From Rhodocyclales bacterium (GTDB lineage: Bacteria; Pseudomonadota; Gammaproteobacteria; Burkholderiales; Rhodocyclaceae), in the NCBI GenBank assembly GCA_028292485.1, contig JAQGMG010000054.1:18633-82632 (forward strand): DNA of 64,000 nucleotides, given 5' to 3'. Made by a program: the position numbers and the translations under genes. Under the pieces are notes generated by a model. The model saw only the letters and a program-made list of their open reading frames with translations, ran no database searches and had not been told where the DNA came from. How positions within the stretch are numbered: the first letter of the stretch is position 1; every line of letters begins with the position of its first letter. Shown here in pieces: positions 1 to 64,000 of this stretch.

Positions 1-881
1 ATGAAGTGTGTGGCACGCGCGGCATCGAGCGCGTCGTCGCCGAATTTGATATCGGCGAGTTGGCCCTGGCCTGCGGACAGGTCACCTTCGTGCCGATCAC
101 CAATCCGCTGGCTTACCAGTTGCAGCAACGCATGGGCGATCGCAACCTCAATCGCAACCTGCGCCCGAGCGATGAGCCTCTCGACTACGAAGACCGCATC
201 GCCAACGTGCTGTGTCCGCTGCTGGCCACCCACGACGTATTGCTCGACCTGCACTCCTTCCACACGCCCGGCGAGCCGTTCGCCATGCTCGGCCCGCGCG
301 ACAACAGCGGCACGCTGGAGCCCTTTGCGCATGCCAGGGAAGAGGAAGCGCTAGCCGTGCGTCTTGGCCCGCGCCGCATCGTCGAAGGCTGGCTGGATAC
401 CTATGCGCGCGGCGTTGCCAATCGTCTTGCCTATGCCTCGGCGGACATGCGCGCGCAGATGCTCAGCACCGATCCGAGCTACGGCGTCGGAACCACCGAA
501 TACATGCGCACCCAGGGCGGTTATGCCATTACGCTGGAATGCGGACAGCACGCCGACCCTGCAGCGCCAGAGGTGGCTTACGAGGCTATCCACCGCACGC
601 TCGCCCTGCTCGGGCTGATCGACGCGCCAGCACCAGTGCCGCACCCGGCGCCTGAAGTGCTGCGTCTGGCCGAAGTCATCGACCGTCTGCATCCCGACGA
701 CAGCTTCATCAAGCCATGGAAAAGCTTCGACCCCGTGAAGAGCGGCGAGCCCATTGGCAAGCGCCATGACGGCAACATCGTCACCGCGCCACGCGACGGC
801 TTCGTCGTCTTTCCCAATCCCAACTCGCTGGCGGGCAACGAGTGGTTCTACTTTGCCGAGTCAAGTGATCGGGTGCTTTAG
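1..881 (+). CDS. AstE/AspA-family (succinylglutamate desuccinylase/aspartoacylase-like) hydrolase, 5' end outside window
   Basis: Frame is open from the window edge to TAG at 879-881. The track ORF contains the family-typical segments LDLHSFH and ITLECGQH. Confidence 0.65.
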   Translation, partial: EVCGTRGIERVVAEFDIGELALACGQVTFVPITNPLAYQLQQRMGDRNLNRNLRPSDEPLDYEDRIANVLCPLLATHDVLLDLHSFHTPGEPFAMLGPRDNSGTLEPFAHAREEEALAVRLGPRRIVEGWLDTYARGVANRLAYASADMRAQMLSTDPSYGVGTTEYMRTQGGYAITLECGQHADPAAPEVAYEAIHRTLALLGLIDAPAPVPHPAPEVLRLAEVIDRLHPDDSFIKPWKSFDPVKSGEPIGKRHDGNIVTAPRDGFVVFPNPNSLAGNEWFYFAESSDRVL

Positions 882-945
882 GAGCGAGATATTTCAGAGC
901 GCGCGGAGAAGCTGGTTAAGGTAGTCCTGAGCCAAGCGCGACTTG

Positions 946-2589
946 TTAAGGTTTGAGCGCAGCGCAGGAGGTGGGGCCAATCGCCCCACCGGGCTCCGCT
1001 GCGCCCCAAGTCATTGGATTTTCAGGAGGCGCTACCCGACCAGGCATACCCTCAAGCGCCAGCCAGGCTCTTGCGACGTCGCGATGTGCGATCAGACCTT
1101 TCGCTTTCATCAAATCTTCAAGCAAACTGGCTCTGCCACTGGCTTGAAACGCTTTATTCCACAGCACTAATGCGGGAACCGTCGTGTCATATCGTCCGTT
1201 TGAAGGCCCGGTGTGATAGCGCTTGCCGGTACCATCGGATGGCAGGTTTTCACCGTGATCACTCGTAAAAACCAGAAACGCGGGCTCAGTTTCTCGATCA
1301 AGTACCGCTGCGGCAAGCAATAGCACGCGTACGCCGTACTCTGCGGCTCGTCCGTAGCGAAACTCTTCAAGCGCATCGCCGGACAAGTTCGGCGGCTCCT
1401 CCCCGAATAGTCCGACTGGATAGCGCTTTTCATAATAAAAGTGCTCGCCGTACAAGTGCAGGAGCGCGGCCTTGGGGCCCGGCCCCGTGCGTTTGACAAA
1501 GTCGCCCAGCGCTTCGATGACTACTTCGTCATAGGCGTTCATATTCATTGACGAAGTTTTTTGGAGCAGATCATGCCCTGATTCAGGAAGCACCCAGATT
1601 TCCTGATTGTTTATGTATGCAGTTCTGGCGCCGCCCGCCTTGGCCATTGCAAGTAGTGTTGGATTACGGGCAGCACCTTCGACATCTGAGACGTCGACAG
1701 CCGTAAGTAACCTTGGGATTGAAGCGAAAGTCCCGTTTGCGCCTGCACAAGCGTCAGGCAAACGAATACCCAGCCCTGCTTGGATCCGTTCTTCGAGTGC
1801 TTCAGACCACTGCCCCCTCTTTGTCTGCAAGAATGCATCGGCCCGCAGCGATTCCCCGACGATGAAAACACCCAGTCCAGCGTTGGCGCTAAAAACTTTC
1901 TTCGCCGCAGAAGCTTCCCTGATTTTCTCCTCAAAGTCGTGGCTTCCGAACGCGGCACGATTGAGTGCCGAAGCCAGAGCTTCTTTTGCAATACCCATAT
2001 GGGATATCCAGACAACGGAAATTCGCGATTCAGGGCCGGCGATTTTCGCAAATGACAGGAAGCCCCCGCCATCGAGAATTACCGCCGAGATAGGCACAAG
2101 ACAACAAAGAAAGAGAACGCTGACAGCGCTGCCGGTTTGCCTCTGCGCTTTGCGCGTTACCCATAATGACCAGCAGCACGTGCCGAGTGTCAGTAGCGCT
2201 ACAACGATAAATGACGGTTTGGCGACCGCCAGGCTGGCGCCCATCAGTGCCTCTCTAAAGGCGCCCGCAGTGGCCGAGGCCATGACCGCATTGGAAGGCC
2301 CCGCCCCGGTAACGGCGATTGTTCCAATCCAGGCGAATGTCCAGGGAAGCGTCAGGATTTGAAGCCAGGCAGAAATGCGCATCCCCCGTCCCGGTGGGGA
2401 GGCGATCAGGAGAGCACATGCCAGCGCCCACACGGCAGCCTCCATCGGCCGAGCAAGAATGCCGGCGGACAAGGGCCATATTGCCATTGGCATAAGCGCG
2501 GTGATAAAAAGCCAGGCCCTTTGTTTTACATCGTCACCCAAACGGGAGCGCAGTTTTTTTCGCTCACTCATGTGAGACATTGCCCTCAT
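946..2589 (-). CDS. phosphoethanolamine transferase / sulfatase-family inner-membrane protein (EptA-like)
   Basis: 547-aa ORF with a multi-TM N-terminal half followed by a sulfatase-type domain carrying FTSDHGENL. Alternative ATGs lie at 2580 and 2571. Confidence 0.8.
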   Translation of the reverse strand: MRAMSHMSERKKLRSRLGDDVKQRAWLFITALMPMAIWPLSAGILARPMEAAVWALACALLIASPPGRGMRISAWLQILTLPWTFAWIGTIAVTGAGPSNAVMASATAGAFREALMGASLAVAKPSFIVVALLTLGTCCWSLWVTRKAQRQTGSAVSVLFLCCLVPISAVILDGGGFLSFAKIAGPESRISVVWISHMGIAKEALASALNRAAFGSHDFEEKIREASAAKKVFSANAGLGVFIVGESLRADAFLQTKRGQWSEALEERIQAGLGIRLPDACAGANGTFASIPRLLTAVDVSDVEGAARNPTLLAMAKAGGARTAYINNQEIWVLPESGHDLLQKTSSMNMNAYDEVVIEALGDFVKRTGPGPKAALLHLYGEHFYYEKRYPVGLFGEEPPNLSGDALEEFRYGRAAEYGVRVLLLAAAVLDRETEPAFLVFTSDHGENLPSDGTGKRYHTGPSNGRYDTTVPALVLWNKAFQASGRASLLEDLMKAKGLIAHRDVARAWLALEGMPGRVAPPENPMTWGAAEPGGAIGPTSCAALKP

Positions 2590-3166
2590 CCCGTTGTTCG
2601 AGTACCCATATGGTCGCGGGGGGAATATTGGTGAACACGACCTGCTTCTTTGCCCACGAAAGCCATGGACCCGGGCTTACGAATGGCACTTTGCCAAAAT
2701 AACTGTATTGGATAAATCGAAATCCCGGGTGCCTTGTACTCAAGACGCCGATGGCATCTCTTATCGCGTTGAGCTCACTATAGGGCAGCGAGCGCAAAGG
2801 CAACGAGGAGACGATGGTCAGTGGCTCCTCGGTGGGGAAGCGAAGCTTGTCGAGGCCGGAGGCACAGTCTGCCGTGATATTCAGGGAGGGATAGCGCTTG
2901 ATCAGCAGGTCTACAAGGCGGGCGGACTTCTCGATCACGATGAGATCGGACAATTGACTGCGGATCGCCATGAGGGACTTGGTGATGGCGCCGGTTCCTG
3001 CGCCCAGTTCCACAACGCAACCTGGCCGGCGTACCAGAACTTCTCTGGCGATTGCACTACCAAGCGGTTTTCCCGACGGGATGATGGATCCTATGCAACG
3101 CGGATCGCGCAACAGCTCCGCCCAGAACGTGAGCAACAATTTCAAATCTCGGGTTCCATGAGGCAT
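2564..3166 (-). CDS. class I SAM-dependent methyltransferase (phospholipid N-methyltransferase-like)
   Basis: 200-aa ORF with SAM-binding motif VVELGAGTGAIT. Its 3' end overlaps the start of the ept-like gene by 8-26 nt. Confidence 0.7.
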   Translation of the reverse strand: MPHGTRDLKLLLTFWAELLRDPRCIGSIIPSGKPLGSAIAREVLVRRPGCVVELGAGTGAITKSLMAIRSQLSDLIVIEKSARLVDLLIKRYPSLNITADCASGLDKLRFPTEEPLTIVSSLPLRSLPYSELNAIRDAIGVLSTRHPGFRFIQYSYFGKVPFVSPGPWLSWAKKQVVFTNIPPATIWVLEQRDEGNVSHE

Positions 3167-3441
3167 CTCACCACGCGAAGCATGGGAGAACGTTTTGAGT
3201 ACAGCGACTCATCGTACTGCTGGCATCGATTTTCGTCTTCGCGCGCGGACGGATGGTGCCGCGGCCTTACTCAACAAGCACAGCGCAATTATCCTGCATG
3301 TTCAATGCAGTCGGGCCAGTGAAGATGACCTGATGCAAGAAATATCAGAAGCAGCAAGAAAAGGCTTCCTTGGCTCACCACCAGTTGTTGTGCGCCAAGG
3401 CAGTAGCACCGCCGTTCATCCCGCTGCCGGACTTGCCGTTA

Positions 3442-3876
3442 CTAGTGCAAAGGCGACAGGCTGGCGTTCAGGCCGTCGAGGATTTTTGCCCAGCCGGCGT
3501 GCGTGCGTTCGACGTAGTCCGGCGGCACGCCTTCGTGAGTGAGACCCAGTATGCAGCCCGTCCCCTGCGCTTCAATGTCGATGGCGACGCGCGTCTTTTC
3601 CGGGCTGTACTGAGGCACGGCGAAATCGAAGACGAGCCGATGTGGCCGGTCGATGGTGACGTACTCGCCGACGTGCTCGACGTCTTCGCCATTACGCCGG
3701 TCCACGAATCGGAATGTGCCGCCCACGCGGGCGTCGATCTCCACTCGCACCATCTCGCCCTTGTCGGTGGCGAATAGCCACTTGCCGGCCTGGTCAGGAT
3801 TGAGCCACGCGTCGAAAACCTTGTCTGCAGGCACTTTGAAACTGTGGGTGACACGGACGTTCTTTGTATCGGTCAT
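3442..3876 (-). CDS. SRPBCC / Aha1-domain protein
   Basis: Internal ATG at 3876 with an AAGGA RBS. The 144-aa product MTDTKNVRVTHSFKVPADKVFDAWLNPD... is typical of the AHSA1/SRPBCC family. The upstream 102 codons of the track ORF look non-coding. Confidence 0.8.
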   Translation of the reverse strand: MTDTKNVRVTHSFKVPADKVFDAWLNPDQAGKWLFATDKGEMVRVEIDARVGGTFRFVDRRNGEDVEHVGEYVTIDRPHRLVFDFAVPQYSPEKTRVAIDIEAQGTGCILGLTHEGVPPDYVERTHAGWAKILDGLNASLSPLH

Positions 3877-4292
3877 GGTCTCATCCTTTGCAAGGCGGGC
3901 ATTGGCGTATCGCTGGGCCGCATCACTGTCGTACGCCAGATCCAGTAGATCAGGGGAATCTGCAGGGGCAGGCGCAGCAGCAGGAGCGCCTGGGCCGCGA
4001 TTGAATGGTCTGCCGCATGGGCATTGAGGAACATTTGTACATTGGCTGGAAATACGGCCAAAGACAAGACAATCAACCCGTAGCCGGCCGCGCGTTGCAG
4101 GCGTGCTTGCAACACGCCGAGACCGCCGGCAATCTCGCACACGCCACTGATCCATACCATCAGCAACGGCTGGGGAATCCACGGCGGAATGATATGTGCA
4201 TAGGTGCGCGGGAAGATGAAATGCAGCGTGCCGCCGACAACGAAGAACGTCGCAAGCAGTTTCTCGGAAAGGGTGTGCCGGGTTTGTTGCAT
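3873..4292 (-). CDS. DoxX-like membrane protein
   Basis: ATG at 4292 is preceded by GGAGA. Product is a 4-TM protein with a ...PANVQMF... segment. Its stop overlaps the SRPBCC start (ATGA at 3873-3876). Confidence 0.7.
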   Translation of the reverse strand: MQQTRHTLSEKLLATFFVVGGTLHFIFPRTYAHIIPPWIPQPLLMVWISGVCEIAGGLGVLQARLQRAAGYGLIVLSLAVFPANVQMFLNAHAADHSIAAQALLLLRLPLQIPLIYWIWRTTVMRPSDTPMPALQRMRP

Positions 4293-4326
4293 GCCGTCTC
4301 CTTGCATTGAGATCAGACCCACACGC

Positions 4327-4366
4327 TCGTCATTCCCGCGAGTTTTGGAAGACTCGCGGGAATGAC
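4327..4366. repeat. single-hairpin variant of the CGTCATTCCCGCG...CGCGGGAATGACG repeat family
   Basis: Inverted repeat of cgtcattcccgcgagt (4327-4342) with actcgcgggaatgacg (4351-4366). It shares its ends with the longer copies at 6516, 27042 and 31262. Confidence 0.6.
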
Positions 4367-4490
4367 GGCGGTGTCTTGATTCATTCTGTGCAGCAAATCC
4401 GGTACCTGCCTCCCGGTACTGCCGCAGTCCCGCCGCTATATGACTGAATACGTGGCGACTGCGAGGCCGGATTCAAAGAGGCGGGCTTGA

Positions 4491-5753
4491 CTATCGGGGC
4501 GGGAAAAACAGGTAAGCCATGCAGATCGCGGCAATGGCGCCGACCAGGTCGGCAATCAGGCTGCAGGTAATGGTGTGGCGCGTCTTGCGCACGCCGATTG
4601 CGCCGAAATACACGGCGACGACGTAGAAAGTCGTGTCCGTCGCGCCTTGCAGCAGGCAGCTCAAGCGGCCGGCAAAACTGTCGGCGCCGAAGGTTTTCAT
4701 CGTGTCGATCATCATGCCGCGCGCGCCGCTGCCGGACAGCGGCTTCATGAACGCCGTCGGCAACGCGGGCACGATGTCGGCGGGCGCGCCCATTGCGATC
4801 AGCGCGCTGGCCAGGCCGTGCATGAGGAAATCCATCGCGCCGCTGGCGCGGAACACGGCTATGCCGACGAGTATCGCCACCAGGTAGGGCACCACCATGA
4901 TCGCCGTGTTGAAGCCCTCACGCGCACCTTCGATGAAAGTCTCGAAGGCATTCACCTTGCGTCTTACCGCGAGCGCCATGAACGCCACGATCAGGCCGAG
5001 CAGTATCAGCCCGCTGATCAATGCACTGGTTGCACCTAGCTGCTGCGCAGACAAGCGCGCGAAGTACCACAGCGTGCCAAGCACGGCCATGGTCAGGCCG
5101 AGCAGCCAGGCAATGACAACGGGATGGCGCAGCTGGATTTTCTGGAAGAAACTCACCGAGATCAGCCCGGCCATGGTGCTGAAAAATGTTGCCAGCAGAA
5201 TCGGCAGAAATACGTCCGAGGGGTTCGCCGCACCGAGCTGCGCCCGGTAGGTCATGATGCTTACCGGCAGCAAGGTCAGGCTGCTCGAATGCAGCACGAC
5301 GAACAGGATCTGCGCGTCGGAGGCACGCTCCTTGTCGCCACCGTTACGTTCCGCATCCTGCTCGTTGAGTTCCTGCAATTCCTTCATCGCCTTGATGCCC
5401 ATTGGCGTCGCGGCGTTATCGAGGCCAAGCAGATTCGCGCTGATGTTCATCAGCATCGAGCCCGTCGCAGGGTGCCCGGCGGGGATGCCTGGAAACAGGC
5501 GCCGGAACAAGGGATCGACCAGTCGTCCGAGCATCTGCACCGCGCCGGCACGCTCGCCGATCTTCATCACGCCGAGCCAGAAACAGAGAATGCCGGTCAG
5601 GCCGAGACCGATCTCGAACGCCGTCTTCGACATCTCGAACGAGTCCTGCACGACCTTGCTGAAGACGCTGGCATCGCCGAGCACCAGCCACTGGAAAAGG
5701 CAGGCGACGAAGGCGCCGAAGAAGAAGAACAGCCAGATGAAGTTGAGGATCAT
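4491..5753 (-). CDS. nucleoside-recognition-domain membrane protein (SpmA/SpmB-like fusion)
   Basis: 420-aa polytopic ORF with the segment SANLLGLDNAATPMGIKAMKELQELN, typical of SpmA-type proteins. Confidence 0.8.
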   Translation of the reverse strand: MILNFIWLFFFFGAFVACLFQWLVLGDASVFSKVVQDSFEMSKTAFEIGLGLTGILCFWLGVMKIGERAGAVQMLGRLVDPLFRRLFPGIPAGHPATGSMLMNISANLLGLDNAATPMGIKAMKELQELNEQDAERNGGDKERASDAQILFVVLHSSSLTLLPVSIMTYRAQLGAANPSDVFLPILLATFFSTMAGLISVSFFQKIQLRHPVVIAWLLGLTMAVLGTLWYFARLSAQQLGATSALISGLILLGLIVAFMALAVRRKVNAFETFIEGAREGFNTAIMVVPYLVAILVGIAVFRASGAMDFLMHGLASALIAMGAPADIVPALPTAFMKPLSGSGARGMMIDTMKTFGADSFAGRLSCLLQGATDTTFYVVAVYFGAIGVRKTRHTITCSLIADLVGAIAAICMAYLFFPPR

Positions 5754-5944
5754 GACGCGCAGTTTAAACGCATGATCGAAGCCCGACCCGAAGCCTGCAG
5801 GGTAATGTCTGAAGAATGTTCAGCGGCGGGCCTCGCAGCCATGCCATCGCCAGGAATGGCGCGGGACCTTGTTCTTGGAGATGCCTGCCTGAAGAGGCCC
5901 TGCTGGCGCTGCTCTGCGGGCAATGCATCTAGCAGAATTTACCA

Positions 5945-6496
5945 TTACGGCCGTGAAACGAAGGCATTGCCTTCGATGTAAAAGCGCAGCAGCTCGTGCG
6001 CCCAGTCACCGGCATAGGCCACACCAATACGGGGTCGCTTCATGATCTTCAGGCGATCGCCCGATTCTGCTGCGGCGATGTAGAAATCGTCGCTCGTCAG
6101 ATCATGGCCATTGAGCGTGCGATCTATCCCCATCGCCTTGCACAACAAACCGGGCCCGCGCGTATTGCCCGGCAGGTTCTCGACCGGCTCCAGCGCACGG
6201 ATCAGCACGGCCGCGCCATGGCCTTCCGGTTCGGTGACGACGTTCATGCAGTTGTGCATGCCGTAGATGAGATAGACATAGGCCACGCCGGGCGGGCCGT
6301 ACATGACCTGTGTGCGCTTGGTGATGCCCTTCGACGAATGTGCAGCGAGATCGTGGGGGCCGAGATAGGCTTCGGTCTCGACGATGCGACCGATGCGTTC
6401 CACGCCGTCGACGCGATGTACGAGCAAGGTGCCGAGCAGTTCCTGTGCGACGGTGGTCGTGTCGCGGATGTAGAAATCGTGGGTGAGTTTTTTCAT
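5945..6496 (-). CDS. DNA-3-methyladenine glycosylase (AAG/MPG family)
   Basis: 183-aa ORF with family-typical segments IVETEAYLGPHDLAAHS and GVAYVYLIYGMHNCMNVV. Confidence 0.85.
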   Translation of the reverse strand: MKKLTHDFYIRDTTTVAQELLGTLLVHRVDGVERIGRIVETEAYLGPHDLAAHSSKGITKRTQVMYGPPGVAYVYLIYGMHNCMNVVTEPEGHGAAVLIRALEPVENLPGNTRGPGLLCKAMGIDRTLNGHDLTSDDFYIAAAESGDRLKIMKRPRIGVAYAGDWAHELLRFYIEGNAFVSRP

Positions 6497-6515
6497 TGCT
6501 TTATTGCGTGAGTCT

Positions 6516-6600
6516 CGTCATTCCCGCGAAAGCGGGAATCCACTTGATGGCACGGACCCGCATCGCGTAGAAGTGGATTCCCGCTTTCGCGGGAATGACG
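6516..6600. repeat. ~85-nt double-hairpin intergenic repeat (family B)
   Basis: Sequence is cgtcattcccgcgaaagcgggaatccacttgatggcacgg...gtagaagtggattcccgctttcgcgggaatgacg. Near-identical copies occur at 27042 and 31262. Confidence 0.8.
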
Positions 6601-6700
6601 AAGTTGAGGGGTGAATAGCGTAAAAGCAATACTTGCCTCCTGTCGCATCAACGCGGCAAGCTAACACGCACCGGTATCGAAGCAGTCAGAGGACGGCAAA

Positions 6701-8257
6701 GTGAAAACAAAGATCAAGGCGTGGCTTACCGTCCTGATGGCTTGCATCGGTATACAAAGCGTTTACGCCGCGCAGCACCCGGTTCTCAAGGTCGGCTCCA
6801 AGCGCTTCACCGAGTCCTACATTCTCGGCGAACTCATCGCGCAACAGGCGCGCCTGACTGGCGAAGCTCAGGCAGTGCACCAACGCGGCCTCGGCAATAC
6901 CGGCATCGTGCTGAATGCGCTCAAGACCGGTGACATCGACGTGTATGCCGAATACACCGGAACCATCGCCAAGGAAATTCTGCGGCTCGATGTCGTGCCT
7001 TCGCTCGACGCGCTGAACAAGCAACTCGCGCCTATGGGCCTGGCCGTCGCCGTGCCGCTGGGCTTCAACAATACCTATGCACTTGCGATGCGAACAGTCG
7101 ATGCCAATGCACGCCAGATCGCAAGTATTTCGGACCTGGCGAAGGTCACTGCGACGCAGCCGTTACGCTTCGGCCTGACGCAGGAATTCATCGGTCGTGC
7201 AGATGGCTGGGTGGGCTTGCAGCATCACTATGCCTTGCACTTCGCGACGCCACGCGGGCTCGATCATGGCCTGGCCTACCAGGCCCTTGCGCAAAGCCAG
7301 GTGGATCTCATCGACGTCTACTCCACCGACGCGATGCTGGAAAAATATCCGCTCACGGTATTGCAGGACGACAAGGCGTATTTCCCGCGCTATGACGCTG
7401 TGTTGCTGTATCGCGTCGACCTGCCACAACGTTTCCCGAAGAGCTGGGCCGCGTTGAACAAACTGTCAGGCGCGATCGACGATGCTGCGATGCGCCGCAT
7501 GAACGCTGCGGCAGAGCTTGGCGGCAAGGATTTTGCCGTGGTGGCGCAAGATTTTCTCGGACACACGACGACGCAGCCCTCCGTCAGAGAGGAGGCGCGC
7601 AAGAGCCTGGCGCGCTCATGGCTGCACGAACTTTTCCGGGAAGACTTCTGGCGACTGACCCTTGAACACCTGGCGCTGGTGTTCATTGCGCTCATCACCA
7701 GCATCGTGCTCGGCGTGCCGCTCGGCATCGTTGCAGCCAGGCGCCACAAGATCGGCGCGACCATTCTGGCGCTCACGGGCATGCTGCAGACCATTCCGTC
7801 GCTGGCGCTGCTGGCCATCCTGATCCCGCTGACAGGCCGCATCGGCCAGGTGCCGGCACTCATCGCGCTGGCCCTGTATGCATTGCTGCCCATCGTTCGC
7901 AATACGCATACCGGTTTGCAGCAAGTGCCAACGGGCATCACGCAGGCGGCGCAATCGCTGGGCCTGCGCAGCAAGACCATCATCTGGCGCATCGAACTGC
8001 CGCTGGCCGCCGCCACGATCTGGGCAGGCATCAAGACTTCTGCCGTCATCAGCGTCGGCACCGCCACGATTGCAGCATTTGTAGGCGCCGGCGGCTATGG
8101 CGAGCGCATCGTCACCGGGCTGGCGCTCAATGACAACGCCACGCTGCTGGCCGGGGCGATCCCCTGCGCGGTGCTGGCGCTGCTGATCGAAGCAGCCTTC
8201 AGCTTTGGTGAGCGCTGGATTATCCCAGCCGGCTTGCGCCGAGCCGCCAGGACCTGA
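6701..8257 (+). CDS. glycine-betaine/choline-type ABC transporter, fused substrate-binding protein + permease
   Basis: GTG start with a GAGGA RBS. A signal peptide and OpuBC/ProX-like binding domain are followed by a 5-6 TM permease domain. No ATPase gene is adjacent. Confidence 0.8.
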   Translation: MKTKIKAWLTVLMACIGIQSVYAAQHPVLKVGSKRFTESYILGELIAQQARLTGEAQAVHQRGLGNTGIVLNALKTGDIDVYAEYTGTIAKEILRLDVVPSLDALNKQLAPMGLAVAVPLGFNNTYALAMRTVDANARQIASISDLAKVTATQPLRFGLTQEFIGRADGWVGLQHHYALHFATPRGLDHGLAYQALAQSQVDLIDVYSTDAMLEKYPLTVLQDDKAYFPRYDAVLLYRVDLPQRFPKSWAALNKLSGAIDDAAMRRMNAAAELGGKDFAVVAQDFLGHTTTQPSVREEARKSLARSWLHELFREDFWRLTLEHLALVFIALITSIVLGVPLGIVAARRHKIGATILALTGMLQTIPSLALLAILIPLTGRIGQVPALIALALYALLPIVRNTHTGLQQVPTGITQAAQSLGLRSKTIIWRIELPLAAATIWAGIKTSAVISVGTATIAAFVGAGGYGERIVTGLALNDNATLLAGAIPCAVLALLIEAAFSFGERWIIPAGLRRAART

Positions 8258-8344
8258 CCCAGGCGCCGTTGGCCTCAGGCGTGGCGCTTGCGACCTCCCA
8301 TGCAGGGAGAAACCGTAAGCAACAACGCAAGCAAGGAGACCAAC

Positions 8345-8794
8345 ATGAAAACGATGAATCAGATTGGCATGACCATGGCCGCCGTGGCGGCGCTCACGCT
8401 GGGCGCCTGTAGCACGCCGCAAGGCCCGATGAGTACTTCAAGCAGCCAGAGCAATTATTACGGCATGGGCACGGTGCAATCCGTCGAGCTGGTAAAGCAG
8501 GACACCAGAAATGGCATCGGCCTCGGCACGGTCGCTGGCGCAGTGATCGGTGGCGTGGTGGGTAACCAGGTCGGCGAAGGCACTGGCCGGACAGCCGCGA
8601 CGGTCCTCGGCGCGGCAGGTGGCGCCTATGCCGGCAACCGCATCGAGAATCGCGATGACCAGGCCAATGACGCTTACAAGATTACTGTGCGTATGGACAA
8701 CGGCGAGTACCGCTCCTTCGTGCAAGTCAGCGACAATGGCCTGCGTACGGGCGACCGCGCGCGCGTGGAAAACGGAATCGTGCAGCGTTATTAG
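8345..8794 (+). CDS. SlyB-like outer-membrane lipoprotein (glycine-zipper 2TM)
   Basis: ATG at 8345 follows AAGGAGA. Lipobox LTLGAC and glycine zipper GAVIGGVVGNQVGEGTG are present. Confidence 0.8.
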   Translation: MKTMNQIGMTMAAVAALTLGACSTPQGPMSTSSSQSNYYGMGTVQSVELVKQDTRNGIGLGTVAGAVIGGVVGNQVGEGTGRTAATVLGAAGGAYAGNRIENRDDQANDAYKITVRMDNGEYRSFVQVSDNGLRTGDRARVENGIVQRY

Positions 8795-8875
8795 CATTCG
8801 TCCGCGGTCGGCGATCCACTTAGACTTGTCTGCATGAAGCGTGCATGATTGGCCTTCGACTCTGGAGGCCATTGC

Positions 8876-9427
8876 ATGACAAAGATCATTGGTATCGCCG
8901 GCAGCCTGCGTGCAGGCTCGTACAACGCCGCGCTGCTGCGCGCAGCAGTAACGCTGATGCCGGAAGACAGCGTGCTGGAGATCGGCACGATTCGCGGCAT
9001 ACCGCTCTATGACGGTGACGTGGAAGCGGCCGACGGCGTACCGCCTGCGGTGGCGCTGTTGAAGGACCAGATCGCCGCGAGCGACGGTGTGCTGATGGTC
9101 AGCCCCGAGTACAACAATTCGATACCGGGTGTGTTCAAGAACGCCATCGACTGGCTGTCGCGGCCGCCGGCCGATGCCGCGCGCATTTTCAGCGACCGTC
9201 CCTTCGCCGTGATCGGCGCGTCGCCCGGCGGCTTCGGCACCATCCTTTCGCAGAATGCCTGGTTGCCCGTGCTGCGCACGCTTGGCACGCGGCAATGGTT
9301 CGGCGGGCGATTGATGGTTTCGCGGGCGGGTAGCGTCTTCGACGAAGCCGGCGAATTGACGGATGAGAAGATCAAGGCGCAGCTGCAGCAGTTTCTGCAC
9401 GGCTTCGTGAGTTTCACACGGAGCTGA
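8876..9427 (+). CDS. NADPH-dependent FMN reductase
   Basis: ATG at 8876 follows GGAGG. Contains MTKIIGIAGSLRAGSYN and SPEYNNSIPGVFKNAIDW, typical of the family. Confidence 0.85.
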   Translation: MTKIIGIAGSLRAGSYNAALLRAAVTLMPEDSVLEIGTIRGIPLYDGDVEAADGVPPAVALLKDQIAASDGVLMVSPEYNNSIPGVFKNAIDWLSRPPADAARIFSDRPFAVIGASPGGFGTILSQNAWLPVLRTLGTRQWFGGRLMVSRAGSVFDEAGELTDEKIKAQLQQFLHGFVSFTRS

Positions 9428-9493
9428 GGGCGGGCAATCGTCAGACACACGCGGTATCCTTGCGCTCGCTCGTTTTCCCGGTTTCGCTTCTTC

Positions 9494-10600
9494 ATGGCAC
9501 TGCCCAGCATCAACCCCGCCAACTACGACGCGCAGCTTGCCGCCAAGCTCGCGCAGTTCAAGGAATCCTTCACACCTTTCGGTCTGCCCCAGCCGGCGGT
9601 GTTCAGTTCGGTGCCGCTGCACTTCCGGCAACGTGCCGAGTTCCGCATCTGGCACGCGGGCGAGGAAATGCACTACGCCATGTTCGACCCGGCCGAACCG
9701 AAGCAGCCGGTGCTCCTGGAAACGTTCCCGGTTGCAGTGGAGTCAATCTGCGAATTGATGCCACGCTTGAAGACGGCACTCCTTGCAAAACCGGAACTGA
9801 AAGACCGTTTATTCCAGGTGAATTTTCTCGCCACACTCTCTGGCGAGATGCTGGTCACGCTGATCTATCACCGCAAGCTGGATGCGGCCTGGGAAATCGC
9901 CGCGCGCGATCTGGCAGCGCAGCTACAGGTGAAGCTGATCGGGCGTAGCCTCAAGCAGAAGATCGTGCTGGAGCGCGACTGGTTGCTCGAAGAAATCGAA
10001 GTGAATGGCAGGCATTTGCGCTACCAGCAGATCGAGGGTTCGTTCTCGCAGCCGAATGCGGGCGTGAATCGGCAGATGCTGGAATGGGCGATAAAGCAGG
10101 CCACCGACGAGGCTCATGGCCAGCCGGGTGGCGGAGATCTGTTGGAGCTGTATTGTGGCAACGGCAATTTCACTGTTGCGCTGGCACCATGTTTCGACAA
10201 GGTGCTGGCCACCGAAATGAGCAAGCCCTCGGTCAAGGCCGCGCAGCATAACCTTGAAGCCAATGGCATAAACAACGTAACGATGGTGCGCATGGCGAGT
10301 GATGAAATCAGCGCCGCCCTGGCACGCGTGCGGCCCTTCACGCGCATGAAGGGCCTCGACCTCGACAGTTACCGCTTCACCACGCTGTTCGTCGACCCAC
10401 CGCGCAGCGGGCTGGACGCGGCCACTGTCGAACTGGCGCGCACATTCGGGCGCATTCTCTACATTTCCTGCAATCCGGAAACCTTGCGTGAAAACGTGGT
10501 CGCGTTGCAGGACACGCATGCCATTTCAGCCGCCGCAGTGTTCGACCAGTTCCCGTACACGCATCACCTGGAATGCGGGCTGCTTTTGACTCGACGCTAG
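9494..10600 (+). CDS. trmA: tRNA (uracil54-C5)-methyltransferase
   Basis: 368-aa ORF with a TrmA-like N-terminus (NPANYDAQLAAKL...), SAM motif ELYCGNGNF and C-terminal DQFPYTHHLECG. Confidence 0.85.
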   Translation: MALPSINPANYDAQLAAKLAQFKESFTPFGLPQPAVFSSVPLHFRQRAEFRIWHAGEEMHYAMFDPAEPKQPVLLETFPVAVESICELMPRLKTALLAKPELKDRLFQVNFLATLSGEMLVTLIYHRKLDAAWEIAARDLAAQLQVKLIGRSLKQKIVLERDWLLEEIEVNGRHLRYQQIEGSFSQPNAGVNRQMLEWAIKQATDEAHGQPGGGDLLELYCGNGNFTVALAPCFDKVLATEMSKPSVKAAQHNLEANGINNVTMVRMASDEISAALARVRPFTRMKGLDLDSYRFTTLFVDPPRSGLDAATVELARTFGRILYISCNPETLRENVVALQDTHAISAAAVFDQFPYTHHLECGLLLTRR

Positions 10601-10620
10601 ATCACCATCATCCGCGAAGA

Positions 10621-10655
10621 CCGGAACCCTGCCATCAAAGCCGCTGGGGTTCCGG
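10621..10655. terminator. hairpin between convergent trmA and the PEP-CTERM gene
   Basis: 9-bp stem ccggaaccc/ggggttccgg. No clear U-tract follows. Confidence 0.4.
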
Positions 10656-10667
10656 CATCCCGCATGG

Positions 10668-11588
10668 TTAGCTGATACGACGCTTTCGGCTGATACCAAC
10701 TAGCAGCAAACCAACCAAGATCATGGAATATGTCTGAGGTTCTGGTACAGGGCTTCCTTCAAAGAAGGAATAGACCCCCGCCTGTGTCACGGTTTCGCCA
10801 TGGAACAGGTCCTGGCTCCCCAGAAAATGCCAATCGCCTAGCATTACGCGACTTGCGTCGAGGAATCGGTAGTAACCTGACACCGTGGGATCATTAGCCT
10901 GATCCTTCAGGAGCATGAGAAAAATCTCTGCTGCCTCGGGAGGCGGAGCGAAAGCCTCCACGCCGATGGATGTTTTGGTGCCCGCCTGGAAATCCTGGAA
11001 ATACATTTCGGCCTGAGTGCCTGCTTCCGTTGTCTTGATCCGCAGATCCAGAACATCGCTTGTCGCGCTGCTGCCGCCAATCGGGCTGAATTGGTCCGTC
11101 AGGCGTACGCTGTAACGCGTTCCCAAGTCAGGTGTGGCGAGATCGAATAGGGCGCCCACCGCGAAGCTGTCGGACAGTCGCAGCGCCGATGTGGCGGGCA
11201 GACCAACAGGGCTGTATCTCAAGCTTTGTAACGTGAGTGGCAAGCCATTGTCAGAAGCGCTGACCACACTCCTTGCCCGGTTAAATTCCAGGATGCTGTC
11301 ATGTTCCGCGCCGGAGAAATTGCCCGACATGCCGTAAGCTACCGTAGTTCCGTTCGATCCAAAGGGTGGCGCTATGCCGTCCCCAAAGCCGTCCGCAAAG
11401 TATTGCTTACCTGCCCATCCATAGACCGCAGGAAAGCTGCCGGGCCCGACACTGAAGTCACTTAGGGCTAAATTGCCGGTGGTATTGCGCCACGCGGAAA
11501 AACTGTCGAGCTGAAAAAACTCAGTTGCCGCCGCAGAAGCGACGAATCCACCGCACGCGATGGCGGCCATAAATTTCCTTAAAGACAT
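10668..11588 (-). CDS. PEP-CTERM-anchored secreted protein
   Basis: ATG at 11588 with a GGGAG RBS. A signal peptide is present, and the C-terminus VPEPQTYSMILVGLLLVGISRKRR is a PEP-CTERM sorting signal. GC is lower than the flanks. Confidence 0.7.
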   Translation of the reverse strand: MSLRKFMAAIACGGFVASAAATEFFQLDSFSAWRNTTGNLALSDFSVGPGSFPAVYGWAGKQYFADGFGDGIAPPFGSNGTTVAYGMSGNFSGAEHDSILEFNRARSVVSASDNGLPLTLQSLRYSPVGLPATSALRLSDSFAVGALFDLATPDLGTRYSVRLTDQFSPIGGSSATSDVLDLRIKTTEAGTQAEMYFQDFQAGTKTSIGVEAFAPPPEAAEIFLMLLKDQANDPTVSGYYRFLDASRVMLGDWHFLGSQDLFHGETVTQAGVYSFFEGSPVPEPQTYSMILVGLLLVGISRKRRIS

Positions 11589-11909
11589 TTTCTTGCTCCC
11601 TGACATGCTCAATTAATAAAGACTTACCAATATGTAGTCGCGCGATGATACTAGGGTGGTCAGTGTTTACTAGTATGACTTTTGACTATTTATTCATGCC
11701 TGGATCGAAATAATAAATACTGTGTGATATTTCACCAGGCCCCTCGAAATATTTTGACAATCGCCATGCCCTTTGTTAACGAGCGCTGAAGTTTCGAACG
11801 CGCCCTTCATTACGGGGCGAGTGTCATGCTTCAATTCGGCGATCGTGACGTTGCGAATCTTTTGCCGCTTTCGCAGTCACACGCGTACCCGCCTGATAGG
11901 GGATCGGTC

Positions 11910-12332
11910 ATGCTCATCGTTTGCCCACACTGCCAGACCATCAATCGCGTACCTGCCGAACGCAGCGCCAATGATCCTGTCTGCGCCAAATGCAAGAACG
12001 CCTTGCTCGACGGCCATCCCGTCGAACTCACCGACACCAATTTCGACCGTTTCATCGCTCGTACGGAAATGCCCATCGTCGTCGATTTCTGGGCCGCCTG
12101 GTGCGGCCCCTGCCAGATGATGGCGCCGCATTTCAAACAGGCGGCCGAGCGCTTCAAGGGGCGCGCGAGCTTTGCCAAGGTCGATAGCGACAATAATCCG
12201 CGAGCGGCGGCGCGCTTCGGCATCCGCAGCTTGCCGACGCTGCTGCTGTTGCGCGGCGGGCAGGAGGTCAAACGTCAGCCGGGCGCGGTGCAGACACCGC
12301 AGATCGTGGCCTGGGTGGAGGCCGGACTGTAA
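11910..12332 (+). CDS. trxC: thioredoxin 2 (zinc-finger thioredoxin)
   Basis: N-terminal CPHC...CAKC zinc finger followed by WCGPC active site, 140 aa. Confidence 0.85.
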   Translation: MLIVCPHCQTINRVPAERSANDPVCAKCKNALLDGHPVELTDTNFDRFIARTEMPIVVDFWAAWCGPCQMMAPHFKQAAERFKGRASFAKVDSDNNPRAAARFGIRSLPTLLLLRGGQEVKRQPGAVQTPQIVAWVEAGL

Positions 12333-12348
12333 CGGCCGCCCATAGCCG

Positions 12349-12361
12349 AATTCAAAAGCAA
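12349..12361 (+). promoter_or_regulatory. candidate Ada box (AAT-N6-GCAA)
   Basis: AATTCAAAAGCAA lies about 75 nt upstream of the ada ATG and matches the AAT(N6)GCAA pattern described for Ada-activated promoters. Confidence 0.3.
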
Positions 12362-12434
12362 GCAGCGGAGTGCGACGGTCTGGCTCGATAGGTAGATTGC
12401 AAGTCATCATGCAGATCATCGGAAGGAACGGATC

Positions 12435-13571
12435 ATGAAGACTTCAAGCAGAAACACAGAGCTCGCTGCCGCAACCCTGAACGACCCGCGCTGGGCAGCC
12501 GTGCTGGCGCGTGACTCGGCAGCGGATGGCACATTCTACTTTTCCGTGAAAACCACGGGCGTCTATTGCCGCCCTTCCTGCGCGGCCCGCCCCGCCTTGC
12601 CGCAGAACGTTGCCTTTCATGCGACATGTGAAGACGCCGAGCGGGCCGGCTTCCGCCCCTGCAAACGCTGCAAGCCCGATCAGCCGGCGCTCGCCGAGCA
12701 GCACGCGGAGAAGGTGACGGAAGCGTGTCGCCTCATCGAGCAATCGGTTTCGGCGGCAAGCGCAGTGCCAAGTCTCGACGAACTGGCCGCACGCGTCGGG
12801 CTGAGCGCGTATCACTTTCATCGCCTGTTCAAATCCATCACGGGCGTCACGCCGAAAGCCTATGCAACTGCCCAGCGCGCGACACGCGTGCGCAAGGAAT
12901 TGGGCCGCGGCGGCAGCGTGACGGAGGCGATCTTCGATGCAGGCTACAACTCGAATGGCCGCTTCTATGCAGAGTCGAACGACGTACTCGGCATGACGCC
13001 GACGAAGTACCGCGCTGGCGGCGTGGATGCGCAAATCCGTTTCGCCGTGGGCGAGTGCTCGCTCGGCGCGATTCTCGTCGCGCAAAGCGAGCGTGGTATT
13101 TGCGCGGTGCTCATCGGCGACGACGCAGATCTGCTGGTGCGTGATCTGCAAGACCGTTTTCCGCGCGCCAACCTGGTCGGCGGTGATGCCGATTTCGAAA
13201 AAATGGTGGCGAAGGTCGTGGGCTTCATCGAAGCGCCGGCGCTGGGTCTCGACCTGCCACTGGATGTGCGCGGTACCGCTTTCCAGCAAAGAGTGTGGCA
13301 GGCCCTGCGCGAGATTCCGCCGGGGCAGACCGTCAGCTATACCGAACTTGCCAAACGCATAGGCCTGCCGAAAGCAGTGCGCGCCGTAGCTGGCGCCTGC
13401 GCCGCGAATGCGATTGCGGTGCTGATTCCCTGCCACCGCGTAGTGCGTAACGACGGAGCCTTGTCGGGCTATCGTTGGGGAGTCGAACGCAAACGTGTGC
13501 TGATCGACAAGGAAGCGAAGGAAGCGGGCAAGGCCGTGCAGACGACGACAACGCGCAAGGTACCAGCGTGA
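12435..13571 (+). CDS. ada: bifunctional Ada: methylphosphotriester-DNA methyltransferase / AraC-type activator / O6-methylguanine-DNA methyltransferase
   Basis: N-terminal Cys4 region (YCRPSCAARP...PCKRCKP), an AraC HTH (LSAYHFHRLFK), and the C-terminal IPCHRVV active site. Confidence 0.9.
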   Translation: MKTSSRNTELAAATLNDPRWAAVLARDSAADGTFYFSVKTTGVYCRPSCAARPALPQNVAFHATCEDAERAGFRPCKRCKPDQPALAEQHAEKVTEACRLIEQSVSAASAVPSLDELAARVGLSAYHFHRLFKSITGVTPKAYATAQRATRVRKELGRGGSVTEAIFDAGYNSNGRFYAESNDVLGMTPTKYRAGGVDAQIRFAVGECSLGAILVAQSERGICAVLIGDDADLLVRDLQDRFPRANLVGGDADFEKMVAKVVGFIEAPALGLDLPLDVRGTAFQQRVWQALREIPPGQTVSYTELAKRIGLPKAVRAVAGACAANAIAVLIPCHRVVRNDGALSGYRWGVERKRVLIDKEAKEAGKAVQTTTTRKVPA

Positions 13572-14317
13572 TGTTGATGGAGGAGGAAGTTCTTCGTATC
13601 AACTCGCCGGAAGCAATCATGTGCCACGCCGCAGCGCTCGATTGGTCGCGCATTGCGCAAGACCTGGACATGCGTGGATGCGCGCTGATCGAGAGTCTTC
13701 TCGATCGCGTCTCGTGCGAAGCGTTGGCGGACATGTATACGCAAACAAACATTTTCCGCAGCCGTGTCGTGATGGAGCGCCACGGTTTTGGCCGTGGCGA
13801 ATACAAGTACTTCAGCTATCCCTTGCCTGACGTCGTGGCGGCATTGCGCACGGCGTTTTATCCACACCTGGTTCCGATTGCCAATCGCTGGAATACGCTG
13901 ATGGGAATCGATGCTCCGTACCCGGAAGCTCATGCCGATTTCATGAAGAATTGCCACACGGCTGGCCAGCTACGCCCGACACCGCTGCTCCTGCAATACG
14001 GTGCGGATGACTACAACTGCCTGCATCAGGACTTGTATGGCGAGCATGTGTTTCCCTTGCAAGCCGCCATCCTGCTGTCAGAACCGCAACGTGATTTCAC
14101 GGGCGGCGAATTCGTTCTGACCGAGCAAAGACCGCGCATGCAGTCACGGCCCGAAGTCGTGCCCTTGCGTCAGGGCGATGCCGTGGTGTTCGCCGTGCAT
14201 CATCGACCGGTGCAAGGCGCGCGCGGGTCGTATCGTGTGAACATGCGACATGGGGTAAGCCGCGTACGATCAGGACATCGGCATACGCTCGGCATCATCT
14301 TTCATGACGCCATCTGA
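13571..14317 (+). CDS. 2OG-Fe(II) oxygenase of the ada-operon-associated family
   Basis: ATG overlaps the ada TGA (tgATG at 13569-13573). Contains YNCLHQDLYGEHVFPLQ, FTGGEFVLTEQRPRMQSR and RHTLGIIFHDA. Confidence 0.8.
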   Translation: MLMEEEVLRINSPEAIMCHAAALDWSRIAQDLDMRGCALIESLLDRVSCEALADMYTQTNIFRSRVVMERHGFGRGEYKYFSYPLPDVVAALRTAFYPHLVPIANRWNTLMGIDAPYPEAHADFMKNCHTAGQLRPTPLLLQYGADDYNCLHQDLYGEHVFPLQAAILLSEPQRDFTGGEFVLTEQRPRMQSRPEVVPLRQGDAVVFAVHHRPVQGARGSYRVNMRHGVSRVRSGHRHTLGIIFHDAI

Positions 14318-14331
14318 AACACGATACTGAG

Positions 14332-14985
14332 ATGACACTGAGTCTCTTCGGCAACGCGGACGACGATCAGACCTGGCGCGAAGAACTCGCGCCAGGCGCC
14401 GTCGTGTTGCGCGGGTTTGCGCTGCCTGACGAAACCGGACTGGTCGCCGCCATCGATGCCGTCACGACACAGTCGCCATTCCGCAACATGGAGACACCGG
14501 GCGGCTATCGCATGTCCGTTGCCATGAGTGGTTGCGGCGAGTACGCCTGGGTGACGGACACTTCAGGCTATCGTTACCAGTCGATGGACCCGATGACAGG
14601 CAAGCCCTGGCCGTCCATGCCGGCGGTCTTTCGCAGTCTGGCCGAGCGGGCTGCGATGCGTGCTGGTTTCGAGGGCTTTGCGCCCGACTCCTGCCTCATC
14701 AATCGCTACGAAATTGGCGCGCGCATGTCGCTGCACCAGGACAAGAACGAGAAGGATTTCAACGCCCCTATCGTCTCCGTATCACTCGGCTTGCCGGCGG
14801 TATTTCTCTTCGGCGGTTTGAACAGATCAGACAAGTCCTTGCGCGTTCAGCTTGCACACGGCGACGTCGTCGTATGGGGCGGTCCGGCACGATTGCGTTA
14901 TCACGGCGTCATGCCGCTTGCGGCGGGCGTGCATCCGCTAATGGGCGCGCAGCGGATCAACCTGACGTTTCGCAAGGTGGCGTAA
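14332..14985 (+). CDS. alkB: DNA oxidative demethylase AlkB
   Basis: Contains SLHQDKNE...PIVSVSLGLPAVFLFGG and RINLTFRKV, typical of AlkB. Confidence 0.9.
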   Translation: MTLSLFGNADDDQTWREELAPGAVVLRGFALPDETGLVAAIDAVTTQSPFRNMETPGGYRMSVAMSGCGEYAWVTDTSGYRYQSMDPMTGKPWPSMPAVFRSLAERAAMRAGFEGFAPDSCLINRYEIGARMSLHQDKNEKDFNAPIVSVSLGLPAVFLFGGLNRSDKSLRVQLAHGDVVVWGGPARLRYHGVMPLAAGVHPLMGAQRINLTFRKVA

Positions 14986-14995
14986 ATCCGTAGCC

Positions 14996-15765
14996 GTAGT
15001 GTGTGCAAAGGCTTTTCTTTGCGCACGCGGAGTATGGTGGTGCGCAACGCTTCGCGTTTCAGCGCCCTACAAAGTAAATGCGTAGGACATAATCTGATTT
15101 TCCTTCGCGGATCGATCATGTCGAACTATCGCCGCTCCAATGTCACGGGCGCCACGTTCTTCTTCACCGTGGTCATGCACCGCCGCCAGCGGATCCTGAC
15201 CGACGAAGCCATGCGGCACGCCTTGCGCGACGCGGTGCAGCGCGTGCGCGATCGATATCCCTTCTCTGTCGATGCCTGGGTGCTGTTGCCGGATCACTTG
15301 CACTGTATATGGACGTTGCCGCCCGGAGACGCGGATTTTGGTCAGCGTTGGAGTTGGATCAAGAGATTGGTGACGCGCGTGGTGGCGGCTCAATACGAGC
15401 GGCTGGATTGGCGCAATGCCTCACGCATTACCCGACGTGAATCGACGATCTGGCAACGCCGATTCTGGGAGCATCAGATCCGCGATGATGCCGACTATGC
15501 AGCGCATATGGATTATGCGCATTTCAACCCGGTGAAACACGGACTTGTATGCTCAGTGGCAGATTGGCCTCATTCCACCTTCCATCGACTGGTGCGGGAA
15601 GGTGTCTATCCGGCGGATTGGGCAGGTAGTGAGGCTTTGGAGCTGGATTTTGATGAATAAGTACGTATATGTCGATGAACGCGGTGCGCAACGCTGCGCG
15701 TTTCACACCCTACGACGTGTAAGTAACAAGTAGGGTGCGCAAAGGCTTTTCTTTGCGCACGCGGA
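14996..15765 (+). mobile_element. REP-RAYT unit: tyrosine transposase gene flanked by inverted REP doublets
   Basis: GTAG(G/T)-headed REP hairpins lie in opposing orientation at 14996-15070 and 15683-15765, on both sides of the RAYT ORF. Confidence 0.8.
15118..15660 (+). CDS. REP-associated tyrosine transposase (RAYT, IS200/IS605 Y1-like)
   Basis: ATG at 15118. HUH motif LPDHLHCIW and the catalytic Tyr region YAHFNPVKHGL are present. Confidence 0.85.
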   Translation: MSNYRRSNVTGATFFFTVVMHRRQRILTDEAMRHALRDAVQRVRDRYPFSVDAWVLLPDHLHCIWTLPPGDADFGQRWSWIKRLVTRVVAAQYERLDWRNASRITRRESTIWQRRFWEHQIRDDADYAAHMDYAHFNPVKHGLVCSVADWPHSTFHRLVREGVYPADWAGSEALELDFDE

Positions 15766-15770
15766 ACAGG

Positions 15771-16997
15771 CTAGCGATACAGCAAGAAAGCCTCGCGCTC
15801 GGCGGCCCAGCTTGTTTCGTCGGGCAACGTCAGAGCATCAAGATCAGCCGGTGTGCTCGTCAGGTCGTCTACCCATTCGCGCAACAACGGCGAGCCATTG
15901 ATGAGGTCAATCGCCAAGCGATTGAATTCGTATTCATAGGGGAAATCGCGCCACAACGGGTAATCCGGTTGCAAGTTGCGCAGCGCCTTGAAGGCCAGCG
16001 CCTGCAAGCGCCAGGGGCGGAAGGCGGCGTGATCGTAGGCGGTATCTTCGACGTGGATCTGGATGCCATTGCATTGCTTGCCCGCATGCTTATGGAATGT
16101 CGGCTCGAACCAGCATTCGCGCAGCCGGCAACCTTGCAGCCACTGCGGGGCGAGGCGTTGCATCTCGGTCAGTAGCGCACGGGCGTCGATGTCCGGTGCA
16201 CCGAAAAGCTCCAGTGGCCGCGTCGTGCCGCGACCTTCGGAAAGCGTCACGCCTTCGAGCATGACGGTGCCGGCATAGGCACGCGCCATCGAGAGGTTCG
16301 CCGCGTTGGGGCTCGGGTTCACCCAGTTGCGCTCGCCCACCGGCCAGCCATGACCGGGTGCCGTATCGGGCTGCCAGCCTTGCATGGCGATCACCTGGTA
16401 CTCGAGCTTCAAGCCGAGCTGTGCGATGAACCAGTGACCCAGCTCGCCCATTGTCAGACCGTGACGCATCGGCATCGGGCCAGCGCCGACGAAGCTTTCC
16501 CAGCCTTCGCGCAAGCGCAGGCCTTCGATGGGGCGACCGGCGGGGTTGGGGCGATCCAGCACCCATACCGCTTTGCCATGCGCGGCGGCGGCTTCAAGCA
16601 CATATCGCAATGTCGTGATGAAGGTGTAGATGCGACAACCCAGGTCCTGCAGGTCGACCAGCAGTACGTCGAATGTCGCCATCATTTCATCAGTCGGCCT
16701 GCGCACCTCACCATACAGGCTGAACACCGGGATGCCGTGCTGCGGGTCGCGGTAGTCGGGCGACTCCATCATGTTGTCCTGCTTGTCGCCGCGCAAGCCG
16801 TGCTGGGGGCCGAAAGCCGCGCTGAGCGTGATCTCGGGCAGCGGCGCGAGGGCGTCGATGGCGTGGGTGAGATCGTGGGTGACGGAAGCCGGGTGTGCCA
16901 GCAGCGCGATGCGGCGACCGGCGAGCGGCGCGCGCAAGGCGGGTTCGGCGATCAGGCGGTCGAGGCCGAAAAGTACGCTGGAAACAGTGTGGGTCAT
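15771..16997 (-). CDS. DUF1343 / NamZ-like exo-beta-N-acetylmuramidase family protein
   Basis: 408-aa ORF with LLAHPASV, GPQHGLRGD and VLLVDLQDLGCRIYTF segments typical of DUF1343. Confidence 0.8.
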   Translation of the reverse strand: MTHTVSSVLFGLDRLIAEPALRAPLAGRRIALLAHPASVTHDLTHAIDALAPLPEITLSAAFGPQHGLRGDKQDNMMESPDYRDPQHGIPVFSLYGEVRRPTDEMMATFDVLLVDLQDLGCRIYTFITTLRYVLEAAAAHGKAVWVLDRPNPAGRPIEGLRLREGWESFVGAGPMPMRHGLTMGELGHWFIAQLGLKLEYQVIAMQGWQPDTAPGHGWPVGERNWVNPSPNAANLSMARAYAGTVMLEGVTLSEGRGTTRPLELFGAPDIDARALLTEMQRLAPQWLQGCRLRECWFEPTFHKHAGKQCNGIQIHVEDTAYDHAAFRPWRLQALAFKALRNLQPDYPLWRDFPYEYEFNRLAIDLINGSPLLREWVDDLTSTPADLDALTLPDETSWAAEREAFLLYR

Positions 16998-17557
16998 GGC
17001 GTGTCTTGGGATGCAAGGCGCAGCGTGAAGCTTGCGCGCTGATGGAAATCGGGCTGATCGCTGCGGTGAGTCAGTGCCCAGTAGCTAAGCGCGTCGTCGT
17101 TGGCTTCGATGACAGCGGTCAGACCAATATGCAAATTGGCTGACCTGGTCGGTAGCAATGCGGCCGGAATTGACGCTTCCAACGTAAAGCCATCGGCTGC
17201 GCTGCGCAGTGTCGTGAGCGGTGCTTGTACCGGCCGCCAGGTTGCGTCGCGTTGGCGGTAATCCGTAAAGGCATACGCAGCCCATTGCCCGCTTGGCGAG
17301 AAATTGAATTCGCGATAGGCAGATGATTCGCTGGTGCCGACGAAGGCCTCGAAGCAGGTATGCCGCCATAGCTCGTCGGCAAAGTCGGCGTGCGTGGGCG
17401 CAGGGATGCGTAAGCCATTCGCCGCGCCTTTCAGTTCAAAGCGCAGTTGCAGCAAGCCATCGGCCATCGCGCAGCTTGCGCGCAGCAAAGAGACGGCAGG
17501 GCAGTTGCTGACGGTATGGCACTGCAGGTCGGAGGAGTGGGCCACGGATATGCGCAA
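16994..17557 (-). CDS. DOMON-like / CBM9-like domain protein
   Basis: 187-aa ORF whose stop overlaps the DUF1343 start (ATGA at 16994-16997). The segment LWRHTCFEAFV...YREFNFSPSGQWAAYAF resembles DOMON-like proteins. Confidence 0.5.
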   Translation of the reverse strand: MRISVAHSSDLQCHTVSNCPAVSLLRASCAMADGLLQLRFELKGAANGLRIPAPTHADFADELWRHTCFEAFVGTSESSAYREFNFSPSGQWAAYAFTDYRQRDATWRPVQAPLTTLRSAADGFTLEASIPAALLPTRSANLHIGLTAVIEANDDALSYWALTHRSDQPDFHQRASFTLRLASQDTP

Positions 17558-17623
17558 GGCGTCGGGAAGTCGGTACTGTACCGAATCGACGCGAGGCTGA
17601 GGGAACTGCGAATGGCGTAGCCA

Positions 17624-18046
17624 CTACGCAACCGGTTTGCCTTCATTGAGCGCCAGCCAGCCCTTGATGATGCGATACACCGCCCACAGACCGACCAGGC
17701 CGAAGACTAGCCAGTTGATGAAGAAGCCGACCAGCACGAAGTAGAGCGCAATGCCGATAAGCATCACCACGGCGCAACGCCAGAAAGTATCTGCCTGCCA
17801 GATGAAATGGCTTTCGAGAAACGTGCCTTTCAATTCATCGCGCTTCACGTAGTTGATGATGATGGCGATGATCGAGGTCCAGCCGAACACGAAGGCGCCG
17901 ATCATCGTTGCAGCCTGGGACCACGCACCGACAACAAGACCGATGGCGTGCAGCAGGTAGAGGATGTGCGTCAGCTGTACCTGCCCCGGCGTGGCGGCTA
18001 CCACCACGCTGCCGTCAATCACATCCAGAGTGTTCTCGTCACGCAT
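17624..18046 (-). CDS. small integral membrane protein, unknown function
   Basis: 140-aa ORF with a GGAGAA RBS and 3-4 predicted TM helices. Confidence 0.55.
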   Translation of the reverse strand: MRDENTLDVIDGSVVVAATPGQVQLTHILYLLHAIGLVVGAWSQAATMIGAFVFGWTSIIAIIINYVKRDELKGTFLESHFIWQADTFWRCAVVMLIGIALYFVLVGFFINWLVFGLVGLWAVYRIIKGWLALNEGKPVA

Positions 18047-18126
18047 CTCGTTCTCCTGGTTCGTCCTTTATCGCCATGAGCATTCGCAACGCGCGTGCCT
18101 GGCAGGCGTGTTGCAATAATCAACGT

Positions 18127-20100
18127 TTACCGCAGCGCCCGCTCGACAAAATTCCGCGCCACCCGCGTGCGCGGCACGCGCCCGCCGAACCAGCTGCGCA
18201 CGTCCTCCTCCAGCCCGATGCCGTGCATGAAGTTGTAGAGCGCCTTGTTCAGCGCCTTGCCGAGCGCATCGTGATCGACACCCGTCGGGTCGATGAAGCC
18301 AACGTCATTTGTCGCAAACGACACGGGCGGCAGTGGCACGAGTGTCACGCCGTATTCTTCCGGGTTCTTGCCGACCGGCGAGTGCACGGTGCAGGCGAAG
18401 CGATGGAAGAAGCCGGACTGGATGCAACCAGCCTCGAATAGCTGACGCACGTATTCGAGCGCGTCCACCGTGTCCTGTACCGTCTGTGTCGGGAAGCCGT
18501 ACATGAGGTAGGCATGCACCAGGATGCCCGCTTCGGTGAAGGCATTCGTCACGCGTGCCACCTGGTCGACCGACACGCCCTTCTTCATCAGATTGAGCAG
18601 GCGGTCGGAGGCCACTTCCAGCCCGCCGGAAATGGCGATGCAGCCGCTGTCCGCCATCAGCTGGCACAGCTCCGGGGTGAAGGATTTTTCGAAGCGGATA
18701 TTGCCCCACCACGAGATCGAGCGATTGCGCTTGAGCAACTCTTCCGACAGCGCACGCAAAGACTTCGGCGGCGCCGCTTCATCGACAAAGTGGAAACCCG
18801 TCTGCCCCGTCTCCGCAATGATCGCGTCGATGCGATCCACCAGCGTCGTCGCCGCAACACCTTCGTAGCGCGAGATGTAGTCGAGGCTCACATCGCAAAA
18901 ACTGCACTTCTTCCAGTAGCAGCCGTGCGCCACGGTCAGCTTGTTCCAGCGCCCGTCCGACCACAGGCGATGCATGGGGTTGAGCATGTCGAGCAGCGAC
19001 AGGTACTTGTCCAGCGGCAAGCCGTCCCAGGTCGGCGTGCCGACATCGGCAAACGCTACGTCTGCTTCGTCGCTGGTGATGTATTGGACCTTGCCGTCAA
19101 CGCGAACAAAAGTCCGCATCAGTTTTTCCAGCGGCCGCTTGCCGTGCAGGTGATCGAGCAGCGCCAGCAGTGGGCGCTCGCCATCGTCGAGCGTCACGTA
19201 ATCGAAGTAGTCGAACACGCGCACATCGCTCAGCTCGCGCAACTCCGTATTCACGAAACCGCCGCCGAGCCCGATGACAATCGACGGGTCATGCGCCTTG
19301 ATTGACTGCGCGATGCGGAACGCTGCATACACCGCACCGGGGAACGGCACCGAGATGAGCACGAGTTGCGGCGCATGCCGTGTGATGGATGCCAGGGTCA
19401 GCGCATGCAGAGTCTGGTCGACGAGATTGAGCGGCGCTGCCAGCGCACGGGCCAACGGATCGAAAGTCGGCTGACTCTGCGCCAGCGATTCGGCATAACG
19501 CACGAACTCGAAACGCGGGTCGATGGCCTCGCGCAAGACATCCGCCAGATCGTTCAGATACAAGGTCGCCAGATGCCGCGCCCTGTCCTGCATGCCCAGC
19601 GCACCGAACGCCCAGGCCAGCGGATCGCCGCCATCCGGATCGATGTACTCGTCCAGCGAAGCGAAGCGCGCGCCCTCCGGCAGGAAATTACGAGAGCATA
19701 TGCGGTGGCCGACCGTCGAATCGCGCCCCTGCAGAAAATTGATGACCGGTGTGATCGTCGACAGGTAACGATCGAACTGCGCGAGGAACGCCTGCACGAG
19801 CGGCGGGCATTTGCTCTCCGGTATCGCTTCGATCTGAGCGCGGATTTCCAGCAGACCGTCGAAGGAGAAAAGGCGCAGCACAAGCGCCAACGCAAGATCT
19901 TCCTGCACCGCATCGACGCCACGCGAGCGTAGAAAGCCGGTGAGATAAGCGGTCGACGGGTAAGGCGTGTTGAGCTGCGTCATCGGCGGGATGACAGAGA
20001 GCACACGCAGGGGTTTGTCCGCTTGCTCGATGGCGCTCGGCTGCGGCCGCTCTTCAATCAGCGTGAACGACCCATCAGCATTGCGGAACGGCTTGGTCAT
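18127..20100 (-). CDS. B12-binding-domain radical SAM protein
   Basis: 657-aa ORF with a Rossmann-like N-terminal region. The cysteine cluster GCYWKKCSFCD (nt 18895-18921) is followed by a TIM-barrel-like region. Confidence 0.8.
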   Translation of the reverse strand: MTKPFRNADGSFTLIEERPQPSAIEQADKPLRVLSVIPPMTQLNTPYPSTAYLTGFLRSRGVDAVQEDLALALVLRLFSFDGLLEIRAQIEAIPESKCPPLVQAFLAQFDRYLSTITPVINFLQGRDSTVGHRICSRNFLPEGARFASLDEYIDPDGGDPLAWAFGALGMQDRARHLATLYLNDLADVLREAIDPRFEFVRYAESLAQSQPTFDPLARALAAPLNLVDQTLHALTLASITRHAPQLVLISVPFPGAVYAAFRIAQSIKAHDPSIVIGLGGGFVNTELRELSDVRVFDYFDYVTLDDGERPLLALLDHLHGKRPLEKLMRTFVRVDGKVQYITSDEADVAFADVGTPTWDGLPLDKYLSLLDMLNPMHRLWSDGRWNKLTVAHGCYWKKCSFCDVSLDYISRYEGVAATTLVDRIDAIIAETGQTGFHFVDEAAPPKSLRALSEELLKRNRSISWWGNIRFEKSFTPELCQLMADSGCIAISGGLEVASDRLLNLMKKGVSVDQVARVTNAFTEAGILVHAYLMYGFPTQTVQDTVDALEYVRQLFEAGCIQSGFFHRFACTVHSPVGKNPEEYGVTLVPLPPVSFATNDVGFIDPTGVDHDALGKALNKALYNFMHGIGLEEDVRSWFGGRVPRTRVARNFVERALR

Positions 20101-20211
20101 GTGGGTGCGTCGAAGGAGACAGAGGGCGCATTCTAGCGTTCGATCAGCTCATTGTTAAACTTCATGCCGCTTTCGCGCAATAATGGCCTCATCTACGTGG
20201 CAATACCGATG

Positions 20212-21119
20212 TCAGAAATCAAGCGAGCTATCACCGGTATTATCTTCGAGAATAAAATCAATAGTCTCCCTGATATCTGGTTTGGCGTTAATTATTTTTA
20301 TGAGTTTATAAGATTTCATTCCCAAACGCTTAATGGGCGTCGCTAAGAGGGCATTGAGAAGCTATGGGGGCTTGAAATCACACCATCGAAATCTAATAGT
20401 ATTTTCTTTCCTTCATCGATTGCTGTAATCAGCGTGCGATCCCTGAACTTTATAGCGGCACTCTTATCTTCAGGATATGGCCCAAAATAATTAGTGATAC
20501 TCAAATAAAAAGTGCCTTCGTTTTCGGCATTGTTCTTAGCCTCCTGCTCGCGCGTTGCCGCTTGTCTAAATTCAGACATTAGCGAATGAAGATCGAAGCC
20601 AGCTTGCTTTTCTAATCCGATGCTCACCAAGGCAAATGTGCCTGGCCAACCATATTCAAGCCGACGTGTAGTTATGTCAGCAGGAGAAACGTGAAGTACG
20701 CCGTTCCCCGATACGATATGCATGTCCGCGCGAAGTCGCCGAACAATGTTAGTCGAAAGAAATAGCCCCATTCCTGCATTATTCTTATTGGTGTAAGGAT
20801 CGGACCTACCAAATGTTCCAGAAACTTGGGGTTGGATGGCCTTTCGTAAGGCGACCTCATCGTCTTCAATACCCGGGTAAGTCTGCGTGAGATGTCGCTT
20901 AATTCCCATTCCAACATCCGCAACGATGAACTGAAGCTCATCTCTCTTCACATACCAAGTGAACTGTATTAACGAGGGGAGCCGTTTATTCCAAGAGTCC
21001 GGGTCTTCGAAAAATGTAATCCCGTGTTCCGCGCAGATCATTGACAGACGAATTGCATATCGTACGCGCATATTTCCTACTGACTCGACAGCCAAGAAAA
21101 AGTGTTGGCTTTGCGCCAT
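20212..21119 (-). pseudogene. GHKL (HATPase_c-like) ATPase fused to a STAS-like (DUF4325-like) domain, interrupted by a -1 frameshift near 20356-20363
   Basis: The 258-aa ORF has G1/G2-like boxes VADVGMGI and NNAGMGLF and ends ...LLDFDGVISSPHSF-SMPS*. The -1 frame continues LNALLATPIKRLGMKSYKLIKIINAKPDIRETIDFILEDNTGDSSLDF* to TGA at 20212-20214. The islet is strongly AT-enriched. Confidence 0.6.
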
Positions 21120-21126
21120 TCACAAA

Positions 21127-22035
21127 TCACTGCCGCAGCACATCAATATCCTGCAATTGCCACATCAAGCGCAAGGCATTGCGCTGGCCCTGATCTTCCT
21201 TGTTGGTATTGAGCACGGTGTGCACGTCCTTCGCCAGATCGGTCAGCTTGCCGATATTGAGGGCGAGGTCGGTGAGTTCGTTGTCGGCGTAGACGTAGTC
21301 GAAGCGCCCGCCACTCATGTTGCCGGCATATTCCCAGGTCTGTGCGTTGCGACCGTGCAGGCGCACGATGGCGAGCTCGGGATTGGTGACTTCCCATACG
21401 GTGGGGATGCTGTTTTCGAAACCTTGCGGTTCGTCGACGATGACGTTGACGAGGCCGCGTTCGCGTTCGAAGGCCAGCGTGGAGGCGGTCTGTTCGCCGC
21501 TGAACCAGCTGCGGTTGCGGAACTCGACGGCCATGGTGTGACCGACCATGCGATCGGCGCAGTGCTCGATGTGAGCACAACCAGTGCGATTGTTGAGCAT
21601 CCACGGCGCGAACTGGAAGTGTACGGCGCCTAGTTTGTTGGCGGTTTTCAGCGGTTGCAATGCATCGACGAAACGGCGCCAGAGTTCGTCGCGGATGCTT
21701 GGTGGTACGTCGCGGTAGAAGAAGTTCTGTTTCAACGTGGGTGGAAGTGCTTTTTGAATGTCTTGCGGCAGCGCGTTCGGTGCGGTGTGGTGGCCAGTGA
21801 ACAGGCGAAAGGCTTTCATGTTCATGACGAAATCATTCGGCGTGCGTTCGGCCCAGATTTGCGAGTTCTGCGGTGTGGGCATGGCGTAGTAGCTGGCGTC
21901 GACTTCGACGAGCGGGAATTGTGCTGCGTAGAAACGCAGGCGCGCGTCGGCCGTGTTGCAGCCACGCGGGTAGAAGCGACCGCAGGCGATGAGGCTTTTG
22001 TCAGACCAGGAGGAGGTGCCTACGCGGACGGACAT
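21127..22035 (-). CDS. DUF72 family protein (YecE-like)
   Basis: Internal ATG at 22035. The product begins MSVRVGTSSWSDKSL...FYPRG...RLRFYAAQFPLVEVDASYYAMP, typical of DUF72. Confidence 0.85.
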   Translation of the reverse strand: MSVRVGTSSWSDKSLIACGRFYPRGCNTADARLRFYAAQFPLVEVDASYYAMPTPQNSQIWAERTPNDFVMNMKAFRLFTGHHTAPNALPQDIQKALPPTLKQNFFYRDVPPSIRDELWRRFVDALQPLKTANKLGAVHFQFAPWMLNNRTGCAHIEHCADRMVGHTMAVEFRNRSWFSGEQTASTLAFERERGLVNVIVDEPQGFENSIPTVWEVTNPELAIVRLHGRNAQTWEYAGNMSGGRFDYVYADNELTDLALNIGKLTDLAKDVHTVLNTNKEDQGQRNALRLMWQLQDIDVLRQ

Positions 22036-22060
22036 TGCTTTGATTCTTTTGTCATAAGTG

Positions 22061-22210
22061 GATTTCCCCTTGCCGCGAGCCCTCTCCCGGCCCTGACGGA
22101 CCACCTTCTCCCGCAAGCGGGCGAGGGGACGGCAACGTGGCGCCGCTTGCTTTCCCCTCGCCCATGGAATGGGAGAGGGTGGCGCGACAGCGCCGGGAGA
22201 GGGTTGCCGG
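22061..22210. repeat. composite palindromic CCCTCTCCC...GGGAGAGGG intergenic element (family C)
   Basis: ccctctcccgg (22080-22090) is the reverse complement of ccgggagaggg (22193-22203). Internal motifs are ttctcccgcaagcgggcgagggga and tttcccctcgcc...gggagaggg. A related motif occurs at 27107-27180. Confidence 0.5.
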
Positions 22211-22216
22211 TATCAG

Positions 22217-24370
22217 TCACATTTCCGATTTGTCCCGCCACATCTCCCGCATCTTCGCCGCCAGATCGATGAATGCCTGCGGTGGTGGTGTAGCCGGGGT
22301 GTTGAGCGAGGGCGCGGCGGCAACCGGCCAGGCGCGTGTCTGGAAATGCTGGATCAACCCGGCCGGGATGAAGCGTGTGCAGTTGGCATATACATGGCGG
22401 TCACCCATGCCGGGCTGGCCGGTGACGTAGAAGCGCTGCGGCGTGAGGATTTGCAGCTGGTCCCTGGCGCGTGTCATGGCGACGTAGAGCAGGCGGCGCT
22501 CCTCCTCGATCTCTTCGTTGTTGCCGGTCGCCATGTCCGATGGGATACAACCATCCACGGCGTTGAGCAGGAATACGACATCCCATTCCTGGCCCTTGGC
22601 GGAATGGATGGTGGAGAGGATGAGGTAGTCCTCGTCAGGCAGCGGCACGCCTGATTCGCCGCTGGTGGCATTGGGTGGGTCGAGTGTGAGTTCGGAGAGG
22701 AAGCGTTCGCGTGTGGGAAAACCGGCGGCGATCTTCTCCATCTGCAGCAAGTCGCCAGCGCGCGCTGTGGCGTCGTCATGCTTGCGCTCCATGTGCGGTT
22801 CGTACCATTGGCGCACGAGTTCGAATTCGGCCGGCCAGCGTGAGAGGTTCGAGCGCGACAGACGGAACATGTCGGTGAACAGTTGCCAGTCGACTTTCGC
22901 CTGCACCGGCGGTGTGAAGCTTTCGAGCACGAGCACGGGATCATTGTTGGCGGCGATCTCGTCGAGCACTTTGCCCGCCGTCTTCGGGCCGATGCCCGGT
23001 AACAGGTGCAGCACGCGGAAACCGGAGACGCGGTCGCGCGGATTTTCGATCCAGCGCAGCACGGCCAGCAGATCCTTGATGTGGGCAGCTTCGAGAAATT
23101 TAAGGCCGCCGAATTTCATGAACGGAATATTGCGGCGCGTGAGTTCGATCTCGAGCTGGGCGCTGTGCCAGGAAGCGCGGAACAGTACGGCCTGCTTCTT
23201 GAGGATCGTGCCTTCTTCCCTGCGTTCGAGAATCTCTTCGACCACGTAGTTCGCTTGGTCGCCTTCGTCGCGCACGGTTACAAGGAGTGGCAATTCGGCA
23301 GCGGGGCGCTCGGTCCATAGCTCCTTGCTGTAGCGCTCTGTGGCAAGGCCGATCACCGCGTTGGAGGCTTCGAGAATCGATGGCGTCGAGCGGTAGTTGC
23401 GCTCCAGCGTGATGACGGTTGCGGGCGGATCGAACTGTTTGGGAAAATCCAGGATGTTGCGCACCGTCGCGCCGCGAAAAGCGTAGATGGATTGCGCGTC
23501 GTCGCCAACCACGGTGAGGCCGCGCCCGTCCGGTTTGAGCGCCTTGAGGATGGAGCTTTGCAGGCGATTGGTGTCCTGGTACTCGTCGACCAGCACATGC
23601 TGGAAACGCGCGCCCACACTGGCTGCCAGCGCGGGCTCGGTGAGCATCTGTGCCCAGTAGAGCAGCAGGTCGTCGTAGTCGAGCACGGCCTGTTTCTGTT
23701 TGGCTTCGACATAGCCGGCGAAGAGCGCGCGCAGTTCGTCGGCCCATTCCGTGCACCACGGGTAGACCTTCTCCAGCACGTGCTGCAACGGTGCTTCGGT
23801 ATTGACGGCGCGCGAGTAGATCGACAGGCAGGTGTGCTTGGTGGGGAAGCGTTTGTCCTTGCTCGACAAACCCAGTTCGTAGCGCACGAGGTTGAGCAGG
23901 TCGGCCGAATCCTCACGATCGTGAATCGTGAAGGACGGGCTCATGCCTAGCTGTTTGGCATATTCGCGCAACAGCCGCGCGCCGATACTGTGAAAGGTGC
24001 CGCTCCAGGTGAGTGCGGATTGCGCCCACTGTGATGCGGGGCCATCGATACCGGCGACGATGCGCTCGACGCGACGCCCCATTTCGATGGCAGCGCGACG
24101 CGAGAAGGTGAGTAGCAGGATGGCGCGCGGGTCGGCGCCATTGGCGATGAGATGTGCGACGCGATGCGCCAGCGTATTGGTCTTGCCCGAGCCGGCGCCG
24201 GCAATGACCAGCAGCGGACCGGCCTGATGCGAGCCCGCTGCCTCGACACCATGTTCGACCGCCTGCCTTTGCTCGGCGTTGAGCCTGGCGAGATAGGTCG
24301 GGGTTCCGGCTGAGGTGTGTATGGACGCAGGCTTGGGGCGGCTTGTAGGCATGAATGAAACTGATGGCAT
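22217..24370 (-). CDS. UvrD/Rep/PcrA-family ATP-dependent DNA helicase
   Basis: 717-aa ORF with Walker A AGAGSGKTNTLAHRV, VLVDEYQDTN, and C-terminal helicase motifs (YVAMTRARDQL). Confidence 0.85.
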   Translation of the reverse strand: MPSVSFMPTSRPKPASIHTSAGTPTYLARLNAEQRQAVEHGVEAAGSHQAGPLLVIAGAGSGKTNTLAHRVAHLIANGADPRAILLLTFSRRAAIEMGRRVERIVAGIDGPASQWAQSALTWSGTFHSIGARLLREYAKQLGMSPSFTIHDREDSADLLNLVRYELGLSSKDKRFPTKHTCLSIYSRAVNTEAPLQHVLEKVYPWCTEWADELRALFAGYVEAKQKQAVLDYDDLLLYWAQMLTEPALAASVGARFQHVLVDEYQDTNRLQSSILKALKPDGRGLTVVGDDAQSIYAFRGATVRNILDFPKQFDPPATVITLERNYRSTPSILEASNAVIGLATERYSKELWTERPAAELPLLVTVRDEGDQANYVVEEILERREEGTILKKQAVLFRASWHSAQLEIELTRRNIPFMKFGGLKFLEAAHIKDLLAVLRWIENPRDRVSGFRVLHLLPGIGPKTAGKVLDEIAANNDPVLVLESFTPPVQAKVDWQLFTDMFRLSRSNLSRWPAEFELVRQWYEPHMERKHDDATARAGDLLQMEKIAAGFPTRERFLSELTLDPPNATSGESGVPLPDEDYLILSTIHSAKGQEWDVVFLLNAVDGCIPSDMATGNNEEIEEERRLLYVAMTRARDQLQILTPQRFYVTGQPGMGDRHVYANCTRFIPAGLIQHFQTRAWPVAAAPSLNTPATPPPQAFIDLAAKMREMWRDKSEM

Positions 24371-24427
24371 CGCGACACGAGGTGACGGTTCTGGCGCTCT
24401 TGCACAGATTCGGCTTGCGAACTTGAA

Positions 24428-24443
24428 CTGTACAAATATACAG
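24428..24443. promoter_or_regulatory. LexA (SOS) box CTGT-N8-ACAG
   Basis: CTGTACAAATATACAG lies 58 nt upstream of the helicase ATG and 70 nt upstream of the divergent small ORF. Confidence 0.6.
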
Positions 24444-24512
24444 TCACACTTACAAGTCTACTTTGCCCAGTCCCCATTCCCCGACTTGAAAAATCTTTCA
24501 GACAAATGACGG

Positions 24513-24740
24513 ATGCCGACAGTCGCCAAGGAAATCATCGTGATCACATTTGAACAAATCCAGCGTGCAACTGCCCGTTGCCTGGAAGCACACCCGGCTA
24601 TCGACAGTGTGTTGCCGAAGGAAAGCCGTTTGCTGGTGGAGTTGCTTGGCCGGATGATTTACGCGCGCAGCGATAGCATCGACGAGCGTGCGCTTTCTTC
24701 GCCGGTCATTGAAGACTTGCGTCATTGGGGTGCGCGATAA
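24513..24740 (+). CDS. small hypothetical protein (possibly DUF3717-like)
   Basis: 75-aa ORF divergent from the helicase. Its composition is more protein-like than the antisense ORF at 24498..24758. The family assignment comes from memory only. Confidence 0.35.
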   Translation: MPTVAKEIIVITFEQIQRATARCLEAHPAIDSVLPKESRLLVELLGRMIYARSDSIDERALSSPVIEDLRHWGAR

Positions 24741-24912
24741 CGCAAATTTCGCGCGCACTTGGTGGTCAAGGCTGAATCATCAGCGCCTGAATGTTGCAGC
24801 GCGCCTGTCCTGCCTGCGGCATAAGCCCTAAACTCGCCCTGAACGCAGCCGTACAATGTCGTACGCCATGGGTGGTGCGCAGCGCCACGACCCTTCCGCA
24901 ATCGGCCATGAA

Positions 24913-27021
24913 ATGTATAAAAGACTACGAATCGCCTTCGTCGTTGGATTGACCGTATTGCTCTGCGATGCAGTCGTGCCATTCGTTCTGGCCAAGCGCG
25001 TTGCACAACAGCGTGAGATCGTCAGCGATATCGAGAGCAATACCCGCCACTTCAATCGTCTGCTCTCCGCGTACAAGGACGCCGAAACCGGCGAACGCGG
25101 TTTCCTGTTGTCGGGCAGGCCGGAGTTTCTCTCGCCCTATACCAGCGGACGGCAAATCATCGATACCTTGCTGCCGCAGCTGAGCGGGCTGACCGCGATG
25201 TTGCAGCCTGCCGAGTACGCCGACCTCCTCGAACTCGATCGTCAGGAAGCAAAGTACCAACGCGATCAGATCGATGCACGGCGTGCTGGCAGGGCGCCGG
25301 GGCTCGAAGACATCGCACGCGGCAAAAACTTGATGGACGCCATCCGCATCAGGATCGGCGCGATTGTCGAGCGGGCCAATGCGCGGGTAGCTGTAGCGAG
25401 CGCCCGCGCCCGGCAGCTTGAAGCCTGGAGTCGCTGGCTAATCGTGATCGTCACTGCTGTGGACGTGTTGTTGTTCAGTGCGACCTTCTGGTTTGCGATG
25501 CGGCTGTTGCGCTCGGAGCAATACGCAGGACGTGTCGCCGAAGTTGCCAACGAATATCTTCTTGCCGAAGGCTCCTTGCGCTACGAAGCCATGCGCAAGC
25601 TCGAGGTCCATGCCGACAAGCTCAATCAGATCATCGAGATGCAAACGGCATTAACGCAGACTACCTCGTGTCTCGAAGACTTCCTGGCATTGGTTGTCGA
25701 CCGCATGCTTTCCTTGTCTTCAGCCGACGGCGCGGTGATCGAGATGGTCGAAGGTGACGAGCTGGTGTACCTGGCGGGCAGCGGTAGCGCAGCGGATTTT
25801 GTCGGGTTGCGCCTGGCGCGGGGCACTTCGCTGTCGGGCCTGTGCATTGCCGAGAAGAAAGAGATGATTGCGTCGGACGTCGCCAACGACCCACGCGTCA
25901 ATCGTGAGGCGGCAGCGAAAATCGGTGCAGCGGCAGTGATGGTGGCGCCGCTGTTCCGCACAGGCGAGGCTGTCGGCGTGCTCAAGATACTCTCGAGCGT
26001 GGTGAACGGCTTTGACGAAAGCGACATACAGACCTTGCGCCTGGTTGCCGGCTTGCTCGGCGCCGCACTGGCCGATCGGCTTGCCATCGAGACCAACGTG
26101 GCTTTGCTGGAGGAGCGTAGTCGCGCGCTGGTAGCGCTCGGTCAGCAGCAGCAGTTGTTGCATTCGATCACGGACGGCATCCCTGCGCTGGTGGCCTTCA
26201 TCGACGCGGAAGAGTGCCATCAATACACGAACAGACAGTATTCCGAAATTCTCGGCAAAGACCCCGTAGGCAAGACCATCCGCCAATCCGTTGGCGAGGA
26301 GAAGTACCTGGTGCTCAAGCCGCATATCGAGAAAGTCTTGAGTGGCAGTGCCGTCGATTTCGAGAATCGCCTGGAAACGCTGAACGGATCGCGCTACACC
26401 CATGGGCACTTCATTCCGCAGTTCGACGAGGCGGGCCGGACCATCGGTTTTTGCAGCATTGCCTGGGACATCCACGCCCGCAAGGAGCAGGAGATGAAGT
26501 GGCAGTCGCGCGCCCTGGTCGATCAGCTGACCGGTGCGCTCAATCGCTTCTCATTGATCGATGCTGTCGAGCAGGCCCTGGCGCGCCAACGTCAGCTGAA
26601 CGACGGCGGGAAGCTTGCAGTGTTTTATCTGGATGTCGATCACTTCAAATGCATCAATGACACCCATGGTCACGCTGCCGGCGATACCGTATTGCGCGAG
26701 TTCGCCAGCGCGCTGAAAAGCGCCATTCGCGCGTCGGACATTCTTGGCCGTATCGGTGGCGACGAATTCTGCATCCTCGCCGACAATGTCGGCTCAATCG
26801 AAAATGCGCGGCGCATTGCCGACAAGGTGCTCGATCAGGTGCGCGCAATCGGTGTCGACAAGACTGGCTTGCCGCCCATAACCACCAGCCTTGGCATTGC
26901 CTTCATCGGGGGCGGCACCTTGAGCGCCAAGGAAGCAATCGAGCTGGCAGATACGGCCTTGTACGAAGCCAAGCAAGCGGGCCGCAACCGCCATGCGGAG
27001 CGCAGCGTCAGCCTGGTGTAG
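24913..27021 (+). CDS. CHASE3-GAF-PAS-GGDEF diguanylate cyclase
   Basis: CHASE3-like N-terminus (ETGERGFLLSGRPEFLSPY), a TM helix, GAF and PAS regions, and an RIGGDEFCIL active site. An alternative start lies at 24856. Confidence 0.85.
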   Translation: MYKRLRIAFVVGLTVLLCDAVVPFVLAKRVAQQREIVSDIESNTRHFNRLLSAYKDAETGERGFLLSGRPEFLSPYTSGRQIIDTLLPQLSGLTAMLQPAEYADLLELDRQEAKYQRDQIDARRAGRAPGLEDIARGKNLMDAIRIRIGAIVERANARVAVASARARQLEAWSRWLIVIVTAVDVLLFSATFWFAMRLLRSEQYAGRVAEVANEYLLAEGSLRYEAMRKLEVHADKLNQIIEMQTALTQTTSCLEDFLALVVDRMLSLSSADGAVIEMVEGDELVYLAGSGSAADFVGLRLARGTSLSGLCIAEKKEMIASDVANDPRVNREAAAKIGAAAVMVAPLFRTGEAVGVLKILSSVVNGFDESDIQTLRLVAGLLGAALADRLAIETNVALLEERSRALVALGQQQQLLHSITDGIPALVAFIDAEECHQYTNRQYSEILGKDPVGKTIRQSVGEEKYLVLKPHIEKVLSGSAVDFENRLETLNGSRYTHGHFIPQFDEAGRTIGFCSIAWDIHARKEQEMKWQSRALVDQLTGALNRFSLIDAVEQALARQRQLNDGGKLAVFYLDVDHFKCINDTHGHAAGDTVLREFASALKSAIRASDILGRIGGDEFCILADNVGSIENARRIADKVLDQVRAIGVDKTGLPPITTSLGIAFIGGGTLSAKEAIELADTALYEAKQAGRNRHAERSVSLV

Positions 27022-27041
27022 TGTGCAACTCACCCTGGAGC

Positions 27042-27197
27042 CGTCATTCCCGCGAAAGCGGGAATCCACTTAGTGGCATAGACCTCATGTAGAAGTGGAT
27101 TCCCGCTATTGCCCTCTCCCCCAACCCCTCTCCCCCGAGGGGCGAGGGGAGCATCGAGCGGTTACGCCGGTTGTAAAACTGGCGGGAATGACAGATT
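27042..27197. repeat. family-B double-hairpin repeat whose right arm is split by a ~74-nt family-C element
   Basis: cgtcattcccgcgaaagcgggaatcc...gtagaagtggattcccgct is followed by an insert at 27107-27180 (attgccctctcccccaacccctctcccccgaggggcgaggggagc...) and then ggcgggaatgac. Confidence 0.75.
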
Positions 27198-27240
27198 TAT
27201 TAGCGCAAACAAGGCTTGATGTTCGCGCTGGCGGCCCCAA

Positions 27241-28260
27241 ATGCTTCGCATGAGTGCTCGCACAATTCCTTTTTCGGTTCTCGACCTCGCGCCCATCACG
27301 GAAGGCAGTGACGCGGCGCAATCTTTTCGCAACACGCTTGATCTCGCGCAGCATGCCGAGCGCTGGGGCTTCCAGCGCTACTGGCTGGCCGAGCATCACA
27401 GCATGCCGGGCATCGCCAGCGCGGCCACGGCCGTGGTGATCGGTCACGTCGCCGCAGGCACTTCGACTATCCGTGTCGGCGCAGGCGGCATCATGTTGCC
27501 GAACCATTCGCCCTTGGTGATTGCCGAGCAGTTCGGCACGCTCGAATCGCTGTTTCCCGGGCGCATCGATCTGGGCCTTGGACGTGCGCCGGGTTCTGAC
27601 CAGGCCGCCGCGCGTGCCATGCGGCGCAGTCTCACCAGCGGCGACGAATTTCCACAGGACGTCGTCGAATTGATGGGTTACTTCGAGCCCGCCGGGCCGG
27701 GTCAGCGCGTGCGTGCCGTACCCGGCGAAGGTCTAAAAGTGCCAGTCTGGATTCTCGGCTCCAGTCTGTTCGGCGCGCAGCTTGCTGCCGCACTCGGCTT
27801 GCCCTATGCGTTCGCCTCGCACTTCGCACCCGAGCAGATGATGGAAGCCATCGCCCTGTACCGCGCGCAATTTCAGCCATCGACGCAACTTGATAAACCA
27901 TATGTCATGCTCGGTTTCAATGTCTTCGCCGCAGATACCGATGAAGAGGCGCAGGTGCTTGCTACGTCCATGCAGCAGGCCTTCGTCAACTTGCGCAGCG
28001 GTCGCCCGTCGCGCCTCAAGCCGCCCGTGCCGGGCTATACAGATTTGCTCGCGCCGCATGAGAAAGCCTTGTTGGCGAACGTGCTCTCAAGCTCGGCCGT
28101 TGGCGCACCCGCCACCGTGCGTGCAAAGCTTGCAGCGTTCATTGAACGCACGGGTGCCGATGAGCTGATGATCACCTGCCAGATGTTCGACCACCGCGCG
28201 CGCGTGCATTCCTTCGAGATTGCTGCACAGGCGCGTGACAGCCTGACCCTTGAAAAGTAG
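27241..28260 (+). CDS. LLM-class (luciferase-like) flavin-dependent oxidoreductase
   Basis: Contains FSVLDLAP...[17 protein letters not shown]...[20 protein letters not shown], typical of the YhbW-like LLM family. Confidence 0.85.
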
Positions 28261-28268
28261 GTCGAAAA

Positions 28269-28357
28269 GTAGGTCGGAAAAGCGAAGCGCCTTCCGACGC
28301 TTGTTCAGTTTTGTGAGAAATGCAAACGTCGGAAGGCGCTTCGCTTTTCCGACCTAC
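28269..28357. repeat. REP doublet (REPIN)
   Basis: gtaggtcggaaaagcgaagcgccttccgacg (28269-28299) is mirrored by its reverse complement at 28327-28357. Confidence 0.75.
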
Positions 28358-28483
28358 GCCTGGCGACCCACCGCAGGCACATGAAGTGCTGCATGTGAGT
28401 GCCGCGCGGACATTCGCGCATCAAGCTTGTCCGGACTCACGCAACTCTCATGACCTCAGCATTTCCACAAAACAATTTTCATC

Positions 28484-29605
28484 ATGGCTAGGCGCGCAAG
28501 CTGGCTTGGTGCCTGGAATGCGCTCTCCAGGGCAGCGACGAAAAGTACGGTTCGCACACACAAGAAGGTTGGCAAAGCTGTCAGCAAGGCTGTGGGCAAG
28601 GCGGTCGGTCAGGCAACTGCACGCCAGACCACACAGATGACAAAAGCAACGCGTCGGGTATTGACCGGTGTCGTGTCGCCAGCGGCTGCGCCGAGCAATC
28701 GCGGCCGCGGTCACTGGCAGGAAGCGCACTGGGGCCTCGGCCCGCTTGCCCAACGTAAATACCGCCTGTTCACGCCGGCCGGTGTCACGAAGTCGCGTCC
28801 GGCCACCTTGCTCGTGCTATTGCACGGCTGCGGACAGGACTCCGCAAGTTTCGCGGCCAGCACACGCGTCGCTGCCATTGCGCGGGCTGCCGGCTGCATG
28901 GTGCTCTTGCCGGAACAGTCCTCCCAGGCCAATTCCCAGCGTTGCTGGAACTGGTTTCGCGCCGAGGCACATATCGCGGCAGAAGCCACCTTGTTGATGG
29001 CAATCATCGAGCGCGTATGTAATCAACATGCCGTCAGAGCCGATAGCATCTATCTTGCCGGCATGTCGGCGGGTGGCAGCATGGCGTTGACCCTGGCGTT
29101 GCGTTATCCCGAACGCTTTGCAGCCGTCGTCAGTCACTCGGCTGCCGCGCCGCACAGTGCCAGCAATGCCGTGCAGGCGACGCAAGCGATGCACGGCAAG
29201 CGCGCGCCTGACACACTGGCCCTGCAACGCGCATTGGGCGAGCGAGCATTGCCGCCGTTACTCCTGTTGCATGGCGAGGCTGACCACACCGTTGTTCCCG
29301 ATAACGCCCTGGCCTGTGCCGCACTCTGGCTAGGGCTGCTGTCACAGGCGGTGCCCGCGCCACACCCCGCTCGCAAGGTGCAGCGCGGCAGCAGAAGGCC
29401 TTACACCCTGACCGACTGGAAGCTTGGCGGCCGGCCCTATGTGCGCTTGATACGGGTGGCTGGACTTGGCCACGCGTGGAGCGGTGGTGCTGCCGGCCAG
29501 GCCTTCTCCGATGCAACGGGCCCGGATGCCCTGAAGCTGGCGCTGCGCTTCTTCCAGGACTGCAAGGCACGTACGGCGCGGGTCGGGCACGGATCTGGCG
29601 GATGA
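28484..29605 (+). CDS. PHB-depolymerase-family esterase
   Basis: Contains LLVLLHGCGQD...QRCWNWF and the nucleophile elbow GMSAGG, typical of this esterase family. Confidence 0.75.
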   Translation: MARRASWLGAWNALSRAATKSTVRTHKKVGKAVSKAVGKAVGQATARQTTQMTKATRRVLTGVVSPAAAPSNRGRGHWQEAHWGLGPLAQRKYRLFTPAGVTKSRPATLLVLLHGCGQDSASFAASTRVAAIARAAGCMVLLPEQSSQANSQRCWNWFRAEAHIAAEATLLMAIIERVCNQHAVRADSIYLAGMSAGGSMALTLALRYPERFAAVVSHSAAAPHSASNAVQATQAMHGKRAPDTLALQRALGERALPPLLLLHGEADHTVVPDNALACAALWLGLLSQAVPAPHPARKVQRGSRRPYTLTDWKLGGRPYVRLIRVAGLGHAWSGGAAGQAFSDATGPDALKLALRFFQDCKARTARVGHGSGG

Positions 29606-30546
29606 ACGCTACAATGGCCGCCCACACATTTCCGGGAATGCCCGTGTCAGCTCGTCTGGATGTCCTGCCGCAGTATTTCTTTCCCAAGAAAGCGATCACC
29701 GCCTTCGCCGGCTTCGTTGCGGGCAATCGCTGGGGGTTCGTGACCACGCGCATCATTCGCTGGTTCGTGCGCAAATATGGCGTCGACATGAATGAGGCGA
29801 TCAATCCGGACATTGCCAGCTACGCGACATTCAATGACTTCTTCACGCGCGGACTCAAACCCGGCATGCGGCCGCTTGCCGATGCCGATCTGATCTGCCC
29901 GGTCGACGGGGCCATCAGCCAGTTCGGCGCCATCGATCGTCAGCACATCTTCCAGGCCAAGGGGCACCACTACACGATTGCCGCCGTAGTCGGCGGCGAC
30001 GCGCAGCTGGCAGCGCAATTCGAACATGGCAGTTTTGCCACGCTGTACCTGAGCCCCAAGGATTACCACCGTATTCACATGCCATGCGATGGGCGCCTGA
30101 CGCGCATGATTTACGTGCCCGGCGACCTGTTTTCGGTCAACCCGGTCACGGCGCGTGGCGTGCCGGGGCTATTTGCCCGCAATGAGCGTGTCGTCTGCGT
30201 GTTCGAAACTATCGACAAAAATGCGAACGAACCGGGCAGCTCCTTCGTACTGATCCTCGTTGGCGCGACGATCGTCGGCAGCATGCAGACGGTATGGCAT
30301 GGTGTCGTCAACCCGCCACGCACGGGCGATGTACGCGAATGGCATTACGGCGATCAGCCTGGCAGCAAGCAGATCGTGCTGAAAAAAGGCGAAGAGATGG
30401 GCCGCTTCCTGCTCGGCTCTACGGTCGTGATGCTGTTCCCGCAGCAGCTTGCCGGGCGCGCGTTACGTTTCAATCCTGCATGGATGCCGGCCGGTGCGAT
30501 CAGGCTTGGCGAAGAAATGGCGCGCTACGAGTTGTCCGCTGCGTAG
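29602..30546 (+). CDS. psd: phosphatidylserine decarboxylase proenzyme
   Basis: LGST self-cleavage motif (FLLGSTVVMLF) and DYHRIHMP are present. The first ATG overlaps the upstream stop (ATGA). Alternative starts at 29614 and 29638 are equally plausible. Confidence 0.85.
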   Translation: MNATMAAHTFPGMPVSARLDVLPQYFFPKKAITAFAGFVAGNRWGFVTTRIIRWFVRKYGVDMNEAINPDIASYATFNDFFTRGLKPGMRPLADADLICPVDGAISQFGAIDRQHIFQAKGHHYTIAAVVGGDAQLAAQFEHGSFATLYLSPKDYHRIHMPCDGRLTRMIYVPGDLFSVNPVTARGVPGLFARNERVVCVFETIDKNANEPGSSFVLILVGATIVGSMQTVWHGVVNPPRTGDVREWHYGDQPGSKQIVLKKGEEMGRFLLGSTVVMLFPQQLAGRALRFNPAWMPAGAIRLGEEMARYELSAA

Positions 30547-30592
30547 ACAAAAAAGCGCGGCTCGGCGGCCGCGCTTCTGGACCGTTTTTTTC
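30547..30592. terminator. bidirectional intrinsic terminator
   Basis: Stem aagcgcggc/gccgcgctt (30553-30576) is flanked by an A-run upstream and a T-run downstream. It sits between convergent genes. Confidence 0.6.
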
Positions 30593-30595
30593 TGT

Positions 30596-31000
30596 TCAGT
30601 GGCCGCGATGACGACCGTTGTCGTGGTCACCGCCACGGTGGTCGTCGTGGCGGTCATGGTCACGATCACGGCCAGAATGTTCACGGCCGCGTCTTTCATG
30701 CTCCGGCACATACACACGCTGATACCAATCGTCCTGCACGAAATAGACGCGTTCGCCGCAGGCGTTGTATTGGCCGCAATGCTTGCTCCATTGCTTGCGA
30801 TGCCCAGGCGGCACATGCAGATACACCGGTTCGCGTTCAACCACGGTCGGCCCGCGCTGCACAATGACGGGTGACGGCAGGATGAGCACGGGCGGTTGTG
30901 GCAGACCGCCGATATCCACCCGGCCAAAGATATTGACCGTCGCGCCAAACGCCTGGCCGGAAATGATGATGGCCGCAGCGGCCAGAATGAAACGTTTCAT
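30596..31000 (-). CDS. secreted small protein with His/Asp/Arg-rich C-terminal tail
   Basis: ATG at 31000 follows AAGGA. A signal peptide MKRFILAAAAIIISGQAFG is present, and the tail reads GREHSGRDRDHDRHDDHRGGDHDNGRHRGH. Confidence 0.6.
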   Translation of the reverse strand: MKRFILAAAAIIISGQAFGATVNIFGRVDIGGLPQPPVLILPSPVIVQRGPTVVEREPVYLHVPPGHRKQWSKHCGQYNACGERVYFVQDDWYQRVYVPEHERRGREHSGRDRDHDRHDDHRGGDHDNGRHRGH

Positions 31001-31261
31001 GATGTGACGTCCTTTTGAGTAATTGTTATCAGACTGGTTTTGTCCCTTTGATGTTTTTCTTGAGGGACGCTGAATGCTCAGCCTGAGCATAGACGCAATT
31101 GACATGCCCAAGTACCACCCATCTTGAGGCCACGGTACATACATACGCGGAAATGGCCTGTAGATAATGCCATGGACATTACATTCAGCCGGCGATCAGC
31201 TCAGGCCATTTCGTGCAAATCGCACCCATGACAAATGAGATTTGGTAAATGCTCCAATTTT

Positions 31262-31339
31262 CGTCATTCCCGCGAAAGCGGGAATCCACTTGGTGGCACG
31301 GCTTCACGTAGAAGTGAATTCCCGCTTTCGCGGAATGAC
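31262..31339. repeat. family-B double-hairpin repeat
   Basis: Sequence is cgtcattcccgcgaaagcgggaatccacttggtggcacggcttcacgtagaagtgaattcccgctttcgcggaatgac. Confidence 0.8.
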
Positions 31340-31391
31340 TGCAGAAACCGGATTTGCAAATCCGTTTTGCCGTCAGCAAATCAAGTCAATG

Positions 31392-31426
31392 AAATTTGCG
31401 GAGGCGCGCGAGCGGCTCCGCAAATT
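31392..31426 (-). terminator. hairpin terminator downstream of the csbD-like gene
   Basis: 10-bp stem atttgcggag/ctccgcaaat, followed on the minus strand by a T-rich stretch. Confidence 0.5.
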
Positions 31427-31449
31427 GTCACTGCTGAAGAAATACCCGC

Positions 31450-31635
31450 TTACGAACGGCGGATGACCTTCTTCATGTCAGCCTTGGCATCACCGTAATT
31501 CTTCTGGACGGTGCCCTCGACTTGCCGGGCGTCGCCCTTGGCTTCGAGCTTGCTGCTGCGGGTTACCTTGCCAGCGGCTTCTTCAATCTTGCCGCCAACC
31601 TTCTTTGCTGCACCCTTGATTTGGTCCTTGTTCAT
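31450..31635 (-). CDS. CsbD-family stress-response protein
   Basis: ATG at 31635 lies 6 nt after AAGGAG. The product MNKDQIKGAAKKVGGKIEEAAGK...KGDARQVEG is typical of CsbD. Confidence 0.8.
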   Translation of the reverse strand: MNKDQIKGAAKKVGGKIEEAAGKVTRSSKLEAKGDARQVEGTVQKNYGDAKADMKKVIRRS

Positions 31636-32555
31636 TTTCAACTCCTTCGATTATTTGAACGGCGATTCAGCCACTGGCTTAGCCGCAAGGCCTGTGCCCA
31701 CCTGTGCAGAAGGGTCGGAAAGAAGTGGGGACTTTCCTCGCCGTGACACGGTCGAGAGCGATCACGTCGACATGTAGATATGCATGCAGCGGGTCGTGGA
31801 ATTTCAACTATTCAGGTTTTGATCTTGGTCACCTTGCCTGGGCCTGCGTAGAATCGGGGATTCTGTCGGCCGTCGCGGCAGCTGCGCAGTGCAACTGCAG
31901 ACAATCAGGCAGCAAGCAGAATGGAATGAAGTGTCCGTGCAAGGCGCAGCGCCTGCACCGGTTGCTGCGCCATTCGTTGCGCACTTGAGTGCAGGCGCTT
32001 GCGGCGTCGCAGGTGGTGGCGCATCAAGCCCGATTGACGTGACATGGCCGCGCGGTAGCGCTGACCTGAATCGCCGTGAAGGCACGGGCACAGAGGGCGG
32101 CGGCAGGCATTGGCAGTGTTGGGAGGATTTGGTTTTCCTGTCGTGCGCCCCTGGTTTTGCAGGAAATGTTCAAAGGGTTTAAAAGGATTTCTGAATAAAT
32201 TCTGGCCCGCAATCTCTGCTGGCGAGATCGATATATCGAGCTTCACGATGCTTCCAGTATGGATTCAAGCCACGCTGGGTGATTTCGACGGGCAATGCCA
32301 CGCTTGCAGACGAGGGCGCGATGGTTTGTATCGGAGCAGGCGAGTGCAGGTATTTGCCATGGTGGACACGTACTCGGACACATAAACAGGCATGTAAGCG
32401 GACCCGTAGTCAGCAAAAAAAATCTGCAAATAGTCGCATTCACAGAGCCTCTCTAAGCCTCTATTTGCAGGAAGGAATTGTTACCCATCAATCGTTACCC
32501 ACCAATCATAGTGAACAAAAGTTCTCTATGCAAGCATGATAGGGAAATATTTTTC

Positions 32556-32918
32556 GTGAGTATCGGAAAGCGTTTGAAGGCAGAGCGACTGCGTCTGGAG
32601 AAGCCTCAAGTGGCGCTTGCCCAGCTATGCGGTGTGACCAAGCGCACCCAGGTCAATTACGAATCGGACAGGCGTCTTCCCGATGCGCAATATCTGGCTT
32701 CGTTCGCCGCGGCTGGCGGGGATCTTCTGTATGTCGTGACTGGCACGCGATTCAGCTACCAGGCGGCTGGCACCGACGCTGCAAATGTCATGCTCCTGCA
32801 TGAGCCGATGCTGCCGCCACGTGAAGCCGCCTTGCTGGAGCACTACCGCTCTGCCGACGATGCCGGCAGACGCGCGCTGGAGCAGACGGCAGCCGCACTG
32901 GGCATGGACAAGCCCTGA
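32556..32918 (+). CDS. XRE-family helix-turn-helix transcriptional regulator
   Basis: GTG at 32556 follows AGGGAAA. Contains SIGKRLKAERLRLEKPQVALAQLCGVTKRTQVNYESDRRLP, a cI/Cro-type HTH. Confidence 0.7.
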   Translation: MSIGKRLKAERLRLEKPQVALAQLCGVTKRTQVNYESDRRLPDAQYLASFAAAGGDLLYVVTGTRFSYQAAGTDAANVMLLHEPMLPPREAALLEHYRSADDAGRRALEQTAAALGMDKP

Positions 32919-33739
32919 GCCGCGGCGAACCCGTTACGGCTGGACGACGGCGCTTTGCCGGTACTCGCGAGAATCAGATCGATCGTTTGCTGTGGCATAT
33001 CCCAATGGGGAAAGTGCCCGCTGTGTTCGAACCAATGCAGCTGCGCGTCGGGGAACAGCGCGCTGGCCCGCTCGGCCTGGCGCACGAAGCACACACGATC
33101 ACGCCGTCCCCAGCCGATCACCAGCGGTGGCTTGATGCTGCCAGGCGCCGCACCCGCTTGCGCTTCGCCATGAGCAAGCCGATAGAGCAGCTCGTCGAAA
33201 GATGGCGACTTGACGTAGCTATGCATCTCGTCAATCAGCAGCTGTGCGGGCAGCTTCCAGGGCCGCGCCGATAGCTGCGCGAAGCATACCGTTCGTGTCA
33301 CCGCGTGGCATGCGATCCATGGCATGAGCGGCTGCAGGATGCGCACCAGGCGAATCGACACGTAGAGCGAGCTGTAGAAAACCGGTATTTCCCAACTCCG
33401 CCAGAAACCGCCCGGATCGAGCGACACTACCGCACCCAGCACACCGCCGCGGCGCGCCAGTTCCAGTACGAGCCGTGCCCCCATCGAGCTGCCGACAGCA
33501 TCAATGCCAAGCAGATTATTGTCGGTAAGGAATGCCGTCAGCGCATCGGCGAACGTGCGAATCGAAGCTTCGCCCTGCAGCGGTGGCGTGTCGCCGTGGC
33601 CGGGCAGATCGACCGCGATCACCTCGCGCGTTTCGGCCAGAGCGTCGAGGATCGGGCTCCATGATCGCCAGCTGCCGCCGAGGCCATGTATGAGCAACAG
33701 CGGTTTGCCGCGGCCCTTGCGGACGTGATGCATGTGCAT
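32843..33739 (-). CDS. alpha/beta-fold hydrolase
   Basis: ATG at 33739 follows GGAGA. Contains LLLIHGLGGSWRSW and the nucleophile elbow GSSMGA. The 103 upstream codons of the track ORF were rejected. Confidence 0.8.
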   Translation of the reverse strand: MHMHHVRKGRGKPLLLIHGLGGSWRSWSPILDALAETREVIAVDLPGHGDTPPLQGEASIRTFADALTAFLTDNNLLGIDAVGSSMGARLVLELARRGGVLGAVVSLDPGGFWRSWEIPVFYSSLYVSIRLVRILQPLMPWIACHAVTRTVCFAQLSARPWKLPAQLLIDEMHSYVKSPSFDELLYRLAHGEAQAGAAPGSIKPPLVIGWGRRDRVCFVRQAERASALFPDAQLHWFEHSGHFPHWDMPQQTIDLILASTGKAPSSSRNGFAAAQGLSMPSAAAVCSSARLPASSAER

Positions 33740-34140
33740 GGCGTGTGGTCTCCGGTATGCAGTGTTCGTCAAGGTGTCGATGCGAGTGCAGCCTGCATCG
33801 AGCGTACGTGTTTTGCATCGGTGCCCTTGTTCGCCGGCGCACGCAAGCCGGTCATCTGTGCCGGAGTCATCCATCACTCGTGCAAGAACTGCCGCATGTG
33901 TTGCGCCCGAAGCTGTAGCTTTTGCAATTTCGCGCGGCTTTCGATATCGCCAATGCGTGCCCGGCATTGCAGCAAGCAGCACCAAAGCCCCTGCCAGCGG
34001 GGCTTGCAGCCCATGGCGGCAACCTTTGACAGCGTACTGGCCCTGCACTTGCTAGGTAAGCTGTTTGCGGCCGCTTTGGCACATTGTCGTCGGGTATTAC
34101 GACTGTCCGGTTACGCTGCCGGAAGGGCCTCCGTTCAATC

Positions 34141-35259
34141 ATGAGTGTGCAAATGACTACCGCAACGCCCGACCCGAGCTTTCAGCCTGCTGCAGGGCTT
34201 ATCCCGACCGAGCCGATCGGCAGCATTCCGCGCCCGCTTCGACTGATCGAGGCGCTTGCCGGGCGGGACGGCGCCGACCCGTTGCTGGATGACCTGTATG
34301 AGGATGCCATCCGCGACACGATCGCGCGTTTCGAGGCCACCGGCTCTCCCGTGATAACCGATGGTGAACAGCGCAAATATCACAACTTCCTGACCTACTG
34401 CGTACATGGCTTGCCGAACATGGCACCGGACGGTTTCAAGATCCCGTTTGCCGCCGGCCACACGCGCCGCATACCGCGCCTGACCGGCGGCCCGTTTCGC
34501 TATAAGCGATACGCCGACAGCTATCTCGACACGGCGCTGCGTCATGCCAGGGTGCCGGTCAAGCAGGCCGTCATATCGCCTTCGGCGCTGAGCCTGCTGT
34601 ATCCGGCCGAAGCCATTGCCGATTACTCGCGCGATGAGTTCATCGACGATCTGCTCAACGAGCACGAGAAAGAGATCAGGCAATGCCTGCTCAAGGGCGC
34701 GCACAAGGTGCAGGTGGACTTCACCGAGGGACGCCTGGCGGTCAAGATCGACCCGAGCGGCGCTCTGCTGCACAGCTTCATCGATCTGAACAACCTTGCG
34801 CTGTCGCGTTTTTCTGCCGCTGAACGTCAGCGCATCGGCGTACACACCTGTCCTGGCGGCGACCGCGATTCGACCCATAGCGCGGACATTGACTACGCCG
34901 AGCTGTTGCCCAGCTTGTTCGAATTGCACGCGGGCAATTTCTATCTCGCGCTGGCTGGCGAAAAAGATCCCGAGCGTGTCCTGAAAATAATTCGTGATTG
35001 CGTCAAGCCCGAGCAGCGCGTTTTCGTCGGCGTCGTGTCACCCATCGATCCGCATATCGAGACGCCGGAAGAGGTACGCGATCGCGTGCTGCAAGCGGCG
35101 AAATACATACCCGTCGGGCAGCTTGGCACGACCGACGACTGTGGCTTCTCACCGTTCTGCGACGATACGTCGACCAGTCGCGACACCGCTTTCGCCAAGA
35201 TCCGCGCGCGCGTGCTCGGCACGGCAATGGCGGCAGAAATTCTGGGAGGAAGAAGTTGA
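34141..35259 (+). CDS. cobalamin-independent methionine synthase (MetE C-terminal-like) family protein
   Basis: 372-aa product with IPTEPIGSIPRP, ITDGEQRK, HTCPGGD and DDCGFSPF segments typical of the MetE-like family. Confidence 0.8.
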   Translation: MSVQMTTATPDPSFQPAAGLIPTEPIGSIPRPLRLIEALAGRDGADPLLDDLYEDAIRDTIARFEATGSPVITDGEQRKYHNFLTYCVHGLPNMAPDGFKIPFAAGHTRRIPRLTGGPFRYKRYADSYLDTALRHARVPVKQAVISPSALSLLYPAEAIADYSRDEFIDDLLNEHEKEIRQCLLKGAHKVQVDFTEGRLAVKIDPSGALLHSFIDLNNLALSRFSAAERQRIGVHTCPGGDRDSTHSADIDYAELLPSLFELHAGNFYLALAGEKDPERVLKIIRDCVKPEQRVFVGVVSPIDPHIETPEEVRDRVLQAAKYIPVGQLGTTDDCGFSPFCDDTSTSRDTAFAKIRARVLGTAMAAEILGGRS

Positions 35260-37652
35260 TGGAGAAGCCCCCACAGCCCCCCCCCACACAACAGTCGCAA
35301 CAGTCGGAGCAGACGGACCGGCAGGCTGGAGGCGAGGCAGCCGAGCACACGCAGCAGCCCGGCGATGAGGATTCGCGGCTGCGGACGGCCGCCATGAAAA
35401 ATGCGGAAAGCATTTTTCTGTCGCGGCGTCGTTCCGACGACGAACTGATTCGCGCCAAGGAAGCGCTCGAATGGCGGACAGAGGAACTGGCCCATTCGCT
35501 GGCGGCCATGAAGGCCACGCTCGAAGCCACGACAGACAGCATTCTGGTGACCGACGTGGCAGGCAATGTGACTGGTTCGAACGAAAAGTTCATGCAGATG
35601 TGGGAAGTGTCGCGCGATCTCATCGCCGCTGGCGATCACCAGCAAGTGCTTGACGCCACCAGCCGTCAATTCAGCGAACCGCAGGCGTACCTGGATCGGG
35701 TCGCCGAGATTTACGCGTCCTGGCCGACCGAGACGTTCGACGTGCTGGAACTTGTCGATGGTCGCGTGATCGAACGCTTTACGCGCCTTCAGTTTGTCGA
35801 CGAGCGCAATGCCGGGCGCGTCTGGAGCTTTCGCGACATCACGGAGAGCCGGCGCGTCGAAGAAGCCTTGCGCGATGAAACGCGAGTGCTCGAGTTGCTC
35901 AACAAGACCGGAGCAGCCATCGCTTCCACGCTGGATCTGCAAAAACTCCTGCAGACCATTACCGACGCGACCACCCAGTTGAGCGGTGCGCAGTTCGGTG
36001 CTTTCTTTTACAACACGACCGACGAGAACGGCGACGCCTTCCTGCTGCATACCTTGTCAGGCTTGTCGCCGAAAGCCTTCGAACACTTTGGTCAGCCTCG
36101 CGCCACGCCGCTGTTCGGGCCGACTTTCCGCGGCGAAAGTCCGATCCGCCTCGATGACGTGTTGCAGGACGAGCGCTACGGGCAATGGGCGCCACATCAC
36201 GGCATGCCGCCTGGTCACGCACCGGTGCGCAGCTATCTTGCCGTGCCGGTGATATCGCGCTCGGGGGAAACCATCGGCGGCCTGTTTTTCGGGCACGGCG
36301 AAGCGGGCGTATTCAGCGAACGCAGCGAACGGCTGGTCCTCGGCGTGGCAGCGCAGGCGGCGATTGCCATCGACAATGCCAGGCTATATGACGACGTCAA
36401 ACGCGTGGCGCTCGAGCGCGAACAGCTCTTCGATGCCGAACGCGCCGCACGTGCCGAGGCCGAGCGGGTCGGGCGCATGAAGGATGAATTTCTCGCCACC
36501 CTCTCGCACGAACTCAGAACACCGCTCAACGCCATACTCGGCTGGTCGCACATCCTGTTGTCCGGCAAGGGCAGCCCCGAAGATTTCGCACGCGGCCTCG
36601 AAACCATTGCGCGCAATGCGCGCGCGCAGACCCAGCTCATCGAGGACTTGCTGGACATGAACCGCATCGTCTCCGGCAAGGTGCGGCTCGACGTGCAACC
36701 GGCGGATCTGGTCGGCGTGGTCGAAGCCGCGCTCGACTCCGTGCGCCCCTCCGCGGAGTCCAAGGAAATCCGCCTGCAGAAGATCATCGACCCGGCGGCC
36801 GGCCCCGTCTCGGGTGACCCGAACCGCTTGCAGCAGGTCATCTGGAACCTGTTGTCGAATGCCGTCAAATTCACGCCCAGGGGCGGCACGGTCGCAGTGA
36901 TTCTGGCGCGCGTGAATTCGCACATCGAAATCACCGTCACAGATTCGGGCGTTGGCATCAGCGCCGGATTCCTGCCCCACGTGTTCGACCGTTTCCGCCA
37001 GGCCGATTCGTCCACGACGCGGCACCATGGCGGCCTCGGCCTTGGCCTGTCCATCGTCAAACAACTCGTCGAACTGCATGGCGGCACAGTCCGCGCTGAA
37101 AGCCAGGGGGAGGACAAGGGGGCGAGTTTCGTCGTCAGCCTGCCGGTGAGTGCCGTGCGCGCCGCAGAGAGGAGCGCGGGTACCCCCGGCGACAGCCGCC
37201 AGCATCCGGCCAGCAGCCATATGCCTTTCGCCCAGGCGGTACCGCTCGACGGCGTCAGGATTCTGGTGATTGATGACGAGCCCGACGCACGCGATCTCAT
37301 CAAGCGCGTGCTCCTGCAATGCCGCGCCGAGGTCAGTACCGCGGCCAGCGCCAGCGAGGCCATGAGCATGCTGGTGGAGCACAAACCCGATGTCATTGTC
37401 AGCGACATCGGCATGCCGCAGAAGGATGGCTATCAGTTCATCCGCGAGGTGCGCAGCCTGTCACCGGCCAATGGCGGCCGCACGCCCGCCATCGCCCTGA
37501 CCGCCTTTGCCCGCTCGGAAGACCGCACACGCGCGATGATTGCCGGCTACCAGGTCCACATATCGAAACCCATCGAACCGCAGGAGCTCATCGCCACGGT
37601 TGCCAGCCTGGCAGGGCGCATGGGCAGCGCAGAGAGCCTGCCCGAGCACTGA
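35259..37652 (+). CDS. PAS-GAF hybrid sensor histidine kinase / response regulator
   Basis: ATG shares a base with the upstream TGA (tgATG) and follows GGGAGGAAG. HisKA FLATLSHELRTPLN, an HATPase (GGLGLGLSIV), and a receiver (ILVIDDEPD...DIGMPQKDG) are present. Confidence 0.9.
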   Translation: MEKPPQPPPTQQSQQSEQTDRQAGGEAAEHTQQPGDEDSRLRTAAMKNAESIFLSRRRSDDELIRAKEALEWRTEELAHSLAAMKATLEATTDSILVTDVAGNVTGSNEKFMQMWEVSRDLIAAGDHQQVLDATSRQFSEPQAYLDRVAEIYASWPTETFDVLELVDGRVIERFTRLQFVDERNAGRVWSFRDITESRRVEEALRDETRVLELLNKTGAAIASTLDLQKLLQTITDATTQLSGAQFGAFFYNTTDENGDAFLLHTLSGLSPKAFEHFGQPRATPLFGPTFRGESPIRLDDVLQDERYGQWAPHHGMPPGHAPVRSYLAVPVISRSGETIGGLFFGHGEAGVFSERSERLVLGVAAQAAIAIDNARLYDDVKRVALEREQLFDAERAARAEAERVGRMKDEFLATLSHELRTPLNAILGWSHILLSGKGSPEDFARGLETIARNARAQTQLIEDLLDMNRIVSGKVRLDVQPADLVGVVEAALDSVRPSAESKEIRLQKIIDPAAGPVSGDPNRLQQVIWNLLSNAVKFTPRGGTVAVILARVNSHIEITVTDSGVGISAGFLPHVFDRFRQADSSTTRHHGGLGLGLSIVKQLVELHGGTVRAESQGEDKGASFVVSLPVSAVRAAERSAGTPGDSRQHPASSHMPFAQAVPLDGVRILVIDDEPDARDLIKRVLLQCRAEVSTAASASEAMSMLVEHKPDVIVSDIGMPQKDGYQFIREVRSLSPANGGRTPAIALTAFARSEDRTRAMIAGYQVHISKPIEPQELIATVASLAGRMGSAESLPEH

Positions 37653-37661
37653 GCGCCGCTG

Positions 37662-39452
37662 TCAGCTGTGCACCAGCTCGCGAGCTTGCCACCGGCCTTC
37701 GCCGAGTAGTTCCAGCTCATGCGTATGGAATTCGAGCAGGCTGCTGCGATGGCCAACGCTGACCAGCGTCGCATCCGGCAGCAACGTCCGCAGCAGGCCG
37801 TACATCGCATGTTCGAGGCCCTCGTCCATCGCCGAGCTGGCTTCGTCGAGGAACAGCACCTGTGGTTTCGCAAGCAGTGCCCGGCCGATGGCCAGACGTT
37901 GCTGCTCGCCCAGCGACAGGATGCCGGTCCAGTCGGCATCTTCATCCAGGCGGCTGACGAGATGTCCTAGCTGGCATTGTCTGAGTATGTCTTCGGCATT
38001 CGCGCCTGGTAACGCGCTCGCCGGGTAATACAGCGCAGCGCGCAGTGTGCCCAGTGGCAGGTAAGGCTTCTGTGGCAGGAACAGCGCCTGTTCCCCTTGC
38101 GGACGAATCACCTTGCCGCTGGCGAAAGGCCACAGGCCGGAGACAGCGCGCAACAGCGTGGTCTTGCCCGCGCCCGACGCGCCGCGGATAAGCAGCGCGG
38201 CACCGGGGGACAGCGACAGGTCGAGGGCTTCGAGCAGCACGGCATTGTCAGGCTTGCGCACAGTCAGCGATTCGAAGGCCACGCGCAGCCCGTCGCTATC
38301 GATTTCCACGACAGGCAGCTGTTCGGCCGCATCCATGGCGTTCAGGAAACCACTCAAACGATTCAGCACGGCGCGGTAGCCGGCAAACTCGTCGTAGGAC
38401 GTGCGGAAGAACGACAGCGCGTCCTGCACCTGCGAGAAGGCTTCTGCAGTCTGTATCACATCACCGAGCGTGATCTGCTTGCTCAACAGTCGCGGCGCCT
38501 GCACGATCATGGGGAAGACCACCGCAGCTTGCGTGATGGCGAGATTGAAGCCCTGAAATTTGAGTGAGCGGAAGATGATCGCCCACATATTGACGATGAC
38601 ACTGGCAAAACGTCCCATCAGCGTGGTTCGTTCGACTGCCTCGCCGCGGAAAAACGCTATGCTTTCGCCATATTCACGAACGCGGATGAGCGCATAGCGA
38701 AAGTTGGCGTTGAGCTTCTCGTTGAGGAAGTTCAGCTGAATGAGCGGACGGCCAATCCACACCGCGAATACCGTTGCGACAATGGCATACAGATAAACGA
38801 GAAAGACCATTGCGCGTGGAATCTCCACGCCGAATATGGCCAGCACGCCCGACAGGCCCCACAGGATCATGGAGAAGGAAAACAGTGAGACGACGGCGTC
38901 GAGCAGCCCCATCGACAGGGCCAGTGAGCTGCTGACGAAACTATCGACGTCCTGCTGGATGCGTTGATCGGGGTTGTCGACGCTGTCGGTGACATAACGA
39001 CTGCGGTGGTAGCCCTGTTGCTCCATCCAGCGTTCGATCACGCTGGCAGTCAGGGCGGTTCGCCAATGAATCAGGAACGCCTGGCGCAGATAGTAAGTAA
39101 CGAGTGAGCGCGCCACATGGACTGTCGCCAGGACCGAAAAGACAATCAGCATGAACCAGAAAGCAGGTGCGTCCAGCCTCTGCATGGCGCTGTAGAAGCC
39201 GTTGTACCAGAACGAAAACAGCACATTCATGCGCACCGAGAAAAGCGTCATGAACACGATCAAGGCCAGCGCTGCCAGCGGCCCGATGCTGCGCGAGGGC
39301 CTGAACCACGGCCAGGCCAGCCGCTTGAACTGGCGCCCCCATGCGGTAAAACGGCACACGGCCCAGGCGGTGACTATCAGGCCCAGCGTACTGATAACAA
39401 AAGCTTTTCCCAGCCAGATCAGGCTGGCAAGCAGTTCATGACTCCAGTCCAT
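37662..39452 (-). CDS. fused ABC transporter permease/ATP-binding protein (YddA/SbmA-BacA-like)
   Basis: ATG at 39452. An N-terminal 6-TM domain is followed by Walker A GASGAGKTT, the signature LSLGEQQRL, and Walker B VLFLDEA. Confidence 0.85.
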   Translation of the reverse strand: MDWSHELLASLIWLGKAFVISTLGLIVTAWAVCRFTAWGRQFKRLAWPWFRPSRSIGPLAALALIVFMTLFSVRMNVLFSFWYNGFYSAMQRLDAPAFWFMLIVFSVLATVHVARSLVTYYLRQAFLIHWRTALTASVIERWMEQQGYHRSRYVTDSVDNPDQRIQQDVDSFVSSSLALSMGLLDAVVSLFSFSMILWGLSGVLAIFGVEIPRAMVFLVYLYAIVATVFAVWIGRPLIQLNFLNEKLNANFRYALIRVREYGESIAFFRGEAVERTTLMGRFASVIVNMWAIIFRSLKFQGFNLAITQAAVVFPMIVQAPRLLSKQITLGDVIQTAEAFSQVQDALSFFRTSYDEFAGYRAVLNRLSGFLNAMDAAEQLPVVEIDSDGLRVAFESLTVRKPDNAVLLEALDLSLSPGAALLIRGASGAGKTTLLRAVSGLWPFASGKVIRPQGEQALFLPQKPYLPLGTLRAALYYPASALPGANAEDILRQCQLGHLVSRLDEDADWTGILSLGEQQRLAIGRALLAKPQVLFLDEASSAMDEGLEHAMYGLLRTLLPDATLVSVGHRSSLLEFHTHELELLGEGRWQARELVHS

Positions 39453-39860
39453 CCGCGTTCCTTCTCTCGAGTGAGTGTTCTTTTGTCGTGAGCCAGTGCC
39501 GGGCTGGCCGAAGCGTTCACCATACCGGTACCGGCAACATGAAGTGGCAATACACATGAAGCGGCAATACGACCGTACAGCTGCCTGATTGTTCGGGATA
39601 ATCGCCATCTGTCATACTCGGCGCAGGGGTATCGCCCCGAACGGACTGCACGGACATGTTTCGCGATATGTGCGCGCGAGTTGGCAGGAAACTTGCAACA
39701 AAGCTGGCCAGGCACTCCTGGCTTGATACCGCGCATTTTGCAGGCTCGCAACTTTTATCGGCGTCGCAGGGTCGACCCGGTGCGCGATGCTGCTACGTTG
39801 TTTGCGCCGAACAGGTCTTTGCACTCAGCCCGCAAGGAACGTCGACGGAGGTATTTGCTG

Positions 39861-41495
39861 ATGATTGGCACGCGTAAATTGGCCCACACCGACTTTTCAC
39901 AGTCGTCGCAGTGCCTCGCCGCCCTACGCGCGCTCAACCCTACCGATGTCGACGATTCGATGGCCGTCATGGCCTTCGTTCTCGATGGCATGTGTGCCCA
40001 TCCGCCCGAGCCGACCGATCACCTGCAGGTGCTCGAAGAGATGCGCACGACGCTGGATTTCGTCATGTCCCAGGCTTCGCAACGCTATGTGGCGCGGCCG
40101 CTGCCGCCGGCCAGCGAAGAGGATGAACGCCTGCAGCGCGTGGTGACTGGCTGGACCACGATGGCCAAGAGCTACGCATTGATTGCGCAACGCTCGGCCA
40201 TGGATCCCGGCTTCGTCGACAAGCGCGCCCTGCTGGCGCATCGCCGCATCCAGTACTGTGCATTGGCGATGGTCGAAAACTTCCGCGCCCGCCGCGAGAT
40301 GCCGCCGGGGCTTTGGCGCAATCTGCATGGTCTGTTCGCTGCTTCCGAGCGGGCTAGCCTGTCGGACGTGCGTGTGCCGGATGCACTCAATGAAGTGTGG
40401 GGCGCACAAAGTGCGCAAGAGTGTTATGTCGCGTTGCTGCTGGTCGATGCGGCCATGCCAAGCGGCCGCACGCCGCGCGAACTGGTGTGGATCATGCGCT
40501 GGGCGCAGCGCTTCGCACCCTACTGTGTGGTGCAGGCCGACAGCGAGCCGCGCCCTGACAAGGCGACGCAGTTTGCGCTCGACATCAATGCCGATCACGG
40601 TCTGCGCCCGATCGGTCTCATTGTTCCCGAGGCGCCGGTACGTGGCATCGACACCAAGCGTCTGGCCAATCACATCCAGGCGGTCGTCGCGCAACTGAAG
40701 AAGGGCGTGTCGCCCGCTTCGCTCGGCCTGGGCGACGACTGTGTACAGCCGGCCTGTTCGCGTCTGCTGGTATCGCTTTATCGCCCGTGGGGCCATGCCG
40801 CCGCCGGCCGCAAGTTTCCGCGCCGCCGCCTCAGTTCCAAAGTGCAGCTATGCGTCGATCAACAAACCATCGCTTTCTTCCTCGAAGGCCGTGAGTTCTC
40901 GCAGCCATCGGACGCACGCGTCACGAGCTTCTCGGACACGCAGGTCATGCGTACCTTTGGCGAACGGGTCGAGTCCGAAATTACGCCGGAATATCTGGTC
41001 AAGCGCGCCGCGCAGCTGGGCTATGCACAGGAAGAAGTGTGGCAAGTCACCGACCAGTCCGTCGCTGGCTATCGCCTGGCGCGCAGCCAGGGTGATTCGC
41101 GCGTCGAGCACCGCCAGCTGGTTGGCTTGCGCGCCACGCCGGCAGCGGCTATGTTGCTGGCCGAGGTGAGCTGGCTGCAGTACCAGCACAATGGCACTTT
41201 GCAGGCTGGCGTGAGCCTTCTTCCCGGCCCACCAAAGGTGATGGCTGTGCGGCTGCATCTGGGTGATCGCTCGGCCCGTGAGCGTTATCGCCTCGGATTC
41301 ATGGTTCCCGGCATCGATGCGCTCAAGACCGAAGTCAGCCTCATCGTGCCGTCGGGCTGGTTCCTGGCGAACAGGCGTGTCGAGATTTACGAGGAAGGTC
41401 CGTGGTATGCGCGCATGGTGAAACTCGTCTCGCGCGGCGCCAACTTCGATCGCATCACCTTCACGCGCGAGCCTGCCGAAGATACGGTGGATTGA
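39861..41495 (+). CDS. hypothetical protein, 544 aa
   Basis: ATG at 39861 follows GGAGG, and codon usage is coherent and GC3-rich. I recognised no family. The C-terminal region has a DQSVAG (DxSxxG-like) segment only. Confidence 0.6.
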   Translation: MIGTRKLAHTDFSQSSQCLAALRALNPTDVDDSMAVMAFVLDGMCAHPPEPTDHLQVLEEMRTTLDFVMSQASQRYVARPLPPASEEDERLQRVVTGWTTMAKSYALIAQRSAMDPGFVDKRALLAHRRIQYCALAMVENFRARREMPPGLWRNLHGLFAASERASLSDVRVPDALNEVWGAQSAQECYVALLLVDAAMPSGRTPRELVWIMRWAQRFAPYCVVQADSEPRPDKATQFALDINADHGLRPIGLIVPEAPVRGIDTKRLANHIQAVVAQLKKGVSPASLGLGDDCVQPACSRLLVSLYRPWGHAAAGRKFPRRRLSSKVQLCVDQQTIAFFLEGREFSQPSDARVTSFSDTQVMRTFGERVESEITPEYLVKRAAQLGYAQEEVWQVTDQSVAGYRLARSQGDSRVEHRQLVGLRATPAAAMLLAEVSWLQYQHNGTLQAGVSLLPGPPKVMAVRLHLGDRSARERYRLGFMVPGIDALKTEVSLIVPSGWFLANRRVEIYEEGPWYARMVKLVSRGANFDRITFTREPAEDTVD

Positions 41496-41515
41496 GCGCC
41501 TGCTGTCTGGCGCTC
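41494..41515. terminator. hairpin between convergent genes
   Basis: Stem gagcgcc/ggcgctc with an 8-nt loop. No U-tract follows. Confidence 0.35.
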
Positions 41516-41524
41516 AGGCAGCAT

Positions 41525-42817
<1,293 letters not shown>

Positions 42818-42904
42818 GGCATACGTCCAGATAAGACGGCTTGGAAAAATGGCAGTACCTCACCCGGTTCGTTTTGAAGTTCGCCCCGGTGGCGAACTGG
42901 GGCG

Positions 42905-43612
42905 TCAGACGTTGTCGACGGCCGGGACGTCTGCCGACAAACGATAGCCGCTGCCGCGCACGGTCTGGATCAGACGATCATGCCGCGAGGCTTCCAGCGC
43001 ACTGCGCAGACGGCGGATATGCACGTCGACAGTACGTTCTTCCACGAAAACATGATCGCCCCAGACCTGGTCGAGCAGCTGCGAACGCGAGTGTACGCGT
43101 TCCGGATGCGTCATGAGGTAGTGCAATAGACGAAATTCGGTCGGGCCAAGATTGATACCGAGCTCGCCAGCAGTAACGCGGTGCGTCGAAGGATCGAGGC
43201 GCAAGCCGGAGGTTTCCACCGTGTCCTCGGTCGCTTCGGGCGCACGGCGCCGCAGTACGGCCTTGATGCGTGCCACCAGCTCGCGCGGGCTGAAGGGCTT
43301 GGAGATGTAGTCGTCAGCACCGGTTTCGAGCCCGAGCACGCGGTCTTCTTCTTCGCTGCGTGCCGTCAGCATGATGATGGGGATCTGCCGTGTGCGCTCT
43401 TCGGCGCGCAGCCGGCGTGCCAGCTCGATGCCCGACATGCCGGGCAGCATCCAGTCGAGCAGTACCAGGTCCGGCAAGGCATCGCGCACAATGCGCTGCG
43501 CGGCCTCCGCGTCAGCAGCGCGCACTACGGTATGTCCGGCACGGGTAAGATTCGCGGCAATCAGTTCCTGAATCGCCGGTTCGTCTTCGACCAGTAAAAT
43601 ATTGGCAGCCAT
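42905..43612 (-). CDS. phoB: phosphate-regulon response regulator
   Basis: ATG at 43612. The product [18 protein letters not shown]...DWMLPGMSG ends in a winged helix (TVRGSGYRL). The upstream 195 codons of the track ORF were rejected. Confidence 0.9.
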
Positions 43613-43653
43613 GATTTGTTCGCTTTGCGATGAATTGACCGCAGTGTATTGCC

Positions 43654-43675
43654 GATTCATGAACGATTTATGACA
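43654..43675 (-). promoter_or_regulatory. Pho box
   Basis: The minus strand reads TGTCATAAATCGTTCATGAATC, two 7-nt half-sites with 11-nt periodicity. It ends 41 nt upstream of the phoB ATG and is followed by a TACACT -10-like hexamer. Confidence 0.6.
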
Positions 43676-43717
43676 CGTCATCGCTTTGAAACAATGGGTG
43701 ACCTGCTGGAGAGCAAT

Positions 43718-44128
43718 ATGTCTGGCCTGAACAGTAATACTCCAATCCCGACCGAACTGCGTTTGCACCAGCAATCGCGTCTGCTGGAAATCCATTTTGA
43801 CGACGGTGTGAGCGCCCACCTCAGTCATGAGTTGTTGCGCGTCTATTCGCCCTCTGCGGAGGTGCGCGGTCACGGGATCGGCCAGGAAGTGTTGCAGACT
43901 GGCAAGCGCGATGTAGCCATTGTAGCCATCGAGCCGGTGGGCAACTATGCGGTGAAACTGGTCTTCTCCGACGGTCACGATTCCGGCCTCTACAGCTGGG
44001 ACCATCTCTACCTGCTGGCGACACAGCATGAAAGCCTGTGGGCAGATTATCTGCGGCGGCTCGAAGCGGCGGGTGCGAGCCGGGATATCGCTGCGCCGCC
44101 ATCTGCTCCGCGCGGTTGCGCGCATTGA
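43718..44128 (+). CDS. DUF971 domain protein
   Basis: ATG at 43718 follows GGAGAG. Contains LLEIHFDDG...[17 protein letters not shown]...[18 protein letters not shown], typical of DUF971. Confidence 0.75.
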
Positions 44129-44137
44129 AGGCGGCGG

Positions 44138-44674
44138 ATGCCCATGTTGATACGCCCTGCTACACCGGATGATGCGCAGGCCATTGCCGAAGTACATGTT
44201 GCCGCATGGCGCTCAGCCTATGCAGGGCTGATGCCACAGAACGTGCTCGATGCGCTGAGTGTCGAGCAACGAGCGGCCGGGTGGCACCGCACGCTTTCTT
44301 CACCGGGATCGTCCATGACAAGCGTAGCAAGCGGCGAAGATGGAAAAGTCGTTGGCTTCGCCTTGTACGGACCCTCCCGCGATGAGGACAGAGTCAATGG
44401 CCTGACCGGAGAGTTGCTGGCCATTAATCTGCTGCCTCAAGTTTGGCGCTGTGGTTTCGGCCGCAGCTTATGTGATCAAGCGTTATCGCATGCGCAAGAT
44501 CAAGGCTGGCAATCGCTTACGCTTTGGGTGCTGCGCGAAAATGCCGGGGCGCGAGCCTTTTACGAGAGCATGGGATTTGAACTCGACGGCATGGAGAAAA
44601 CAGACACTCGTCTGGTTGGCTCGCCCCTCAATGAGTTGCGTTACCGCCAGCAACTGTCTGCCGTAATCCGATGA
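44138..44674 (+). CDS. GNAT-family N-acetyltransferase
   Basis: Contains [15 protein letters not shown] and a CoA-binding [11 protein letters not shown] segment. Confidence 0.8.
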
Positions 44675-44880
44675 AAAGGGGGGCCATAGCGATCGGTCTG
44701 TGCTTGGCCTCACTCGTGACGCTTGCCGCTCCTGCCCCATGGCATAAATGGAAAAGCAGGCTCGATGGCAAGATCGCCTGCATGCAGATTTCGCCGGGTG
44801 AGGGCTGGGTGAGGGAGAGTGGGCCATATGAAAACTCGCGTTGTGTGCCGCAAGCCAGCTCCTCGGCGCGTCGTCGATAG
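44671..44880 (+). CDS. small secreted hypothetical protein
   Basis: 69-aa ORF whose ATG overlaps the GNAT stop (ATGA). A signal-peptide-like N-terminus [21 protein letters not shown] is present. Confidence 0.45.
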   Translation: MKRGAIAIGLCLASLVTLAAPAPWHKWKSRLDGKIACMQISPGEGWVRESGPYENSRCVPQASSSARRR

Positions 44881-44979
44881 CGTCGACAATCAGCCCCGCC
44901 TTGCGCGGTAAAATAGCAAGCCTGCTGCGCTGACCTCCGTCAGCTGCACCTGCAGCCAAACATCTATCGAGTGCCTCAC

Positions 44980-46476
44980 ATGCGTAGCGATTGGGAAGTT
45001 GTCATCGGCCTGGAAACCCACGCCCAGCTCAACACCGTCTCCAAGATTTTCTCCGGCGCCAGCACGGCTTTCGGCGCTGCGCCCAATGAGCAGGCTTGCG
45101 GTGTGGATATCGCCCTGCCCGGTGTGCTGCCGGTGTTGAATCAGGGCGCCGTGGCGCGAGCCATCCGCTTTGGTCTGGCGATTGGCGCCGAGATCGCGCC
45201 GCGCTCGGTGTTCGCGCGCAAGAATTACTTTTATCCCGATCTGCCCAAGGGTTACCAGATCAGCCAGTACGAACTGCCGGTCGTGGTCGGCGGCACGCTC
45301 ACCATCCAGGTTGGCGAGGGTGACAAGGCTTATTCCAAGACCGTGCAGCTGACCCGCGCTCACCTTGAAGAAGATGCGGGCAAGAGCCTGCACGAAGATT
45401 TCCAGGGCCAGAGCGGTATCGATCTGAATCGCGCCGGCACGCCGCTTCTGGAGATCGTCACCGAGCCCGACATGCGCTCTTCCGCCGAGGCCGTCGCCTA
45501 TGCCAAAGCACTACACTCGTTGGTGCAATGGATCGACATCTGCGACGGCAATATGCAGGAAGGCTCGTTCCGCTGTGATGCCAACGTCTCCGTGCGCAAG
45601 AAAGGTGCGGAGAAACTAGGTACGCGTCGCGAGATCAAAAATCTCAACAGTTTCCGCTTCATGCAACAGGCCATCGACTACGAAGTGCAGTGGCAGATCG
45701 AACAGCTCGAAGACGGCCACGCCATCCAGCAAGCCACCGTACTGTTCGACCCCGATACCGGCGAGACGCGTTCGATGCGCAGCAAGGAAGACGCACATGA
45801 TTATCGCTACTTCCCTGATCCAGATCTGCTGCCGCTGGCCATCAGTGCTGAGTGGATCGATCGTGTGAAGAGTGAAATGCCGGAATTGCCAGAGGAAAAA
45901 CGCCGACGCTATCGAAGTGAATACTCAATGGTGGCGCAAGACGCATTGGCACTAACAAGTTCGCTGGGAATGTCACGCTACTTTGAGAACACGCTGGCAG
46001 CACTCAGAGAAATCCCTGGTATTCCTTACGGAACCCAAGCTCCAGATGTGGCCAACGCAAAGCATGTACAGAATTGGGTGATTAACAACATTGCTTCAAG
46101 CTTGAACAAGGAGCAGTTGGAAATCGAAGACTCAAAGGTCTCGTCAGCTCAGCTTGCCGGATTGCTTGCACGAGTGTTCGATAACACTATCTCAAGCAAT
46201 GCGGCCAAGAAGGTTTTCGACGCACTGTGGAATGGCGAAGGTAATGATGCCGACAGCATCATCGAAACGCAGGGTCTCAAGCAAGTCACCGATGCATCCG
46301 CCATCGAACCCATCATCGACGAAGTCATCGCAGCCAACGCGAAGAACGTCGAGGAATATCGCGCTGGCAAAGAGAAAGCCTTCAACGCCCTCGTTGGTCA
46401 GGTCATGAAGGCCAGCAAGGGCAAAGCCAGCCCGGCGCAGGTGAATGAGTTGTTGAAGAAAAAGCTCGACGCTTGA
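44980..46476 (+). CDS. gatB: Asp-tRNA(Asn)/Glu-tRNA(Gln) amidotransferase subunit B
   Basis: The product begins [17 protein letters not shown] and has GatB-typical segments throughout. A GTG at 44971 is an alternative start. Confidence 0.95.
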
Positions 46477-46492
46477 GTTTCAGCCCCACAGC

Positions 46493-46525
46493 AAAGAGGC
46501 CGCTTTCAAGCGGTCTCTTGCTTTT
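46493..46525 (+). terminator. intrinsic terminator of gatB
   Basis: Stem agaggccgc/gcggtctct followed by tgcttttcg. Confidence 0.7.
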
Positions 46526-46526
46526 C

Positions 46527-46828
46527 GTAGGTTGGATGAGCGCAGCGTAATCCGACGTTTGGAATCGCAAAACAACAAAGGCGGATACGTACCTTTGCCC
46601 CAACGTCGGATGACGCCTGCGGCTCATCCAACCTACGAAACCGCGCCCGGTCCTGGCGTCTTACGCTGTCGATCCAGCTCCGGCCACGTGTGGATGCTGA
46701 TATGCAATTTGCGTAACAAGAGCTTCGTAGGTTGGGGTGAGCGCAGCGATGCCCAACGCCTCACGTTGATTTGGCTCCTACCTGTGCATGGACCGATGTT
46801 GGGCATCGCTGCGCTCACTCCAACCTAC
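46527..46828. repeat. cluster of four REP hairpins (two inverted doublets)
   Basis: GTAGGTTGG...hairpins lie at 46527-46557 and 46727-46758. Their inverted partners lie at 46604-46636 and 46798-46828. The last REP lies inside the 3' end of the AdoMet decarboxylase ORF. Confidence 0.8.
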
Positions 46829-47188
46829 ATCCTGTCTTGCGGATGCCGTTGCGCGATCAAGCTTCCTGACGCGATGCGATTCCGCTGCTAAGGCTTTGGC
46901 GATGTGCGCTGTTGCTGTTTCCGGCTGCGCCTGACCACACATGAAAATGTCTACAGCCGCAAAGCCATGTTCCGGCCAGGTGTGGATGCTGATATGCGAT
47001 TCGCGCAATAGCAGCACGCCGGTGACGCCCATGCCGGGACCGAAATGATGAAAGTGCGCATGGATCGGCGTGGCGCCGGCCAGACGTGCCGCTTCGCGCA
47101 GGACAATCTCGATCTGTGCCGTGTCGCCGAGCAGGCCGGGCGATACGCCGTCGAGATCGAGCAGCAGGTGCTGGCCAAGAATACTCAT
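46778..47188 (-). CDS. pyruvoyl-dependent S-adenosylmethionine decarboxylase proenzyme (SpeD/SpeH-like)
   Basis: ATG at 47188. LLLRESHISIHTWPEHG is the processing and active-site motif. The C-terminal ~15 codons are encoded by a REP. Confidence 0.8.
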   Translation of the reverse strand: MSILGQHLLLDLDGVSPGLLGDTAQIEIVLREAARLAGATPIHAHFHHFGPGMGVTGVLLLRESHISIHTWPEHGFAAVDIFMCGQAQPETATAHIAKALAAESHRVRKLDRATASARQDVGWSERSDAQHRSMHR

Positions 47189-47337
47189 TTGTGGAACGAC
47201 CCACCGCCAGAATAACCGCTGCCGTAACTCGACCCACCCCAACTGCGATAGCTGCTGCCGCCTCTCGATCCACCATGGATGGTGGTCGTAGCAATGGTGA
47301 TGACGATTGCGTAGATGATGTAGATAAAGCGCCACAT
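47185..47337 (-). CDS. 50-aa micro-protein: one TM helix plus a Gly/Ser/Tyr-rich tail
   Basis: Product is MWRFIYIIYAIVITIATTTIHGGSRGGSSYRSWGGSSYGSGYSGGGSFHK. Its start overlaps the upstream stop (TGATG) and its stop overlaps the downstream start (ATGA). Confidence 0.5.
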   Translation of the reverse strand: MWRFIYIIYAIVITIATTTIHGGSRGGSSYRSWGGSSYGSGYSGGGSFHK

Positions 47338-48833
47338 CAGTCGTCGTCTCCCGAGCTGCTGTCTGCAAATTTGAAGATCGGAAACCACAACGCAACAAGG
47401 CCGAAGGCCGGAATTTCGATGCCGTCAAAACCCTGCATGAAAAGGATGGGCAGGTTCAACACGACAATGATGGCGGTGAATATCCACGCGACTTTACGCA
47501 ACTGGCTGCCAGTGTCGCCCGTACTGGCAAGGGCGGCCGCACTTTGTTTGGGCAAGGCTGCCGCCTGCGCTGCCTTGCCGAACCAGCCAAGCACATCGCG
47601 CGCTGCAACGCGCTTGGCAAGACTCCAGTTCAGCTCGCTCGCGGTGCGCTCTGCGGTGAGCGTCATGTTTCCCTGCTTGTAATCGGCGATGCTGGTGCGG
47701 TCGCCGATATGCACACGCCAGTTGAAGGCGCCAGCGGCCCAGACCACTTCCGCGCCGTAGTCGTACAGCTTGTTGAAGACCTGCCCGCTGAGTCGCAGCT
47801 GGCCGCTGCCTGCCGCCTCTGGCCACTCGTCCTGCACGGTGACAAGATCCCAGCCCTCCATGCTCTCGACGATCCACTGAAAGCCCTTTTGCGGGTTGTA
47901 GAGCAGATACTCGACCCAGGTCGAGGACTCTTCACCTGTCTCGCGGCATTCCATGAGACCGATCAATGTCCACGCTGCGCCGCCAATTTTGGCGATGTCG
48001 CCCAGTGCCAGCGTGGTCGTGCGTTGATCCAGCTCTTCATTCTTGGCCAGCACTTCCACCTGCCCGGCGCGCGCAGCGACTTCCGCATGGCAGGTCTGGC
48101 AGACGAGGTGCTGGGCGACGCCCGGCCGGTACGCAATCGACGCACCGCAGTTCGGACATTCGAGGTTGGCCGTGCTGCCGCGCAGCTTGCCCGCGCTCTG
48201 CTGGATCTGCGTTTCGTCGCGCAGCAGCTGGCAGGCCAGCGTTTCCAGCGTGACCGCCTTGCCGACGTAGATGACCGGCGTGGCGCCATCCGAATAATCC
48301 AGCGTGACGAAGCGTTGACCGTTGCGGTAGTCCGCAACCTTCGCTTCCCAGCCCTCGCCGACCTTGAACGGCAGCTCGCCCTGACCACCCGTGCAACGTG
48401 CCGTGCGCACATCTGCGGCGATGTAGCCAACACCGTCAAAAGCCAGGCGCCCACCGGGCTGGATGCGCTCGAAGAGCGGTACCTCTTGTGGCTTGGTGGC
48501 CGACTCGACTGTCAGCGTGTACTTGCCCGAAGCATCCGACAGCCAGCACGCCGCGCCATCGTCGAACAGCGCATACCATTCGTTCCAGTAGCCATCGGCG
48601 TATTCGAGTTGAATACGTCCGACGACACCGAAGCGCTTGCCCTCGAACATGCCGCTGGTATTGATCTGGATCGGCGAATAATCCTCCAGCACAGCCGACA
48701 TCTTGCCGATGTCGCGCACCGAGTCTGCGTCGCGCAACAGCGTGCTCTGGCAATAGCTGCACACCGCCATGACCGAGGCGGCCGAGCGAAAGCTGACTTG
48801 TGCTCCGCAGCTAGGGCAGGCGACTTGATACAT
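47337..48833 (-). CDS. double zinc-ribbon / double DUF4178-like membrane-anchored protein
   Basis: Zinc-ribbon-like pairs CPSCG...CSYCQS and CPNCG...CQTCH each precede a DUF4178-like module (GRIQLEYADGYWNEWYALF and WVEYLLYNPQKGFQWIV). A C-terminal TM segment and an acidic tail follow. Confidence 0.75.
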   Translation of the reverse strand: MYQVACPSCGAQVSFRSAASVMAVCSYCQSTLLRDADSVRDIGKMSAVLEDYSPIQINTSGMFEGKRFGVVGRIQLEYADGYWNEWYALFDDGAACWLSDASGKYTLTVESATKPQEVPLFERIQPGGRLAFDGVGYIAADVRTARCTGGQGELPFKVGEGWEAKVADYRNGQRFVTLDYSDGATPVIYVGKAVTLETLACQLLRDETQIQQSAGKLRGSTANLECPNCGASIAYRPGVAQHLVCQTCHAEVAARAGQVEVLAKNEELDQRTTTLALGDIAKIGGAAWTLIGLMECRETGEESSTWVEYLLYNPQKGFQWIVESMEGWDLVTVQDEWPEAAGSGQLRLSGQVFNKLYDYGAEVVWAAGAFNWRVHIGDRTSIADYKQGNMTLTAERTASELNWSLAKRVAARDVLGWFGKAAQAAALPKQSAAALASTGDTGSQLRKVAWIFTAIIVVLNLPILFMQGFDGIEIPAFGLVALWFPIFKFADSSSGDDD

Positions 48834-48866
48834 TCGTTAGCTCAGGCTAATTCTCGAGAGTGCGGC

Positions 48867-48898
48867 GTAGGGTGGGTTAGCGCAGCGTAACCCACCGG
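48867..48898. repeat. single REP hairpin inside the operon
   Basis: gtagggtgggttagcgcagcgtaacccaccgg lies in the 104-nt gap between the SPFH and DUF4178 genes. Confidence 0.7.
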
Positions 48899-48937
48899 TC
48901 CAAAACTTCCGGGCGCTTTGCGCCCGCCCAATCAATA

Positions 48938-49948
48938 TCACCCGATCATCTTCTTGAGTATCTCCGCCTTCGCCGTGTCGTAATCGGCTTGGGCGATGAG
49001 CCCCTTGTCCAGCATGCCCTTGAGCTTTTCAAGGCGCACTTCCGGCGCGTCACCCGCTGGCGCAGCAGCGGCCGCAGAAGCTGGATTCATGCTGGTACGC
49101 ATCGCATCTGCCATTACTTGCCCGACGCCGACACCTGCTGCGAGACCCGCGCCCAGGCCCGCAACGCCGCCTTCGTTCTGCGCCGCCAGCGGGATGCTGT
49201 TGGCAACCTGGTACTGGGTGTACTTGCCGAGGTCGCCCATCATGCCCATCGAGATGCGTGTGTCGATGGCCTTCTGCAGCTCTTCCGGCAACGAGATGTT
49301 TTCGACGGCGTAGTTGTCGAGCGCGAGGCCGTACTGATCGAACACGGGCGTCATGTGTTCTTTCATCTTCTGCGACAGCAGCGCCTGGTTGCCGGCCATG
49401 TCGAGGAAAGGCAACTCGGCGCTGCCCAATGTCGATGTCATCGTCGACACCACAAGGTTACGCAGCTGCTCTTCGAGCTGGTCACGCGTGTAGATCTCGC
49501 GCGTGCCGCTGATCTCGGTGTAGAACTTCTTCGGGTCGCTCAGCTTGTAGGAATACATGCCGAAGGCGCGCAGGCGCACCATGCCGAAGTCCTTGTCACG
49601 AATGGTGATCGGTTGCGGCGTGCCCCACTTGCGGCCGAGCTGGATGCGCGTGCTGAAGAAGTACAGGTCGGACTTGAAGGGCGACTCGAAGAGCTTGTCC
49701 CAGTTCTTCAGGTAGGTGAGCACTGGCAGCGTCTGTGTAGTGAGCTTGTACATGCCGGGGCCGAACACGTCGGCAACCTTGCCCTCGTTCACGAACACCG
49801 CCATCTGCGAATCGCGCACGGTGAGGCTGGCGCCGTTCTGTATTTCCATGCCGTCCATGGGGTGGCGCCAGGCGAGCACGCCTTCGCTGTCTTCGGTCCA
49901 TTGCAGGACGTCGATAAACTGTTTCTTGATGAAATCGCCCAGACCCAT
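48938..49948 (-). CDS. SPFH/band-7 protein (COG4260, YdjI-like) with C-terminal SHOCT-like helix
   Basis: ATG at 49948 follows AAGGAGA. Contains MGLGDFIKKQFIDVLQW...VRDSQMAVFVNEGK...ENISLPEE and the tail LEKLKGMLDKGLIAQADYDTAKAEILKK. Confidence 0.85.
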   Translation of the reverse strand: MGLGDFIKKQFIDVLQWTEDSEGVLAWRHPMDGMEIQNGASLTVRDSQMAVFVNEGKVADVFGPGMYKLTTQTLPVLTYLKNWDKLFESPFKSDLYFFSTRIQLGRKWGTPQPITIRDKDFGMVRLRAFGMYSYKLSDPKKFYTEISGTREIYTRDQLEEQLRNLVVSTMTSTLGSAELPFLDMAGNQALLSQKMKEHMTPVFDQYGLALDNYAVENISLPEELQKAIDTRISMGMMGDLGKYTQYQVANSIPLAAQNEGGVAGLGAGLAAGVGVGQVMADAMRTSMNPASAAAAAPAGDAPEVRLEKLKGMLDKGLIAQADYDTAKAEILKKMIG

Positions 49949-49995
49949 GATGGCTCTCCTTACCGAAAATTTAGAAAATGCGTTACGACAATGCT

Positions 49996-50388
49996 TTACG
50001 AAAGGGCGGCGGCGTTGATGGTGCCGACGACCAGTGACACGACGCCCATGAGCCCACCCATGGCGACGTTGTTGTTCTCCAGTGCTGCGTTGAGACTCGG
50101 CAGCAGGCGCGCGACAAATGCATAGGCGCACACCTGCACGGCGGCACTGCAGGCTGCCCAGAACAGGAACATGAGGAAGGTATCGTTATGCAGGATGCTC
50201 GATGCGACCGTCAGCGCAAAGCCGAGTGTCGCGCCGCTGAGCGATAGCGCCGCCGCCGCGCCGCCGTTGTGAATCAGATGCAGTTCGCGAAAGGGCGTGA
50301 CATGCAGATAGACGGCGACGAACGCGCCGACCACGGCCAGCCCGGCGAGTAGATGAATCAGGTATGCGTAGAGTTGTTGTAATACCAT
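49996..50388 (-). CDS. DUF350 membrane protein (YjfL-like)
   Basis: ATG at 50388 follows AGGAGA. VTPFRELHLIHNGGAAAALSLSGATLGF parallels the E. coli YjfL segment ITPHNEWQLIKNNNTAASLAFSGTLLGY. The upstream 320 codons of the track ORF were rejected. Confidence 0.8.
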   Translation of the reverse strand: MVLQQLYAYLIHLLAGLAVVGAFVAVYLHVTPFRELHLIHNGGAAAALSLSGATLGFALTVASSILHNDTFLMFLFWAACSAAVQVCAYAFVARLLPSLNAALENNNVAMGGLMGVVSLVVGTINAAALS

Positions 50389-50529
50389 CAGCCGTCTCCT
50401 GTGACCTAGCTCATCAAATGCCGTCGCAGCGTAACAAGCGGGCATGACGGGTGCAAGCCCGTTCGGACAAAATGTACCAACGGACAAACCTTCCGCCAGA
50501 TTCTTATCTTTGCGAAATTCAGCTCCTGC

Positions 50530-52041
50530 ATGCGTGATCGCGTCCTGATTCTCTCCGTCTTCGTCGTCGCCTCCTGCGGCCTGGCCTATGAGCTTATTGC
50601 CGGCGCGCTGGCCAGCTACCTGCTCGGCGATACGGTGTTGCAATTCTCGTCCATCATCGGCTGCTACCTTTTCGCGATGGGCGTGGGTTCGCATCTGTCG
50701 CGCTACGTGAAGGACGAGGACGCACTGGCGCGTTTCATCGATGTAGAGCTGCTGGTGGGCATTGTCGGCGGGCTCTCGGCAACGATCCTGTTCTCGATCT
50801 TTGCGTGGGCTTCTACCCCGTTCCGTACGGTGCTGTACGCGCTGGTGTTCCTGATCGGCGTGCTGGTCGGTATGGAAATCCCGCTTGTCATGCGCGTGCT
50901 GTACGGGCGCAAGGCCGAGCTGCGCGAGATGGTCAGCCGCGTGCTGACTTTTGATTATCTCGGCGCGCTGGCAGTGTCCTTGCTGTTTCCGCTGGTGCTC
51001 GCTCCGCGTCTCGGCATGTCGCGCACGGCGCTGGTCTTCGGTCTGCTCAACGCGGGTGTTGCGCTGTTCACGGCGCAGGTATTCGGCAAGGAGCTTCACG
51101 GCAAGCGCGGCATTCGGCTGCGTGGCACAGCCGTGGCGGTCGTGCTCATTGCCGGACTGGCCTTCTCTTCGCAGCTCACGCACTGGGCCGAGCAAAGCGT
51201 GTTCGGCGACCAGATCATTCATGCCGAGACGACACCGTATCAGCGCATGGTGGTGACGCGCTGGCAGGACGATCTGCGTCTGTATCTCAACGGCAATCTG
51301 CAGTTCTCGACACGCGACGAGCATCGCTATCACGAGGCGCTGGTGCATCCGGCGATGCAGTCGCTACCCGGTGCGCGCAGCGTGCTGGTACTTGGCGGCG
51401 GCGATGGTCTCGCCGTGCGTGAGTTGCTCAAGTACCCGAAGCTTGAACACATCACGCTGGTAGATCTGGACCCGGCGATGACGAAGCTGTTCTCGACATC
51501 GGAAACGCTGACCGCCATCAACCAGCACTCACTGACCAACCCGCGCGTCAAGGTCATCAATGCCGATGCAGGGCAGTGGCTGGAGACAGATACCGGTTCC
51601 TACGATGCCATCATCATCGACCTGCCGGACCCGTCGAACTTCGCGCTGGGCAAGCTCTATTCGGTGCCGATGTACCGGCTGGTGAGCAAGCATCTCGCCG
51701 AGCATGGCTACGTCGTCGTGCAATCCACTTCGCCCTATTTCGCGCCGCATGCTTTCTGGTGCGTGGTGGCGACCTTGAAGGAGGCCGGCTTCTACACCTG
51801 GCCCTATCACGCCAATGTGCCTTCGTTCGGCGAGTGGGGATACGTGCTGGCCGGCAAGCACGATAGCTTCACGCAGCCCGATCACTACGACGTGCCGCTG
51901 CGATTTCTGGATGCATCGAGCACGCGCGAGATGTTTCACTTTCCGTCCGACATGGTGGCACCGGAGGTCGAGCCCAACCGGCTGAATAACCAGTCGCTGG
52001 TGCACTACTTCGAGCAGGACTGGCACCGGGTGATTCGCTAG
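50530..52041 (+). CDS. polyamine aminopropyltransferase (spermidine-synthase-like) fused to an N-terminal multi-TM domain
   Basis: About 7 TM helices are followed by VLVLGGGDGLAVRELLKY...ITLVDLDP...IIIDLPDP, a spermidine synthase fold. Confidence 0.85.
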   Translation: MRDRVLILSVFVVASCGLAYELIAGALASYLLGDTVLQFSSIIGCYLFAMGVGSHLSRYVKDEDALARFIDVELLVGIVGGLSATILFSIFAWASTPFRTVLYALVFLIGVLVGMEIPLVMRVLYGRKAELREMVSRVLTFDYLGALAVSLLFPLVLAPRLGMSRTALVFGLLNAGVALFTAQVFGKELHGKRGIRLRGTAVAVVLIAGLAFSSQLTHWAEQSVFGDQIIHAETTPYQRMVVTRWQDDLRLYLNGNLQFSTRDEHRYHEALVHPAMQSLPGARSVLVLGGGDGLAVRELLKYPKLEHITLVDLDPAMTKLFSTSETLTAINQHSLTNPRVKVINADAGQWLETDTGSYDAIIIDLPDPSNFALGKLYSVPMYRLVSKHLAEHGYVVVQSTSPYFAPHAFWCVVATLKEAGFYTWPYHANVPSFGEWGYVLAGKHDSFTQPDHYDVPLRFLDASSTREMFHFPSDMVAPEVEPNRLNNQSLVHYFEQDWHRVIR

Positions 52042-53705
52042 TGCAGGGCCCGCACCGCCCTTTTTTCTCCCGGCGCCAGTTCCTGGCTGCGAGCGCAACG
52101 GGTTTGTTGTCCGGTTGTGGTCGATTGCCCTGGCAGGCGCCACCAGTGCGCATCCTCATGCCGGGCATGGCGGAAGGACATATCTTGCGTGATGGGCTGC
52201 GCGATGCGGCGAAGCTGCCGTCACCATCCGGTGAGCTCGAATGCGATGTCGCCATTTTCGGCAGCGGCGTAGCAGGCATGACGGCGGCGTGGCGACTGGC
52301 AAAGGCCGGGCGTCGCAACATCCTGGTGATCGCGGGTCCGGAGCCCGACGGCAATGCGGCGGGCGCCAGCATGGCGGGGCAAGCCTGTCCAAGCGGCGCG
52401 CACTACCTGCCGTTGCCGTCGATGGAATCAAGGCATGTGCGCGAGATGCTTGCCGATGTCGGCGTCATCATCAGCGATCCATTCGGGCATCGTCCCGAGT
52501 TCGACGAGAGGATTCTGGTTCATGCGCAGCAGGAGCGCTTGCTGCGCGCCGGCAAATGGCACGAGGACCTGTTGCCTGATGAAGCGAGCACGACGCAGGA
52601 GCGCAGCGAGCATCAACGCTTCCTGCGCTACGTCGAACAGCTCAAGACGGCGACTGGCAACGATGGCAAGCGCGCCTTTGCCATACCGATTGCGCTGTCC
52701 TCTCAGGATGCGCAGTGGCGCGCGCTCGATCGACTCAACTTCCGCGACTGGCTGACGCGCGAGGGCTATCGCTCGGCGCCGCTGCACTGGTATGCCAACT
52801 ACGCTTGTCGCGACGATTATGGCACGAGCTATGAACACACCTCTGCCTACGCCGGCCTGCACTACTTCGCGAGTCGTGCGGGTGAGGCCCGCAATGCCGA
52901 GCCGGGCGCGGTGCTGACCTGGCCGGATGGCTTGCAGGGAATGATGCGTGCATTGCGGAGTAAGATCGGCTTTGGCGCACATCTCGATAACAGCACCGCG
53001 CCCCGCCAGATGACGGGCTTTGCCGCCAGCATTCAGATCAGGAACAAGGCTGTCGACGCTTTGGTCGTGCAGCCTGCATCCGGTACTGCTTCGCTGCGCA
53101 CCCTGCGCGTACGCGCGCGTCATGCAATCTGCGCCATGCCACTGCACGTTGCAGCGCACGTGGTCGAAGACATGCGTGGCTACGGCTTCGACCCTGCCAC
53201 GCATTTGCCGCAGAGTGCACCATGGATGATCGCCAACTTCCTCATGCGCCGTTTCCCGGAAGAGCGTGCTGCGGCGCAGCTGGCGTGGGACAACGTGATC
53301 TACGAAGGCAAGGGCCTTGGCTACGTGGTGGCCACGCACCAGCTGATCCGCGTGGCCAAGCCAGAACACGCGGTTTTCACCGCCTACAACGCGCTCAGCG
53401 ATCGCTCGCCGCAGGACTCGCGCCGCTGGCTGGAGACTGCATCGCCGGCGCAGCTGCTTGAACGCGCCGCTGGCGATATGCATCTCGCCTACGAGCAATT
53501 GTGGCCCTATGTCGAGCGCGTGGACATCACGCTGCGCGGCCACGCCATGGCCAGCCCGGCACCGGGTTATCTGAACAACAAGGGGTTGTTGGCGCTACGC
53601 GAAGTCGACGGCCCGCTGCAATTTGCGCACAGCGATATGTCTGGCTATTCGGTGTTTGAAGAGGCGGCCTGGTGGGGCGAGATGGCGGCGCGCCGTCTGC
53701 TGTGA
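52041..53705 (+). CDS. FAD-dependent (amine-oxidase-like) oxidoreductase, predicted Tat-exported lipoprotein
   Basis: The GTG start shares a base with the upstream TAG. Twin-arginine motif SRRQFL, lipobox LLSGC and dinucleotide motif DVAIFGSGVAGMTAAWRL are present. Confidence 0.75.
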   Translation: MQGPHRPFFSRRQFLAASATGLLSGCGRLPWQAPPVRILMPGMAEGHILRDGLRDAAKLPSPSGELECDVAIFGSGVAGMTAAWRLAKAGRRNILVIAGPEPDGNAAGASMAGQACPSGAHYLPLPSMESRHVREMLADVGVIISDPFGHRPEFDERILVHAQQERLLRAGKWHEDLLPDEASTTQERSEHQRFLRYVEQLKTATGNDGKRAFAIPIALSSQDAQWRALDRLNFRDWLTREGYRSAPLHWYANYACRDDYGTSYEHTSAYAGLHYFASRAGEARNAEPGAVLTWPDGLQGMMRALRSKIGFGAHLDNSTAPRQMTGFAASIQIRNKAVDALVVQPASGTASLRTLRVRARHAICAMPLHVAAHVVEDMRGYGFDPATHLPQSAPWMIANFLMRRFPEERAAAQLAWDNVIYEGKGLGYVVATHQLIRVAKPEHAVFTAYNALSDRSPQDSRRWLETASPAQLLERAAGDMHLAYEQLWPYVERVDITLRGHAMASPAPGYLNNKGLLALREVDGPLQFAHSDMSGYSVFEEAAWWGEMAARRLL

Positions 53706-53733
53706 CAGTTTCTGAATGCGCCGCTGTGAGGCA

Positions 53734-54273
53734 TCAATCTTTGACGCATACCGTCGGCAGATCGTCGCGCATCAGCCAGCCGTAACCGCGCGGACAACGC
53801 ACGCGGCGTTCGCGGCGAATGACTATGGCACCTGTGCTCTCCGGCGTACTCATCTGGCAATTGCCATTGGCGCCGCTGACAAACCCCGCGTAGGAAATGC
53901 GTGGCGCGTCTTCCCTGGCCGTCCAGCTCAGAGTCTTGCCGCTCTCCGTGTAGGGCGCGTCTGCAACGGCATAGCTGAGGCCGCAAGGGTAGGTCTTGGT
54001 CAGCGCCGCAATCGCGTCGTTAACCGCAGCTGTTTCCGAGCCCCTTGGCGCACCGGACTTGTTGTTGAGCACAAAGCGCCAGATGTCCCAGCTGCCGATC
54101 TCCGGCTCGCTGCATGTGCTTGAAGGCAGGCCCGCGTTTTCGCACAGCCCGCTTGCTGCGTAGGCCTGGCTGAGCATGCAGCAGGCCGATGCAATCAGCA
54201 CTCTCAGCACAAACGTCTGCACGATCGACCTCATTCTGATAATGACATGCGCTTGCCTCCATGGCTTTTGCAT
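53734..54273 (-). CDS. secreted cysteine-containing hypothetical protein
   Basis: ATG at 54273 follows GAGGT, with an alternative start at 54234. A signal peptide ...VLRVLIASACCMLSQAYA is present, and the mature part has 8 Cys. Confidence 0.55.
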   Translation of the reverse strand: MQKPWRQAHVIIRMRSIVQTFVLRVLIASACCMLSQAYAASGLCENAGLPSSTCSEPEIGSWDIWRFVLNNKSGAPRGSETAAVNDAIAALTKTYPCGLSYAVADAPYTESGKTLSWTAREDAPRISYAGFVSGANGNCQMSTPESTGAIVIRRERRVRCPRGYGWLMRDDLPTVCVKD

Positions 54274-54301
54274 GCGAATACCTCGATACGGCCACAGCCT
54301 A

Positions 54302-55021
54302 TCAGCGCCAGCCTCCGGTTACAAAACTCATTGTCTCCGTTTCGCGTCGCCACACCACCTCCTGGCGTGTGGTGGTCAGCCACCAGGATTGTGTGAGCGG
54401 CTCGGGCTTGTGACGGGCAAAGCCTTTGGGCGTGAGCAGGGCGGCACACCAGCTTGGCTGCGGATCGCGGACGGACTGATAGACGATGGCTTGCAGCCTG
54501 GCTTCGCGCGCGGCCCGGGCAATCGCCTGCGTGGCGCTGTAATCGCGTGGAGCTATCCACAAGGCTGCTTGTGCGTTGAGGGGCGGCTCGCGCAGATCGA
54601 TGGCGCTGGCATCGACCCTGGCACGAAACGCCGTGTGGAGTACCGGGCCGACCTGCTGCAGGGCAGGGCTGTCGAGCAGGAAGCGCCAACGCCAGTAGCC
54701 CAGTTCGGCTGCGGCTGTACGGACGTGAGGTGCGCCATAGAACACACCGAGATCATTGCTGCCGCGAAAGCGTGACCCCGAGGGATACGGCGGATAGCGA
54801 AAAGGACTGGCGAGCAGGTAGTCCAGCTGCGTGGTGTTGATGGGCTGCGGCGGTTTGCCCTGCTCCAGCAGGATCTCCAGCACGTCCTGCTCGGCAGCGC
54901 TGTCGACCAGTTTCATGGTGCTGGCGACGTGTTGCGACTCGACCATGCGCCATAGCGCGGCGCGTAGAGGGCGGGCCAGCGTGGCCAGTTGCCCGGCATC
55001 GAACAAGTCTTCCGAACTCAA
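54302..55021 (-). CDS. RES-domain toxin (RES-Xre type II TA system)
   Basis: Contains WRMVESQH...STMKLVD, then the RES signature residues in SRFRGSNDLGVFYGA...AAAELGYW...IVYQSVRD. Only a TTG start is available at 55021, 3 nt after the antitoxin stop. Confidence 0.8.
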   Translation of the reverse strand: MSSEDLFDAGQLATLARPLRAALWRMVESQHVASTMKLVDSAAEQDVLEILLEQGKPPQPINTTQLDYLLASPFRYPPYPSGSRFRGSNDLGVFYGAPHVRTAAAELGYWRWRFLLDSPALQQVGPVLHTAFRARVDASAIDLREPPLNAQAALWIAPRDYSATQAIARAAREARLQAIVYQSVRDPQPSWCAALLTPKGFARHKPEPLTQSWWLTTTRQEVVWRRETETMSFVTGGWR

Positions 55022-55024
55022 GGA

Positions 55025-55411
55025 TCAGACCCGGGCACGCGATGCGTCGAGGTACTGCACGACACGCACCAGCCCTTCGGTATGCTGGATCAATTCAACC
55101 GGCATACCTGCCAGGGCGAGATTCTCGCTGTTGAGCCAGCTGCGGGCGGCGTCCTGTGTGCCGACGATGGAATCCAGCGAGCGGAACAGCCGCACCAGTA
55201 ACACGGCGAAATCCCATTCCTTGCTGTCACGTTGCAGACGATAGCGGCCGGCGACGAGGCGCGAGGCGGTTGCAGTGCTGACGCCCAGCACCTTGGCGAG
55301 CCGCGCCTGGGACAATCCAAGTTGCTCGGCAGTACGTACCAACGCTTTGGAAAGCACGGTAGCCGGGTCTGTTTCGGCATTGCTGGCGGTGCTGATACTG
55401 GCGTCAAGCAT
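55025..55411 (-). CDS. Xre-like antitoxin with DUF2384-type toxin-binding domain
   Basis: ATG at 55411 follows GGAGAAG. An HTH (LGLSQARLAKVLGVSTATASR) is followed by ARSWLNSENLALAGMPVELI, typical of DUF2384. Confidence 0.75.
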   Translation of the reverse strand: MLDASISTASNAETDPATVLSKALVRTAEQLGLSQARLAKVLGVSTATASRLVAGRYRLQRDSKEWDFAVLLVRLFRSLDSIVGTQDAARSWLNSENLALAGMPVELIQHTEGLVRVVQYLDASRARV

Positions 55412-55490
55412 GGCTTCTCCGATCTTTCCCAAGAAATATAGAACATATATTCGTTCTGTGGAAGGATAAATTCGCGGTTTTGACGATTAT

Positions 55491-55979
55491 TCAAATAGGC
55501 TTCTGCATGAAAATCGCCTGCCCCGCCGCCGGGTCCAGCGCGTAAGGGGCGAAGCCGAAGGCCTTGTAGGCGGCCATGGCTACGCTATTGCGATCGAGGA
55601 CTTCGAGTGTGAGCTTGCAGCAACCACGCCTGACGGCACACGCCTCGGCAGCCGCCAGCAGCCCAGCGCCGACGCCACGCCCGCGATGTTCGCCCTTGAC
55701 GACGATGTCATGCACATTGAGAAGCGGTTTGGCAGCGAAGGTCGAGAAACCTTCGAAACAGTTGATCAGGCCGATGGGTTCTTCGTCCTGCCATGCCAAA
55801 AAGCCGAAATAGTCCGCGCGGGCGCGCAACATTTCGATGAGATGGGATCTGGCGTATTGCGACAAGCCCGTGGCGCCGCCCATGGGGTCGTGGGCGTAAT
55901 GATCGAGTAGTGCGATCAGGGACGTGATGTGCGCGTCGTCGCGCAGGTCGACAGGCGATATACGTGGCATGAGCGCCAT
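55491..55979 (-). CDS. GNAT-family N-acetyltransferase
   Basis: Contains IVVKGEHRGRGVGAGLL and a TLEVLDRNSVAMAAYKAFGF acetyl-CoA-binding core. Confidence 0.8.
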   Translation of the reverse strand: MALMPRISPVDLRDDAHITSLIALLDHYAHDPMGGATGLSQYARSHLIEMLRARADYFGFLAWQDEEPIGLINCFEGFSTFAAKPLLNVHDIVVKGEHRGRGVGAGLLAAAEACAVRRGCCKLTLEVLDRNSVAMAAYKAFGFAPYALDPAAGQAIFMQKPI

Positions 55980-55998
55980 TGTAGGCGCTGGTCTTGCC

Positions 55999-56970
55999 TC
56001 AGGCAGTTCCGAAGAAGTCGCGATCGATGCCGTGCTTCTTCAGGAGTTTGCCAAGGGCGCGGCGCTCCTTGCCGGCCAGCAACGCAGCGCGCGTGACGTT
56101 GCCACCTGTCTCGCGCAACAGGTGCGAAAGATACTGGCGTTCCCAGGCACTCATCGCTTCATGGCGGGCATCGTTGAAGAGAACCGGCCCTGTTTTTGTC
56201 CGTTCGCCGCGCGCGTGCCAGTTCTCGGGCGCCAGGCGAAGCTCGGCATCCTGACCGAGCAAGGTCTGGCGATGCACCAGGTTATCCAGCTCGCGCACAT
56301 TGCCTGGCCAGTGATGCGTGTCCAGCCATGCCAGGCTGTCGGTATCGAAAGGGCGGACCTTCATCTTGTAGCGCGCCGCATGACGCGCCGCGAAATAGTC
56401 GGCCAGCAGGCGCGCGTCGCCAATGCGCTCCCTCAGCGGCGGCATCTCGACGGCCAATACGTCGAGGCGGAAAGCCAGGTCGGCGCGGAAGCTACCGCGC
56501 GCAACCATTTCCTGCATGCGCGGGCTGGCCGCAGCGACCACGCGCACGTCGCCGGAGAGTTCGCCGGAAGCGCCAAGCGGGCGGAAGGTCTGGTCCTGCA
56601 GAAAGCGCAGCAATGCGGCCTGTGCGCGCATCGGCAATGAATCGACCTCGTCGAGAAACAGGGTGCCGCCACGCGCTGCTTCGACCAGGCCAACGCGGCT
56701 CTGGCGCGCATCGGTGAAAGCGCCGCGTTCGTGGCCGAATAATTCGCTTTCGATCAGCGTATCGGGCAGTGCGCCGCAATTGACCGGCACGAATGGAGAA
56801 GCGGCACGTGCGCTCAGATAATGAATGGCGCGCGCGGCCAGCTCCTTGCCAGTTCCCGTTTCGCCGGTAAGCAGGACAGGCGCCTCAAAGCGCGCCAGGC
56901 GGGTAATGGTTTCGAGCACTCGCACGAAAACAGGCGAGGCACCAAGCATGTTGGGTACGACTGCGGCCAT
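55999..56970 (-). CDS. sigma54-dependent transcriptional activator lacking an N-terminal sensory domain (PspF-like architecture)
   Basis: The AAA+ domain starts near residue 10 with Walker A LLTGETGTGKE. ESELFGHERGAFTDA and a C-terminal Fis-type HTH are present. Total length is 323 aa. Confidence 0.9.
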   Translation of the reverse strand: MAAVVPNMLGASPVFVRVLETITRLARFEAPVLLTGETGTGKELAARAIHYLSARAASPFVPVNCGALPDTLIESELFGHERGAFTDARQSRVGLVEAARGGTLFLDEVDSLPMRAQAALLRFLQDQTFRPLGASGELSGDVRVVAAASPRMQEMVARGSFRADLAFRLDVLAVEMPPLRERIGDARLLADYFAARHAARYKMKVRPFDTDSLAWLDTHHWPGNVRELDNLVHRQTLLGQDAELRLAPENWHARGERTKTGPVLFNDARHEAMSAWERQYLSHLLRETGGNVTRAALLAGKERRALGKLLKKHGIDRDFFGTA

Positions 56971-57141
56971 CTGGACCCCCGTCAGGGAAAGCGCATGCCC
57001 TAGTGATGCGCGAGCAACACAACCGCATGCAACGCCGTTATGTCAGGCGATATTTCATGAGAGGCTCTCTTTATAGCGCAGACTCGTTATGAATTTATGT
57101 GTGCAAAAGGGCATGTGTTGCAATGCACCGTGCCGAATGGA

Positions 57142-57166
57142 AAAGGCCTGCCAACGGCAGGCCTTT
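57142..57166 (-). terminator. intrinsic terminator of the DUF2846 gene
   Basis: 11-bp stem aaaggcctgcc/ggcaggccttt with a 3-nt loop. A T-run follows on the minus strand. Confidence 0.7.
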
Positions 57167-57188
57167 AATATACGTGTGCAGCAGCAGC

Positions 57189-57638
57189 TTACTTTGCTGC
57201 TTCTATGAGACCAGACTCTGCTACACCAGCCTTGCCCGTGGCGTCATCAACAAGATTGAGCTTGCTGCCAGGCGACCACATGCCCATCTTGACCTCTTGC
57301 CAGACGAAGTAGTTCTTGCCCGCTACTACATTGATATCCAGCGTCTTGTCTGAGTCTTCCTGCGACATGATTGTATGTTTGCCCGGCGCGAGCTGGACAA
57401 AAAAGTAGCTTTTCGATGCAGTGCTGCCGATCAACTTGCCGTCTACGGAAACCTGAAGCTTTACAGCTGCGCCCATCGTCTCGTTACGATAAATGTAAAC
57501 ATTCGCTTTATCAGGAGAAGTGGCAAAGCTCTTTGCCTTTGTATCTTGTTCAGCAGGAGCCATTGCTACTGAGGCACAGCCTGAAGCAGCAATGACAATT
57601 GCGCTGAAGAGGCTGAGAAGTTTGATATTTTTAAACAT
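57189..57638 (-). CDS. DUF2846-like lipoprotein
   Basis: ATG follows AAGGGAA. Lipobox IAASGC is present, and ANVYIYRNETMGAAVKLQVSVDGKLIG is typical of DUF2846. GC is lower than the flanks. Confidence 0.7.
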   Translation of the reverse strand: MFKNIKLLSLFSAIVIAASGCASVAMAPAEQDTKAKSFATSPDKANVYIYRNETMGAAVKLQVSVDGKLIGSTASKSYFFVQLAPGKHTIMSQEDSDKTLDINVVAGKNYFVWQEVKMGMWSPGSKLNLVDDATGKAGVAESGLIEAAK

Positions 57639-57823
57639 GATTTCCCTTATCTAAACAATGAATGCATATTTGTATGACGCCCGCAAAAGACTGGGGCTGG
57701 ACGATGTTAATGCATTGGCATGAAAAATTCTTGATTGGCGTCGAATGAACACGTAAGCCGGTTTGACATTCGATCGCTCCAGCGTTAGTTTCTCACTTGC
57801 GCCAATTTGACTCAGCTTGCGGG

Positions 57824-57918
57824 CGCTTTATAAATATGGCTAAAGCGAGTGGGAGCGGTGTCAGCAACGGCACAACAAGCCCAGTCGCGCAAAGCCTGCC
57901 GACTGGGCTTTTGCTTTT
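57824..57918 (+). promoter_or_regulatory. metX leader: 7-bp hairpin plus intrinsic terminator (candidate attenuator/riboswitch)
   Basis: Hairpin cgcttta-N10-taaagcg lies at 57824-57847. Terminator stem gcccagtcg/cgactgggc lies at 57879-57908 and is followed by ttttgctttt. The element ends 52 nt before the metX ATG. Confidence 0.5.
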
Positions 57919-57970
57919 CCGGCTCTCCCGTCTTGTTCATTCGTTGTTTCTGGTTATTTGCTTTTCCGAC

Positions 57971-59098
57971 ATGACAACATCTGCATCCATTGGCGTCGTG
58001 GCACCACAGCGTGCCCGCTTTGATACGCCGCTCGCCATGAAGAGTGGCGGTGTGCTGCCCGCCTACGATCTCGTCTATGAAACCTATGGCACGCTCAACA
58101 GCGATGCCAGCAATGCCGTCCTGGTCTGCCACGCCCTGTCCGGCTCGCATCATGTAGCGGGTGTGTACGCTGACGACCCGAAGAGTGTCGGCTGGTGGGA
58201 CAACCTGGTTGGTCCCGGCAAGCCGCTGGATACCAACAAATTCTTCGTCATCGGCATCAATAACCTCGGTGGCTGTTATGGCAGTAGCGGCCCGAAATCC
58301 ATCAACCCGGCGACCAATAAACCATGGGGTGCGGACTTCCCCTTCGTGACGGTGGAAGACTGGGTGGATTCGCACGCGCGCCTTGCCGATCGACTCGGCA
58401 TCCGCCAATTCGCCGCCGTGCTCGGCGGCAGCCTGGGCGGCATGCAGGCGCTTGACTGGACTTTGCGTTATGCCGATCGCGTACGTCACGGCATGATCAT
58501 CGCCGCCGCACCCAAGCTATCGGCCGAGAATATTGCGTTCAACGAAGTGGCACGCCAGGCGATTCTTACCGACCCGGAATTTCACGGCGGCAACTATTAC
58601 GAACACGGTGTAGTGCCCGTCAGCGGGTTGCGCCTGGCGCGCATGCTCGGCCACATCACTTATCTTTCCGATGACGCGATGGCGGAGAAGTTCGGCCGCC
58701 GCCTGCGCCATGGCGAGCACAAATTCCACTTCGGCGTGGACTTCGAGATCGAGTCGTACCTGCATTACCAGGGCGACAAATTCGCAGGTTTCTTCGATGC
58801 CAACACCTACTTGCTGACGACCAAGGCGCTGGATTACTTTGACCCGGCTTACGACTACGACGGCAATCTTCAGGAAGCTTTCGGGCGCGCCAAGGCGAAG
58901 TTCTTCATCACGTCCTTCACCACGGACTGGCGCTTCCCGCCAGCGCGCTCGCGCGAATTGCTGTTTGCGTTGATGCACAACGGCCGCGACGTCGCTTACA
59001 GCGAACTCGAATGCGCAGCAGGGCACGACTCGTTCCTGCTCGACGACACGCATTACCACGCGGCGTTGCGCGCCTATTTTTCGAACATAGAAGTCTGA
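57971..59098 (+). CDS. metX: homoserine O-acyltransferase (MetX)
   Basis: ATG at 57971. Contains [17 protein letters not shown] and [10 protein letters not shown], an alpha/beta hydrolase nucleophile. It is followed by metW. Confidence 0.9.
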
Positions 59099-59109
59099 GG
59101 AGAAAGCTC

Positions 59110-59706
59110 ATGGTCAATCTCACTCAGGACAGTCGTTTCGATTTCGACATCATCACGCGCTGGATCACGCCCGGCGAGCGCGTGCTCGATCTTGGCTGCG
59201 GCGATGGCGATCTGCTGGCTCACCTGATCGCCGAGCGCGGCGTGAAAGGCTATGGCATCGAGCGCGACGTGGAGCGCGTGGTGGCGTGCATCCAGGCCGG
59301 CATCAACGTGCTGCAGATCGACCTTGAACAAGGTCTGGCCGGCTTCGAAGATGCGCAATTCGATCACGTCATCATGAGTCTCTCGCTGCAAGCCGTTCAC
59401 AATACCGACGGCATACTCACCGAGATGCTGCGTGTCGGTCGCGAAGCCGTGGTCAGCTTTCCGAACTTCGGCTACTGGCGTCACCGCGTGTCGATCGCCG
59501 AAGGCCACATGCCGGTTTCCGACATCCTGCCCTACGAGTGGTACAACACGCCCAACGTACGCTTCTTCACCATGGCCGACTTCGAATTGCTATGCCAGAA
59601 GCGCGGCATCAGCATCCTGCAGCGCGTGGCGTTCGATGAGGATCGCGAGATCACCACCGACCCGAACAACTATGCGAGCGTAGCGATCTATCGTTTAGGA
59701 CGCTGA
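59110..59706 (+). CDS. metW: methionine biosynthesis protein MetW
   Basis: Contains RVLDLGCGDGDLLAHL...VSFPNFGYWRHR, typical of MetW. Confidence 0.9.
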   Translation: MVNLTQDSRFDFDIITRWITPGERVLDLGCGDGDLLAHLIAERGVKGYGIERDVERVVACIQAGINVLQIDLEQGLAGFEDAQFDHVIMSLSLQAVHNTDGILTEMLRVGREAVVSFPNFGYWRHRVSIAEGHMPVSDILPYEWYNTPNVRFFTMADFELLCQKRGISILQRVAFDEDREITTDPNNYASVAIYRLGR

Positions 59707-59714
59707 ACAAGGCC

Positions 59715-61139
59715 CTAAGTCATGAACCCCAGATCACGCGTCGTGAAGTTGCCGATGTTCGGCGCGATCAGGTTGAGGTTGCTGTCCGCAACGCCAAACC
59801 ACTTGGCCATGGTGGTGGCGTATTGATCGACGGATGTGGACGGTATCAGGCGGCCTGAACCGACATCGTCCGTGGTGCCGAATGCCACTACCGGGAATGT
59901 GCCGTAGATGTCGCCGCCCCTCACCGCCCCGCCGACCACGAAGTGATGTGCGCCCCAGCCATGATCGGAGCCATCGCCGTTGCTGGTCAGCGTGCGGCCG
60001 AAATCCGAGGCCGTGAAGAGTGTGGTGTTGTTGGCGACGCCGAGTGCGATCGTGGCCTTGTAGAAATAGTCGATGGCGCCTGCCAGCTGGGTGTGCAAGG
60101 CGGCCTGCGCAGTGATCTGATTGTCATGCGTATCGAAACCGCCGAGGCTGACGAAGAATACTTGCCGCTTCGCGCCGAGCGCGCCGTTGGCCGCGATCAG
60201 CCGCGCCACGATCTGCAATTGTTGTGCGAGCCGGTTGTTGGTTTGTGCCCCAAGTGCCACGCGTGCATCGCTGGCGGGCACGCCGGTAAGTGCCGAACTG
60301 ACGAGGCTGGCTGCTCCTAACGAGCGTACAACGACATTGGCATGATCTTGTTCGAGCACATTGCTGCTGCTTTGCTGGATCAGCGACTTGAGCACGTTGG
60401 CGCCGCCGCTGGCGCCATTGCCCGAGCCGAACAGATTGGTATTGCTTGCGCCGCTGATGGCCGCCGCACCGCTGGTGCTGACCTGATACTGGAAGATGTT
60501 CTGCCCAGACAGGAATACGGCATTGCCGGCAGCGGAGATTGCCGTGAAGATTGTATTGCTGTTGGCGCTGGCGAACATGTCACCCAGGCGGCCACCCCAG
60601 CCGACCTGGCCGCCCTCTGGCGTGAAAGCCTGCCATGTGGCCTGTTGATCGTTGTGCGAGAACAGCTTGGGTGGCGTAGCGACGATACCGCTGCGATATT
60701 GCGTGGCATTGGCGATCGGCATGATCAGCGGGCCGACATTGGCCACTACGGCGGCCTTGCCTGCAGCGAACAGTGCTTGCAGTGGCGCAAGCTCCGCCGA
60801 CAGGGCGAACTGTCGGCCTGCGCCTTGTGAGGTGGCCGGGACGATTTCCTGCAAAGACGTGCGGTCCAGTGCAATGCCACCCGCTGCCACGATGCCGCCG
60901 CGCGCTGCTGCGTAAGTCGCATGCGAGCTGACGTCATACGGCATGACCGTATTGTTGTGGTCGTTGCCGCCGTTGAGGAACACGCACACGAGCGCCTTGT
61001 AATCCGTCGGCACTGCTTGCGCTGCGGCAGAGCCGATGCCTGCCAGATTGAGTGCGAACGGCGTAGCACTGCCAAGCGCGCTCAAGGCGGCTGCGCGTTT
61101 GAGGAATTCGCGGCGTGAGGCCGAACCTGTCATGGGCAT
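59715..61139 (-). CDS. DUF1501 protein with twin-arginine signal
   Basis: Tat motif SRREFLKRAAALSAL and the segment GDGSDHGWG, typical of DUF1501. An alternative ATG lies at 61133. Confidence 0.85.
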   Translation of the reverse strand: MPMTGSASRREFLKRAAALSALGSATPFALNLAGIGSAAAQAVPTDYKALVCVFLNGGNDHNNTVMPYDVSSHATYAAARGGIVAAGGIALDRTSLQEIVPATSQGAGRQFALSAELAPLQALFAAGKAAVVANVGPLIMPIANATQYRSGIVATPPKLFSHNDQQATWQAFTPEGGQVGWGGRLGDMFASANSNTIFTAISAAGNAVFLSGQNIFQYQVSTSGAAAISGASNTNLFGSGNGASGGANVLKSLIQQSSSNVLEQDHANVVVRSLGAASLVSSALTGVPASDARVALGAQTNNRLAQQLQIVARLIAANGALGAKRQVFFVSLGGFDTHDNQITAQAALHTQLAGAIDYFYKATIALGVANNTTLFTASDFGRTLTSNGDGSDHGWGAHHFVVGGAVRGGDIYGTFPVVAFGTTDDVGSGRLIPSTSVDQYATTMAKWFGVADSNLNLIAPNIGNFTTRDLGFMT

Positions 61140-61146
61140 GCTGTTC

Positions 61147-62889
61147 TCATTTCTGCACGATGTAGTCGGGCGAGGCCATCGCCAGGTAGATGGCGAGATA
61201 GACGCGATTTTTCCGGGCCGTATCCGCTGCGCTGGTGCTGCTGGTGGGAATGGATATGGAGCCAACCGCGTTGATGATTTGCGTGCGGGTTGCCGTTTTC
61301 ATGCCATTGGCAAGCAGCAGCAGGTTGATGCGATCCACCAGCTGCGCGGGGTTGTCGGCCAGTGCGATCTCGGCAGCATAATTTGCCGTGACGCGGTCGG
61401 CGGCCAGGCCGGAGCTTGAGCTTGGGCCGTTCGGAATCACGCCCTGCATGTAGTTGATGTAGCCCGCCACAGAAGTCTCATGCGTGATCTGCATCTCGGG
61501 CACGACGAGGCCATTGCTTGCCGCATTGGTATTGGGCGGCACATAACCGGGCCGATAGAAATTGAAGACCGACGGCGAGCGCAGTGGCACCTGTCCCAGC
61601 GCATTGCTGGCATTGCTGGTGTCGCCGATTGCGAAGCGCGTCGACGTGGATGTGGCATTGAACGCGCGCGCCCAGTTGCCGAGGCGCACGACAGGCTCGC
61701 GCAGCTTGCCGAAATTGTTGCCCTGCGCGGTCGTCGCGTCGCGTGCTTCCGTGTCGAGCAGGATCGCGCGGATCACCGCTTTCATGTCACCGCGCACGCC
61801 ACTGCCATTGTTGTTGAAGACGCTTGCCACACGGGCCACATACGCTGGCGACGGGTTGCTGGTCACGAGGCGCTGGATCAGCTGTTTGCCGATGAAGGGG
61901 CCGACGTTCGGATGATTGAACAAGGTATCTAGCGCCACGCTGAGACTTGCCGTGGGGTTGGCCGTGCCCTGTGCCGAAATCGTCACGCCGAGGAACGTCT
62001 TCGCGGAGACCGAGTGATACTGCGGGTAAGCCTGCATCGGTATGACATCGCGATTCGGGTCCTGTGTGCCGCCACCGAAGAAACGCGTATTGCTCTTGTC
62101 CGGCCCGCCCCAGCTGAAGCCTGTGAATACCTTGGCCAGTCCCGATACATCGGCGTTGGTATAGGTCTCGACCGGGAACCCGCCGACCAGCTTGATCGTG
62201 CCATCGAGATTGAGCTGATACAGGCCGATGGTGAACAGCTGCATCACTTCGCGTGCGTAATTTTCGTCCGGCACGCGCGTGCCACTTTCCTTCTGGTTGT
62301 GGATATGGGTGAGGAAGGTGCCCATCGACGGATGCAGCGTCACATCTTCGAGCAGCGTGCGGAAATTGCCGAAGGCATCGCGGCCAAGCATGTCGTAGTA
62401 CGACGCCACGCCGCGAATATTCTCTGATAGATCGCTATCGAACGAGATGACGAAAATCTGCGACAAGGCGAACGCCATGCGCTGGCGCAGCTGGTCCTTG
62501 CCTGACGCAGCACGCCGCCAGAAACTCTCCCAGAAAATATTCTGCGACTGGCTGGCCACAGGGAACTGGTTGACGTAGTCGAGATGCAGGATCTGCGTGC
62601 GCAAGAATTCGCGCTCGATCCAGCTCTCGACATTGCTGTTCCTGATGGCATCGATCGACGCCATGTTCGGGCCGAAGCTGGCCTGGATGAGAAAACGTGC
62701 CGCCTGCTGGGAATTGACCGTTGCGCCGGCAACCGTGACGGTGGGCTCATTCTCCGTGCCACTCGTGGTGCCCGGTGGTGGCGCTGTACTCGTGCCGGAC
62801 GAACCACCGCCCCCGCTACCGCCTCCACCACCACAAGCGAACAATGCGATGGCAAGCAACGTCACTGCCCATGTCTTGATGTACTGCAT
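61147..62889 (-). CDS. DUF1800 lipoprotein
   Basis: ATG at 62889. Lipobox LFACGGGGGSGGGGSSG is present, and the body is typical of DUF1800 proteins, which pair with DUF1501. Confidence 0.8.
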   Translation of the reverse strand: MQYIKTWAVTLLAIALFACGGGGGSGGGGSSGTSTAPPPGTTSGTENEPTVTVAGATVNSQQAARFLIQASFGPNMASIDAIRNSNVESWIEREFLRTQILHLDYVNQFPVASQSQNIFWESFWRRAASGKDQLRQRMAFALSQIFVISFDSDLSENIRGVASYYDMLGRDAFGNFRTLLEDVTLHPSMGTFLTHIHNQKESGTRVPDENYAREVMQLFTIGLYQLNLDGTIKLVGGFPVETYTNADVSGLAKVFTGFSWGGPDKSNTRFFGGGTQDPNRDVIPMQAYPQYHSVSAKTFLGVTISAQGTANPTASLSVALDTLFNHPNVGPFIGKQLIQRLVTSNPSPAYVARVASVFNNNGSGVRGDMKAVIRAILLDTEARDATTAQGNNFGKLREPVVRLGNWARAFNATSTSTRFAIGDTSNASNALGQVPLRSPSVFNFYRPGYVPPNTNAASNGLVVPEMQITHETSVAGYINYMQGVIPNGPSSSSGLAADRVTANYAAEIALADNPAQLVDRINLLLLANGMKTATRTQIINAVGSISIPTSSTSAADTARKNRVYLAIYLAMASPDYIVQK

Positions 62890-63239
62890 GTTCTCTGCCC
62901 CTGGAGTTGTAGTTGGCCTTGTTCTCAGGGCTCTTGTCTGAGCCATTCTAGTGGTCAAGGATCAGCCGTAGAAAAGCACTGACTAGCGGAGAAGGGCGAG
63001 GGACGAGAGGGGGCTCGCCATGTGTTCCGTGTTGGCAGGCGGTATGAAACGAGGGGTGATAGGCAATGCGGGGAGACGAGTGCCCCTACCGGGCAAAAAG
63101 CCGGCGCCGTGACGGTGCCTGCCGCGACAATCGGCGATAATCCTGCGAAGCGTCGTTATCGCGCGACGCATCTTTGCAATGAGAGCGTTCAGCACCGCCC
63201 CGTGAATCGAACAAACAACACAAGGGAACAAGACCCCGC

Positions 63240-64000
63240 ATGAGCCACCCCTCTGCCTGGCGTGCATTGCTGTCGCGACGCATGTTGATCTGCGTCTTCA
63301 CCGGCTTCTCGTCCGGCTTGCCGCTCTACCTCTTGCTCAACCTTGTGCCTGCCTGGCTCAAGACCGAAGGCCTGAGTCTGAAGGCGATCGGCGCTTTTGC
63401 ACTGATCCAGTTCCCCTATACCTGGAAATTCCTGTGGTCACCAATGCTCGACCGCTATGCGCTGCCGTGGCTCGGGCGCCGACGTGGCTGGATGGCGCTG
63501 TCCCACATCGGTTTGCTGGCCGCTGTCGCGTGGTTGGGCCAGCTCTCGCCGAAAGACGATCTGGCCTTTGTGCTGGTGCTTACCGCGAGTATTGCCTTCC
63601 TGTCCGCGACGCTGGACATCGTGCTCGATGCATTTCGCCGCGAACTACTGCATGACGAAGAGCTCGGCCTGGGCAGTGCGGTGCACGTGAATGCTTACCG
63701 GCTCGCCGGCCTCGTGCCCGGTTCGCTTGCGCTGATACTCGCCGACCATTTGCCGTGGGGCCAGGTATTTGTCATAACGGCCGCCTTCATGCTGCCCGGT
63801 CTGGTCATGACGCTGATGGTGCGTGAGCCCCTCGCCGCGAACGCCGCGCCGCGTACCCTGCGCGAAGCCGTCGTCGAGCCGTTCCACGAGTTCTTTCATC
63901 GCAACGGCGTACAGACAGCGTTGCTGATCCTCGCTTTCATCCTGCTCTACAAGCTTGGCGACTCGTTATGTACCGCGCTCGCCACGCCTTTCTACCTCGA
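63240..64000 (+). CDS. ampG: AmpG-family muropeptide MFS permease, 3' end outside window
   Basis: An open frame runs from ATG 63240 to the window end. It is absent from the ORF track because it has no stop. My own translation reads MSHPSAWRALLSRRMLICVFTGFSSGLPLYLLLNLVPAWLKTEGLSLKAIG...WKFLWSPMLDRY. Confidence 0.85.
   Translation, partial: MSHPSAWRALLSRRMLICVFTGFSSGLPLYLLLNLVPAWLKTEGLSLKAIGAFALIQFPYTWKFLWSPMLDRYALPWLGRRRGWMALSHIGLLAAVAWLGQLSPKDDLAFVLVLTASIAFLSATLDIVLDAFRRELLHDEELGLGSAVHVNAYRLAGLVPGSLALILADHLPWGQVFVITAAFMLPGLVMTLMVREPLAANAAPRTLREAVVEPFHEFFHRNGVQTALLILAFILLYKLGDSLCTALATPFYL

Follow-up and report, generated by a model that had tools for sequence, protein, structure and literature searches.

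A conserved, PspA-free envelope module that joins a membrane-embedded aminopropyltransferase to SPFH, DUF350 and DUF4178 proteins

Seven neighboring genes in a 64,000-nucleotide stretch of DNA from a metagenome-assembled Rhodocyclales genome (hereafter called the window; contig JAQGMG010000054.1) form one conserved functional unit. This module is a self-contained, PspA-free member of a family of envelope modules characterized by a membrane-embedded aminopropyltransferase, DUF350 and DUF4178. Its kind has already been published, since comparative genomics has described 7TM-aminopropyltransferase/DUF350/DUF4178 operons and a variant band-7/SHOCT operon that lacks PspA and includes DUF350, AdoMet decarboxylase and polyamine oxidase (Ravi et al. 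2024, PMC11237479, section 19). The first-pass annotation of this DNA did not know of that description. Among the things we add is the prediction that the enzymes of the module work outside the cytoplasm. The features of the module are listed below.

46778..47188, minus strand: class 1b pyruvoyl S-adenosylmethionine decarboxylase, speD-like (PF02675, TIGR03330)
47185..47337, minus strand: micro-ORF, 50 aa (homologous ORFs 3' of the DUF4178 gene; overlaps on both sides)
47337..48833, minus strand: double-DUF4178 protein, 498 aa (PF13785 in two stretches, 97.9 bits)
48938..49948, minus strand: SPFH protein, 336 aa, Band_7_1 (COG4260, YdjI-like; PF13421, PF01145)
49996..50388, minus strand: DUF350 (YjfL family) four-helix integral membrane protein, 130 aa (PF03994)
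50428..50456, minus strand: candidate sigma-70-type promoter of the DUF350 operon (TTGCAC, 17-nt spacer, TACGCT)
50530..52041, plus strand: polyamine-aminopropyltransferase-family enzyme, 503 aa, with seven N-terminal TM helices (NF002956, PF01564)
52041..53705, plus strand: flavin amine-oxidase-fold protein, 554 aa, GTG start (FAD/NAD-binding models, fold)

All seven ORFs of the first-pass annotation are present, and its overlaps, spacing and family calls are confirmed. The micro-ORF is translationally coupled on both sides: a TGATG overlap (47335-47339) joins it to the double-DUF4178 gene upstream, and its stop shares an ATGA (47185-47188) with the speD ATG downstream. On the opposite strand, base 52041 is common to the TAG of the aminopropyltransferase gene and the GTG of the flavoprotein gene. 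The divergent spacer between the two operons is 141 nt long (50389-50529), and the DUF350 gene is the first of the minus-strand operon. Profile searches confirmed the proposed DUF350, Band_7_1, DUF4178, AdoMet_dc and Spermine_synth domains. No PspA gene lies within or adjoining the module, as had been noted for PspA/IM30 at the outset.

To assess conservation, the 80 closest genome loci were compared. The gene order and strands of the window recur in 57 of 57 complete loci (those with all six large genes), which is far beyond chance, and no conserved flanking gene family surrounds the module in this sample. The two divergent operons accompany each other in Beta- and Gammaproteobacteria, and the module is also carried by Cupriavidus metallidurans and the Ralstonia solanacearum megaplasmid. 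In Novosphingobium (Alphaproteobacteria) and Gemmatirosa (Gemmatimonadota), all seven of its families are found on a single strand, in gene orders that differ from that of the window. The constant order, the lack of any other conserved neighbor and the single-strand versions together argue for a single system. The original proposal was of one envelope-associated system that makes or edits a polyamine. Its core, the joining of aminopropyl/polyamine enzymes to an SPFH/DUF350/DUF4178 scaffold, stands. The words "makes or edits a polyamine" go further than what is shown. According to a passage in PMC12803844 (Michael laboratory, citing Li et al. 2019), related bacterial membrane-fused aminopropyltransferases were shown to have no part in spermidine or spermine synthesis.

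Individual genes are retained to different extents. The SPFH gene is present in 79 of the 80 loci (60-95% identity) and the DUF350 gene in 76 of 77 that can be assessed. The speD gene adjoins the module in 69 of 80 and is absent from 10 with enough sequence to tell, and the oxidase gene is missing in 3; these absences are points against the explanation that we favor below. The DUF4178 protein has 1908 relatives in the protein database, and a relative is encoded in at least 504 genome stretches from a collection with one genome per species.

The 498-aa protein carries two successive units of a CxxC...CxxC zinc ribbon plus DUF4178, followed by a two-helix membrane hairpin (residues ~445-490, with hydropathy peaks at 448-466 and 472-490) and an acidic tail. 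The reading of two ribbons with DUF4178 modules is borne out by the two PF13785 stretches and by eight ribbon cysteines (C6, C9, C25, C28, C226, C229, C245 and C248) that are invariant in 19 homologues. This protein had no match among solved structures. The SPFH gene starts at MGLGDF with AAGGAG upstream, and its product (PF13421, 256.6 bits; PF01145, 66.7 bits) has a Gly/Ala-rich hydrophobic segment at ~261-280 by hydropathy and a C-terminal SHOCT-like helix pair. The SPFH half of the original SPFH/SHOCT call is secure, whereas SHOCT scores 25.4 bits, just below the Pfam threshold of 27, and the Gemmatirosa homologue has a C-terminal zinc ribbon in place of SHOCT. The DUF350 protein matches PF03994 across the full model length (92.7 bits) and shows four hydropathy peaks; distant modules encode two-helix half versions.

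The enzymes of the module carry intact catalytic motifs, and the export signal of the flavoprotein is conserved. The speD product exceeds the TIGR03330 cut-off of 75.65 (127.9 bits; PF02675, 122.1 bits), and its self-cleavage/active-site segment is LLLRESHISIHTWPE. By sequence, the flavoprotein matches FAD/NAD-binding models only. Its identity as an amine oxidase, included in the first call, comes from homologues that match PF01593 and from its fold: the AF2 model (pLDDT 86.8) best matches bacterial monoamine/putrescine oxidases and the Pseudomonas spermidine dehydrogenase SpdH (E ~1e-19 to 1e-18). The protein bears a twin-arginine signal, SRRQFL, and a lipobox, LLSGC. All 25 homologues compared keep R11, R12 and F14, which upholds the Tat part of the reported signal; the lipobox cysteine is frequent, not universal. 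The Tat motif is also found in the flavoproteins of Novosphingobium, with a canonical LLSGC, and Gemmatirosa, with a lipobox-like GLSC. This combination of a modeled amine-oxidase fold with an invariant twin-arginine motif is new here.

The suggestion of a spermidine-synthase domain fused to TM helices is well supported, as the aminopropyltransferase scores 700 bits against NF002956 (cut-off 472) and 119.7 bits against PF01564 (Spermine_synth). Its AF2 model (pLDDT 87.3) has seven long helices ahead of the catalytic fold (~226-503), and the motifs YQ, DE..YHE, GGGDG, DLD and DxPDP are invariant. The closest solved enzymes, thermospermine synthase (6bq2) and the Thermus triamine/agmatine aminopropyltransferase (1uir), both accept long substrates. 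Alternate loops between the helices differ sharply in Lys+Arg content: 15 versus 1 in the window protein, a mean of 12.2 versus 1.0 in 25 homologues, 12 versus 1 in Gemmatirosa and 9 versus 0 in Tritonibacter. A bias of 9-15 versus 0-1 is thus kept across three phyla. Together with seven helices, it predicts, by the positive-inside rule alone, a catalytic domain that faces the periplasm, which is new here. Li et al. (2019) linked AdoMet decarboxylase to membrane-fused aminopropyltransferases. The fusions tested there may belong to the MFS-fused family, against whose model the window enzyme scores 39 bits, just below the cut-off of 40.

The 50-aa peptide had been taken as a curiosity, but it is among the most tightly linked components. 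A homologous micro-ORF lies 3' of the DUF4178 gene in 79 of 79 loci with sequence there, among the 80 closest. Public genomes list it as "hypothetical protein" (MDB5802637.1 in the window), and profile searches gave no Pfam or NCBIfam match. An N-terminal membrane anchor (MWR plus ~18 hydrophobic residues) precedes a tail rich in Gly, Ser, Tyr and Trp, whose last two residues are His-Lys. This terminal HK is present in 80 of 80 copies, whose tails span 26-44 residues (33% Gly, 30% Ser, 5.6% Trp), and the terminal Lys is the sole tail Lys in 74. Distant copies occur in Novosphingobium (with a lipobox, ending THK), Gemmatirosa (HGK) and Tritonibacter (RVK); the micro-ORF is lacking from an Alteromonas variant that carries only one DUF4178. 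The link is tightest to the DUF4178 gene, with which the micro-ORF is kept in 10 loci without adjacent speD and in one (L038) that lacks every other module gene. Both this link and the Alteromonas variant weigh against the explanation that we prefer. The micro-protein, with its anchor, Gly/Ser/Trp tail and terminal His-Lys, is therefore a conserved module component, newly recognized here. Some copies have a lipobox-like motif (canonical in Novosphingobium, ~9 in Betaproteobacteria). These would be equivalent to TM-anchored copies only if the tail is outside, and are counted for a periplasmic tail. Charge is uninformative on orientation (Lys+Arg 1.16 versus 1.21 on the two flanks of the anchor). 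However, the Arg-rich tail in Gemmatirosa would favor a cytoplasmic tail, against our preferred explanation.

That explanation, to which we give a probability of about 0.45, is that aminopropylation takes place on the envelope side with decarboxylated AdoMet supplied from the cytoplasm, and that a scaffold resembling YdjI/YdjG lies on the cytoplasmic face. It includes a transferase orientation, an acceptor and a scaffold role that we infer. By analogy with B. subtilis, where YdjI/SamI is recruited by the membrane proteins YdjG/H (PMC8581546; bioRxiv 10.64898/2026.02.06.704340), the zinc-ribbon/DUF4178 hairpin protein and DUF350 might hold the SPFH/SHOCT protein at the cytoplasmic face of the membrane, where it could organize or gate the complex during membrane stress. 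The background cited in the first-pass annotation agrees with the literature on pspA-ydjGHI (PMC8581546), the yjf operon (PMC11237479) and PA4773/PA4774 (PMC11107197). PA4774, in contrast to the seven-TM fusion in the window, is a soluble 349-aa thermospermine synthase and hence no close analogue. Strong family membership suggests that SpeD, a cytoplasmic pyruvoyl enzyme, would produce decarboxylated AdoMet, which the seven-helix domain, judging from its topology, may pass or present to its own periplasm-facing catalytic domain. Such a domain would need decarboxylated AdoMet to be available beyond the cytoplasm, for which we are aware of no precedent. The aminopropyl group could then go to an envelope-side amine outside the usual cytoplasmic putrescine pool, and the best candidate acceptor would be the invariant C-terminal lysine of the membrane-anchored micro-protein. 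In the periplasm, the product would be oxidized, trimmed or recycled by the flavin amine oxidase, a Tat-exported protein translated together with the transferase.

The cytoplasm is where decarboxylated AdoMet arises and where, to our knowledge, every characterized aminopropyltransferase acts. Both points favor a different scheme, which we regard as somewhat unlikely: a cytoplasmic transferase makes free polyamine (such as spermidine, thermospermine or norspermidine), which reaches the cell surface through the seven-helix domain acting as an exporter, much as proposed for P. aeruginosa PA4773/PA4774. The periplasmic oxidase would degrade or edit the exported polyamine, SPFH/DUF350/DUF4178 would be a stress scaffold and the micro-protein a small subunit. 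This scheme fits the name of the NCBI curated model matched at 700 bits ("polyamine aminopropyltransferase"), the retention of all catalytic motifs of polyamine-forming enzymes, the flavoprotein's best fold matches, which act on free putrescine or spermidine, and the term "transporter-like" used for the N-terminal domain by Ravi et al. (PMC11237479). However, a cytoplasmic catalytic domain with seven helices would strongly violate the positive-inside rule, given 9-15 Lys/Arg in periplasmic and 0-1 in cytoplasmic loops of every homologue examined. The scheme also leaves the invariant His-Lys micro-protein unexplained, and related fusions made no spermidine or spermine according to the passage mentioned above (PMC12803844, citing Li et al. 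2019).

The same topology evidence would serve an acceptor that is a lipid or wall amine (for example the head group of phosphatidylethanolamine, or an amine of peptidoglycan or lipopolysaccharide), modified to change surface charge, although we judge this unlikely. The micro-protein would then be a wall-linked tether through its C-terminal lysine, or a structural partner of the DUF4178 protein. Its anchor, flexible 26-44-residue tail and terminal Lys do resemble a tether such as Braun's lipoprotein, whose C-terminal Lys is linked to the wall, and the closest partner of its ORF is DUF4178, not the enzymes, as L038 and the loci without adjacent speD show. Nevertheless, neither an L,D-transpeptidase gene nor a lipid-modifying gene is a conserved neighbor of the module, and we know of no aminopropylated lipid or wall component in these bacteria. 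Ravi et al. (PMC11237479) suggest "aminopropylation of other substrates" and report repeated coupling to surface lipoproteins, both in favor of this acceptor. It is far less probable that two unrelated operons merely lie back to back, one with an ordinary speD/speE polyamine pathway and a catabolic oxidase and the other for membrane stress. The halves are divergently transcribed in the window, speD is the last gene of the scaffold operon, and families of each half also occur alone in other genomes. Yet the same pairing and orientation hold in all 57 complete loci, across many genera with otherwise unrelated flanks, and two other lineages have both halves in one co-directional operon. Ralstonia keeps both halves despite an ABC transporter inserted between them. 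Moreover, the pathway is incomplete in either half, as speD belongs to the "scaffold" operon and its partner transferase to the opposite one.

Within the divergent spacer, TTGCAC and TACGCT may constitute the promoter of the DUF350 operon, with the candidate -10 element ending 39 nt before the start codon of the DUF350 gene. A strict consensus promoter scan did not report this candidate. A CTTG[CT]TAnnnT element is found in 10 of 50 extracted spacers, and nine of the ten lie 33-53 nt before the DUF350 start with a TTGnnn hexamer 17 nt upstream. At the other end of the operon, the AdoMet_dc Pfam domain stops at residue 112 of 136 in the speD ORF, whose 3' end enters a REP-like palindrome arm (46798-46828); the part of the ORF past the domain is probably non-native.

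The module consists of seven genes in two divergent operons, one running from DUF350 to speD and the other holding the transferase and the flavoprotein.

Genes of the module (coordinates, strand, product)
49996-50388, minus strand: DUF350 protein, 130 aa
48938-49948, minus strand: SPFH protein, 336 aa counted from MGLGDF, with AAGGAG preceding the start
47337-48833, minus strand: double-DUF4178 protein, 498 aa
47185-47337, minus strand: micro-ORF, 50 aa
46778-47188, minus strand: speD, 136 aa
50530-52041, plus strand: TM-fused aminopropyltransferase
52041-53705, plus strand: flavoprotein, with a GTG start at 52041

All ORFs named in the first-pass annotation were found in the ORF table of the window, and the sequence reads exactly as that annotation had stated at the TGATG and ATGA overlaps and at the base shared by the TAG stop and the GTG start. 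Its family calls were examined by profile searches. The DUF350 protein matches PF03994 at 92.7 bits, two stretches of the 498-aa protein match DUF4178, and the AdoMet decarboxylase call is supported by PF02675 (122.1 bits) and TIGR03330 (127.9 bits; cut-off 75.65). The spermidine-synthase call agrees with matches to Spermine_synth and to NF002956 (700.3 bits; cut-off 472). The SPFH/SHOCT call holds for its first part, since Band_7_1 is matched at 256.6 bits, whereas SHOCT scores 25.4 bits, just under the Pfam threshold of 27. B. subtilis YdjI is of this Band_7_1 type too. The observation made in the first-pass annotation is confirmed, and its reading of the genes as an envelope-associated polyamine system is essentially right.

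The seven genes form one conserved unit, in which the hallmarks of the decarboxylase, the transferase and the oxidase are intact and the Tat signal of the oxidase is conserved. The window belongs to a Rhodocyclales MAG, in which a 111-kb contig encodes proteins identical to its flavoprotein and micro-protein; Uliginosibacterium silvisoli is the nearest cultured relative. In a scan of one genome per species, at least 504 stretches encode a relative of the double-DUF4178 protein. The best 80 of these stretches, each with 10-kb flanks, were searched with the proteins of the window. They derive from Rhodocyclaceae, Zoogloea, Chitinibacteraceae and other Neisseriales, Oxalobacteraceae, Achromobacter, and some gammaproteobacterial MAGs.

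Module genes in the best 80 loci (loci with the gene; absent despite enough sequence; undecidable at a contig end)
SPFH: 79/80; 1; 0
DUF350: 76/80; 1; 3
TM-aminopropyltransferase: 76/80; 1; 3
speD: 69/80; 10; 1
Flavoprotein: 66/80; 3; 11

Among these 80 loci, the gene order and strands of the window recur in all that hold the six large genes (57/57). This synteny, together with the co-directional arrangements in Novosphingobium and Gemmatirosa, upholds the earlier proposal that the genes constitute one system. All-against-all clustering of the flanking ORFs of the best 80 loci revealed no additional conserved module family, and therefore the module occupies unrelated genomic contexts. The module is also carried by Cupriavidus metallidurans, and both of its halves are retained on the Ralstonia solanacearum megaplasmid although an ABC transporter has been inserted between them. 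In strain OE1-1 (L082, 506-5101), this insertion is a five-gene transporter of the branched-chain-amino-acid type that sits between the transferase gene and the DUF350 operon; it might have a role in the module, for instance by importing an amine substrate.

More distant relatives carry the genes in other orders. On Novosphingobium resinovorum pSA1, a single strand encodes SPFH, DUF4178x2, the micro-ORF, a half-size DUF350, the TM-transferase, the Tat-flavoprotein and speD. In Gemmatirosa kalamazoonensis, the order on one strand is SPFH, speD, DUF4178x2, micro-ORF, half-DUF350, TM-transferase and flavoprotein, and Tritonibacter has a reduced module of DUF4178, micro-ORF, DUF350 and transferase. 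Because the module genes are rearranged yet retained together in three phyla, chance adjacency is excluded. The Novosphingobium and Gemmatirosa arrangements are the strongest evidence for a single unit. A different variant of the family is found on the Alteromonas mediterranea plasmid MCP49-600 (L085, 8944-15602), with the order TM-transferase, speD, hypothetical protein, TelA-like 'toxic anion resistance protein', single DUF4178, hypothetical protein and eight-helix DUF350. The His-Lys micro-ORF was not detected at this Alteromonas locus.

The active-site segment of SpeD, RESHISIHTWPE, was read directly from the sequence, and the TIGR03330 match is at the equivalog level. In class 1b AdoMet decarboxylases, the Glu-Ser self-cleavage site lies within the motif ESH(I/L)S(I/V)HT(W/Y)PE.

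The transferase gives a full-length match (residues 3-501) above the curated cut-off to NF002956/PRK03612, and scores 39.1 bits with an MFS-fusion model whose cut-off is 40. Its donor- and amine-binding motifs are intact, and a set of 25 homologues shows no variation in the catalytic motifs. The AF2 model (pLDDT 87.3) consists of seven long helices followed by a catalytic aminopropyltransferase fold, and it superposes on 1uir and 6bq2 at 2.0-2.6 Å. Positive charges are distributed unevenly along the helical part of the protein. The N-terminus and loops 2, 4 and 6 contain 15 Lys and Arg residues, versus only one in loops 1, 3 and 5. The same bias is present in 25 homologues (means of 12.2 and 1.0, never fewer than 9 on one side or more than 1 on the other), and the corresponding counts are 12/1 for the Gemmatirosa and 9/0 for the Tritonibacter transferase. 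According to the positive-inside rule, this bias places the N-terminus in the cytoplasm and, because the number of helices is odd, the catalytic domain in the periplasm. The predicted location of this domain outside the cytoplasm is a new point of the present analysis.

The catalytic domain most resembles thermospermine synthase and a Thermus triamine/agmatine enzyme, both of which take substrates longer than putrescine. A fold search with the transferase model returned soluble aminopropyltransferases only and nothing informative for the seven-helix domain. Related bacterial membrane-fused aminopropyltransferases are reported to be uninvolved in spermidine or spermine synthesis (PMC12803844, citing Li et al. 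2019).

The flavoprotein carries SRRQFL...LLSGC, a Tat motif and a lipobox that make it a predicted Tat-exported lipoprotein. All of 25 homologues keep RRxF, and most, although not all, of them also have the lipobox Cys. The Tat motif recurs with a canonical lipobox in Novosphingobium and with a lipobox-like GLSC in Gemmatirosa. The public annotation of the MAG protein (515 aa, 'amine oxidase') starts 39 codons after the GTG at 52041, which deletes the twin-arginine/lipobox signal (52041-52157). This deposited start is probably wrong, since the export signal that it removes is invariant in homologues.

The first-pass annotation had called this protein a flavin oxidase. Taken by itself, the window sequence matches FAD/NAD-binding models only (NAD_binding_8 at 35.5 bits) and does not reach the PF01593 model, but many homologues do match PF01593 and the predicted fold is that of an amine oxidase. 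Residues G74 and G76 of the GxGxxG FAD-binding motif are invariant in homologues. A sequence search found no solved structure for the flavoprotein. With its AF2 model (pLDDT 86.8), Foldseek matched 8p84, 2yg3 and 7d9j at a probability of 1.00, and E values for bacterial monoamine/putrescine oxidases and SpdH are about 1e-19 to 1e-18. The two-domain FAD amine-oxidase fold is common to the flavoprotein, Rhodococcus putrescine oxidase (2yg3), a monoamine oxidase (8p84) and P. aeruginosa SpdH (7d9g), with TM-scores normalized to target length of 0.55-0.70 and sequence identities of just 13-17%. Unlike these oxidases, the flavoprotein of the window carries a Tat signal and a lipobox. Its fold and its conserved export motif are likewise new points of this analysis.

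The micro-protein is a conserved component of the module, which is another new point of this analysis. Among the best 80 loci, an ORF of the same design follows the DUF4178 gene in 79/79 loci with sequence there. It is kept even at L038, the one locus from which every other module gene is missing, and also at loci where no speD adjoins the module. His-Lys is the C-terminus of every copy (80/80), and the terminal Lys is the sole Lys of the tail in 74 of them. The tails of these copies vary in length (26-44 residues) without ever breaking the reading frame, and contain 33% Gly, 30% Ser and 5.6% Trp. More distant copies end in THK (Novosphingobium), HGK (Gemmatirosa) or RVK (Tritonibacter). Gene callers detect the micro-ORF in public genomes and name it solely 'hypothetical protein', and UniRef names are 'glycine-rich protein' or 'lipoprotein'. 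A phmmer search of 1.84 billion representative proteins, limited in sensitivity by the low-complexity query, gave four matches, every one of 50-54 aa, and no fusions.

Charges flanking the anchor of the micro-protein give no orientation signal in the betaproteobacterial copies, and the Arg-rich tail of the Gemmatirosa copy points to the opposite, non-periplasmic orientation. The Novosphingobium protein has a canonical lipoprotein signal (…VMAGC), and lipobox-like motifs (…TSC or …S[LS]SC) occur in about nine of the betaproteobacterial copies. A lipid anchor would be topologically equivalent to the signal-anchor helix only if the tail is periplasmic.

The remaining proteins are candidates for a scaffold. 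The SPFH protein has a hydrophobic Gly/Ala segment (residues 261-280), and the adjoining gene encodes the double-DUF4178 protein with its two zinc ribbons and a membrane hairpin. All eight zinc-ribbon Cys residues are invariant in 19 homologues. A weak structure match to a LysW-like zinc ribbon (E 0.0076) reflects ribbon resemblance only, and a sequence search found no solved structure for DUF4178. The Gemmatirosa and Novosphingobium DUF4178 proteins have an insert of ∼150-170 residues between two TM helices, predicted to be extracytoplasmic. In the literature searched, DUF4178 is absent except from Ravi et al. 2024.

We favor a model in which aminopropylation occurs on the envelope side and is coupled to a membrane scaffold, and assign it a probability of roughly 0.45. 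Most of its weight comes from the single-unit and envelope-side parts. SpeD would supply decarboxylated AdoMet in the cytoplasm, and the seven-helix domain of the transferase would pass this donor to the outward-facing catalytic domain, which would aminopropylate an amine on the envelope side. The periplasmic oxidase, whose gene is translationally coupled to that of the transferase, would then process the product. By analogy with YdjI and YdjG, the zinc-ribbon/DUF4178 hairpin protein and DUF350 would dock SPFH/SHOCT on the cytoplasmic face, where it would organize or gate the complex under membrane stress. The acceptor amine would, hypothetically, be the terminal Lys of the micro-protein. In its full form, this proposal holds that the micro-protein, with a periplasmic Gly/Ser/Trp-rich tail, is the non-putrescine acceptor long sought for the membrane-fused aminopropyltransferases, that its C-terminal Lys is aminopropylated, possibly repeatedly, with the donor arriving via the seven-helix domain, and that the oxidase processes the adduct. 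We regard this combination as improbable. If true, aminopropyl transfer would for the first time have been found outside the cytoplasm, and the reaction would be a bacterial counterpart of the lysine-linked polyamine modification known from diatom silaffins.

Among the alternatives to envelope-side aminopropylation, synthesis of a free polyamine in the cytoplasm followed by export has an appreciable minority chance of being correct. All biochemical precedent fits this scheme, but under it every homologue would grossly violate the positive-inside rule, and the micro-protein would be left unexplained. Somewhat less probable again is transfer to a lipid or wall acceptor, with the micro-protein serving as a tether resembling Braun's lipoprotein or as a plain subunit. 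The tightest linkage of the micro-ORF is to DUF4178, as this scheme would have it. The module is accompanied by no gene that would support the scheme, for instance a conserved L,D-transpeptidase. That the halves of the module are simply two independent operons is exceedingly improbable, since the synteny data exclude it.

Systems of this kind have already been published, and the module is a further member of an uncharacterized kind. Section 19 of Ravi et al. 2024 (mSystems, PMC11237479) describes operons in which DUF350 and DUF4178 accompany a protein that joins a spermidine-synthase-like domain to a '7TM transporter-like domain'; the section covers this kind of operon in a few sentences and does not give a function. 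As described there, the operons share with the window the seven-TM fusion of the aminopropyltransferase and, as a further likeness, a DUF4178 protein predicted to be intracellular. In one variant, the PspA-CesT/Tir pair is replaced, as in the window, by a band-7 protein whose C-terminal part carries a hydrophobic segment and SHOCT, and this PspA-free variant likewise co-encodes DUF350, AdoMet decarboxylase and amine oxidase. By the groups of that section, the window mixes group 2 (7TM transferase, DUF4178) with the group-3 variant (band-7/SHOCT, decarboxylase, oxidase). Unlike the operons described there, the window lacks the potassium channel, DUF1190 and DUF2491. The ATP-grasp glutathionylspermidine-synthetase-like ligase of the third group was found neither in nor beside the module, and none is conserved in the best 80 loci. 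Section 19 and the term-searched text of Ravi et al. 2024 do not mention a His-Lys micro-protein, a duplication of the zinc-ribbon/DUF4178 unit or the way in which the transferase is oriented. Our comparison adds the conserved His-Lys micro-protein and a predicted periplasmic aminopropyltransferase.

Work from 2019 by Li, Kurihara, Kim, Liang and Michael, reportedly in Biochem J 476:2579, is said to have linked AdoMet decarboxylase to membrane-fused aminopropyltransferases and DUF350 and to have concluded that the acceptor is probably not putrescine. These clusters are reported to resemble the window in combining DUF350 with an AdoMet decarboxylase of class 1b and a membrane-fused aminopropyltransferase, but the fusions are described as MFS-type whereas the transferase of the window is NF002956/PRK03612.

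The P. aeruginosa pair PA4773-PA4774 (speD2-speE2) is associated with pmrAB and lies directly upstream of it. Like the window, it places a second, class 1b AdoMet decarboxylase beside an atypical aminopropyltransferase, and it is tied to envelope protection (PMC11107197, citing Johnson et al. 2012). The likeness drawn in the first-pass annotation holds for this pairing, but the analogy is not close: PA4774, a thermospermine synthase of 349 aa, is soluble and without a TM domain (PMC11107197), in contrast to the seven-TM transferase of the window. The PA4773-PA4774 locus also lacks SPFH, DUF350, DUF4178, the micro-protein and the Tat oxidase. Unlike PA4773/PA4774, which are under PmrAB/PhoPQ control, the module has no two-component system conserved beside it in the best 80 loci, and no regulator like pmrAB adjoins it in the window.

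In B. subtilis, the membrane proteins YdjG and YdjH draw the cytosolic SPFH protein YdjI/SamI to the membrane (PMC8581546; bioRxiv 10.64898/2026.02.06.704340). In both pspA-ydjGHI (samGHI) and the window, the SPFH gene adjoins a gene for a zinc-ribbon membrane protein. The Gemmatirosa SPFH protein (L083, a plasmid locus; 7554-8615) ends in a zinc ribbon and has no SHOCT, which is the arrangement of the YdjI-type band-7 protein of B. subtilis. However, the zinc-ribbon partner carries DUF4178 modules in the window and an NTF2-like domain in YdjG, and the polyamine-type enzymes of the window are absent from the B. subtilis operon. Moreover, that operon encodes PspA, an ESCRT-III homologue, and the TPM-domain protein YdjH. 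Because the module and its flanks lack both, the window does not belong to the YdjI/SamI system, and any likeness in its working is at most an analogy. E. coli yjfIJKLMC resembles the window in that genes for a polyamine-related enzyme and for a membrane-stress protein accompany that of the DUF350 protein YjfL (PMC11237479). It differs in having PspA-family YjfJ, CesT/Tir-like YjfI, ATP-grasp YjfC, DUF1190 and DUF2491, and in lacking an aminopropyltransferase, decarboxylase, SPFH, DUF4178 and oxidase. The literature on mycobacterial Rv2597-Rv2601 offered nothing informative.

At least about 500 bacterial species have the module in their genomes. Model organisms and pathogens are among them, including C. 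metallidurans, the plant pathogen R. solanacearum, and Burkholderia and Achromobacter species. The His-Lys of the micro-protein, the charge pattern of the transferase and the twin-arginine motif of the oxidase make the target of the enzymes directly testable in Cupriavidus or Ralstonia. Envelope-side aminopropylation, if real, would be a new type of envelope chemistry and could be relevant to how cells resist cationic antimicrobials and cope with membrane stress in the absence of PspA.

The earlier statement that no PspA partner is present agrees with our searches, in which neither the seven module proteins nor the scanned flanking ORFs matched a PspA or CesT model. A hidden partner was considered and rejected: a PspF-like sigma-54 activator is encoded nearby, but no pspA adjoins it.

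Flanking genes near the PspF-like activator (coordinates, strand, product)
55999-56970, minus strand: PspF-like sigma-54 activator, AAA+ domain and HTH_8, no receiver domain
57189-57638, minus strand: small lipoprotein-like protein, adjoining the activator

This activator is not part of the module, and flank clustering of the best 80 loci did not find it conserved beside the module. The genes after it, as read by eye, are the small lipoprotein and then a homoserine-acetyltransferase-like ORF. SPFH/SHOCT proteins are found in some defense islands. An anti-phage role was rejected when PADLOC gave no relevant match, only a generic methyltransferase-fold match for the transferase and a weak FAD-motif match for the flavoprotein. 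Just past the module lies a toxin-antitoxin pair of the RES-domain and Xre/MbcA/ParS types (54302-55021 and 55025-55432, minus strand); other genomes do not keep this pair next to the module. Converging on the flavoprotein gene is an ORF for a 179-aa Cys-rich protein with a hydrophobic N-terminal stretch (53734-54273, minus strand). This ORF matches no Pfam model, and its position next to the module is not conserved in other genomes.

A scan for consensus promoters and terminators gave matches no commoner than in shuffled sequence, and a candidate promoter is listed on the basis of its conservation in related spacers only. REP-like inverted repeats follow speD:

46523-46541/46622-46640 and 46727-46757/46798-46828: REP-like inverted repeats after speD, core GTAGGTTGG(A/G)(T/G)GAGC

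Because the arm at 46798-46828 falls within the 3′ end of the speD ORF, the stretch of SpeD that follows the Pfam domain is probably not a native C-terminus. The 104 nt separating the SPFH gene from the DUF4178 gene contain a third, degenerate REP-like copy with hairpins (48867-48881); folding there is not exceptional (z = -1.28). Approximately 55 nt past the speD stop codon and flanked by the two REP-like palindrome pairs is a 45-nt copy (46679-46723) of the speD active-site segment (46971-47015). This copy is 84% identical to the original, would encode LLLRKLHISIHTWPE, and looks like a relic of a REP-associated rearrangement.
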